A stretch of 32,000 nucleotides of DNA from Breznakia blatticola. GTDB lineage: Bacteria; Bacillota_I; Bacilli_A; Erysipelotrichales; Erysipelotrichaceae. Numbering within the stretch: position 1 is the first letter of the stretch; each line of letters begins with the position of its first letter. Below, piece after piece: positions 1-32,000 of the stretch. The translations under genes were made by a program, and so were the position numbers. The notes beneath the pieces were generated by a model. The model saw nothing but the letters and a program-made list of their open reading frames with translations. It made no database searches and had not been told where the DNA came from. The stretch is from positions 27,694-59,693 of the forward strand of contig NZ_SODD01000011.1 of assembly GCF_004365815.1 (NCBI RefSeq), in the 5' to 3' direction.

Positions 1-1
1 T

Positions 2-598
2 AAAGAATGGTTAATCTTTGGTGGAATCGTAGTTGTCGCTGCAGTTGTGCTATTCTTATATCTATTTTATTTCAATCAACTATTATTTGTAAAAATATTT
101 GGTGATAGTTATAAAGTTAAACGTATCTATGGTTGGCTATATCCTGAAGAATATTCAACTGGTGTTGGTTTACAACTATACTCATCCCTACTTGCAATGG
201 GTTCTGGTGGTTTATTTGGACATGGTTTCCAAGCCAGTCTTATCAGTTTTCCAGAACCACATACAGATTTCATCTTCGCAGTTATTGGAATGAACTTTGG
301 ATTTATCGGTTGTTTATTTGTAGTTGGTTTATGTGTTGCTTTGGATGTACGACTATATATTATTGCATCCAGGTCAAAAAACAATATTGAGAAATTGATG
401 GTCATTGGTTTTCTAGCCATGTTCATCATTCAACAATTAGAAAACATTGGAATGGTTGTTGGTTTATTACCAATAACCGGAATCACTCTTCCACTTATTA
501 GTGCAGGTGGTTCTAGTATGTTATCCTTCATGATTGCCTTTGGTATTATTATGAATGCATCATTAAAAGCAAAAAAGTTATCAGACTATGTATATTAG
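2..598 (+). CDS. SEDS-family protein (FtsW/RodA/SpoVE), C-terminal part; 5' end lies upstream of the window
   Basis: The frame is open from position 2; the listed ORF merely starts at an internal GTG at 47. Multi-TM sequence carries SEDS motifs GGLFGHGF, PEPHTDFIF and LPITGITLPLISAGGSS. Confidence 0.85.
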   Translation, partial: KEWLIFGGIVVVAAVVLFLYLFYFNQLLFVKIFGDSYKVKRIYGWLYPEEYSTGVGLQLYSSLLAMGSGGLFGHGFQASLISFPEPHTDFIFAVIGMNFGFIGCLFVVGLCVALDVRLYIIASRSKNNIEKLMVIGFLAMFIIQQLENIGMVVGLLPITGITLPLISAGGSSMLSFMIAFGIIMNASLKAKKLSDYVY

Positions 599-614
599 TC
601 CGATAACTTTTTTT
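571..614. terminator. Bidirectional rho-independent terminator between convergent genes
   Basis: AAAAAAGTTATCaGA (571-585) pairs with TCcGATAACTTTTTTT (599-614). The A-tract and T-tract flanks give a U-run on either strand. Confidence 0.55.
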
Positions 615-1386
615 ATCTTCTAAACCAAGATTTTTTCTTCTTATAGAAAGGTTCATAGCTTTTCACTGCACTTTGACCAAAGTCACTTTGCAATTCAACC
701 ATATCTAAAAATTCACCTTTATCTAAATATTGTGGTGCTAAACGACCAATCTTAGGAAAATCAACTTCCTTTTGCGTTGTATCAACCACCATCAAATAAC
801 TACCTTCGCCATCTTTCATCATATATAGCAAGTATGCACTCGAAACACTTTTTAATGTTGGTAATAATTCTTTTACTGCATCAATGAGTTTCGTTGGATA
901 TTTCGCAGGAATTCCGATTTGCACAGAAGTTTCCTTTTCAACAACAACTTTTTTCGCACCAGATAACATATCTCTGGTAAATAAGAAATTCTCAGTAAAC
1001 GGATTAATGACAAGTCCTGCATATGCTTCATTTTTTACCACTAATGATTTTCCATCTTCAAAAGATACCATGAGTGTTTGTTGGCCTTCTTGTTTGAGCC
1101 ATTTACCTAATTCATTCCAATCGGTAAAGTAAGGCAGATAATATTCATTATTTGCATTTGTAATTCCCACAAAACTAATTGTTGAGCCTTTTTCTAATAC
1201 TGTTTGATTTCCATCTTGTTCTCTTGTTTTTGCATCCAGTTTTACTGGCACTAAAAATATCGCCTGTTCCAATTCTTGAAAAAATGCGAGTTCATTTTCT
1301 TTGGTTGGTTGCTCTTTCAACTGTTTCATACAAGCAACAAGCTTTGGATTGACCACCGGTTTATTTACATCATAATCTTCTCTCAT
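613..1386 (-). CDS. SseB-like family protein (function unknown)
   Basis: 257-aa ORF. The N-terminal region (NPKLVACMKQL...FLVPV...YLPYFTDWNELGKW) resembles SseB-family proteins as I recall them. No catalytic motifs recognised. Confidence 0.55.
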   Translation of the reverse strand: MREDYDVNKPVVNPKLVACMKQLKEQPTKENELAFFQELEQAIFLVPVKLDAKTREQDGNQTVLEKGSTISFVGITNANNEYYLPYFTDWNELGKWLKQEGQQTLMVSFEDGKSLVVKNEAYAGLVINPFTENFLFTRDMLSGAKKVVVEKETSVQIGIPAKYPTKLIDAVKELLPTLKSVSSAYLLYMMKDGEGSYLMVVDTTQKEVDFPKIGRLAPQYLDKGEFLDMVELQSDFGQSAVKSYEPFYKKKKSWFRR

Positions 1387-1423
1387 ACGTTTCCCTCTTT
1401 TACATCACTTATATGTATTATAA

Positions 1424-1453
1424 CGCAAAATAAGCCGACATGACTGTCGACTT
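1424..1453 (-). terminator. Rho-independent terminator downstream of rsmI
   Basis: Minus-strand RNA forms AAGUCGACA-GUCA-UGUCGGCUU (9 bp including one G-U) followed by AUUUUG. Confidence 0.6.
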
Positions 1454-1457
1454 ATCT

Positions 1458-2306
1458 TTATGCTTCATTATGGAATTCACGATACAAGTAATTCTTTGAA
1501 ACACCTTGTTCCTTTGCAACCTTTTTGATTGCTTCTTTACTGCTCATTCCGTTTTCCATATATTGTTCTACTTTTTCTTTTAGCAATGGTAAAGGCATGA
1601 CATCTTTTTCTTTGTCGCAACCTTCAATAACAACAACCATTTCACCTTTGATATCATCAACAACTTCAAGAACTTCACTGATCTTTCCACGAATAAATTC
1701 TTCATGCATTTTTGTTAGTTCTCTAGCTAAACAAATATTGCGATCTCCCAATACTTGTAAGCTTGTTGTTAACATCTTTTCAATACGATGTGGTGCTTCA
1801 TAGAAAATCATCGTATATGGAAGCCCTTTTACTTCTTCTAAAAATTTAGCACGTTTGTTTTCTGTTGCATCCATAAATCCATAAAATACAAATGGTTGTG
1901 GTATTAGCCCACTAGCTACAAGTGCATTTAAACATGCACTACTTCCAGAAATCGGTACGACATTGTATCCTTCAGCGATTACTTTCTCAACTAAAATATG
2001 TCCAGGATCAGAAATACACGGATATCCTGCATCACTAACTAAGGCAATATTTTTTCCTTCCTCAAGAAGTTTAAGAATTCCTTTTACACTTTCATTCTCA
2101 TTATGTAAATGATGTGCAATGATATTTGTATCAATGCCAAAGTGATGACATAGTTTTTTTGTATTGCGTGTATCTTCAGCAGCAATCACATCAACTTCTC
2201 TTAAAACTTCAATCGCACGTGGTGTCATCTCTTGTAGATTTCCTATTGGAGTAGCAACTACATAAAGCGTTGCTTTTTCATTATGAAAACTTTTTTGTCT
2301 AATCAT
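1458..2306 (-). CDS. rsmI: 16S rRNA (cytidine1402-2'-O)-methyltransferase
   Basis: LYVVATPIGNLQEMTPRAIEVLREVDVIAAEDTRNTKKL is a tetrapyrrole-methylase-fold RsmI signature. The gene sits in the conserved position after yaaT, with an 8-nt overlap. Confidence 0.9.
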   Translation of the reverse strand: MIRQKSFHNEKATLYVVATPIGNLQEMTPRAIEVLREVDVIAAEDTRNTKKLCHHFGIDTNIIAHHLHNENESVKGILKLLEEGKNIALVSDAGYPCISDPGHILVEKVIAEGYNVVPISGSSACLNALVASGLIPQPFVFYGFMDATENKRAKFLEEVKGLPYTMIFYEAPHRIEKMLTTSLQVLGDRNICLARELTKMHEEFIRGKISEVLEVVDDIKGEMVVVIEGCDKEKDVMPLPLLKEKVEQYMENGMSSKEAIKKVAKEQGVSKNYLYREFHNEA

Positions 2307-3126
2307 AAAGTTTTACATCCGGTAATAGAACATTGATATCTACAAACTGGATGTCCTCCTTATTTTCAATTTTCGCTTGTTTTAATAATAAGTTGTAACT
2401 TGTAATTCGATATTGTTTTCCATTGAACTCAATTCGTGAATTGATCTTTGGTAAATCTTTGCGCATTTCTGTATATAAGTTATCTTCATAGCGTAGACAA
2501 CATTTTAACTTTCCACATTGTCCTGATAACTTTTGAATATTCAGTGCCAACAATTGGTTTTTTGCCATGTTAATCGAAACCATTTCAAAATCACTCATAT
2601 ATCTTGAACAACATGTTTCTTGTCCACATTGCCCAAGACCACCAATCATTTTTGCTTTATTACGTGGTCCTACTTGACGTAGTTCAATACGGCAATGGAA
2701 AATTGATGCTAAACGTTTCAATAATTCACGGAAATCTACACGTTCTTCTGCAACATAAACAAAGGTAATCTTGCTTTGATCCAATGTATACTCTGCTTCA
2801 ATTAAATTCATATCTAGATTTAAGTTTTTAATTTCTGCATCACAAGTTTTTAGTGCTTCCTTTGCTTTTTCCTTATTTACCTCAAAACGCTCTTTATCCT
2901 TCTTGCTTGCTTTTCTAAGTATAGGCTTAAGTTCCATCTTTCCTTTATGTTCTTCGATTGAAACAACATCTCCAGAAACATGTGCCATCTCAATTCCACG
3001 AACGGTTTCAACGACAACTAAATCTCCAGATTGAAAATCATTTTGTGTTGCACCGAATGTATATGCACGTCCATGTTCTTCAAAACTAACTGGAACGACA
3101 TGTGTAAATGCATCTTTTTTACTCAT
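2299..3126 (-). CDS. yaaT: PSP1-domain protein YaaT/RicT (stage 0 sporulation protein family)
   Basis: 275 aa with a Cys-rich PSP1 region (GQCGQETCCSRY...SGQCGKLKCCLRYE). GGAGGTG SD upstream. Conserved position after holB. Confidence 0.85.
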   Translation of the reverse strand: MSKKDAFTHVVPVSFEEHGRAYTFGATQNDFQSGDLVVVETVRGIEMAHVSGDVVSIEEHKGKMELKPILRKASKKDKERFEVNKEKAKEALKTCDAEIKNLNLDMNLIEAEYTLDQSKITFVYVAEERVDFRELLKRLASIFHCRIELRQVGPRNKAKMIGGLGQCGQETCCSRYMSDFEMVSINMAKNQLLALNIQKLSGQCGKLKCCLRYEDNLYTEMRKDLPKINSRIEFNGKQYRITSYNLLLKQAKIENKEDIQFVDINVLLPDVKLYD

Positions 3127-3129
3127 CCT

Positions 3130-4089
3130 TTACACCTCCATTTCATATAAAAATTCATCCATCAATAAAGCGATATTTACCCCTTTACGATTTTTATCTT
3201 TCATTTGATTGCATACAACCATGAACTTTGTTGCTAATAAATCATCGATAGCATCCAATAATTGATCATAACTTGTAATCCCTGTATGTTGTTGCATCAA
3301 CTTATCCTTACCTAAACTCACTAACATTTCAAACATATATTTTGCGACTAAGCGAACATCACGTTTCCCTTTAGCGAACCCTTGTTGGATGAGTACGTTA
3401 ACATCACGATCCCGATTGCTTATTTTTTTCACAAACGTTTCAAATAGATAACGTGCATGCTGATACTCATCACTTTCTTCAATCGCAATAATGTTGGATA
3501 AATCCACTTGCATGTGGGAAAGTAAATATGCATCATACGCATCCATTTCTTCTTTTAATTGATCAAACACCGTTCCATCTTTTTGCTTATGAAAATGTAT
3601 CATTTGGCATCTTGATTTAATTGTATCTAGCAATTGATCTGGATGCTCAACTAATAAAATTGCCATAACTGGACTGGTCGGTTCTTCCAAAAATGTCAGC
3701 AAACTATTTAATGCACTTGGTGTTGTGTTTTCTGCATGATCAATAATATAGATCTTCATTCCTACACTTTCCAAATTGGTTTTAGCAAATTCTTCTTTTA
3801 GTTTTATCACATCATCTTTTTTGATCGATGTTGTAGTTCCATCTAAATAAATAAAATCTGCATAGTTGTGGTGCATGATTCTTTGACAAGTATCACATGT
3901 CTCATCAGCAAACCCCACACTCTGACAAACCAAACTTTGTGCAAGTAACATCGCGGTTTCTTTTTTTGGTGTATTTTGATCTCCAACAAACATATATGCA
4001 TGTGCCAAACGATCATTTAATAATGCATTTTCAAGCACTTGATATACTCTTGGTTGTTCGCGTTTTAAACGTTCTTTAAACATGATCAA
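3130..4089 (-). CDS. holB: DNA polymerase III subunit delta'
   Basis: The N-terminus RLAHAYMFVGDQNTPKKETAMLLAQSLVC with a CxxC zinc module (CDTCQRIMHHNYADF) is typical of HolB. It overlaps the tmk stop by 14 nt. Confidence 0.85.
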   Translation of the reverse strand: MIMFKERLKREQPRVYQVLENALLNDRLAHAYMFVGDQNTPKKETAMLLAQSLVCQSVGFADETCDTCQRIMHHNYADFIYLDGTTTSIKKDDVIKLKEEFAKTNLESVGMKIYIIDHAENTTPSALNSLLTFLEEPTSPVMAILLVEHPDQLLDTIKSRCQMIHFHKQKDGTVFDQLKEEMDAYDAYLLSHMQVDLSNIIAIEESDEYQHARYLFETFVKKISNRDRDVNVLIQQGFAKGKRDVRLVAKYMFEMLVSLGKDKLMQQHTGITSYDQLLDAIDDLLATKFMVVCNQMKDKNRKGVNIALLMDEFLYEMEV

Positions 4090-4705
4090 TTACTTCTTTC
4101 ACCTTTCGATATGTATCTGCATATACAGCTTCAACATTTTGATTTGCATCAATGACAGTAATTCGTTTTGGATACAATTTAGCGACTTCATCATACCCCT
4201 TTGCAACTAGGTAATGAAAACTTTCACTTTCTTGATCCAAGCGATCTAAGTGTTTTCTTGATGCAATTCGTTGCAATCCATTTTCAGGATCCACTTTCAA
4301 TAATAAGGTTGCATCAGGCATTGTATCTGCAATTGCAAATTGATTCATTTGATAGATTTCTTCAATCCCAAGACCTCTAGCTACCCCTTGGTATGCTAAT
4401 GACGAATCAATAAAACGATCACATAACACAATCATTCCAGCTTCTAGTGCAGGAATCACTTTTTCAACTAAATGTTGACGACGTGCAGCAGCATAAAGTA
4501 ATGCTTCTGTTCGCGCATCCATTGCAGTATGTTCAGGATCAAGAATTAATTCTCGAATTTTTTCAGCAATCTCAATCCCACCAGGTTCTCTGGTTTGAAT
4601 CACATCGTATCCTTCTTCAATTAACTGCTCATATATTTTTGTAGAAATCGTTGTTTTTCCACAACCTTCATTTCCTTCAAATGTTATAAATGTACCTTTT
4701 TGCAT
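4076..4705 (-). CDS. tmk: dTMP (thymidylate) kinase
   Basis: P-loop FITFEGNEGCGKTT plus DRFIDSSLAYQG. Start trimmed to the ATG at 4705 (MQKGTFITFEG), which follows a GAGGT SD. The longer listed ORF (to 4867) adds 54 non-homologous residues and overlaps the divergent gene. Confidence 0.9.
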   Translation of the reverse strand: MQKGTFITFEGNEGCGKTTISTKIYEQLIEEGYDVIQTREPGGIEIAEKIRELILDPEHTAMDARTEALLYAAARRQHLVEKVIPALEAGMIVLCDRFIDSSLAYQGVARGLGIEEIYQMNQFAIADTMPDATLLLKVDPENGLQRIASRKHLDRLDQESESFHYLVAKGYDEVAKLYPKRITVIDANQNVEAVYADTYRKVKEVIDHV

Positions 4706-4837
4706 ACATACCTCACGTTCACTGATTATTATACCATTTTTCTTTCTGCTTTTACGTATTAAAGCGTAAAGATACATTATGATAGTTGAGAGTTGAAATC
4801 TTTGTGCTAAAATAATACCTATGAATGGAGAGTACTT

Positions 4838-5665
4838 ATGAACTATATCGCAGATTTCCATATTCATTCGCTGTTTTCGAATGATTCTGAAGAACGCTTA
4901 GAAAATATTATTGAACAAGCGAAAGCTAAAGGTGTTAAGGAAATATGTTTTACTGAACATGTGGATTATGGAGTAAAATTCGACCATGATGATCCTGAAC
5001 ATCCAAATGTGGATTCAACACAACGTAATGTTGATTACCCTTTATATATGAAAACATTGACACAACTACAACAAGACTACAAAGATGAACTGACGATTCG
5101 TATCGGTTTAGAGTTTGGAATGCAACGTCATCGTATCGATACTTACCAAAAACTATACGATCGTTTAGATTTGGACTTTGTTATTTTATCTTGTCATGAA
5201 ATTGATGATAAAGAGTTTTGGACATATGACTACCAAAAAGGTAAGGATGAAGATGAGATGAGCATGGGATATTATGAAGAACTATATACCCTTGTAAACT
5301 CCTATAAAGATTATTCAATTTTAGGTCACTTAGACCACTTAGAACGCTATATTCCAAATCATTATCCCTTTGAAAAAAGCAAAGACATTATTACAAAAAT
5401 ATTAAAAATTGTTATTGCTGATGGAAAAGGAATTGAAGTCAATACTTCAAGTTTTGCCTATAAATTGCCTGATTTAACACCAGCACGTGAAATTCTTGAA
5501 CTATATTATGAATTAGGAGGAACTATTATTACACTTGGCTCTGATGCACATACTGCAAATCGAGTAGCGGATCACTTTGAAGAAGTAGCTACTATTTTAA
5601 AAGAAATTGGCTTTAGTCAATATTGTACATTTGAAAAAATGAAACCAATCTTCCATGCATTATAA
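4838..5665 (+). CDS. PHP-domain phosphoesterase, histidinol-phosphatase (HisJ) family
   Basis: N-terminal DFHIHSLFSND metal-binding motif, later HLDH and GSDAH motifs. GGAGAG SD. There are no other his genes nearby, so the substrate is uncertain. Confidence 0.7.
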   Translation: MNYIADFHIHSLFSNDSEERLENIIEQAKAKGVKEICFTEHVDYGVKFDHDDPEHPNVDSTQRNVDYPLYMKTLTQLQQDYKDELTIRIGLEFGMQRHRIDTYQKLYDRLDLDFVILSCHEIDDKEFWTYDYQKGKDEDEMSMGYYEELYTLVNSYKDYSILGHLDHLERYIPNHYPFEKSKDIITKILKIVIADGKGIEVNTSSFAYKLPDLTPAREILELYYELGGTIITLGSDAHTANRVADHFEEVATILKEIGFSQYCTFEKMKPIFHAL

Positions 5666-5697
5666 AACGAGAGATATTTAATGTCCCTCGTTTTTTT
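5665..5697. terminator. Bidirectional terminator between convergent genes
   Basis: AAAACGAGAG ... CCCTCGTTTTTTT hairpin with one mismatch and an 11-nt loop. T-run on the plus strand, UUUUAUAAU on the minus strand. Confidence 0.6.
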
Positions 5698-6745
5698 ATC
5701 GTCTTAACATTTCTGATACTACTAAACCAACGGTTTTCATAATTGCATCACGTTTTTCTTTTTCGACTTTTGTTAGTGAACGTAGTAACATAATTGATGT
5801 TTGTGGCCATGAGTCTGTTAATTGTGCTACATCAGTTATTTGATTATCCTCAAGTATTTCACTAAGACTTATTATAAATGTTTCACGTTCTTGATGTGTC
5901 AAACTAAGTAGAGCATCTCTTGCCTTTCGATTGATTTGATAGAAACGATTATCCAGTTGATCAAGATATATAAAGTCAGCATCCTCTATCATCCATGTAT
6001 ATAAATTATGTTGCAATAACCATCTCTCATTACTTTTCACTATGCGATAGTTCTCTTCATTTTCAAAAAACAAACCAAAAAATGTTGCTTGTGTAACAAA
6101 CTTATAATAGCGATTTTGAATAGGTTCAAGTGATTCAATACTTTGTAAAGCTGGTCCATCAAAATTATAGATCGCTTGAATTTTTCGTTGTACTTTTTTA
6201 TTTGCATGTAACGATGCATAGGTGGCAATACTTCCACCTTTCGAATGTCCAATCACAATTGCTTTTTTAAATGGATATTTAAGCATTTGTTCAAGATAAA
6301 GTACACCATCTTGTTGCGCAGGAACAGCTGGATACAATAACATATGTAAATCTTCTTTCCACCCTAATATGGAGGTGTCTGTTCCTTCAAATACAATGTA
6401 ATACATTTGTTTATAAGAAAACGTTAGTGCATGAAACTGTTCACACGTTTCTTCCTTGATAATTTTAGTTTCATTAATCAGTTGTATATTTTGATATCGC
6501 TTTGCATGAGCAAGTGCAAGTAGTAACCGTCGATTATCTTTCCCACTTAAATACCCTGCTTCTACTTCTTGTAAATCTAATAGATGCGCAATTTGTTTTA
6601 GCTTTGGTTTCTTATATACATCGCGTAATTCTTTATACTCAATATAACTGAGTTGAGCTAAAATTAGTGCATCAACATGCGTAAAAGGGAGTTCATTCAA
6701 ACTCCTGTTTTGATATTTTTGGATGTATCGAAAAATATCGGACAT
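5696..6745 (-). CDS. Mbeg1-like (DUF2974) alpha/beta-hydrolase family protein
   Basis: N-terminal FRYIQKY...FTHVDALILAQLSY and a lipase-type nucleophile elbow VIGHSKGGSIA, which is the typical DUF2974 layout. Confidence 0.7.
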   Translation of the reverse strand: MSDIFRYIQKYQNRSLNELPFTHVDALILAQLSYIEYKELRDVYKKPKLKQIAHLLDLQEVEAGYLSGKDNRRLLLALAHAKRYQNIQLINETKIIKEETCEQFHALTFSYKQMYYIVFEGTDTSILGWKEDLHMLLYPAVPAQQDGVLYLEQMLKYPFKKAIVIGHSKGGSIATYASLHANKKVQRKIQAIYNFDGPALQSIESLEPIQNRYYKFVTQATFFGLFFENEENYRIVKSNERWLLQHNLYTWMIEDADFIYLDQLDNRFYQINRKARDALLSLTHQERETFIISLSEILEDNQITDVAQLTDSWPQTSIMLLRSLTKVEKEKRDAIMKTVGLVVSEMLRR

Positions 6746-6766
6746 TTGATCAACTCCCTTTGTACA

Positions 6767-7735
6767 TTATACTTCTTGAATAACTGGTAATGCTGTTTCA
6801 GTGAACACTTTCTTTAATGATTCACATGACTTATCAAATTTTCCTTGGTCTACTTCATTTAGTGGTAATTTAATCACTTCTTTTACCCCTTTCCGACATA
6901 TAATTGCCGGTACACCAATGTATAGTCCTTTTTGACCATACTCTCCATTTTGATATGCACTTACTGGAATTACAATATCTTCATTATTTAAAATTGCGAG
7001 TACAATCTTATTTAATGATAAACCAATTCCATAGTTTGTGACACCTTTTAACTCGATAACTTCATATGCAGCATCACGTACTTCTTTATAAATATCTAAT
7101 AAATCGTTGAAGTCTTTTCCTTTTTCATCGATATAGTCAAGTAAGCTTTTGGCACCTACATAACAGTTTGTCCATGATACGAAACTTGAATCTCCATGTT
7201 CTCCTAAGATATATGCGTGAATACTTCTTGGGTTAATTCCCAAGTAATCACTCATTAAGAAACGTAAACGGGCAGAGTCAAGTGATGTTCCAGAACCAAA
7301 TACTTGGTTATGTGGAAGTCCAGTCACTTCTTGGGCAACACATGTTAATACATCTACTGGATTACTTGCGATAACAAGCACCCCATTAAAGCCACTTGCT
7401 TTGATTTCCTCACAAATTTCTTTCATAATTCGTGTGTTGATTGCAGTTAGCTCTAAACGTGATTGTCCAGGTTTTTGGTTTGCTCCTGCAGTTACCACAA
7501 TGATATTGGCATCCTTACACTCTTCATATCCACCTGACTTAATAACCATCTTTGAATTTGGAGCATATGGAAGCCCATGACTTAAGTCCATTGCTTCTCC
7601 TTTTGCTTTTCCTTCATTGACATCGATAAGCACAAGTTCATCAATACCATTCGCCATTAATAATGTATACGCCATACTCATTCCAACAGATCCTGTTCCT
7701 ACAAGTACAACTTTTCGATCTTTGATTGTTCTCAT
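6767..7735 (-). CDS. ldh: L-lactate dehydrogenase
   Basis: Rossmann motif KVVLVGTGSVGMSMAY, the substrate/catalytic region GEHGDS, and length 322 aa. AGGAGAAGGA SD. Confidence 0.9.
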   Translation of the reverse strand: MRTIKDRKVVLVGTGSVGMSMAYTLLMANGIDELVLIDVNEGKAKGEAMDLSHGLPYAPNSKMVIKSGGYEECKDANIIVVTAGANQKPGQSRLELTAINTRIMKEICEEIKASGFNGVLVIASNPVDVLTCVAQEVTGLPHNQVFGSGTSLDSARLRFLMSDYLGINPRSIHAYILGEHGDSSFVSWTNCYVGAKSLLDYIDEKGKDFNDLLDIYKEVRDAAYEVIELKGVTNYGIGLSLNKIVLAILNNEDIVIPVSAYQNGEYGQKGLYIGVPAIICRKGVKEVIKLPLNEVDQGKFDKSCESLKKVFTETALPVIQEV

Positions 7736-7820
7736 AATATCCTTCTCCTGTTCTTTACTTTATTGTACATGCTTCCTATCATTTCTACCAATGTTATGAA
7801 TTATCCTTTTTATTCCACTT

Positions 7821-7865
7821 AAAAAAATGAACCAGTTGAAGAATCTACATTTCCAACTAGTTCAT
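7821..7865 (-). terminator. Strong rho-independent terminator closing the pilus operon
   Basis: Minus-strand RNA AUGAACUAGUUGG-(loop)-UUCAACUGGUUCAU forms a 13-bp stem including 2 G-U pairs. It is followed by UUUUUUU (plus-strand A7 at 7821-7827). Confidence 0.75.
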
Positions 7866-7873
7866 CTATTAAT

Positions 7874-8572
7874 TTATGTAAGATTTTGTTTTTCTCTTTT
7901 TCTTGATTTATAGAGAACAAGTATTACGATAGCTGAAATGAGAATACAAGCTATGTAGTCTTTAGTTCGAGTTACATCTCCTGTATCAGGTTGTTTTCCA
8001 TCTCCATCAGAATATTGTTCATTACTTTTTTTGCCATCATTTTTATCATCAGTAGTATCATCTATTACAGTCTTTTTATATGTATTCACAAATTCTAATT
8101 TTTCAGGTTTTTCACCACTTCCATTATCTCCAATAATTTCAGCAATTAAATCTCCATCACGGTCCCATTTAATATATACGGTGAGTGTATATACTTTGGT
8201 ATCATATGTAAAATTCTTTAAGTCATCCATGTGAATTTGGTACAGTGAATATTTGTAAACACCAACATTTTCATATCGAATTACTCCGATATTCTTTTCC
8301 ATGTTACCTGTTAAGGAAAAGGTATAAGTTGATCCATCTTTACCATCAGGCAATGGAGCATTTTCACTTAATGCTTCCAGACAGTAATCAAAACTAAAAT
8401 CTTCAACATTTTTTGTAGTTTCTGTAGTTACGACTTGTCGTAACGGTAGAATAATCGAAACTTCTTTATTTGCGGCATACACATGCGTATTTTCTATCGT
8501 GTGGATTGCAGCAACAAAAAGCAACAAACAACATATAGAAAATTTAATCCATTTTTTTGTTACCTTCTGCAT
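7874..8572 (-). CDS. Small (ancillary/basal-type) pilin with one pilin isopeptide-linkage-type Ig domain and a C-terminal sorting signal
   Basis: Signal peptide (…THVYA/ANK). The domain pattern FSFDY..APLPDG...GVYKYSLYQI...YDTKVYTLTVYI...EFVNTY is typical of streptococcal-type pilin domains. C-terminus is QPDTG, then a TM helix, then KSRKREK. It is the last gene of the sortase operon. Confidence 0.7.
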   Translation of the reverse strand: MQKVTKKWIKFSICCLLLFVAAIHTIENTHVYAANKEVSIILPLRQVVTTETTKNVEDFSFDYCLEALSENAPLPDGKDGSTYTFSLTGNMEKNIGVIRYENVGVYKYSLYQIHMDDLKNFTYDTKVYTLTVYIKWDRDGDLIAEIIGDNGSGEKPEKLEFVNTYKKTVIDDTTDDKNDGKKSNEQYSDGDGKQPDTGDVTRTKDYIACILISAIVILVLYKSRKREKQNLT

Positions 8573-9533
8573 CCTCTATCCTTTCCGCTTCTTCTTGATC
8601 ATTTCTTCTTTTTCTACGTAACCATAAATACAATAATAAAAGTAATAGTAATAAAAGAATCAAAATCACAAATATACTAATTCCAAATAAACTGCTATTT
8701 GAAAAAGACGAATCATTATTCATCTCACTTATTTTATTGTCTGAGAATGAGTCTTTAAATATTTCATCCCCCAGTCGACCAACTAAAATATATCGTCCGT
8801 TTGTTGCATCGCTTGCACAAGTACTCAACAAGAGAATTCGATCACTTGTACTAACTTTAATATCTCGCGAATATGTTGAGATAGAAAGAAGATACGAAAG
8901 GTATTCTTCTTGTTGTTTTTTGTCTTTAATATCTGGATTATATAATCTAAGATCATATGCATCTGCTTCCACATACGCAAAAAACTCAATACCATAATCT
9001 TTACCACGAACAAATAAATTCCCATACTTATAAGTATCAAAAACTTTTTTATCCTGAAATTTATCTAGGTTTCCAAACATCGCATTTTTTTCAACATGAT
9101 GTCCATAGATAATACTATTGAAATCTGAAAAGTCTGGATTGTTGTTATAATCTAGATACAAACTTCCTGCTAGTGAAAAATCACCTTTTGCATTTATATT
9201 TAAATACTTCGAGTTATCTTTTGCTTGTGTAACAGGATAATCAACTTGAGTCCCATATACATTTAACCAAGCAATGACTTCATCATTTATTTCTTGAAGT
9301 TCTTCAAATGACGTCGTATCTTCACTTGTTGGTTTATATGCTTCATAATGGGTTGCACCTGCTTCTCCTACAACTTGGTTGTTATCCCATATGGAATAAC
9401 AACCAAATATCATAAGTAAGAGAAAAATGAACATTACTACATAATCAACTATTGTGCTAAAACCACGAATAATTTTAATTTGTCGTTCTTTTTTATCATC
9501 AATGAAAGCTTCTTTTTTATTTACATCTTTCAT
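8544..9533 (-). CDS. Class B sortase (pilin polymerase type)
   Basis: AWLNVYGTQVDYPVTQAKDNSKYL, SIIYGHHV (His), LLLSTCAS (Cys239) and GRYILVGR (Arg) match the class B sortase signature. There is an N-terminal TM helix plus an extra C-terminal TM helix with 9 consecutive Leu. Confidence 0.85.
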   Translation of the reverse strand: MKDVNKKEAFIDDKKERQIKIIRGFSTIVDYVVMFIFLLLMIFGCYSIWDNNQVVGEAGATHYEAYKPTSEDTTSFEELQEINDEVIAWLNVYGTQVDYPVTQAKDNSKYLNINAKGDFSLAGSLYLDYNNNPDFSDFNSIIYGHHVEKNAMFGNLDKFQDKKVFDTYKYGNLFVRGKDYGIEFFAYVEADAYDLRLYNPDIKDKKQQEEYLSYLLSISTYSRDIKVSTSDRILLLSTCASDATNGRYILVGRLGDEIFKDSFSDNKISEMNNDSSFSNSSLFGISIFVILILLLLLLLLLYLWLRRKRRNDQEEAERIEDAEGNKKMD

Positions 9534-9555
9534 ATGGATTTTGTCTTAAACAGAC

Positions 9556-10755
9556 TTAACGTACTGCGTTACGCTTTCTGTTTACTGCATAGTATCCAAA
9601 TCCTGCTGCACCAACAACGATTAGGATAATAAATGGTAAGTTATCTAATAAAATACCAGTGATACTTGTTGAATCAAATGTATTCGTAACTGCAACACTA
9701 TTTTCCTTTTCTCCTAATAGTGTGCTATATTCTGTATCTTTGTCTGCACGGATAATTAAACTATCCCCTTTATCGTAACCTTCTAATTTAACTTCTGCAC
9801 CATTTGTTTTCAGTACAGCTGAAGGCTTGTATGATGTTGAAGCAGTTTCAACTCCATCCATAGTTGTACCTGTAGGTAAATTCTCAACTACAACAGTTTC
9901 TCCATGTTTTAGCTTTACTTTAATTTCTGCCTTTTTGTTTGCTCCTGCTAGTGTAAATTGTCCTGATTTCCCACTTACATCACCATCTTTATCAACAACT
10001 TTGTAATCATATGTTTGTGATTCTGTATGTAATGATGAAGACTTGAAATTAAGTGTGAAATCAAATTCTTGCGTTAAATCTGCTAAATCTCCTGTTGTTG
10101 TTTTGCTCAAAGTGAATGATTCTGTTGGAATTGCACTTCCTGCAATTTTTCTATATACTCCAGAAAATGGAATTGTTGCTCCTGCAGTACCACCATCAAT
10201 TTTATCTGCATCTACAATATTTCCATCTACAACTTTCGTGCTATATACTGCAACACCTTGTAACTTCAATCCACCATTATCGAAATCATTAACAACATAA
10301 ACGTGCATACGATAAACTTCTGGTGCATCTGTTATTGAAGCAGTACCCGGCACAGATGGCGTTTGTTCAGTAATTTGATAAATATATTCACCTGCTTTAC
10401 TAAACCCTCCTGCTCCTACACTAGGAAGTACAATTTCTTCACTTGCAGTTACTGTAACCACATCACCATTTGTTGATTCAGTACTTGCAGAAGTAAATGA
10501 TACAGTTACGTTAGCAATAGCTGGTAAGTTTCCTGTATCTGTTGATTCATTAAAACCCTTTTTTTCGAATGCATACTGAACATTCATAGTAGGTGTTGTA
10601 GTTCCTAAGTCTTTTTTAATTGTCTTGGTAATTGTAATCTGATTAGTGAATAAGTCAGCTGCTAATACTTTTGACGTTCCTCCACTTACGAATAATCCTA
10701 CTGCCATTAAGAATGCCAGTACTCCGTATAATACTCTTGATTTTCTTTTAAACAT
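9556..10755 (-). CDS. Major (backbone) pilin candidate, T-antigen/FctA-like two-domain pilin
   Basis: Signal peptide (…KVLA/ADL). Domain-edge motifs ITITKTI, GEYIYQITE, SFTLSKTT and VAVTNTF resemble Lys/Glu/Asn isopeptide triads. C-terminus is SITG, then a hydrophobic helix, then NRKRNAVR. It sits between the sipA-like and sortase genes. Confidence 0.7.
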   Translation of the reverse strand: MFKRKSRVLYGVLAFLMAVGLFVSGGTSKVLAADLFTNQITITKTIKKDLGTTTPTMNVQYAFEKKGFNESTDTGNLPAIANVTVSFTSASTESTNGDVVTVTASEEIVLPSVGAGGFSKAGEYIYQITEQTPSVPGTASITDAPEVYRMHVYVVNDFDNGGLKLQGVAVYSTKVVDGNIVDADKIDGGTAGATIPFSGVYRKIAGSAIPTESFTLSKTTTGDLADLTQEFDFTLNFKSSSLHTESQTYDYKVVDKDGDVSGKSGQFTLAGANKKAEIKVKLKHGETVVVENLPTGTTMDGVETASTSYKPSAVLKTNGAEVKLEGYDKGDSLIIRADKDTEYSTLLGEKENSVAVTNTFDSTSITGILLDNLPFIILIVVGAAGFGYYAVNRKRNAVR

Positions 10756-10801
10756 TTCTTTTTCCTCTCTTTATCTTTCTGTTTTATAAACACACATTTA
10801 T

Positions 10802-11344
10802 TTATAGTCCTCTTCGTCTGAAGAAACTAATCGCTTTTCCTTTTATGTTTTTTACATTTACTGGACCATAGACTCGACTATCTAGGGAGTCTTTTCGATC
10901 ATCAGCTAATAGGAATACCTCATCCTCTTTTAAAGTTACTGGGAATTTTATTCCTTCAACATATGGAAGCGTTTCTTTTGTTATTTCTGGTTCATACTGC
11001 AGTGAACCATTAATCATTAATCCGTCTTCAGTGATATCTACTGTATCACCTGCCACGGCAACAACTCTTCGTAACTGTGTTTTACCTTCGTATGTAATAA
11101 CAACGACATCTCTAGCAACATAATGCTTATCAAATCGATAATACAATACTATATCTCCATTTTTTATGGACGGTGACATTGTATTATCTGCAGTTCGTTG
11201 AATTCCAAATACAAAATTAAACAATACAACAAATATTAAAATTACAACTAATATTTTTGTTAACAGTCGAAGCAGTTCGCTTTTTACCGTTGGTGGATGT
11301 TTTGGTGGTCTTTGTTTTGCCACTTTCTTTTTTTCATCCATCAA
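10802..11344 (-). CDS. Type I signal peptidase homologue with substituted catalytic dyad (SipA/LepA-like pilus assembly factor candidate)
   Basis: S26 fold motifs are all present in order: ADNTMSPSIKNGD, LRRVVAVAGDTV, LLADDRKDSLDSR. The Ser position is Thr55 (ACA, 11180-11182) and the Lys position is Arg92 (CGA, 11069-11071). ATGA start/stop overlap with the upstream adhesin gene. Confidence 0.75.
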   Translation of the reverse strand: MMDEKKKVAKQRPPKHPPTVKSELLRLLTKILVVILIFVVLFNFVFGIQRTADNTMSPSIKNGDIVLYYRFDKHYVARDVVVITYEGKTQLRRVVAVAGDTVDITEDGLMINGSLQYEPEITKETLPYVEGIKFPVTLKEDEVFLLADDRKDSLDSRVYGPVNVKNIKGKAISFFRRRGL

Positions 11345-13884
11345 TGATACCTAACTTTCTTACGTATAGAATAAATCATCCATGTAGCAATCATCATTCC
11401 ACCAATACCTAAGAGAAGATACCAAATATTGATATCATCATCAAATGCAGTTGCTGGATACTCCTTGCTTGAAGTTGTAATTGATACACTTGATGTTAGT
11501 TTATTTGCACTTGCAGTATTTTCTAACGTAATTCCTGTTGGAACATCATTCTTACCTTTTAATGTACACTTGAATGATAGTTCCACTTCTTCACCAATAT
11601 CTAAGTATATAGACATTCCATTCATCAACTCAGATACTTTATGTGTTTCATCGGTTGTTACAACATTGTTTTTATTTGTATATTTCATTGTAACAATTGT
11701 ATTTTGTGGATTTTCAATATAAGGCAATAAGTTACTTAATGTATCTTTTACCTTTGTGTTATCCGACAAAGTTGCTCCTGTCTCATTACGAACTAAAATC
11801 TTATAGTATAAGTCCTCTTTTGGTGAAGCATAATTATCACCATTCGTATCGATAACACTTTTATTAATAGAAATAATTGGCGAACCTGCAGCTATTGAAT
11901 CTGTTGCTGTAAATCTATTATCTACAATTACTGTGTTAGTTAATTGTCCATTTAGCTCATCATTTAATTTATTCAAATCAAAATTTCCAGCTCCTAAGGT
12001 TTCTGTTGCTACCAAAGTTACAGTTACTTTCTGTGACTCACCAACCCCCATCCAAAGTTTAAATCCACCTTCATAAATTAGATGTAAACTATTCTTCCAT
12101 ATTGCATCATCTCTATCATCTTCATATGCTACATAAATATTAGGATCACTTTCAAAACTTTTCTGTAAGTCAAAATACTGAGCAGTATTACCTAATATCA
12201 GTTGCAAAGGAACGTCATTAATTCCTATTACTGAATTATTTGTTACAAAGAACTCGAACTTGACTTTATCACCTGGTCGTACGATTTCATCATCGCATAC
12301 ACCATCGCATACCTTTGTCATTTTCTTATCTATGGAAACATCCATTTTTGTATAAGCATCAACTTCAGTATCATTGATACCAGCATACACTGTGTTTTTG
12401 AATCTATCGATATTATCAAATCCCAATGCTTTTAAAGAAGCTTCATCTTTCATTACGACACTGAATTTAACTTCAAACTCATATCCCGATTCTAAATCAA
12501 CACTTAATTCTCCTGACATTAATTTTTTAATTGTAGTTGATGACCTACCAATTTCAGTTGGGTTACCTTCTGATGACGATTTTTTCTTTATTATGGTTAC
12601 CTCTTGATTATCAGGATATACGAAATAATCATAGATTCCTTCTAATGGGTCTTTAATTACCATATTCTCATATGTAGCACCACCATAGTTTGATACAACT
12701 ATCGTATATGTTATCGTATCGTTTGGTTCAGCAAAGTTATTTCCATCTGGTCCATCTGTAACAAATTTTCCAACATATAAGTTTGGAAATTGTAGATCAA
12801 TATTTGCTTGTGCTTCAACTCCACCTACAGTAACTCTATTTTCCATACTCTTTTGGTATCCACCCAAAACAGCTGTAGAAAGTTTTCCACTTCCTTTTGC
12901 GGCATTAGCAGCATCTTCGATACTTCTTAGTTCTACTCTATATTTCATTTTGACTGTAGCACCTGCAGGAATATTATAGCTTCCATAACGTTGTGTAAGT
13001 CCACCCATTGTTTTTTTAACTCCAGGTTGTTCTTGCAGTACATCGTTAACATAAATATCCACTACTTGTTCTTCTTCTGGCTGTTTATAATACTCTACTA
13101 ACACTGGTGAAAATTTACTAAACATATCTAACTCATCAAAAAATAGAATTTCTTTCAAATCTGCACCAGTTTTATTTTCTGCAGAAATTGTATATTCTAA
13201 GGTATCACCAGCCCAACCAGGATGATTTGGATCTCTTGTTTTATTGATTACTGATTTCGTTACCAATAATTGATCTGTTGTGTAATCATTCTTACAAAAT
13301 AGAACATTTCGATATAAATCTCCGATGCGCACTGTACCATTAATACTTGTTGTGGCATTTGGCATGTTTACCTTATGATTAAATCCTGTAACTAATGTTC
13401 CACTTAGTGTTTTACTTGTAGAAGCATCAAACTTCATTTCTATTGTTCCTGTAGTTCTTTCTCCAGATGTACTAGCATTAATTCGCCATTGTCCTACGGT
13501 CACTCCATTACTATCTACAAGATTACTGTACGCTGTATTACTATACAAGTAATTGATATTGTCGCTTACTAAAAAGTCAAATATGACAGAATCTCCTTCT
13601 TGGAAACTACTATTTTGTGTAGTAGCTGTCCAATCTATTGATGCATTGATCATATCTCCATCAAGCATCGCTGCATAGTTTGTCATATTATATCCTTGAC
13701 TCGTTTCTATTATAAATTCATTAATTGTAATTCCAACATTTCCACTTGATAACAATGATATTTCTTCATTTCTTTCAGTTTCTTCTTTAGCTTGAATCGG
13801 TACTTTACTAAGCAAAGAAGCGACCACAATAAAAAAAACCAGGATTAACCAAGTTAAATTCTTTTTGTTTGTTTTCCCTACCAT
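11341..13884 (-). CDS. Large surface adhesin / pilus tip candidate: N-terminal Cna-A-like binding domain plus four DUF11-type repeat domains and a C-terminal anchor
   Basis: Signal peptide. Residues ~45-195 follow a collagen-binding-like pattern (IDWTATT...EGDSVIFDF...LVDSNGVTVGQWRI). Four ~150-aa repeats each contain a DUF11-like core: GDTLEYTISAENKTG, NDTITYTIVVSNYGG, GDKVKFEFFVTNNS, EDLYYKILVRNETG. C-terminus is YPATA...TM...RKKVRYH. Confidence 0.65.
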   Translation of the reverse strand: MVGKTNKKNLTWLILVFFIVVASLLSKVPIQAKEETERNEEISLLSSGNVGITINEFIIETSQGYNMTNYAAMLDGDMINASIDWTATTQNSSFQEGDSVIFDFLVSDNINYLYSNTAYSNLVDSNGVTVGQWRINASTSGERTTGTIEMKFDASTSKTLSGTLVTGFNHKVNMPNATTSINGTVRIGDLYRNVLFCKNDYTTDQLLVTKSVINKTRDPNHPGWAGDTLEYTISAENKTGADLKEILFFDELDMFSKFSPVLVEYYKQPEEEQVVDIYVNDVLQEQPGVKKTMGGLTQRYGSYNIPAGATVKMKYRVELRSIEDAANAAKGSGKLSTAVLGGYQKSMENRVTVGGVEAQANIDLQFPNLYVGKFVTDGPDGNNFAEPNDTITYTIVVSNYGGATYENMVIKDPLEGIYDYFVYPDNQEVTIIKKKSSSEGNPTEIGRSSTTIKKLMSGELSVDLESGYEFEVKFSVVMKDEASLKALGFDNIDRFKNTVYAGINDTEVDAYTKMDVSIDKKMTKVCDGVCDDEIVRPGDKVKFEFFVTNNSVIGINDVPLQLILGNTAQYFDLQKSFESDPNIYVAYEDDRDDAIWKNSLHLIYEGGFKLWMGVGESQKVTVTLVATETLGAGNFDLNKLNDELNGQLTNTVIVDNRFTATDSIAAGSPIISINKSVIDTNGDNYASPKEDLYYKILVRNETGATLSDNTKVKDTLSNLLPYIENPQNTIVTMKYTNKNNVVTTDETHKVSELMNGMSIYLDIGEEVELSFKCTLKGKNDVPTGITLENTASANKLTSSVSITTSSKEYPATAFDDDINIWYLLLGIGGMMIATWMIYSIRKKVRYH

Positions 13885-13968
13885 ACGTCACATCCCATCA
13901 TACACTTATTCTATCTCCTAATATTTTCTTTGCTCGTATTCTAACTAATGTGAAAATATACATAGTTT

Positions 13969-13997
13969 ATTATAATCGTTCACCATAAATACGTCAA
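13969..13997 (-). promoter_or_regulatory. Sigma-A-type promoter of the pilus operon
   Basis: Minus strand reads TTGACG (13997-13992), a 17-nt spacer, then TATAAT (13974-13969). This predicts a 5' UTR of roughly 75-80 nt. Confidence 0.6.
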
Positions 13998-14071
13998 TCT
14001 ATTTGATTCTTCATAAAATGCGTTTTATGCGTGTTTTGTGCGAAATATACAGATTATTTTATTCTATATTT

Positions 14072-14100
14072 TTTACCAATCTCTATAAAACCTGTATAAT
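14072..14100 (+). promoter_or_regulatory. Candidate promoter of the HAD hydrolase gene
   Basis: TTTACC (14072-14077), a 17-nt spacer, TATAAT (14095-14100). AGAGG SD at 14106-14110. Confidence 0.45.
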
Positions 14101-14117
14101 GAAACAGAGGTAAGATT

Positions 14118-14942
14118 ATGTATAAATTAATAGCTACAGATTTAGATGAAACATTACTTAATGATGACCACGAAGTCTCATTGAAAACCAAACAAGCAAT
14201 CTATAAAGCACAAGAACAAGGAATCTATATTGTTCCTTGTAGTGGACGTGCACCGGGATTTCTAGCAAATCTTTATGATGAATTACATATCAATGATGAT
14301 CATAACTACAGCATACTAGCAAACGGATCAATTGTGATTCAAAATAAAAGTGAAGCCATCATTTCAGCAACAAGTATTCCTTTTGAAAATGGAAAGTCGA
14401 TATTTACGGATGCAACTGAAAAGGGATACTGTGTAGAAGTGTTTACGCCTAAAAAAGTATATGTTTTTCAAGTAACTCCTGATGAAAAAGAACGTCTTTT
14501 TAGTTTTGGTAATCGTATGCAATTTGTAGATGACACAGACTATTCAATTTTTGAAAATCAAGAAGTGTTAAAGATCCTAATTGTTAAAGAGGGTGGAATT
14601 CCAGAATTCCAAGAATATGAAGCTACGCATACCCATGTATTTGAAGGTAAAGTTTGTGTAAGCTACTCAAGTAATCGATATATGGAAATCAACCCTTTGC
14701 ATGTAGATAAAGGAACTGGATTAGCTGCATTAGCAAAGCATTTGAATATCCCAATTGAACAAACTATCGGTGTTGGTGATAATTTCAATGATGTTGGATT
14801 AATGAAGAGTGCAGGTTTAAGTATTGCTGTTGCTAATGCAATTCCAGAAATCAAAGAACTTTCTGATGTTGTACTTCCTTATACAAATAATGAAGATGCG
14901 ATTATGCATATACTTGAAGAATATGTATTTTCAAAGAAGTAG
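14118..14942 (+). CDS. Cof-type HAD-IIB family hydrolase (sugar-phosphate phosphatase family)
   Basis: Motif I IATDLDETLL, motif III/IV GVGDNFNDVGLMKSAG, and a Cof-type cap region. Confidence 0.85.
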   Translation: MYKLIATDLDETLLNDDHEVSLKTKQAIYKAQEQGIYIVPCSGRAPGFLANLYDELHINDDHNYSILANGSIVIQNKSEAIISATSIPFENGKSIFTDATEKGYCVEVFTPKKVYVFQVTPDEKERLFSFGNRMQFVDDTDYSIFENQEVLKILIVKEGGIPEFQEYEATHTHVFEGKVCVSYSSNRYMEINPLHVDKGTGLAALAKHLNIPIEQTIGVGDNFNDVGLMKSAGLSIAVANAIPEIKELSDVVLPYTNNEDAIMHILEEYVFSKK

Positions 14943-14968
14943 TGATATAATGAAGCAAGGTGATACAC

Positions 14969-15724
14969 ATGAATAATAATCCAATTGGCGTTTTTGATTC
15001 TGGACTTGGTGGAATCAGCGTCCTTAACACATGTTTGACAATCTTGCCAAACGAACATTATATATACTATGGTGATTCTTTACATGCACCATATGGAACC
15101 AAGCCAAAAGAAGATGTCCTTGCTCGATGCATTGAAATCTGTGACTACTTTATTCAAAAAAATGCTAAAGCGATCGTAGTTGCTTGTAATACTGCAACAA
15201 GTGTTGCAATTACTGAACTTCGTAAACGTTATAGTATTCCAATTATTGGAATGGAACCTGCCTTAAAGGTAGCTGCACACAATAAAGAAAATAAGAATAT
15301 TATTGTGATGGCAACACCCTTAACGTTAAAAGAAAAAAAGTTTGCATCATTAATGGCTAATTATGCAAATAATAGTACGATTTTAAAAATGCCATGTCCT
15401 GAATTTGTTGAAATCGTGGAACATGGAATGCAGGATGTCCAATCAAGAGTAAATAAGCAAATCGATGTATATAAAGATCTCATTCAGGATCGTCAAATCG
15501 ATAGTATTGTATTAGGTTGTACACACTTTCTATTTGTAAAACAAGAAATCGAGAATTACTTTAACCATAATGTACAAATGATTGATGGAAATGAAGGAAC
15601 CGCTCGACAATTAAAACATTTATTGGAAATCGATGGAAATCTAGGAAACCACAAACAAAAAGTGGAAATATTCAATTCGGATGAATCGAAACTTCCACTT
15701 AGTTATCAATTAGTAGATGCTTAG
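14969..15724 (+). CDS. murI: Glutamate racemase
   Basis: GVFDSGLGGISVL, VVACNTATS and LGCTHF catalytic Cys motifs. Start moved to the ATG at 14969, which follows AAGGTGA; the listed ORF begins at a GTG at 14960. Confidence 0.9.
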   Translation: MNNNPIGVFDSGLGGISVLNTCLTILPNEHYIYYGDSLHAPYGTKPKEDVLARCIEICDYFIQKNAKAIVVACNTATSVAITELRKRYSIPIIGMEPALKVAAHNKENKNIIVMATPLTLKEKKFASLMANYANNSTILKMPCPEFVEIVEHGMQDVQSRVNKQIDVYKDLIQDRQIDSIVLGCTHFLFVKQEIENYFNHNVQMIDGNEGTARQLKHLLEIDGNLGNHKQKVEIFNSDESKLPLSYQLVDA

Positions 15725-15728
15725 GTGT

Positions 15729-16493
15729 CTACTTTTTTCTTGCCATAATATACGAAACTGCTTTATTTACGAAAACATTTGGTAAGAGTTTTGTGCAGAT
15801 ATACCCTATTTTATTGTATACACCAGGAATAATCATCATCTTATTTTTCTTCAGTCCCCGATATGCGGTTTTCGCAACACTCTGTGCTTCCATGACATGC
15901 ATGGTAAACAAGTGTGTATCTTCTGCATCTGATTTCGATGCAAATAGTGTTCTTGTTGCTCCTGGACATAATGCACTTACTTTTACCTTGTATGGTTTAC
16001 ACTCATTATGAAGTCCTTTCGTAAATGAAAGAATATATGCTTTTACTGCTCCATACACAGCTGCATTTTCTAACCCAACAAAACTAGCCATACTAGCGAC
16101 ATTGAGTACACTCCCATATTGATGTTTTACCATATCTGGAACATAGTAATGACATAGCTCCGTAAGGAAATTGTTTTGTAGTTGAATCATTTCCATCTGT
16201 TTTTGTAAATCGCTATGCACAAATGCTCCATACTCCATAAATCCCGCATTATTTACAAGTGCATCTACTGGATCTTTGATTTCGTTATATAGTAACTTGG
16301 CTGCATTTGGTTGACTTAAATCAAGTACATAAATTTGTACCTGAATGTTATATGCTTGCTCAAGTTCTGCTTTTTGTTGCTCCAGTTTTAATTTGCTACG
16401 TGAAACAAGGATAAGATTGTATCCATCACTAGCAAATAACTTTGCTAACTCATATCCAATTCCACTTGTTGTACCAGTAATTAATGCGTTCAT
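15729..16493 (-). CDS. SDR-family oxidoreductase
   Basis: TGTTSGIGYELA cofactor motif, NNAG, and a YGAVK (YxxxK) catalytic motif. It is the last gene of the minus-strand ABC cluster. Confidence 0.85.
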   Translation of the reverse strand: MNALITGTTSGIGYELAKLFASDGYNLILVSRSKLKLEQQKAELEQAYNIQVQIYVLDLSQPNAAKLLYNEIKDPVDALVNNAGFMEYGAFVHSDLQKQMEMIQLQNNFLTELCHYYVPDMVKHQYGSVLNVASMASFVGLENAAVYGAVKAYILSFTKGLHNECKPYKVKVSALCPGATRTLFASKSDAEDTHLFTMHVMEAQSVAKTAYRGLKKNKMMIIPGVYNKIGYICTKLLPNVFVNKAVSYIMARKK

Positions 16494-16503
16494 GTATGAC
16501 TCC

Positions 16504-17637
16504 TTAGATGATGTTTTTACGTTTTCGTTTTTGGATAATGAAAGCTACAACAAATATCACAATACCAAACAATAAGGTAATTCCCATGTTTTGATAAATT
16601 GGTGTTAATTGCTTACTATTCATTTTAGTCAATTCGAAAATTAGATCATTATTTCTAACAAAATAGTAACTTGGTGTGAATTTTGCAACCATAAGTACGC
16701 CATCTGTTAATAATGCTTGAGGAACAAAACTACCACTCACAAAGGCTAAGAATAAACTAATAACATTTTGCATTCCACCAATGACTTCACGTTTCTTCAC
16801 AAAGACGCATAGTAAATAACCTAATGCAAGTGATGGTACAACTATACACGCTAAGTTAAGAATGTATAAATGACTACCAATAGCTTTCATTGCATTTCCA
16901 AATACACCATATGCATACGCTGTTGAACATAATACAAAGATTGCTCCTAATGCAATAGTTGCTAAGGCAATTTGGAAGTTATAACTCTTATTAGAAATTG
17001 GTGAAATCATCAAGCGACGTTTAATATCTGTCTTGTTTAATTCAATCATAACAATTCCAATAGCAGCGATAAGTCCACTAAAGAATGAATAATTCAAGAA
17101 GTTGAATAAGAAGTTAATTGGTAAGTCATCTTTTTGTTGGATGCCTGTATACGCAATTTCTTCTTTCATATCTTCATTGGTTGCTTTAATGACATCCTTG
17201 ATATCACTATTTCCATATGTTGCATGTGCATACAGTGTGTCTGTATAGTTTGTTACATAACTATCCACGACATATGCAGATGAACTGTCTGGTAATTGTT
17301 TCTTTTCTAATTCGATAACTGCTTGACTATCAAGTGATGCTTCATATCCTTTTGGAATATACAATACGTAATCCACTTGACGATAATACATCGCATCTTC
17401 GATGTCTGCTTCTTTGACATCTTGTAATTCAACTTTATCTTTTAAATACGTTGTTAGTGCTTTGGATGCTTCACTTTGATCTTGGTCAGCAATGACTACT
17501 TTTGCTTTTGTCTCAATTGACGATGATGCACTATCTTGTACAAACATAAACGACATTGCAAACGCAATAAGTAATGTCATGATGACTGACCACTTGTTTT
17601 TATATATAATACGGAAGAATAACTTAAAGACTTGCAT
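16504..17637 (-). CDS. ABC-2 type transporter permease
   Basis: N-terminal TM helix, a large extracytoplasmic loop (~150 aa), then 5 C-terminal TM helices. 14-nt overlap with the upstream permease gene. Confidence 0.75.
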   Translation of the reverse strand: MQVFKLFFRIIYKNKWSVIMTLLIAFAMSFMFVQDSASSSIETKAKVVIADQDQSEASKALTTYLKDKVELQDVKEADIEDAMYYRQVDYVLYIPKGYEASLDSQAVIELEKKQLPDSSSAYVVDSYVTNYTDTLYAHATYGNSDIKDVIKATNEDMKEEIAYTGIQQKDDLPINFLFNFLNYSFFSGLIAAIGIVMIELNKTDIKRRLMISPISNKSYNFQIALATIALGAIFVLCSTAYAYGVFGNAMKAIGSHLYILNLACIVVPSLALGYLLCVFVKKREVIGGMQNVISLFLAFVSGSFVPQALLTDGVLMVAKFTPSYYFVRNNDLIFELTKMNSKQLTPIYQNMGITLLFGIVIFVVAFIIQKRKRKNII

Positions 17638-18745
17638 ATGTTTTCCTCCTTAATACTTGATATGAAATCACCAGTAATACTACACCAATACCAATCATTA
17701 CACATGCGTTGATATACACAGGTTGCATATCACTATAGTAATACATCATATTAAATGAGTTCGTAATAAGTGATGCAGGATTGATGTATTTAATAAGCGG
17801 TGAAATTTGTTCTAGCATGTATGGCATTGTGTTAATCATCATCCCTGCTAAGAAACAACTAAATAATGAACCCATACTTAATATGGTCATATTCGTATTT
17901 TCTCGCAACTTTGATACACTTCCCACAAAGATTCCTAATGCCAAACTCATTAACATTCCAGAAACTGAAGTAAGTACAAGTAATCCCATTTGATTTCCGA
18001 AATCAATACCGAGCACAAATATTAAAAATGCATAGGCTATACATAATTCAATACTCAAAAGTATAAACATCGCTAGAAAATCAATACACACAACTTTTAA
18101 CTTATTTGTTGGTGCAACATTTACGCGTACGGCACGATCACTTTGATTTGCTTGTGAATCCTTCATACTTTGCAGTCCATAAAATGAACCATATAGAATC
18201 GTCATAGCAATTACCGTATAAAAATACTGCATTACTGGATCTTTACTTCCTCCAGCTGCTGTTTTTTCTTTTACATTCGTATGCATACTTGATACATCTT
18301 GAATGACTTGTTCACTGATCATTGTTGGATCTTTTTTTGCAAGTTGTGTAACTGTGCTTTCTACTTGAATGTATGAATTTGCAATCTGTTTTAAGACACT
18401 TAAATTCATCCCTTTATTAATTGAAAGTAGTTCTGGTTTACTATCACAAATAAAGATTGCGTAGACTTCATTGTCTTCTAACATTCGATTGGCTTCTTTT
18501 TCACTTGTTTCGTGTAGAATCAGTAGATTATTTTCTTCATCTGCTAGTGTATCAAGTACACTTTTAAATGTTTCATTTCCTTTATCTACAACTGCTACTT
18601 CGATTGGATCGAGTTTTTCTGCTTCCATAAGTCCACCAAATGCAAAATGAAATAATAATGATAATGCAATTGGAAATAGTAAGGTCCAAAACAGAAAACT
18701 CTTATTTCTTGTAAAGACAAGAAAACGATACTTGAATAAATGCAT
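17624..18745 (-). CDS. ABC-2 type transporter permease
   Basis: Same topology as the neighbouring permease. It starts 1 nt after the ATPase stop codon. Confidence 0.75.
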   Translation of the reverse strand: MHLFKYRFLVFTRNKSFLFWTLLFPIALSLLFHFAFGGLMEAEKLDPIEVAVVDKGNETFKSVLDTLADEENNLLILHETSEKEANRMLEDNEVYAIFICDSKPELLSINKGMNLSVLKQIANSYIQVESTVTQLAKKDPTMISEQVIQDVSSMHTNVKEKTAAGGSKDPVMQYFYTVIAMTILYGSFYGLQSMKDSQANQSDRAVRVNVAPTNKLKVVCIDFLAMFILLSIELCIAYAFLIFVLGIDFGNQMGLLVLTSVSGMLMSLALGIFVGSVSKLRENTNMTILSMGSLFSCFLAGMMINTMPYMLEQISPLIKYINPASLITNSFNMMYYYSDMQPVYINACVMIGIGVVLLVISYQVLRRKTYASL

Positions 18746-18746
18746 C

Positions 18747-19679
18747 TTAGTCTCTCAATTCTGTTCCAGTAAGTTCTAAGAACACATCATTCAAGGTTGG
18801 ACTTTCACTATGTACCTTTATAAAGTCTACTTTTTCTTTTTTAAAGTAGTTTAATATTTCAATCAATGTTCCATTATTACTTTGTACTTCAAGTTCAAGT
18901 AATCCATGTGCATATTGCACTTTCTTTAAATCTTCTCTTGCTTTCAGTACTTCGATTATTTCCTGGGAAATATCTTCTAATTCGAAAATGATTTTCTCAC
19001 GGATGGATATACTTTCTTTCAAACTATCTTTAGTTCCTTGTGCAATCACTTTTCCTTTATCCATGATTACAATACGGTCGCAGATTTGTTCCACTTCTTC
19101 CATATAGTGTGTTGTATAAATCACAGTTGCTCCTAATCGATTTAATTCTAAAATGTTTTCTAGAATTCGATTTCTTGATTGTGGATCTACAGCAACCGTT
19201 GGTTCATCTAAAATAATAAGCTTTGGTTTGTGTGCAATTCCACAAGCAATATTTAAACGACGTAATAATCCACCACTTAATTCCTTTGGATACTTCTTTT
19301 GAAAATCTTCGATTCCTACAAATTGAATCGCTTCTTTTACATATTCTTTTCGTTTTTGACTATTTTGAATATATAACCCACAAAAGTAATCAATGTTTTG
19401 GTATACTGTTAATTCTTCAAATACAGCAACATTTTGCATGACCAAACCAATATCCTTTTTAATGTCATTTGCATCTGGTGACATTGGTTTATCAAATATT
19501 TCAATACTTCCTTTTTCATACGTCAGTAGTGATAATAGACAATTTATTGTTGTTGTCTTCCCACTACCATTTGGACCAAGTAGTCCTAAGATTTCCCCTT
19601 GTTGTACGTCAAGATCTAAACCATTAATGGCTTTAAAATCCCCATAACTCTTTTCGAGCCCTTTAATTGATACAATCAT
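18747..19679 (-). CDS. ABC transporter ATP-binding protein
   Basis: Walker A GPNGSGKTT, signature LSGGLLRR, Walker B LIILDEPT, H-loop TTHYMEE. Confidence 0.9.
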   Translation of the reverse strand: MIVSIKGLEKSYGDFKAINGLDLDVQQGEILGLLGPNGSGKTTTINCLLSLLTYEKGSIEIFDKPMSPDANDIKKDIGLVMQNVAVFEELTVYQNIDYFCGLYIQNSQKRKEYVKEAIQFVGIEDFQKKYPKELSGGLLRRLNIACGIAHKPKLIILDEPTVAVDPQSRNRILENILELNRLGATVIYTTHYMEEVEQICDRIVIMDKGKVIAQGTKDSLKESISIREKIIFELEDISQEIIEVLKAREDLKKVQYAHGLLELEVQSNNGTLIEILNYFKKEKVDFIKVHSESPTLNDVFLELTGTELRD

Positions 19680-19708
19680 AATTCCCTCTTTCTGTTTAAC
19701 ACAAATTT

Positions 19709-19737
19709 ATTTTATAGTATCTTTTTGTCTACGACAA
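19709..19737 (-). promoter_or_regulatory. Candidate promoter of the ABC operon with an overlapping TGTC-N3-GACA box
   Basis: Minus strand reads TTGTCG (19737-19732), a 17-nt spacer, TAAAAT (19714-19709). The palindrome TGTCGTAGACA (19736-19726) overlaps the -35. AGAGGG SD precedes the ATG at 19679. Confidence 0.45.
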
Positions 19738-19756
19738 GTCTTACTATCTTTGTAGA

Positions 19757-20677
19757 TTATTTATGTATGACTTCAGCAAGAACAATTACTGCCAAAGCAA
19801 ATAAGTAAACAACCCAAGCTGTTGCCCACCATCCATATACCATTCCTAATGTTACATAAATAGCTGTAGCAAGAATCCAAGCTACCGAAGCAACTTTATC
19901 ACTTGCTTTTGCTGCTTGTTTTTCTTTTTGTAGTTCTTCGTAGTTATCATTAAGTAATGTGCGATACATCGTTTTTGTAGTTCCCGCATGCACACAAAGT
20001 ACGACTCCTACTGCAATTAATGCAAAGAATGTTACATTTGCAATGACATCCTTAAATACGTATTCAATCACTGTATATCCTGCAACTGCGCTTATAAAAC
20101 AAATCACACCAATAATAATTTCAACAACAAATGTTGATTTTGATTTTTCATATGCTTGAATTATTTCCGTTTTTGTTTGATAGTCAAGTTCAATCATTTC
20201 TTTCATGTATTTATATCCATCCATACTCATACCTGCATAAATAAATAATCCTACAGCACAAGCAATTGGGAAAAAGAAGAAGACTCCACTTAATGCATCT
20301 GCAAAGTCAAATGAATATAATTCACTTGATACATATCCTAAACTTAATCCTGCAAAGATACATACTAAACCAATACAAACTAAAGTTGTTTGCTTTTTAT
20401 ATTTACGAATGTATGTATGTGCATCTTCACTTGATACATATCTTGCATCTACTGAAATGCTTTCTTTTTCAATATTTAACTCTCTTAATAGTTCATCCAT
20501 ATCACCAAATTGTTGAAGAACTTCTTTGATTGCATCTGTCTCGCTCATACCCGCTTCACGATATTCGTGATACGCATCTTCCATATGATCTTGTAGATTC
20601 ATTTTCATTTCAGCTACTTCTTTCGTTTTTGGTAAGTCTTTGAACATCTGTTCTAAATACGCTCTAATTGTTTCCAT
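19757..20677 (-). CDS. PadR-associated membrane protein (permease prefix domain 1 / DUF1700-like N-terminus, ~6 TM)
   Basis: The N-terminus IRAYLEQMFKDLPKTKEVAEMKMNLQDHMEDAYHEY...FGDMDELL is typical of proteins encoded after PadR. 14-nt overlap with padR. Confidence 0.7.
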   Translation of the reverse strand: METIRAYLEQMFKDLPKTKEVAEMKMNLQDHMEDAYHEYREAGMSETDAIKEVLQQFGDMDELLRELNIEKESISVDARYVSSEDAHTYIRKYKKQTTLVCIGLVCIFAGLSLGYVSSELYSFDFADALSGVFFFFPIACAVGLFIYAGMSMDGYKYMKEMIELDYQTKTEIIQAYEKSKSTFVVEIIIGVICFISAVAGYTVIEYVFKDVIANVTFFALIAVGVVLCVHAGTTKTMYRTLLNDNYEELQKEKQAAKASDKVASVAWILATAIYVTLGMVYGWWATAWVVYLFALAVIVLAEVIHK

Positions 20678-21005
20678 TTTTTTCTCCCTTGGTGAACTGA
20701 TTAATCACTTCTTTAGTGACTTCCCACTCTTCGCATTTTTCTTTGTAATAAGCAATTCCTGCATTTGTTATTTTGTAATAGGTTCTTCGTTTCCCAAATG
20801 TTTCATTTCCATAATAGGAAGTAATAAATCCATTTTTTTCTAAACGCGTAAATGCAGAATACAATGTTGTTTCCTTCATTTTGTATTTTCCATTTGATAA
20901 TTGCTCTATTTCTTTTGATATCTCATATCCATAGTTGTCTTTTTCTAGTAACACTGCCAGTATCATCGTGTCGTTATAACCACGACTTACATCACTACTA
21001 ATCAT
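20664..21005 (-). CDS. PadR family transcriptional regulator
   Basis: Winged-helix pattern ILAVLLEKDNYGYEISKEI...GKYKMKETTLYSAFTRLEKNGFI..Y. AAGGAGG SD. Confidence 0.9.
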   Translation of the reverse strand: MISSDVSRGYNDTMILAVLLEKDNYGYEISKEIEQLSNGKYKMKETTLYSAFTRLEKNGFITSYYGNETFGKRRTYYKITNAGIAYYKEKCEEWEVTKEVINQFTKGEKNGNN

Positions 21006-21042
21006 TGTTTACCTCCTTTTACTCCATCTGATGTACTTCATC

Positions 21043-21081
21043 TGTCATAGTAATATTAGCACATGTACTACGACAGGTAAA
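21043..21081 (-). promoter_or_regulatory. padR promoter with overlapping inverted-repeat operator candidate
   Basis: Minus strand reads TTTACC (21081-21076), a 17-nt spacer, TAATAT (21058-21053). The inverted repeat TGTCGTAGTA-N13-TACTATGACA (9/10 match, 21075-21043) brackets the -10. Confidence 0.5.
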
Positions 21082-21084
21082 GTA

Positions 21085-21118
21085 AAATATAAAAAAAGGA
21101 TAAAATTAATTATCCTTT
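21085..21118 (-). terminator. Rho-independent terminator after the small membrane ORF
   Basis: AAAGGAUAA-UUAAUU-UUAUCCUUU (9 bp) followed by UUUUAUAUUUU on the minus strand. Confidence 0.65.
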
Positions 21119-21353
21119 ACAGTAATTGAATGATTGCTGCACCTAGAAAACATAGACCACCTATCACCCATATAACGACTGCACTCATTCCTAATCCACT
21201 TGTTTCTTTCCTGCGATAATACCTGAATGCAAAGTAGAAAAAGTAAAATGCTAACATTATATTTGCCATATATGTTGGAGCTTTCCAAATTACTACACAT
21301 GTAATACATGCATATAGCATTATAAATCCGTATTCTTTCAAAAATTTCTTCAT
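21117..21353 (-). CDS. Small hypothetical membrane protein (78 aa, 2-3 TM)
   Basis: Start set at the ATG at 21353 (MKKFLKEYGF), preceded by AAGGAAG. The listed start at 21383 abuts the gpmI terminator. No recognisable family. Confidence 0.5.
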   Translation of the reverse strand: MKKFLKEYGFIMLYACITCVVIWKAPTYMANIMLAFYFFYFAFRYYRRKETSGLGMSAVVIWVIGGLCFLGAAIIQLL

Positions 21354-21381
21354 TTTATACTTCCTTTTTCTATACTGTAGC

Positions 21382-21415
21382 ATAAAAAGAAAAGGAATGA
21401 ATCATCATTCACTCC
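21382..21415 (-). terminator. Rho-independent terminator of gpmI
   Basis: Minus-strand RNA GGAGUGAAU-GAUG-AUUCAUUCC (9 bp, one G-U) followed by UUUUCUUUUUAU. Confidence 0.7.
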
Positions 21416-21425
21416 CTAATTCTTA

Positions 21426-22994
21426 TTAGTCGATCATTGCAGGTTCCCATTCTTCTTTTGTTGGTAACCCTAATAATTTAACAACTGTGTTAGCTACGTT
21501 AGCTAATCCAAAGTCTCCATCTTTAACTTTTACATCTGCGTTGTAGAAGATAAATGGTACTTTATTTAATGTATGTGAAGTTTTTGCTTTAAGTGCAGCT
21601 CCTTCTTTTTTAGGTTTTTCATACATTTCATCAGCATTTCCGTGGTCAGCAGTAACAAGCATTACACCATTTACTGAATCAATTGCATCTTGAAGACGTT
21701 TTAATTGTAAATCAACTGTTTCTACTCCGATAATTGTAGCTTCATAATTACCTGTGTGTCCAACCATATCTCCATTTGGATAGTTTACACGTAAGAAATC
21801 ATATTTACCAGATTTGATTGCTTCAACTAATTCATCTGTAATTTCAGCAGCTTTCATCCATGGACGTTGTTCGTAAGGAACTACATCACTTGGAATTTCT
21901 ACATATGTTTCTAATTCTTCATCGAATTTTCCTGCACGGTTACCATTCCAGAAATATGTAACATGTCCATATTTTTGTGTTTCACTAATTGCATATTCTC
22001 TAATTTTATTTTCTACTAAGTATTCCGTCAAAGTATTTTTAATTTTTGGTGGGAATGCTAAGAAGTGTTCAGGAATATTTAAGTCTGAATCGTATTGTAA
22101 CATACCAGCAAATTTTACATCTGGTTTACGTACACGATCAAATTTATCAAAGTCTTCTTTTTCAAATGCTAAACAGATTTCTTGTGCACGGTCTCCACGG
22201 AAGTTGAAAAGAATTACTGAATCTCCATCTTCAATCGTTCCTACTGGGTTTCCATCTGTTGCAATAACAAACGCTGGTAAGTCTTGGTCAATTACACCAG
22301 TTTCTGCACGGTATGTTTCAATTGCTTCTTTTGCAGATGCAAATTGTCTACCTTCACCTAATACGTGTGTTTTCCATCCAGCTTCAACCATTGGCCAGTT
22401 TGCTTCATAGCGGTCCATTGTAATTTGCATACGACCACCACCTGATGCAATAACTGCATGGAAGTTATCATCGTTAAGTTCTGCAAGTTTGTTTTCAAGT
22501 GCATCTACATATTCAAGTGCACTTGTTTCAGGAACATCACGTCCATCTAATAAGATATGAACACGAACTTCTTTTGCTCCTTGTGCTTTTGCTTGTTCTA
22601 ACATTGCAAACAAGTGGTTAATGTGTGAGTGCACATTTCCATCCGATAATAATCCAATAAAGTGTAATGTTTTGTCTTTAGCACTATCTACTAAATCGTT
22701 CCACGTTTCACTTTCGAATAAATCTTTACTTTCAATTGCTTCGTTTACTAATTTAGCTCCTTGTGAGTAGATTTGACCACAACCTAATGCATTGTGTCCT
22801 ACCTCAGAGTTACCCATATCTCCATCACTAGGTAAACCTACGGCTTTTCCATGTGCTTTAATTGCGATATTTGGGCTTGTTTCATATAAATTATCCAATG
22901 TTGGTGTAAATGAATTAGTTACAGCATTTCCAAATTGGCTGTCATTGATTCCAACACCATCCATTACGACTAATAAAACTGGTTGTTTACTCAT
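21426..22994 (-). CDS. gpmI: 2,3-bisphosphoglycerate-independent phosphoglycerate mutase
   Basis: 522 aa with VVMDGVG, GNSEVGHNALG (catalytic Ser), LLSDGNVHSH and TADHGNAD motifs. AGGAGGAAG SD. Confidence 0.92.
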   Translation of the reverse strand: MSKQPVLLVVMDGVGINDSQFGNAVTNSFTPTLDNLYETSPNIAIKAHGKAVGLPSDGDMGNSEVGHNALGCGQIYSQGAKLVNEAIESKDLFESETWNDLVDSAKDKTLHFIGLLSDGNVHSHINHLFAMLEQAKAQGAKEVRVHILLDGRDVPETSALEYVDALENKLAELNDDNFHAVIASGGGRMQITMDRYEANWPMVEAGWKTHVLGEGRQFASAKEAIETYRAETGVIDQDLPAFVIATDGNPVGTIEDGDSVILFNFRGDRAQEICLAFEKEDFDKFDRVRKPDVKFAGMLQYDSDLNIPEHFLAFPPKIKNTLTEYLVENKIREYAISETQKYGHVTYFWNGNRAGKFDEELETYVEIPSDVVPYEQRPWMKAAEITDELVEAIKSGKYDFLRVNYPNGDMVGHTGNYEATIIGVETVDLQLKRLQDAIDSVNGVMLVTADHGNADEMYEKPKKEGAALKAKTSHTLNKVPFIFYNADVKVKDGDFGLANVANTVVKLLGLPTKEEWEPAMID

Positions 22995-23033
22995 TTTTGC
23001 TTCCTCCTGATCATTCTAATGACGTTCTATATA

Positions 23034-23062
23034 AATATAGCACAATTCGTGAAACTTTTAAC
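23034..23062 (-). promoter_or_regulatory. Candidate gpmI promoter (extended -10)
   Basis: Minus strand reads TGcTATATT (23042-23034) with TTAAAA/GTTAAA 16-17 nt upstream. Confidence 0.4.
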
Positions 23063-23112
23063 TAATTTGTTTGGAAAATGTATAGGTTTCACTATAGGTG
23101 TATTAAAAGCAT

Positions 23113-23142
23113 AAAAAAGTGATGGAGAAAAACACTCCATCA
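23113..23142 (-). terminator. Orphan minus-strand terminator-like hairpin with no gene directly upstream of it
   Basis: Minus-strand RNA UGAUGGAG-UGUUUUU-CUCCAUCA (8 bp) followed by CUUUUUUAUGCUUUU. The next minus-strand gene upstream is rpoE, on the far side of the IS element. Confidence 0.45.
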
Positions 23143-23251
23143 TCTTAAAAGACAATACAAAAGACAAATAAAAACTAAATTGGGTACTTTCTACACTGTA
23201 TATGGAATTTCTAGTCAATCTTCTGTTGTACAATTATAGAGGGTACCTTTT

Positions 23252-24505
23252 ATGCCTATTCGACAAGAAACAGCTAAATCCCACTTTTCCATTGCAAACA
23301 AGTCATTTGATAATGCTTGGAGATTACAAAGATATGATTCAACCAAGCCCACAATTCAAAAGATATTTACTGATCAATGGAGTGATTTTTTGAAAGATCC
23401 TCAAGTTGCTCACAATGGTTTTCGTGATGTGACTTTAAAAGAAGTCCAAAAGATGATGGACTGTGGAACCTTTGAATGTGGTTTTGAAATTTATGAGTGT
23501 CCCGATTGTCATACAACCAGTGTTGTCTGTTATACATGTAAAAGCAGATTCTGTTCTTCTTGTGGTGTTAGATATGCTAAAGAACGAGCACTTAGTATTT
23601 CCGCAAATGCTTTAGATGTTCCTTATCGACACCTAGTTTTTACGATTGATGAAGAACTAAGAGAGTATTTCTTAAGAGATAGAGAGATGCTACACCTTTT
23701 ATTTAGTGCAGTCAAAGATACACTGTTTTATGTTTTCGATAAAATCAATGGAAAAAAAGACACATTTACTCCAGGAATCATTATGGTTTTACATACTTTT
23801 GGACGTGCATTAAACTGGAATCCACACATTCATTGCTTAATCACTGAAGGCGGTATGAACAGTAAACATATTTATAAGAACATAAATTTCATCAATTATG
23901 AGTCATTGAGAAAATCATTTATGCGTACTCTATTGTATAAAATGAGAGACTCTTATGATGTGAATTCTAGAGAATACAAAAATTTCAAAAAACTAATAAG
24001 CAAGTTATATCGTGAGCATAAAAAAGGATTCTATGTTTACGCTCCACCACTAGAAAACAGAAAAGGTAAAGACGCAATTATAAATTATATATTACGTTAT
24101 ACTGGAAGACCTGTAATGGCACAAAGCAGAATTATCCATTACAACAAAGAAAAAAAAACAATCAAATATTATTATGAGGATCATAAAACAAATGAACGCA
24201 TTGAAGTAGAAGAACATGTATTTCTATTCATGAAAAAACTTCTTCTTCATATTCCCGAACAACAATTTAAAATGATTCGCTATTATGGAATATATGCAAC
24301 ATGTAATCATTCTCATAAAGAGAAAATGAAAATTTTACTTCCACGATTAGGAAAAGCAAAAGAGAGAGTATACTATCGTGGTGATTTAATAGAAACATTC
24401 GGAGTAGATCCGTTTTTATGTACATGTGGTCATTATATGGAATTCATAGATTACTATGTTCCATCAAGTAAAGGTGGTGATAAGAATGGACCAATATATA
24501 GCTAA
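23252..24505 (+). CDS. IS91-family transposase (N-terminal zinc-binding domain plus HUH/Y2 catalytic domain)
   Basis: Cys cluster ECPDCHTTSVVCYTCKSRFCSSCG, HUH motif HTFGRALNWNPHIHCLITEGG, double-Tyr motif IRYYGIYA. AGAGGG SD. The ORF looks intact. Confidence 0.85.
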   Translation: MPIRQETAKSHFSIANKSFDNAWRLQRYDSTKPTIQKIFTDQWSDFLKDPQVAHNGFRDVTLKEVQKMMDCGTFECGFEIYECPDCHTTSVVCYTCKSRFCSSCGVRYAKERALSISANALDVPYRHLVFTIDEELREYFLRDREMLHLLFSAVKDTLFYVFDKINGKKDTFTPGIIMVLHTFGRALNWNPHIHCLITEGGMNSKHIYKNINFINYESLRKSFMRTLLYKMRDSYDVNSREYKNFKKLISKLYREHKKGFYVYAPPLENRKGKDAIINYILRYTGRPVMAQSRIIHYNKEKKTIKYYYEDHKTNERIEVEEHVFLFMKKLLLHIPEQQFKMIRYYGIYATCNHSHKEKMKILLPRLGKAKERVYYRGDLIETFGVDPFLCTCGHYMEFIDYYVPSSKGGDKNGPIYS

Positions 24506-24671
24506 AGATGAATATATCCAAATGAAATGCAAAAGCTGTGGATATGAAGAACAAATGCCTACATGGTGTTTTGATGAAGTAGCAGAAATGATGCGATATG
24601 ATAACAACAATGACACACCACATATACATTGTCCAAGATGTGATAAACCAACACTTTATCCAAAGAAATAA
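24486..24671 (+). CDS. Small zinc-ribbon protein (61 aa), translationally coupled to the transposase
   Basis: The ATG at 24486 follows GGTGGTGA and lies 20 nt inside the transposase 3' end. Two CxxC pairs (CKSCGY ... CPRCD). No family recognised. Confidence 0.5.
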   Translation: MDQYIAKDEYIQMKCKSCGYEEQMPTWCFDEVAEMMRYDNNNDTPHIHCPRCDKPTLYPKK

Positions 24672-24686
24672 ATACAACCTAAAATC

Positions 24687-24730
24687 AAAATACAGGATTA
24701 GGTCTTTTCAAGTGCCTAATCCTGTATTTT
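24687..24730. terminator. Perfect 16-bp hairpin with A/T-tract flanks (bidirectional terminator and/or IS subterminal hairpin)
   Basis: AAAATACAGGATTAGG (24687-24702), a 12-nt loop, CCTAATCCTGTATTTT (24715-24730). It lies 62 nt downstream of the rpoE stop and 16 nt downstream of the small plus-strand ORF. Confidence 0.65.
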
Positions 24731-24791
24731 GGCTCTACTTAGCAACGCAGAGAACTTTCCTTAAGAATAAAAAAAGAACAGCTCTTACGAA

Positions 24792-25076
24792 CTATTCTTC
24801 AATTATCATTTCATCATCGATTAAGATATCAGCTAGATTTGCTTTACGAACTTCTTCATAACGGTGACGTGATTTGATATCCCATGAATTATTATCCATA
24901 CATACAAATCGTCCATCTAGTGATAGATCTGTATAGAATTGTGCAATTCTATCTTCTTTTTGACTTTCTGTTAATTCATTGCGATCACAAACAGCGTTGA
25001 ATAAATCAATAAAGACTAATTCCTTGTTTGTTTCCTTTAGCACTTCGTATGCTACATCGATCATTGGTTGCTTCAT
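24792..25076 (-). CDS. rpoE: DNA-directed RNA polymerase subunit delta (short form, 94 aa)
   Basis: The N-terminal domain pattern IDVAYEVLKE...FIDLFNAV...RIAQFYTDLSLDGRFV...WDIKS is typical of RpoE. Start set at the ATG at 25076 after GGAGGGGG. The acidic C-terminal tail is only ~12 aa. Confidence 0.8.
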   Translation of the reverse strand: MKQPMIDVAYEVLKETNKELVFIDLFNAVCDRNELTESQKEDRIAQFYTDLSLDGRFVCMDNNSWDIKSRHRYEEVRKANLADILIDDEMIIEE

Positions 25077-25090
25077 ATAGCTTCCCCCTC

Positions 25091-26734
25091 CTACATTTTT
25101 TCTGGTGCTTCGACTCCGATTAACCAAAGAGCGTTACGTAAAGTGATTTGACAAGCACGTAACAAGTCTAAACGTTGTGCACTACGTTGTGGATGTTCAT
25201 TATCAATGACTTTACATGCGCCATAGAATGAATGAAATAGTGATGCTAGCTTTTGAATATAATTGCACATCTTATTTGGTGCTCTGTTTTTTGCTGCATC
25301 AGCGACAACGTTCGTAAATTCATGAATGTATTTCAATAACTCTAACTCTTTTTCATGTGTTAGTAAATCATAGTTATCTACCGTTTCATCAATTGTGCTA
25401 CTACGTAAGATTGAACAAATTCTTGCATGCGCGTATTGTGCATAGAACACAGGGTTTTCATTGGTTTGTTTCTTCGCAAGATTTACATCAAAATCAAAGT
25501 GCGTATCCAATGCTCTTTGCACAAAGAAGTAACGAGCTGCATCCACACCTACATCTTCGCATAATTCACGAAGGGTGATTGCATTTCCTAAACGTTTTGA
25601 CATTTTTACTTCTTCGCCATTATCAACTAAACGCACCATTTGAATGATATCCACTTCAAGTGTATCTGCATCTCTTCCCAATGCTTCAATACTTGCTTTC
25701 AAGCGTGGAATATATCCATGGTGGTCTGCTCCTAGAAAATCTACCATCTTTTCGAAACCTCTGTCAAGTTTCGTGATATGGTATGCGATATCTGGTACTA
25801 AATATGTAAAAGATCCGTCGTTTTTACGTAATACACGGTCTTTATCATCACCAAATTTCGTTGTTTCGAACCATACGGCTCCATCCTTTTCATAAACGTA
25901 TCCAAGTGTATCTAACGTTTCTACTGCTTTTTCAACTAAACCAGCATCACGTATTGATTGTTCACTTGTAAATACATCAAACTCAACTCTAAAGTTCTTT
26001 AGGTCGCGTTTTAGTTTTTCAAGTTCTAGACGAATTCCTTCTTTCTTAAAGAAGTTATGTACATCATCTGAATATTCAAGATATGCATCACCATATTCTT
26101 TAGCAATGGTTTCTGCAATTTCTTTAACATCTGGTCCATGATATCCATCTTCAGGAAGCTCTATTTGCTTACCAAAACTATTTGCATAACGTGCATATAA
26201 TGAACGTGCAAGGTTATCTACTTGGTTTCCTGCATCATTTACATAGAATTCACGAGTAACATCGTACCCACTCATTTTTAGTAAACGTGTTGTTGCATCA
26301 CCCCATGCAGCTCCTCTAGCGTGTCCTAAGTGTAAATCCCCAGTTGGGTTTGCACTTACATATTCACAGTTAATTTTTAAATTCTTTCCTGAATCGTTAT
26401 ATCCATAATTGTCACCAAGCTCAATAACTTGACGAATCACTCTTGTTAGACTATCACTTTGCATTTTGAAATTGATAAATCCAGGACCTGCAATTTCCAT
26501 AGATGCAATGTTTGCAGCTTCTGTATCGATTGTATCGACTAAAGTTTGTGCGATGGCTCTTGGATTGTTTCCAATTACTTTTGAAAACTTCATCGCTGTA
26601 TTGGTAGCATAATCCCCATGGCTTTTATCCTTAGGTATCTCAATAATGATATCTTCAATTGCGACATCCACTTGGAATGCATCTTGAATTGCTTTAGCAA
26701 TTGACTGTTTTAGTTGTTGATCAATTGTACTCAT
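25091..26734 (-). CDS. argS: Arginine--tRNA ligase
   Basis: 547 aa. Class I motifs: SANPTGDLHLGHAR (HIGH-type) and MSKRLGN (KMSK-type). C-terminal DALR anticodon-binding domain. Confidence 0.92.
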   Translation of the reverse strand: MSTIDQQLKQSIAKAIQDAFQVDVAIEDIIIEIPKDKSHGDYATNTAMKFSKVIGNNPRAIAQTLVDTIDTEAANIASMEIAGPGFINFKMQSDSLTRVIRQVIELGDNYGYNDSGKNLKINCEYVSANPTGDLHLGHARGAAWGDATTRLLKMSGYDVTREFYVNDAGNQVDNLARSLYARYANSFGKQIELPEDGYHGPDVKEIAETIAKEYGDAYLEYSDDVHNFFKKEGIRLELEKLKRDLKNFRVEFDVFTSEQSIRDAGLVEKAVETLDTLGYVYEKDGAVWFETTKFGDDKDRVLRKNDGSFTYLVPDIAYHITKLDRGFEKMVDFLGADHHGYIPRLKASIEALGRDADTLEVDIIQMVRLVDNGEEVKMSKRLGNAITLRELCEDVGVDAARYFFVQRALDTHFDFDVNLAKKQTNENPVFYAQYAHARICSILRSSTIDETVDNYDLLTHEKELELLKYIHEFTNVVADAAKNRAPNKMCNYIQKLASLFHSFYGACKVIDNEHPQRSAQRLDLLRACQITLRNALWLIGVEAPEKM

Positions 26735-27116
26735 TAAGATCTCCTTTCATCATAAACGTAATCTTGAAACCATCGTGATCTTGCGAATGTAATACATCAT
26801 AGGCAATGACAACTTGGTTATCATCTTTACGATATAGGTGCGTAAAAAGATCAATATTCATATCTCCAAACTCACTTTTAATTGGGTTGGTTGTATCTTC
26901 ATTTTCAATAAATTTCAAAATTGAATGAACATCCCCAATTCGTTCAATCTGGGCATAGTTTTCATATACTCGTAATATTACTTTTGCACCAGTTTCTTCT
27001 TCATATGTATATTGTTCGTAGTCATCATATATATCATGAGTAGCTTCTCCGATAAATAAGTCCTGACTCTCTTTTGTATACAGATGTTGGTGCATCACAT
27101 GTAGTTTCTTTTTCAT
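26721..27116 (-). CDS. DUF1934 (YwiB-like) beta-barrel protein
   Basis: Conserved position directly upstream of and overlapping argS, with the expected size of ~130 aa. Start placed at the ATG at 27116 because the upstream ATG at 27131 lies inside a predicted -10 box. The start is uncertain. Confidence 0.65.
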   Translation of the reverse strand: MKKKLHVMHQHLYTKESQDLFIGEATHDIYDDYEQYTYEEETGAKVILRVYENYAQIERIGDVHSILKFIENEDTTNPIKSEFGDMNIDLFTHLYRKDDNQVVIAYDVLHSQDHDGFKITFMMKGDLNEYN

Positions 27117-27129
27117 AGTTATATCGCAC

Positions 27130-27157
27130 ATTATAGCACGAAATACCTGTAGTGCAA
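27130..27157 (-). promoter_or_regulatory. Candidate promoter of the DUF1934-argS-rpoE operon
   Basis: Minus strand reads TTGCAC (27157-27152), a 16-nt spacer, TATAAT (27135-27130). Confidence 0.5.
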
Positions 27158-27163
27158 CCCTAA

Positions 27164-27204
27164 TTTCAAAAAAAGGAAAGCTAGTATTTATGAGCTAACT
27201 TTCC
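27164..27204 (-). terminator. Rho-independent terminator of the flavodoxin-like gene
   Basis: Minus-strand GGAAAGUUAG-(10-nt loop)-CUAGCUUUCC (10 bp, one G-U) followed by UUUUUUUGAAAUU. It overlaps the gene's last codons. Confidence 0.65.
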
Positions 27205-27660
27205 AATAAAGTTTGAAACCTTTTCATCTAGATTTTGATTCGAATCGAGTTCATCTAAATCTAGATTTACTGTACGAACAATTAATGAATCCATAAGGTT
27301 CATTTTATTAAAATCAAAGGTTCCACCAAAATCAATCGTCGTTTGAAGTAAATTTTGATATTCTGGTATATTTTTTTCAATAATATCATCAATTGCAGGA
27401 GTTCTTGTTCCTCTATTTACAAATAAATGTAAAGATTTATTCGATAATTGATGAATCTTGTCACGCATAAAACGGATCAAGTCTTTACGAAGCTTTCCTA
27501 CATATAAGGGACTTCCAAAGATGATGGTTGTATAACGATCCAAGTTTAATAAATCCACGTCCTCAATATTCACCATGTCTGCATCACAGTTATCTGCGAT
27601 GGTTTTTGCGACCTCTTCTGTACTACCGTATTTTGTAGCATATAATACTAATGTTTTCAT
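27181..27660 (-). CDS. Flavodoxin-domain protein (HemG/flavodoxin_5-like)
   Basis: The N-terminus MKTLVLYATKYGSTEEVAKTIA is the flavodoxin FMN-phosphate-binding loop type. 159 aa. Confidence 0.7.
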   Translation of the reverse strand: MKTLVLYATKYGSTEEVAKTIADNCDADMVNIEDVDLLNLDRYTTIIFGSPLYVGKLRKDLIRFMRDKIHQLSNKSLHLFVNRGTRTPAIDDIIEKNIPEYQNLLQTTIDFGGTFDFNKMNLMDSLIVRTVNLDLDELDSNQNLDEKVSNFIGKLAHKY

Positions 27661-27802
27661 ACATAACTACCCTTTCCACTATATATTTTCCACTACACAC
27701 ACTGCGTGGATGTACATAATAACAAATAAATCATAATATCTCTAGTTAAAAACTACTATAAATGATAATTGGTTGTTTGCGAGTTAAAATCGGTATTATA
27801 TA

Positions 27803-27831
27803 TATAAAAAAGAAGGTTTTTACACCTTCTT
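27803..27831 (-). terminator. Rho-independent terminator of the nitroreductase gene
   Basis: Minus-strand AAGAAGGU-GUAAAA-ACCUUCUU followed by UUUUAUAUAUA. Confidence 0.7.
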
Positions 27832-27838
27832 TACAAGT

Positions 27839-28441
27839 TTATTTATAGATTTTTACTTTGTCGTCGATATTCATAAATTCTTTATCACCTGGATCACCAG
27901 CAGGTTTACCAATTGGCATTTGGGCAACTAAACGCCAACTATCTGGAATGTTCCACGTTTTTTTCACTTCATCATCAATAACTGGATTGTAGTGTTGCAA
28001 GTTTGCTCCATAGCCAACCGATTCTAGTGTTGTCCACATTGCATATTGCATCATTCCATTTGCCTGTCTTGACCAGTCTCTGAAGTTCTCAGCGTAGTTA
28101 GGCATCTTTGCAGCATAACCTTCTACAACGTCTACATCATCAAAGAATAACAGTGTTGCACTTCCTGATGCAAAAGCTGTGTCAATCTTTGTTTCTGTAG
28201 AAACGAACTTTTCTGGATTATTTACAATTTTACGTAAAGTTTCTTTTACAATTTTCCAGAATGTATCATGTTGTTCATTTTCTAATAAGATAATGCGTTG
28301 ACTTTGCATATTGAATGGAGAAGGTACATGTTTCGCTACATCCTTCACTAATGCTTCCAATTCTGCGCTATCAAGCACTTTTTCATTTGATATTTGGTAA
28401 TACGTACGACGATCTTTAATACTGTCTAAAATAGATTTCAT
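27839..28441 (-). CDS. Nitroreductase-family NAD(P)H oxidoreductase
   Basis: MKSILDSIKDRRTYYQIS..., PSPFNMQSQRIILL and GANLQHYNP match the nitroreductase fold family. Start trimmed to the ATG at 28441 (200 aa); the 34-aa extension in the listed ORF has no homology. Confidence 0.8.
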   Translation of the reverse strand: MKSILDSIKDRRTYYQISNEKVLDSAELEALVKDVAKHVPSPFNMQSQRIILLENEQHDTFWKIVKETLRKIVNNPEKFVSTETKIDTAFASGSATLLFFDDVDVVEGYAAKMPNYAENFRDWSRQANGMMQYAMWTTLESVGYGANLQHYNPVIDDEVKKTWNIPDSWRLVAQMPIGKPAGDPGDKEFMNIDDKVKIYK

Positions 28442-28514
28442 ATTATCAAGTTCCTTTCCTTTTATTATTCTCATTATAAGCAATATACAAATATATTTCA
28501 TTGAAAGTGCATAG

Positions 28515-28546
28515 GTAAAAAAAAAAGATGGATTGTTATCCACCTT
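28515..28546 (-). terminator. Rho-independent terminator of darA
   Basis: Minus-strand AAGGUGGAU-AACA-AUCCAUCUU (9 bp, one G-U) followed by a run of at least 8 U. Confidence 0.75.
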
Positions 28547-28579
28547 AGATGTAACGTATCGTACGTTAATTATTCAGTT

Positions 28580-28903
28580 TTATAATTTTACAAATTTTTC
28601 TACATCAACAACGAAGATTGTTGCTCCACCTACTTGTACTTCTACTGGGAACGATGCGAATCGACCAATATCGTATGATGCAGTTGATGGTACAACTTCT
28701 GTGCGTTTACGAGAGAATTCTCCGATTACTTCAATTGCACGATCGACTTTATCGTCTTCCGTACCTACGATTAATGTAGTATTACCAGCTCGTAAGAACC
28801 CACCTGTTGTAGCTAAACGTGTTACTTGATAGTTTTCTTTTGTCAGTGCACTAGATACACTGTGTGAATCATCATTTGACATAATTGCTAAAATTAATTT
28901 CAT
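28580..28903 (-). CDS. darA: Cyclic-di-AMP receptor protein, PII-like (DarA/PstA/YaaQ)
   Basis: MKLILAIMSNDD...VTRLATTGGFLRAGNTTLIVG...VEVQVGGATIFVV closely matches the YaaQ/DarA family pattern. 107 aa. Confidence 0.85.
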   Translation of the reverse strand: MKLILAIMSNDDSHSVSSALTKENYQVTRLATTGGFLRAGNTTLIVGTEDDKVDRAIEVIGEFSRKRTEVVPSTASYDIGRFASFPVEVQVGGATIFVVDVEKFVKL

Positions 28904-28926
28904 AGTATCACCACTTCCTTTTCTTG

Positions 28927-28955
28927 ATTATAACAATTTCTTAATCATTAGTCTA
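28927..28955 (-). promoter_or_regulatory. Candidate darA promoter (extended -10)
   Basis: Minus strand reads TAGACT (28955-28950), a 17-nt spacer, TGtTATAAT (28935-28927). AAAGGAAGTGGTGA SD follows. Confidence 0.5.
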
Positions 28956-28986
28956 TTCATAAAATTATTTGCAAATTAATTCTAAT

Positions 28987-29577
28987 TTATAACTTCTTTC
29001 TACCTTCTAATGCTTTTATTAGTGTGAGTTCATCAGCGTAATCTAGATGTCCTCCCATTGGTAATCCATGTGCAAGGCGAGTAACTTCAACATCTTTATT
29101 TTCAAGTAACTTTCCAATATAGAGTGCAGTTGTTTCTCCTTCAATGGTTGGATTGGTTGCAATTAGTATTTCATTTACATCATCTGTAATGCGATCCAAT
29201 AAACTTGCAATATTGATATCTTCTGGCATGATTCCTTTCGAAGTCGAAATAACACCATTTAGTACATGATACAATCCGTGATACTGTGCTGTCTTTTCTA
29301 ATGCGATAACATCTTTAGGACTTTGTACAATTGCAATCATGTGTTGATTACGACTCGGATCCTTACAAATATCACAAGTCTCTCCATCACTTAGATTTCC
29401 ACAAATACTACAAGTATGTATATCATTTTTTAAATCAATTAAACTTTGAATGAAGTTATCAATATCTTCATCGCTATAGTTTAACATTTCAAATGCATAA
29501 CGTTCTGCACTTTTAATTCCTACCCCAGGAAACTTTCTTAAGTTATCGATGAGGTTTTCAAACTTCTTTGGATACAT
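28987..29577 (-). CDS. recR: Recombination protein RecR
   Basis: HhH motif LRKFPGVGIKSAERYAF, C4 zinc finger CSICGNLSDGETCDIC, and a Toprim domain. Confidence 0.92.
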   Translation of the reverse strand: MYPKKFENLIDNLRKFPGVGIKSAERYAFEMLNYSDEDIDNFIQSLIDLKNDIHTCSICGNLSDGETCDICKDPSRNQHMIAIVQSPKDVIALEKTAQYHGLYHVLNGVISTSKGIMPEDINIASLLDRITDDVNEILIATNPTIEGETTALYIGKLLENKDVEVTRLAHGLPMGGHLDYADELTLIKALEGRKKL

Positions 29578-29578
29578 A

Positions 29579-29884
29579 TTACATACCTGGTATTTTCATA
29601 CCACCAGTTAATGATGCCATTGCTGCTTCTTTTTCTTCAGTTGCTTGTTTCAATACATCATTCATCGCCATTTGTACAAGTTCTTCAATCATTCCTTGGT
29701 TATCTTGATCAAGTACTTCATCTTTAATAAAAACACTTACGACCTCAAATGCACCATTCATTGTGATTTCAACAACTCCACCACCAACACTTGATACATA
29801 TTGTTTCTCTTTTAATTCATTTTCTTGTTTCGCCATATCTTTTTGCATTTTTTGGGCTTGTTTCATTAATGCGTTTAAATCCAT
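29579..29884 (-). CDS. ybaB: Nucleoid-associated protein YbaB/EbfC
   Basis: LMKQAQKMQKDM...VGGGVVEITMNG...MKIPG is the family pattern. Start set at the ATG at 29884, 4 nt after GGAGGA; the listed ATG at 29896 has no SD. Confidence 0.88.
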   Translation of the reverse strand: MDLNALMKQAQKMQKDMAKQENELKEKQYVSSVGGGVVEITMNGAFEVVSVFIKDEVLDQDNQGMIEELVQMAMNDVLKQATEEKEAAMASLTGGMKIPGM

Positions 29885-29895
29885 ATCTTCCTCCA

Positions 29896-31854
29896 TTAGA
29901 TGATATCTATATTATTCTTAAATAGAATATTTAGTTCATCACTTATTGTCTGTTCTTTCTTTTCTTCTTTTTTAATTTCAAATGAAATTGGTTCTGGTAA
30001 ATTATTTGTACGATAACGTGTTTTAAATTCATCAATCACACGTGATGATTGTGTACTTGTTATCGCAAACACTTTCTTTTCTTGTTGGAACATTGATTTT
30101 ACTAAATTCATAAATTCATTTTGTTCATCCAGTTCATTAATTTCTTTTGCTAAAGGCAATGATCCAACTTCAAATAATGTATAGGTTTCAGCGCTAGCAA
30201 CAATCGTTGCATTTTTTAACATATTTGCTGCTTTAGCTACTTGTATATCTAAATCGGTGCAATATGAATTAATACTCCGCATTTGTTCACTTTCTTGTGC
30301 ACGGATTTGTTTCTTTGCACCAACAAGTAAACGAAGTACAAATTCATCATCCAAATTCATTTTCTTTGGTTTCTTTGGCGCAACCTCTAATTCACTTGCT
30401 TGATCAATATACTGTTGATCTATATTTGGTGTCATTGTCTCTTGTTTTACTTCTTCCTGAGATGTTGGTTCTTCAACTACAGGTTCTACGTGTGTATTTA
30501 TAGGTTCTTGTGGCATTTCATCACTAATTAGTGATAATGGTTCACTTTCTTCAATACCACCTTCTAATACAGGTATATGCTCTTCTTCGGTATAATCAAT
30601 TGTATCTTCTACCGGCTGTTGTGTTTCCTGTTCTTCTACTTCTCTAGTTGGATGAATGACTTCATGTGTTTCTACATCAACCATTGGTGCAACTGTTTGT
30701 AAGTTCTCTGGTGCAATTGTTGTTGTAGGTTGTTCAGTTATTTGAACGGTTTGTGTCATTGGTTCTTCATATGTTCCACGTGGAACAATTTTCATGATTT
30801 TCAATAATGCAACTTCTAAATATAAGATAATCGTTGATGCATTACGGTATTTATCATAACTATCCATTAATATATCAATTACTTGTAGTGATATTTCTGT
30901 ATTTAGCTTACTCGATAATTGAACAACTTGTTCTTGATCTAAACGATTAAGTAACGATGCATCTCGAGTATAATCGTAAATAACTTTTTCTTTAAGTATT
31001 TCAATCATATCATTCGTTAATCGTTTAATATCAATTCCACGACTATCTAATGCTTCAATTGCTTGCATTAAGCGTGACGTCTCATGTCCAATCATTAAAT
31101 AGAATAAATCGAGTATCTCATTTGTTGTGATAATTCCATAGATTTCAAACACTTCAGATTGTTTAATAAAGTTTGGTGAATATGCATATACTTGATCTAA
31201 TATACTTAATGCATCACGCATTCCACCATCTGCTAATTCAGCAATTGTATCAAGTACACCATCTTCTACTTGAATTTGTTCTTTATCAATAATATACGCA
31301 AGACGATCTACAATATCTTTCTTTGCTACTTTGGCAAAATCAAATCGTTGCGTTCTCGATATAATTGTTGGCAATACTTTATACGGCTCTGTAGTCGCAA
31401 AAATAAAGATAACATGCGCAGGTGGTTCTTCAATGGTTTTTAATAATGCATTGTAAGCACCTTGCGTCATCATATGAACCTCATCAATGATATATACTTT
31501 GTATTTACCTTTGATTGGTGCATATTTAAATTTCTCAATTAGATTACGTACTTCCTCTACCCCATTATTACTTGCAGCATCAATCTCTACAATATCTGGA
31601 TGTACACCTTCTAAATCCGTTTTACAGTTTTCACAGACACCACAAGGTTTATGTTCTCCTGTACAGTTTACTGCTCTTGCGAATATTTTTGCTGTTGATG
31701 TTTTTCCGGTACCTCTAGGTCCAGTAAATAAGTACGCATGTGCAATTTTATTATTATCTATCGCATTTTGTAAGGTTTTAATAATATGCTTTTGCCCTGC
31801 CATATCATCAAAATTTTCTGGTCTATAGGTTCTATACAATGCTTTATATGCCAT
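29896..31854 (-). CDS. dnaX: DNA polymerase III subunit gamma/tau
   Basis: YRPENFDDMAGQKHI, Walker A GPRGTGKTS, a zinc module (CGVCENC) and Walker B YIIDEVHM, followed by a low-complexity acidic linker and a C-terminal tau domain. Confidence 0.92.
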   Translation of the reverse strand: MAYKALYRTYRPENFDDMAGQKHIIKTLQNAIDNNKIAHAYLFTGPRGTGKTSTAKIFARAVNCTGEHKPCGVCENCKTDLEGVHPDIVEIDAASNNGVEEVRNLIEKFKYAPIKGKYKVYIIDEVHMMTQGAYNALLKTIEEPPAHVIFIFATTEPYKVLPTIISRTQRFDFAKVAKKDIVDRLAYIIDKEQIQVEDGVLDTIAELADGGMRDALSILDQVYAYSPNFIKQSEVFEIYGIITTNEILDLFYLMIGHETSRLMQAIEALDSRGIDIKRLTNDMIEILKEKVIYDYTRDASLLNRLDQEQVVQLSSKLNTEISLQVIDILMDSYDKYRNASTIILYLEVALLKIMKIVPRGTYEEPMTQTVQITEQPTTTIAPENLQTVAPMVDVETHEVIHPTREVEEQETQQPVEDTIDYTEEEHIPVLEGGIEESEPLSLISDEMPQEPINTHVEPVVEEPTSQEEVKQETMTPNIDQQYIDQASELEVAPKKPKKMNLDDEFVLRLLVGAKKQIRAQESEQMRSINSYCTDLDIQVAKAANMLKNATIVASAETYTLFEVGSLPLAKEINELDEQNEFMNLVKSMFQQEKKVFAITSTQSSRVIDEFKTRYRTNNLPEPISFEIKKEEKKEQTISDELNILFKNNIDII

Positions 31855-31881
31855 TTACAATACCCTCTTTCTCTAGTTCTC

Positions 31882-31890
31882 ATTATACCA
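31882..31890 (-). promoter_or_regulatory. Candidate dnaX promoter (extended -10 TGgTATAAT)
   Basis: Minus strand reads TGGTATAAT (31890-31882). AGAGGG SD lies 8 nt before the ATG. There is no convincing -35. Confidence 0.45.
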
Positions 31891-31904
31891 AAATTCACAT
31901 AGAC

Positions 31905-31945
31905 AAAATAGGGTAGAGGGAAAGAAATATATTCTTTCGCCCCTC
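31905..31945 (-). terminator. Terminator-like hairpin ending a transcript that originates beyond the window edge
   Basis: Minus-strand GAGGG-gcg-AAAGAA-UAUAU-UUCUUU-CCCUC followed by UACCCUAUUUUGUCU. Confidence 0.5.
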
Positions 31946-32000
31946 CCATTGCACCGTACGTACGGTTCTCGTATACGGCGCTACATATGTATTAATCACG
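31946..32000 (-). other. GC-rich palindrome-containing non-coding segment (possible 3' part of a structured RNA; truncated by the window)
   Basis: Plus strand contains CCGTACGTACGG (12-nt perfect palindrome) and CGTATACG (8-nt palindrome), flanked by CGCC/GGCG. This is much more GC-rich than the surrounding DNA. It lies directly upstream of the dnaX promoter and is followed by a terminator. Confidence 0.3.

Follow-up and report, generated by a model that had tools for sequence, protein, structure and literature searches.

Do five close-set genes of the insect-gut bacterium Breznakia blatticola (Erysipelotrichaceae) encode a covalently assembled pilus and, if so, which of the known systems does it resemble? 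The window analyzed here covers 32,000 nucleotides of contig NZ_SODD01000011.1, and the genes lie co-directionally on its minus strand at positions 7874-13884. All five open reading frames are present and encode, in order of transcription, proteins of 847, 180, 399, 329 and 232 aa. As described in the initial annotation, the last two overlap by exactly 29 nt (8544-8572), and the gaps on either side of the third gene are exactly 22 nt (9534-9555) and 46 nt (10756-10801). The ATGA overlap placed at 11341-11344 needs correction, as the coding strand reads TTGATG: the first two genes share one base as TGA/ATG (TGATG), or the four bases TTGA if the second starts at TTG. The operon is indeed flanked by ldh (6767-7735) and a divergent gene for a Cof-type HAD hydrolase (14118-14942). 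Neither a regulator nor a mobility gene adjoins it; the gene for an IS91-family transposase at 23252-24505 is about 9.4 kb distant.

The five genes are a single transcription unit, and the signals proposed at its two ends withstood closer analysis. No site in the region fits the consensus better than the sigma-70-type promoter TTGACG-17-TATAAT (13969-13997, minus strand), which has 11 of 12 consensus positions and is placed about 85 nt before the operon's first ATG. Promoter-like matches overall show no enrichment (49 found, 45.2 expected); support for this site comes from where it lies and from its conservation in strain L003, a relative that keeps both hexamers and the 17-nt spacing, with one substitution in the spacer. 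At the distal end, folding revealed an intrinsic terminator (7818-7867, minus strand), whose AT-rich hairpin precedes seven consecutive U and reaches −19.2 kcal/mol at z = −5.4, equaled by none of 200 shuffled sequences. It was missed by a consensus scan because its stem is AT-rich; L003 keeps it, and two changes in the stem arms still pair as G-U wobbles. An inverted repeat, CATAAAA-N4-TTTTATG (14012-14029, strand unassigned), lies 15 nt upstream of the −35 element and is present in L003 with one mismatch, and the operon of B. pachnodae has a similar CATAAAA...TTTTATG pair upstream. It is possibly an operator, although in AT-rich DNA such a repeat could arise by chance.

We consider it highly probable that the operon encodes a three-component covalent pilus built by a class B sortase and a SipA-like factor, a system predicted in Breznakia from its genes. 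The class of the 329-aa sortase (8544-9533) is as initially annotated: it scores 192.7 bits with TIGR03064 (cutoff 153.75), and matches 4y4q (‘SrtB family’ in the PDB; E 2e-71, 51% identity) and 3psq (E 4e-42), the HH, TC and GR motifs lining up. Besides an N-terminal TM helix and the catalytic residues H145/H146, C239 and R247, the enzyme has a second TM helix near its C-terminus (about aa 276-308) with a charged tail; most relatives share this second helix. Within the window no other sortase of the housekeeping type was found. Most characterized class B sortases anchor monomeric haem-uptake proteins (PMC8088525, PMC7900414), and the three Breznakia substrates might likewise be anchored Isd-like as monomers, with no polymer being made. 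We regard this as very improbable, given that 4y4q and 3psq rank far above the SrtB structures of S. aureus and B. anthracis and that the nearest relatives of the enzyme are pilus sortases rather than Isd sortases.

The same alternative meets further evidence in the 399-aa protein (9556-10755), whose gene has the strongest ribosome-binding site of the operon. Its description as a two-domain pilin holds: the AF2 model (pLDDT 85.6) comprises two CnaB-type domains with the Spy0128/PitB fold, and Foldseek ranks PitB first (E 1.7e-25, TM 0.72), followed by S. oralis PitB and then Spy0128 T-antigens. At the sequence level the protein matches PF24547 (DUF7601; 50.6 bits, above cutoff) and, in the PDB, PitB (4s3l, E 9e-14). 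Domain D2 contains the isopeptide triad K218/E303/N358. In D1, K44/E130 are present and Gly199 occupies the position of the Asn, which nearly all relatives keep. A candidate linking residue, Lys185, sits within the Omega-loop motif DKIDG, and the sorting signal TSITG (aa 363-367, nt 9655-9666) is followed by DNLPF, a TM helix and a basic tail. The D2 triad, the Omega-loop Lys and the xxTG-DNLPF signal are conserved across about 45 homologues. The motif SITG itself lacks the usual Pro (compare VTPTG). Loss of the D1 Asn could hint at relaxed mechanical demands, as would suit monomeric anchoring; a shaft fold shared with PitB and Spy0128, together with an Omega-loop Lys found in most relatives, argues for a polymer.

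The small, candidate basal pilin (232 aa, 7874-8572) is FctB-like, in line with the initial annotation. Both PF12892 (FctA; 38.7 bits) and TIGR03786 (45.9 bits) are matched above cutoff, and the relatives in the PDB are FctB (3klq, E 1.2e-6) and FctB3 (8k6t). Its single FctB-like Ig domain lacks an isopeptide triad, having R45/Q46 in its first strand and Q112 in place of the Glu, and carries a loop residue, Lys155, with K166/K167 after the last strand. An Asp/Lys/Gly-rich linker leads to the sorting motif QPDTGD (aa 194-199, nt 7979-7993), a TM helix and a basic tail; the loop Lys and a PxTGD signal are conserved in the family alignment. The form xPxTGD recalls the NPKTG-type class B signal and counts for monomeric anchoring, against which stands an operon layout conserved with proven pilus loci.

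For the large 847-aa protein (11341-13884) the initial annotation had proposed an adhesin corresponding to Cpa. This homology was not borne out: neither a thioester domain nor a collagen-binding domain match was found, and no homology to Cpa, PitA or the tip proteins of other loci was detectable, so that we rejected homology to Cpa. The protein comprises a signal peptide, an N-terminal domain restricted to the lineage (about aa 33-205; three matches among 1.8 billion representative proteins) and four DUF11/CnaA-like Ig domains starting near K210, K373, K520 and K675, and scores above cutoff with DUF11 (34.8 bits), TIGR01451 (55.2 bits) and TIGR04226 (49.9 bits). Homologues occur in Breznakia only, a sequence search of the PDB gave no match, and the AF2 model is unusable (pLDDT 47.7). 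The sorting motif YPATA (aa 809-813, nt 11446-11460) precedes a TM helix and a basic tail; it ends in Ala, not Gly. Gene position, sorting signal and Ig-domain content make the protein a candidate tip or adhesin.

The signal-peptidase-like protein (10802-11341; 179 aa from the ATG at 11341, 180 aa from the TTG at 11344) has an S26 fold and an N-terminal TM helix, and proved to be of the SipA type. It matches PF10502 (86 bits, above cutoff) and TIGR02227 (signal peptidase I; 101 bits, cutoff 47), and its best matches in the PDB are S. pyogenes SipA (4n31, E 5e-24) and LepA (4k8w). Alignment to SipA and to a true signal peptidase places Thr55 and Arg92 at the positions of the Ser nucleophile and the Lys general base, and these two residues are conserved in related loci; the Ser/Lys dyad is absent. 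One may ask whether the protein is nevertheless a working, dedicated signal peptidase that processes pilin precursors with Thr55 as nucleophile, as its score above the TIGR02227 cutoff would allow. Thr and Arg are chemically conservative stand-ins, so some residual catalysis may persist, and pilus-linked homologues of S. suis and S. agalactiae appear dyad-intact (PMC4049620). A working, dedicated signal peptidase is nonetheless very unlikely. The catalytic Lys is kept by none of the 41 operon-linked homologues that align at its position, where R, A, G, S or Y stands instead, and in E. coli leader peptidase replacement of the catalytic Lys145 abolishes activity. The nucleophile position varies freely among operon-linked homologues (G, T, S, D, A or M), a freedom that one would not expect at a catalytic site. 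S. pyogenes SipA, lacking dyad and peptidase activity, is essential for polymerization, which mutation of its dyad positions leaves unaffected (PMC4049620). A non-enzymatic role thus appears the better reading of the Breznakia protein, and a factor of this kind in the operon also speaks against sortase-anchored monomers, as S. pyogenes SipA is needed specifically for polymerization.

Scanning genomes turned up this layout at about 38 loci, distributed patchily across phyla: mitis-group streptococci, Granulicatella, many gut Clostridia, and MAGs of Coriobacteriia and Propionibacteriaceae. The initial annotation made such pili seem rarer than they are: the layout recurs in dozens of gut anaerobes, and in C. 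perfringens a SipA/SrtB-type pilus has been demonstrated by experiment (PMC8088525). In a comparison with a near-identical strain, identity is 97-98% for the assembly genes, 70% for the backbone pilin and 79% for the tip protein, the latter two differing in sharp mosaic blocks: exposed parts of the tip and shaft genes swap between strains as divergent cassettes, and assembly genes and sorting signals stay constant. This diversification of exposed domains suggests that the proteins are displayed and under selection. It also bears on the possibility that the operon was left behind by horizontal transfer and is now silent or decaying, with no structure made from it. The patchy distribution, the different chromosomal site of the operon in B. 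pachnodae, the lack of an adjacent dedicated regulator and a split sipA in one relative (S. halitosis L020) would fit a remnant. There is little room for that idea beside five intact reading frames in three Breznakia lineages, strong purifying selection on srtB and sipA (dN/dS 0.08-0.09), conserved promoter and terminator, a GC content equal to that of the flanks and the cassette diversification itself, and we judge it highly improbable.

For the covalent pilus, the following assembly can be proposed. The tip, shaft and small pilins would be exported via Sec, their C-terminal sorting signals retaining them in the membrane. The sortase (Cys239, His145/146, Arg247), itself anchored there, would cut after the Thr of YPATA in the tip protein and of SITG in the backbone pilin, and link the freed Thr to a Lys in the following backbone subunit, with the Omega-loop Lys185 as the likeliest acceptor, giving a fibre with the tip protein as cap and the 399-aa pilin as shaft. 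With a signal-peptidase fold and a peptide-binding cleft, the SipA-like protein may serve as a non-proteolytic chaperone or scaffold, offering pilin precursors to the sortase. The small pilin would be added last, via Lys155 or Lys166/167, whereupon polymerization stops; cleavage at QPDTGD would attach the fibre to peptidoglycan.

How does this pilus compare with known ones? The likeness to S. pyogenes seen initially stands for pilus class and gene order, cpa-sipA-fctA(tee)-srtC-fctB (Spy0125-0130), including the overlap between the tip and sipA genes; the order Cpa-SipA-FctA-SrtC1-FctB is conserved in FCT-2, 3 and 4 (PMC4049620). Both systems share a class B sortase (3psq), a SipA, that of S. 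pyogenes being the best solved relative, a two-domain backbone pilin with an Omega-loop Lys, an FctB-like base pilin without internal isopeptide, and a hypervariable shaft pilin beside conserved assembly genes. The Breznakia locus differs in lacking a thioester-domain Cpa, RofA/Nra/MsmR regulators and fibronectin-binding genes, and we rejected its designation as an FCT region in the genomic sense. S. pyogenes SrtC1 has no C-terminal TM helix (PMC7900414), FctB combines a Pro-rich tail with LPXTG for SrtA where Breznakia has an acidic, Gly-rich linker and QPDTGD, and the SipA dyad positions are Asp/Gly instead of Thr/Arg.

Backbone pilin and sortase are closest to the pilus-islet-2 type (PI-2; pitA-sipA-pitB-srtG1-srtG2 in S. 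pneumoniae, S. oralis and the mitis group), whose first four genes follow the same order. PitB is the closest structural relative of the backbone pilin, both sortase sets have a C-terminal TM helix, the SipA dyad is lost in both (Gly/Ala in PI-2), and the backbone signal is xTPTG or SITG followed by DNLPF. PI-2 backbone alleles are reported to be variable as well (PMC3178606). PI-2 has a second sortase at the place of the FctB-like small pilin, its PitA-type tips carry a PitB-like domain absent from the Breznakia tip protein, and PitB keeps the D1 isopeptide Asn (PMC12617251) that Breznakia has lost.

Outside the streptococci, the C. perfringens VR-10B locus (CnaA, FimA, FimB, signal peptidase, class B sortase) is similar by its published description, combining, in another Firmicute, three pilins with a signal-peptidase homologue and a class B sortase (PMC8088525). 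That pilus was shown experimentally by ladders and immunogold, and its base pilin was proposed as a substrate of sortase B rather than sortase A (PMC8088525). Its tip has a Cna_B collagen-binding domain, unlike the Breznakia tip protein, and the system is linked to virulence in poultry; Breznakia lives as a commensal in the insect gut. The Breznakia operon is a well-supported addition to a known kind of pilus and not a new system.

The pilus operon of the window is intact and has its own promoter and terminator. Its five minus-strand open reading frames all lie where the initial annotation had placed them and encode the tip protein (847 aa, 11341-13884), a SipA-like protein (10802-11344; 180 aa from a TTG start, 179 aa from the ATG at 11341), the backbone pilin (399 aa, 9556-10755), a sortase (329 aa, 8544-9533) and a small pilin (232 aa, 7874-8572). 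The 29-nt overlap and the gaps of 22 and 46 nt described for these genes are each exact. The order tip protein, S26 homologue, backbone pilin and class B sortase is the same as in Spy0125-0130, the core pilus operon of the S. pyogenes FCT region. A small error concerns the junction of the tip and sipA genes, which had been given as ATGA and reads ...CAT TGA TGG..., a one-base TGATG overlap (TTGA if the TTG is the start); the translational coupling of the two genes is intact.

The proposed promoter, TTGACG-17-TATAAT at 13997-13969, is the top promoter-like match within 9 kb and agrees with the consensus at 11 of 12 positions. Promoter-like matches as a class are not enriched (49 versus 45.2 expected), and what makes this one credible is its position and its conservation in a near-identical related strain (locus L003), where both hexamers and their spacing are identical. 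The terminator following the operon also withstood scrutiny: it folds to -19.2 kcal/mol (z -5.4, equaled by none of 200 shuffles), is followed by UUUUUUU and was overlooked by a consensus scan because its stem is AT-rich. It is kept in L003, where two stem changes still pair as G-U wobbles. An Rfam search of the operon leader gave no match. We also observed an inverted repeat, CATAAAA-N4-TTTTATG, at 14012-14029, 15 nt upstream of the -35 hexamer; the copy in L003 differs by a single mismatch, and Breznakia pachnodae has a comparable pair ahead of its operon. It may be an operator or may have arisen by chance in AT-rich DNA.

The reading of the locus as a sortase-dependent pilus operon proved correct in substance, the 399-aa protein being PitB-like and the 232-aa protein FctB-like; no evidence emerged that these two proteins lack CnaA/CnaB-type pilin folds or that the sortase does no more than anchor monomers. 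The 399-aa protein matches PF24547 and, among PDB sequences, PitB of pilus islet 2 (PI-2; 4s3l, E 9e-14). Its AlphaFold2 model, built from a 19-sequence alignment with a mean pLDDT of 85.6, has two elongated CnaB-type domains, in agreement with the two-domain pilin proposed earlier. In a Foldseek search of the PDB, S. pneumoniae PitB was the best hit (E 1.7e-25, TM 0.72), with S. oralis PitB second and the Spy0128 T-antigens of S. pyogenes third (E about 1e-16). Measured against the reference isopeptide triads (PMC12617251), the second domain (D2) has a complete Lys/Glu/Asn set, K218/E303/N358, which is essentially universal among about 45 homologues. The N-terminal domain (D1) has the partner Lys, K44, and the catalytic Glu, E130, both universal in the same set, without the Asn: the FxNxY position (aa 197-203 region) holds Gly or Ala in every Breznakia allele (Gly199 in the window), Ser in one other locus and Asn in nearly all remaining relatives. 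Since this Asn is replaced, the N-terminal domain probably has no isopeptide bond, and the pilins of the Breznakia clade, with G, A or S at this position, look like a natural loss of one of two stabilizing bonds. A candidate linking residue is Lys185 (in DKIDG), which corresponds in alignments to the K[VI][DE] motif of most relatives and to PKVE of PitB, the site of the Omega-loop linking Lys in Spy0128 and PitB (PMC4923907, PMC7900414). Most relatives carry [VI]TPTG and then DNLPF as their sorting signal, where Breznakia has S/N-ITG and lacks the Pro.

The 232-aa protein scores above cutoff for PF12892 (FctA) and TIGR03786 and matches the basal pilin FctB (3klq, E 1.2e-6) as well as FctB3 (8k6t), which bears out its description as a small pilin with a single FctB-related Ig-like domain. 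It lacks a Lys in the first strand (R45/Q46), and the catalytic Glu is replaced by Gln112, as in FctB, so that no internal isopeptide is expected; the loop Lys K155 is conserved family-wide. The linker (aa 167-201) is rich in Asp, Lys and Gly with a single Pro, and both the Pro-rich tail of FctB and its LPXTG signal for the housekeeping sortase A are absent from this protein. Its sorting motif is QPDTGD, of the family-wide form xP[KDTQ]TGD, which resembles NPKTG-type class B signals. The same class B suggestion has been made for FimB of C. perfringens (PMC8088525). A word-indexed search with the small pilin returned three proteins, and further relatives came from genome loci.

The tip protein matches profiles of isopeptide-type Ig domains (DUF11, TIGR01451, TIGR04226) above cutoff, and four Ig-type repeats start near K210, K373, K520 and K675. 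The initial annotation had likened it to Cpa, a match that did not hold up: there was no Cpa-related Pfam, NCBIfam or PDB match, searches of the same three resources revealed no Cpa-like thioester domain, and no sequence relative was found in the PDB. Nor did profile searches of the operon proteins detect a collagen-binding domain. Its N-terminal domain (aa 33-205, about 170 aa; nt 13270-13788, minus strand) is nearly an orphan: an exhaustive search through 1.8 billion representative proteins yielded only three matches, among them the orthologue from B. pachnodae. A Big_8 match of this domain (E 0.0036) is below cutoff, and comparison with PDB sequences gave noise only. In P0031, a 1370-aa protein among the matches, aa 80-123 are matched in 13 separate stretches, so that a short motif of the domain is a repeat unit elsewhere. 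An AlphaFold2 model of the tip protein, based on only four sequences, was unusable (pLDDT 47.7). The tip sorting motif is YPATA in the window, IPITG in B. pachnodae and VPxTG in other loci.

The assignment of the sortase to class B is well founded. The protein scores 192.7 bits against TIGR03064 (class B sortase; cutoff 153.75), and its top solved relatives are 4y4q, deposited as 'Sortase, SrtB family' (E 2e-71, 51% identity) and presumably pneumococcal SrtG1, and 3psq (E 4e-42), which we take to be Spy0129; the heme-type SrtB structures of S. aureus and B. anthracis rank far below both. GHH144-146, STC237-239 and NGR245-247 align with solved class B sortases, placing the catalytic residues at His145/146, Cys239 and Arg247. 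The TIGR03063 sortase-B signal was not found in an NCBIfam profile search of the operon proteins. A second, C-terminal transmembrane helix (aa 276-308) is followed by a charged tail. Such a helix is present in most relatives, including both tandem sortases of each PI-2-type locus of the S. oralis group, but is lacking in S. pyogenes SrtC1 (PMC7900414).

Similarly, the signal-peptidase-like protein was rightly recognized. It matches PF10502 with 86.1 bits and the SipA structure 4n31 with E 5e-24 over aa 43-180, followed by LepA 4k8w; true signal peptidases come later in the PDB search, with only E 4e-5. From its sequence, it is predicted to adopt the signal-peptidase I fold. In the PDB alignments the signal-peptidase nucleophile Ser corresponds to Thr55 here and to Asp48 in SipA, and the general-base Lys to Arg92 here and to Gly85 in SipA; the S. 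pyogenes residues are those described in PMC4049620. The Ser/Lys catalytic dyad thus appears to be absent, with Thr and Arg both conservative replacements. Among 42 operon-linked homologues, the Lys position could be aligned in 41 and none of these keeps the Lys, having R, A, G, S or Y instead, while the nucleophile position is free to vary, with G, T, S, D, A or M. This would be expected of a non-catalytic scaffold and extends the result from S. pyogenes. In Streptococcus halitosis VT-4 the sipA homologue (L020, 6115-6669) is split into two open reading frames, one of 79 and one of 101 aa; the rest of this PI-2-type locus is intact, and the gene is probably a pseudogene with a frameshift.

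A path of assembly can be proposed from the homology to Spy0125-0130 and PI-2. The three structural proteins would leave the cell by Sec export, and the sortase would cut after the Thr of YPATA in the tip protein and of SITG in the backbone pilin. The cleaved Thr would then be joined to Lys185 of the next backbone subunit by transpeptidation, with SipA acting as a putative non-proteolytic presenter. The small pilin may end polymerization via its loop Lys, and QPDTGD would direct attachment to the cell wall by a sortase, which could be that of the operon itself.

To place the operon among its relatives, one genome per species was scanned with the sortase alignment as query, and open reading frames of the 54 loci returned were labeled by profile HMMs from our own alignments. 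In about 38 loci a large tip protein is followed, in this order, by a SipA homologue, a PitB-like pilin and a class B sortase. The next gene is a second sortase, as in PI-2, in S. oralis, S. halitosis, S. tigurinus and Granulicatella. Like the window, loci of Christensenellaceae, Oscillospiraceae, Lachnospiraceae, Anaerovoracaceae, Mogibacterium, Dorea and Oliverpabstia continue with an FctB-like small pilin, and so do those of Coriobacteriia and Propionibacteriaceae MAGs, several from termite guts by their isolate names. Contigs with this layout (L010, L016, L026, L028, L034) had been binned into Propionibacteriaceae, Coriobacteriales and Coriobacteriia MAGs; either a Firmicute-type pilus has spread across phyla, or the contigs are mis-binned. 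In five loci, on six contigs (L005/L021, which are identical, L009, L010, L032 and L041), the small pilin gene is directly followed by a further, more distant sortase gene (E 1e-28 to 1e-40 against the SrtB profile), which the Breznakia operon does not have. This enzyme is a candidate dedicated anchor for xPKTGD base pilins. It is possible, if doubtful, that the Breznakia operon belongs to a large and essentially unstudied SipA/SrtB pilus branch of gut anaerobes (Clostridia, Erysipelotrichia, apparently Coriobacteriia and Propionibacteriaceae), in which class B two-helix sortases build the whole fiber and anchor an xPxTGD base pilin with no sortase A step, and in which a SipA that has invariably lost the general-base Lys is an obligate scaffold.

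The genus Breznakia belongs to the Erysipelotrichaceae and lives in insect guts. The NCBI records of B. blatticola include exact matches (100% identity) to three of the proteins encoded here, WP_134169014, WP_134169008 and WP_134169006, which NCBI names as DUF11 or fimbrial isopeptide protein, class B sortase and pilin isopeptide linkage protein; the locus is already partly annotated as a pilus locus in public databases. Its neighbors were identified as ldh, Mbeg1-like, PHP, HAD, racemase and SDR genes and an ABC transporter with PadR. As stated in the initial annotation, no RofA/Nra or MsmR regulator and no mobility gene adjoin the operon, nor do genes for fibronectin-binding proteins or a tRNA. 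The site between ldh and the HAD gene is shared by the near-identical strain (Logan contigs L003 and L004), with fully syntenic flanks, but not by B. pachnodae, whose operon (JAUSUR010000005) lies elsewhere, between a DUF998 gene and recQ. Upstream of it lie a large helicase gene, two unknown genes and the DUF998 gene; downstream, recQ is accompanied by a WYL and a HIRAN gene. This different site implies that the operon moved or was gained independently and would fit its horizontal acquisition as an island, a reading that we considered; the GC content of the block (0.30-0.35) nevertheless matches that of its flanks, and neither a mobility gene nor a tRNA is adjacent. Elsewhere in the window, an Rfam group II intron match (RF00029, 31908-31983, minus strand; 40.7 bits, gathering score 40) lies directly upstream of a dnaX-like gene at the window edge. 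An IS91-family transposase gene (23252-24505, plus strand; Y2_Tnp E 3e-37, with Zn_Tnp_IS91) is flanked by a phosphoglycerate mutase gene and argS; it is about 9.4 kb away from the pilus promoter and not adjacent to the operon.

Between the window and L003, amino-acid identity is 95-99.7% in the flanking genes, 97% in the sortase and 98% in SipA, and 87% in the small pilin, 79% in the tip protein and 70% in the backbone pilin. Against a background of about 95-97% nucleotide identity, blocks with sharp boundaries drop to 54-81%; they cover the center of the tip gene (about 11950-13100), nearly all of the mature backbone pilin (about 9600-10735) and the small-pilin linker (about 7920-8056). By the Nei-Gojobori method, flanks, srtB and sipA have a dS of 0.10-0.25 and a dN of at most 0.022, showing that the assembly genes are under purifying selection; the mature backbone pilin has a dS of 0.57 and aa 256-650 of the tip protein a dS of 0.91, each with a dN of 0.25, and in the backbone-pilin signal peptide and sorting signal dS is below 0.09. 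Because dS (3- to 6-fold) and dN are both raised in the divergent blocks, we infer that divergent alleles were swapped in by recombination, and the pattern points to relaxed or diversifying selection on the exposed domains. Four more pilin variants with 51-54% identity, one of them from B. pachnodae, have a nearly invariant sorting signal. This exposed-domain variation parallels the tee alleles of S. pyogenes and the variable PitB pilins, and its sharp, cassette-like replacement suggests selection on pilus variation even in a commensal of the insect gut, which phage, host or competitors could exert.

To our knowledge, nearly all work on class-B-sortase/SipA pili has concerned pathogenic streptococci and C. 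perfringens. The Breznakia operon and the approximately 38 related loci show that this machinery is common among commensal anaerobes of insect and vertebrate guts. The reason for which class B sortase pili require SipA is an open question (PMC7900414) that these comparative loci could inform, since they offer natural variation in the form of SipA proteins without the signal-peptidase Lys but with a freely varying nucleophile position, sortases that usually have two helices, base pilins with xPxTGD instead of LPXTG, and some backbone pilins minus one isopeptide. Compared with the S. pyogenes FCT region, the Breznakia locus is without the adjacent RofA/Nra or MsmR regulators and fibronectin-binding genes; compared with pneumococcal-type PI-2, which has two tandem sortases, srtG1 and srtG2, and no basal pilin, it has one sortase followed by a small pilin. 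Its peculiarities within the family are the Thr/Arg SipA, the two-TM sortase, the unusual sorting motifs, the lost D1 Asn, the orphan tip domain and the cassette variation. These differences are variations within the family and not a new system, and they leave the basic picture unchanged while extending a known system.

Follow-up and report, generated by a model that had tools for sequence, protein, structure and literature searches.

The pilus operon in the window

The window, that is, the whole 32-kb stretch of DNA analysed here, carries a pilus operon. Its genes lie on the same strand in the order adhesin, sipA, DUF7601 backbone pilin, class B sortase and small FctA-type pilin (Table 1). 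The GC content of the host DNA is low (33%). The adhesin has a signal peptide, isopeptide-type domains and a C-terminal membrane anchor. It has no canonical LPXTG motif, and the only candidate sorting motif before the anchor is YPATA (…SSKEYPATAFDDD…). The C-terminus of the backbone pilin carries STSITGILLDNLPF. In the three pre-pilins of the operon, inspection by eye predicts signal-peptide cleavage at IQA/KEE, VLA/ADL and VYA/ANK. A scan found no terminator-like site inside the operon. Genes for a HAD hydrolase and an L-lactate dehydrogenase flank the operon, and no Mga-family regulator gene adjoins it. Immediately downstream of the lactate dehydrogenase gene is the Mbeg1-like gene, which has the same place in the related locus L002 and appears to be unrelated to the pilus operon.

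Table 1. Positions of the genes and sequence features discussed in the text
Feature	Position	Strand	Basis and remarks
349-aa Mbeg1-like predicted lipase/hydrolase gene	5696..6745	-	PF11187
232-aa small FctA-type pilin, putative base pilin	7874..8572	-	Pfam FctA and TIGR03786; QPDTG sorting motif
329-aa class B sortase	8544..9533	-	TIGR03064 sortase_srtB, 192.7 bits against a cut-off of 153.75
399-aa putative backbone pilin	9556..10755	-	DUF7601 match; sorting signal STSITG-ILLDNLPF
sipA/lepA-like gene	10802..11344	-	180-aa signal-peptidase-I homologue without the Ser-Lys dyad
Box E, ADDRKDSLDSR (residues 147-157)	10874..10906	-	D148, R150, D155, S156 and R157 kept
Arg92 codon CGA, general-base Lys position (box D, QLRRVVAVAGD)	11069..11071	-	Pairwise alignments
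Thr55 codon ACA, nucleophile Ser position of signal peptidases (box B, NTMSP)	11180..11182	-	Pairwise alignments
Asp53 codon	11186..11188	-	Two residues before the nucleophile column
N-terminal membrane anchor of the sipA product, about residues 24-46	11207..11275	-	Hydrophobic stretch LLRLLTKILVVILIFVVLFNFVF
Overlap of adhesin stop (TGA) and sipA start (TTG 11344, ATG 11341)	11341..11344	-	Sequence read
847-aa putative tip adhesin / ancillary pilin	11341..13884	-	TIGR04226 RrgB_K2N_iso_D2 and DUF11 matches
Best promoter-like site upstream of the operon	13969..13997	-	TTGACG-17-TATAAT, 11/12 matches; weak, site count in the region no higher than in shuffled controls

The sipA-like reading frame has two possible starts. 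The TTG start gives a protein of 180 aa, and the ATG start one codon further in gives 179 aa. For P0001, a relative of 179 aa with 98% identity, the gene callers chose the ATG. With this start, the residues in the columns of the catalytic dyad are numbered Thr54 and Arg91; here we use the numbering from the TTG. At the junction with the adhesin gene, the minus-strand sequence is TAT CAT TGA TGG ATG. Thus, the two genes overlap by 1 nt (TGATG) if translation starts at the ATG, or by 4 nt (TTGA) if it starts at the TTG. The neighbouring genes and the junction sequence agree with the preliminary description in that the gene belongs to the pilus operon and overlaps the adhesin gene, but the ATGA overlap given there is incorrect. 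In the protein, a Lys/Arg/Pro-rich cytoplasmic tail precedes the N-terminal membrane anchor.

Family assignment of the sipA product

The sipA product matches Pfam Peptidase_S26 (PF10502) with an E value of 3.4e-24 and 86 bits against a cut-off of 22.9. It also matches the NCBIfam model of signal peptidase I, TIGR02227, with 101.4 bits against a cut-off of 47. These two matches bear out the homology to S26 signal peptidases that had been proposed for this reading frame. Among proteins of solved structure, the closest relatives are SipA (4n31, E 5.2e-24) and LepA (4k8w, E 5.7e-22) of S. pyogenes. The nearest relative in a named organism belongs to Erysipelotrichaceae bacterium MTC7 (57% identity).

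The AlphaFold model of the sipA product, built with 87 sequences, has a pLDDT of 83.7 and consists of an N-terminal helix followed by a beta domain. The helix at residues 20-45 is predicted with a pLDDT of 94-97. The top match of the model in the PDB, determined with Foldseek, is again 4n31 (target TM 0.84-0.88, 41% identity), followed by SpsB (query TM 0.59, 24% identity) and LepB. Type I signal peptidases of the S26A group (E. coli LepB, B. subtilis SipS, S. aureus SpsB) have the same fold, boxes B to E and membrane topology as the window protein. [quoted passage not shown] Judging by its sequence and modelled fold, the sipA product is a member of the SipA/LepA family. All the testable defining features of this family were found: the S26 fold with an N-terminal anchor, greater closeness to SipA than to true peptidases, the absence of the Ser-Lys dyad, and a place in a sortase-dependent pilus operon with a class B sortase and FctA/DUF7601 pilins.

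Residues at the former catalytic positions

We aligned the sipA product pairwise, using HMMER, with three true signal peptidases of solved structure: B. anthracis 4nv4, E. faecalis 4me8 and S. aureus SpsB 4wvh. In all three alignments the catalytic Ser is matched by Thr55 and the catalytic Lys by Arg92. Thus, where type I signal peptidases have the nucleophilic Ser of box B (S-M-x-P), the window protein has Thr, and where they have the general-base Lys of box D (K-R-x-x-G-x-P-G-D), it has Arg. This is the placement of the two residues made in the preliminary description, and the three motifs quoted there (ADNTMSPSI, QLRRVVAVAGD and ADDRKDSLDSR) are all present in the translation. S. pyogenes SipA had been named as a comparator that also lacks the dyad. 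This is correct: in the alignment with 4n31, Thr55 stands opposite Asp48 and Arg92 opposite Gly85, in agreement with the published Asp/Gly at both sites (PMC4049620).

No substitute Ser/Lys dyad was found elsewhere in the protein from the family alignments and the variability of their columns. Ser57 and Lys88 do not form one because both columns are variable: only three of the 135 columns vary more than that of Ser57, and the Lys88 column varies between K, E and Q among relatives. A second S26 homologue was not found in the window. The five residues of box E listed in Table 1 are invariant or nearly so in the alignments of relatives.

Variation of the two columns among relatives

To define the variation, two sets of relatives were used. 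The first set contained the best 120 proteins from a collection of 5.8 billion proteins, and the second contained 150 representatives of 50%-identity clusters, all with E < ~6e-30. Both sets were pooled to give 269 relatives, which were analysed with a neighbour-joining tree and Fitch parsimony. At the general-base column, Arg was found in 116 of the 121 sequences formed by the closest 120 and the query. The counts were R 76, G 24, L 14, A 11 and others for the 150 representatives with the query, and R 189, G 24, L 15, A 11 and others for the 269 pooled relatives; Lys was absent from both. At the nucleophile column we counted S 42, D 31, A 17, G 11, T 10, M 9 and E 1 in the closest 120 with the query, S 51, D 30, G 24, A 14, T 10, N 9 and others in the representatives with the query, and S 93, D 60, G 35, A 31, T 19 and M 11 in the pooled set. 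Ser still leads at this column (35% of the pooled relatives), and at least six residues are tolerated, Thr being one of them.

Parsimony gave 91 changes for the nucleophile column (rank 40 of 135; the median column has 66) and 44 changes for the general-base column (rank 90 of 135), which is thus more conserved than the median. M56, R93, D148, D155, S156 and R157 changed 0 or 1 times each, and 19 columns are invariant across 87 sequences with 45-98% identity to the query. As read from the alignments, the signature in this column variation is that of a scaffold that has been kept and catalytic positions that have been released.

The Thr/Arg pair had been regarded as a distinct solution, and it had been suggested to look for its conservation in a clade. 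On the neighbour-joining tree it turned out that Thr at column 55 has about 16 separate origins, mostly as sister to Ser/Arg sequences, and the all-Thr clade of the query contains only three sequences, namely the query, P0001 and P0002. The pair is thus rejected as the mark of a conserved clade. Nor is it a distinct conserved solution, given these repeated origins, the complete absence of Lys and the fact that Arg is the commonest state of the base column. The Thr/Arg pair is also present in public genomes, for example in Erysipelotrichaceae bacterium MTC7, and judging by the counts it is a common variant of the pilus-linked family. The smallest clade around the query with only Ser or Thr at position 55 has 10 members, 5 with Ser and 5 with Thr; the node directly above it holds a mixture of D, S, A, T and G. 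It is possible that a hydroxyl at position 55 has a role in this small subclade.

Arg92 covaries with an acidic residue at position 53. Asp or Glu is found there in 178 of the 190 sequences that have Arg92 and in 33 of the 79 that lack it. When tree groups are counted, the figures are 42 of 45 and 9 of 23, respectively (approximate Fisher p 3e-6). This covariation suggests an Arg92-Asp53 salt bridge that fills the former active site. Arg92 is probably structural, filling the old lysine pocket and pairing with Asp53. The conservation of its column above the median implies some function for Arg92.

Related loci

The core order of sipA, DUF7601 pilin gene and sortase-position gene recurs in seven related loci (L001, L002 and L005-L009). 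The pairs of residues in their dyad columns are T/R in L001 (Erysipelotrichaceae bacterium MTC7) and L002, S/R in L005 (Enterococcus raffinosus), D/R in L006, M/R in L007 (a metagenomic contig), G/R in L008 and A/R in L009. A gene of the DUF7601 pilin family adjoins sipA in every related locus examined, and most of the loci have a large adhesin gene upstream and a gene for a small FctA-type pilin downstream. The sortase-position genes of L006 and L008 have no Pfam match. The adhesin and sipA genes overlap by 1 or 4 nt in L001, L002, L006, L007 and L008 as well. From this synteny, the genomic role of the gene looks unchanged whatever residue occupies the nucleophile column.

Several other features of these loci were observed. 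The YPATA motif of the adhesin is kept as YPATAYDDD in L002, and the adhesins of the other loci have IPETG, VPTG or VDTG. The backbone pilins beside sipA in the window and in all seven loci have a common sorting signal, x-x-T-G-[ILV]-[LVI]-x-[DN]-N-[LF]-P-[FY], which reaches beyond the cleavage motif. The sortase or SipA could recognise the DNLPF-like element that follows TG. The class B sortases of the window, L001, L002, L005, L006 and L009 have an N-terminal anchor and a C-terminal hydrophobic segment followed by a Lys/Arg-rich tail. The sortase of L007 (240 aa) lacks the C-terminal segment. Genes for Mga-family regulators (PF05043) flank the sipA loci L005 (positions 3667-5190) and L007 (positions 6588-8117).

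Discussion

The sipA product is most probably a non-catalytic, membrane-anchored pilus assembly factor of the SipA/LepA type. The family is conserved in its scaffold, and the two chemical positions have been released or replaced; for this reason we read the protein as a non-catalytic binding protein. Position 55 would have been freed from catalytic constraint, and Arg at position 92 would simply be the usual residue of the family. The preliminary description had left two alternatives, a non-catalytic chaperone and a protein whose Thr/Arg pair confers residual or altered activity. The comparative data favour the first of them and speak against the second, since position 55 drifts and Lys is absent.

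The locus is organised like the FCT loci of S. pyogenes, where sipA lies between the genes of the tip adhesin and the backbone pilin, near a class B sortase gene and a gene for a small pilin of the FctB/FctA type. The order in FCT-2/3/4 is cpa, sipA, fctA, srtC, fctB (PMC7900414), and the order in the window matches it. The SipA/LepA proteins of these loci (4n31, 4k8w) share with the window protein the S26 fold, the N-terminal anchor, about 40% identity and the absence of the dyad, although the residues at the former catalytic positions are different, Asp/Gly in S. pyogenes and Thr/Arg in the window. The sortases also differ: that of the window has a C-terminal membrane segment, and S. pyogenes SrtC1 has been described without a C-terminal transmembrane region (PMC7900414). 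A signal peptidase homologue, three pilins and a class B sortase are also found in the necrotic-enteritis pilus operon of another non-streptococcal Firmicute, Clostridium perfringens VR-10B, which is syntenic with the streptococcal loci; we liken it to the window by operon content (PMC8088525).

SipA of S. pyogenes is essential for pilus polymerisation. It has a LepB-like peptide-binding cleft and shows no peptidase activity on pre-pilins or peptides, and the replacements D61A and D61S at its nucleophile-equivalent residue have no effect (PMC4049620; PMC7900414). The combination of being required for polymerisation and lacking peptidase activity is known only for the homologues of S. pyogenes, S. 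pneumoniae PI-2 and S. agalactiae PI-2b (PMC4049620, PMC7900414). The mechanism proposed for S. pyogenes SipA is the binding or positioning of a pilin or of the sortase; its direct binding to pilins, sorting-signal peptides or sortase was undetected in vitro (PMC7900414). By analogy, the sipA product of the window would be made together with the tip adhesin, the backbone pilin, the class B sortase and the small base pilin, and would be anchored on the outer face of the membrane with its signal-peptidase fold kept. Its peptide-binding groove would be kept as well, and it would cut no peptide bond. As a chaperone or scaffold at the membrane, it would most likely bind or position either the sortase or a pilin precursor and so enable the sortase to polymerise the pilins.

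Four other explanations were weighed against this non-catalytic assembly factor. About 70% of the pilus-linked proteins sampled are of the Arg type, and the Asp/Gly type of S. pyogenes is in the minority. It is conceivable, though in our opinion unlikely, that the Arg-type proteins have a remodelled functional site, made of Arg92, Asp/Glu53 and often Ser/Thr55, and that pilus assembly relies on it, whereas it does not rely on Asp48 of S. pyogenes SipA. With this site they might recognise some specific feature of a pilin precursor, one candidate being the conserved TG-[ILV][LV]x[DN]N[LF]PF sorting signal, or might support a weak non-canonical hydrolytic step.

By an analogy of a different kind, the sipA product might be a decoy or antagonist of the housekeeping signal peptidase, binding the signal anchor of the class B sortase or of a pilin and shielding it from cleavage, so that these proteins would stay in the membrane long enough to allow polymerisation. 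A fold that is kept, with a groove that appears intact and lost catalytic residues, would suit such a protein, and the sortases of these loci do have N-terminal segments that resemble signal anchors. There is also a precedent in Actinomyces oris, where SafA is reported to retain a sortase in the membrane by protecting it from signal peptidase (PMC9282373). However, SafA is unrelated to S26 proteins, an interaction of S. pyogenes SipA with sortase was undetected in vitro (PMC7900414), and the present data do not separate a decoy from a general scaffold. We regard this explanation as purely speculative and quite improbable.

It is very unlikely, though conceivable for the small Ser/Thr subclade, that the protein is an active signal peptidase dedicated to pilins, whose activity, residual or altered, would depend on Thr55 as the nucleophile and Arg92 as the general base. 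Chemically, both replacements are conservative, the remainder of boxes B to E is intact, and only Ser or Thr occurs at position 55 in the nearest 10-sequence clade; however, just outside this clade Asp, Ala, Gly or Met is found at position 55 in loci of the same core order. The column changes more than the median one, and none of the 269 relatives has Lys at position 92. By general chemistry, its high pKa makes Arg a poor general base; a search of the literature gave no usable report of a true signal peptidase in which the Lys had been mutated to Arg. The query keeps Ser153, the counterpart of E. coli Ser278, which positions the catalytic Lys, but most family members have Ala there. S. suis SipF, a signal-peptidase homologue encoded in the sortase-dependent srtF pilus cluster, has been reported to keep both the Ser and the Lys of a true dyad; it differs from the window protein in this respect, and also in that its cluster has a class C sortase and polymerisation does not require SipF (PMC2797073). 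The closest characterised relative is inactive, and mutations of its nucleophile-equivalent residue have no effect (PMC4049620).

The view of the gene as a signal peptidase relic that decays without function is scarcely credible: the dyad is lost and the nucleophile column drifts, but the frame is intact, the invariant columns are numerous, the position and the adhesin overlap are kept in diverse loci including those of named Enterococcus and Erysipelotrichaceae genomes, the AlphaFold model is confident, and the streptococcal homologue is essential for pili (PMC4049620).

The name 'signal peptidase I' is given to public relatives of the window protein in Hespellia stercorisuis, Enterococcus raffinosus and several MAGs, because they pass the cut-off of TIGR02227, and this model does not check the dyad. 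The annotation by this 'equivalog' model is systematically too specific for the dyad-less family. Proteins of this kind pass the model and carry the name, although the catalytic Lys is absent from all 269 relatives sampled, so annotation-based counts of signal peptidases per genome are inflated.

[quoted passage not shown] Our additions to the few streptococcal sequences of Young et al. are modest: the general-base position never holds Lys and most often holds Arg, this Arg being coupled to an acidic residue, and the nucleophile position varies freely. The pattern of variation can be regarded as natural mutagenesis, with free substitution of the nucleophile, an acid-coupled Arg in most sequences at the base position, and an invariant scaffold. 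This pattern supports the non-catalytic model of SipA and points to the residues that should be mutated to find its real binding surface.
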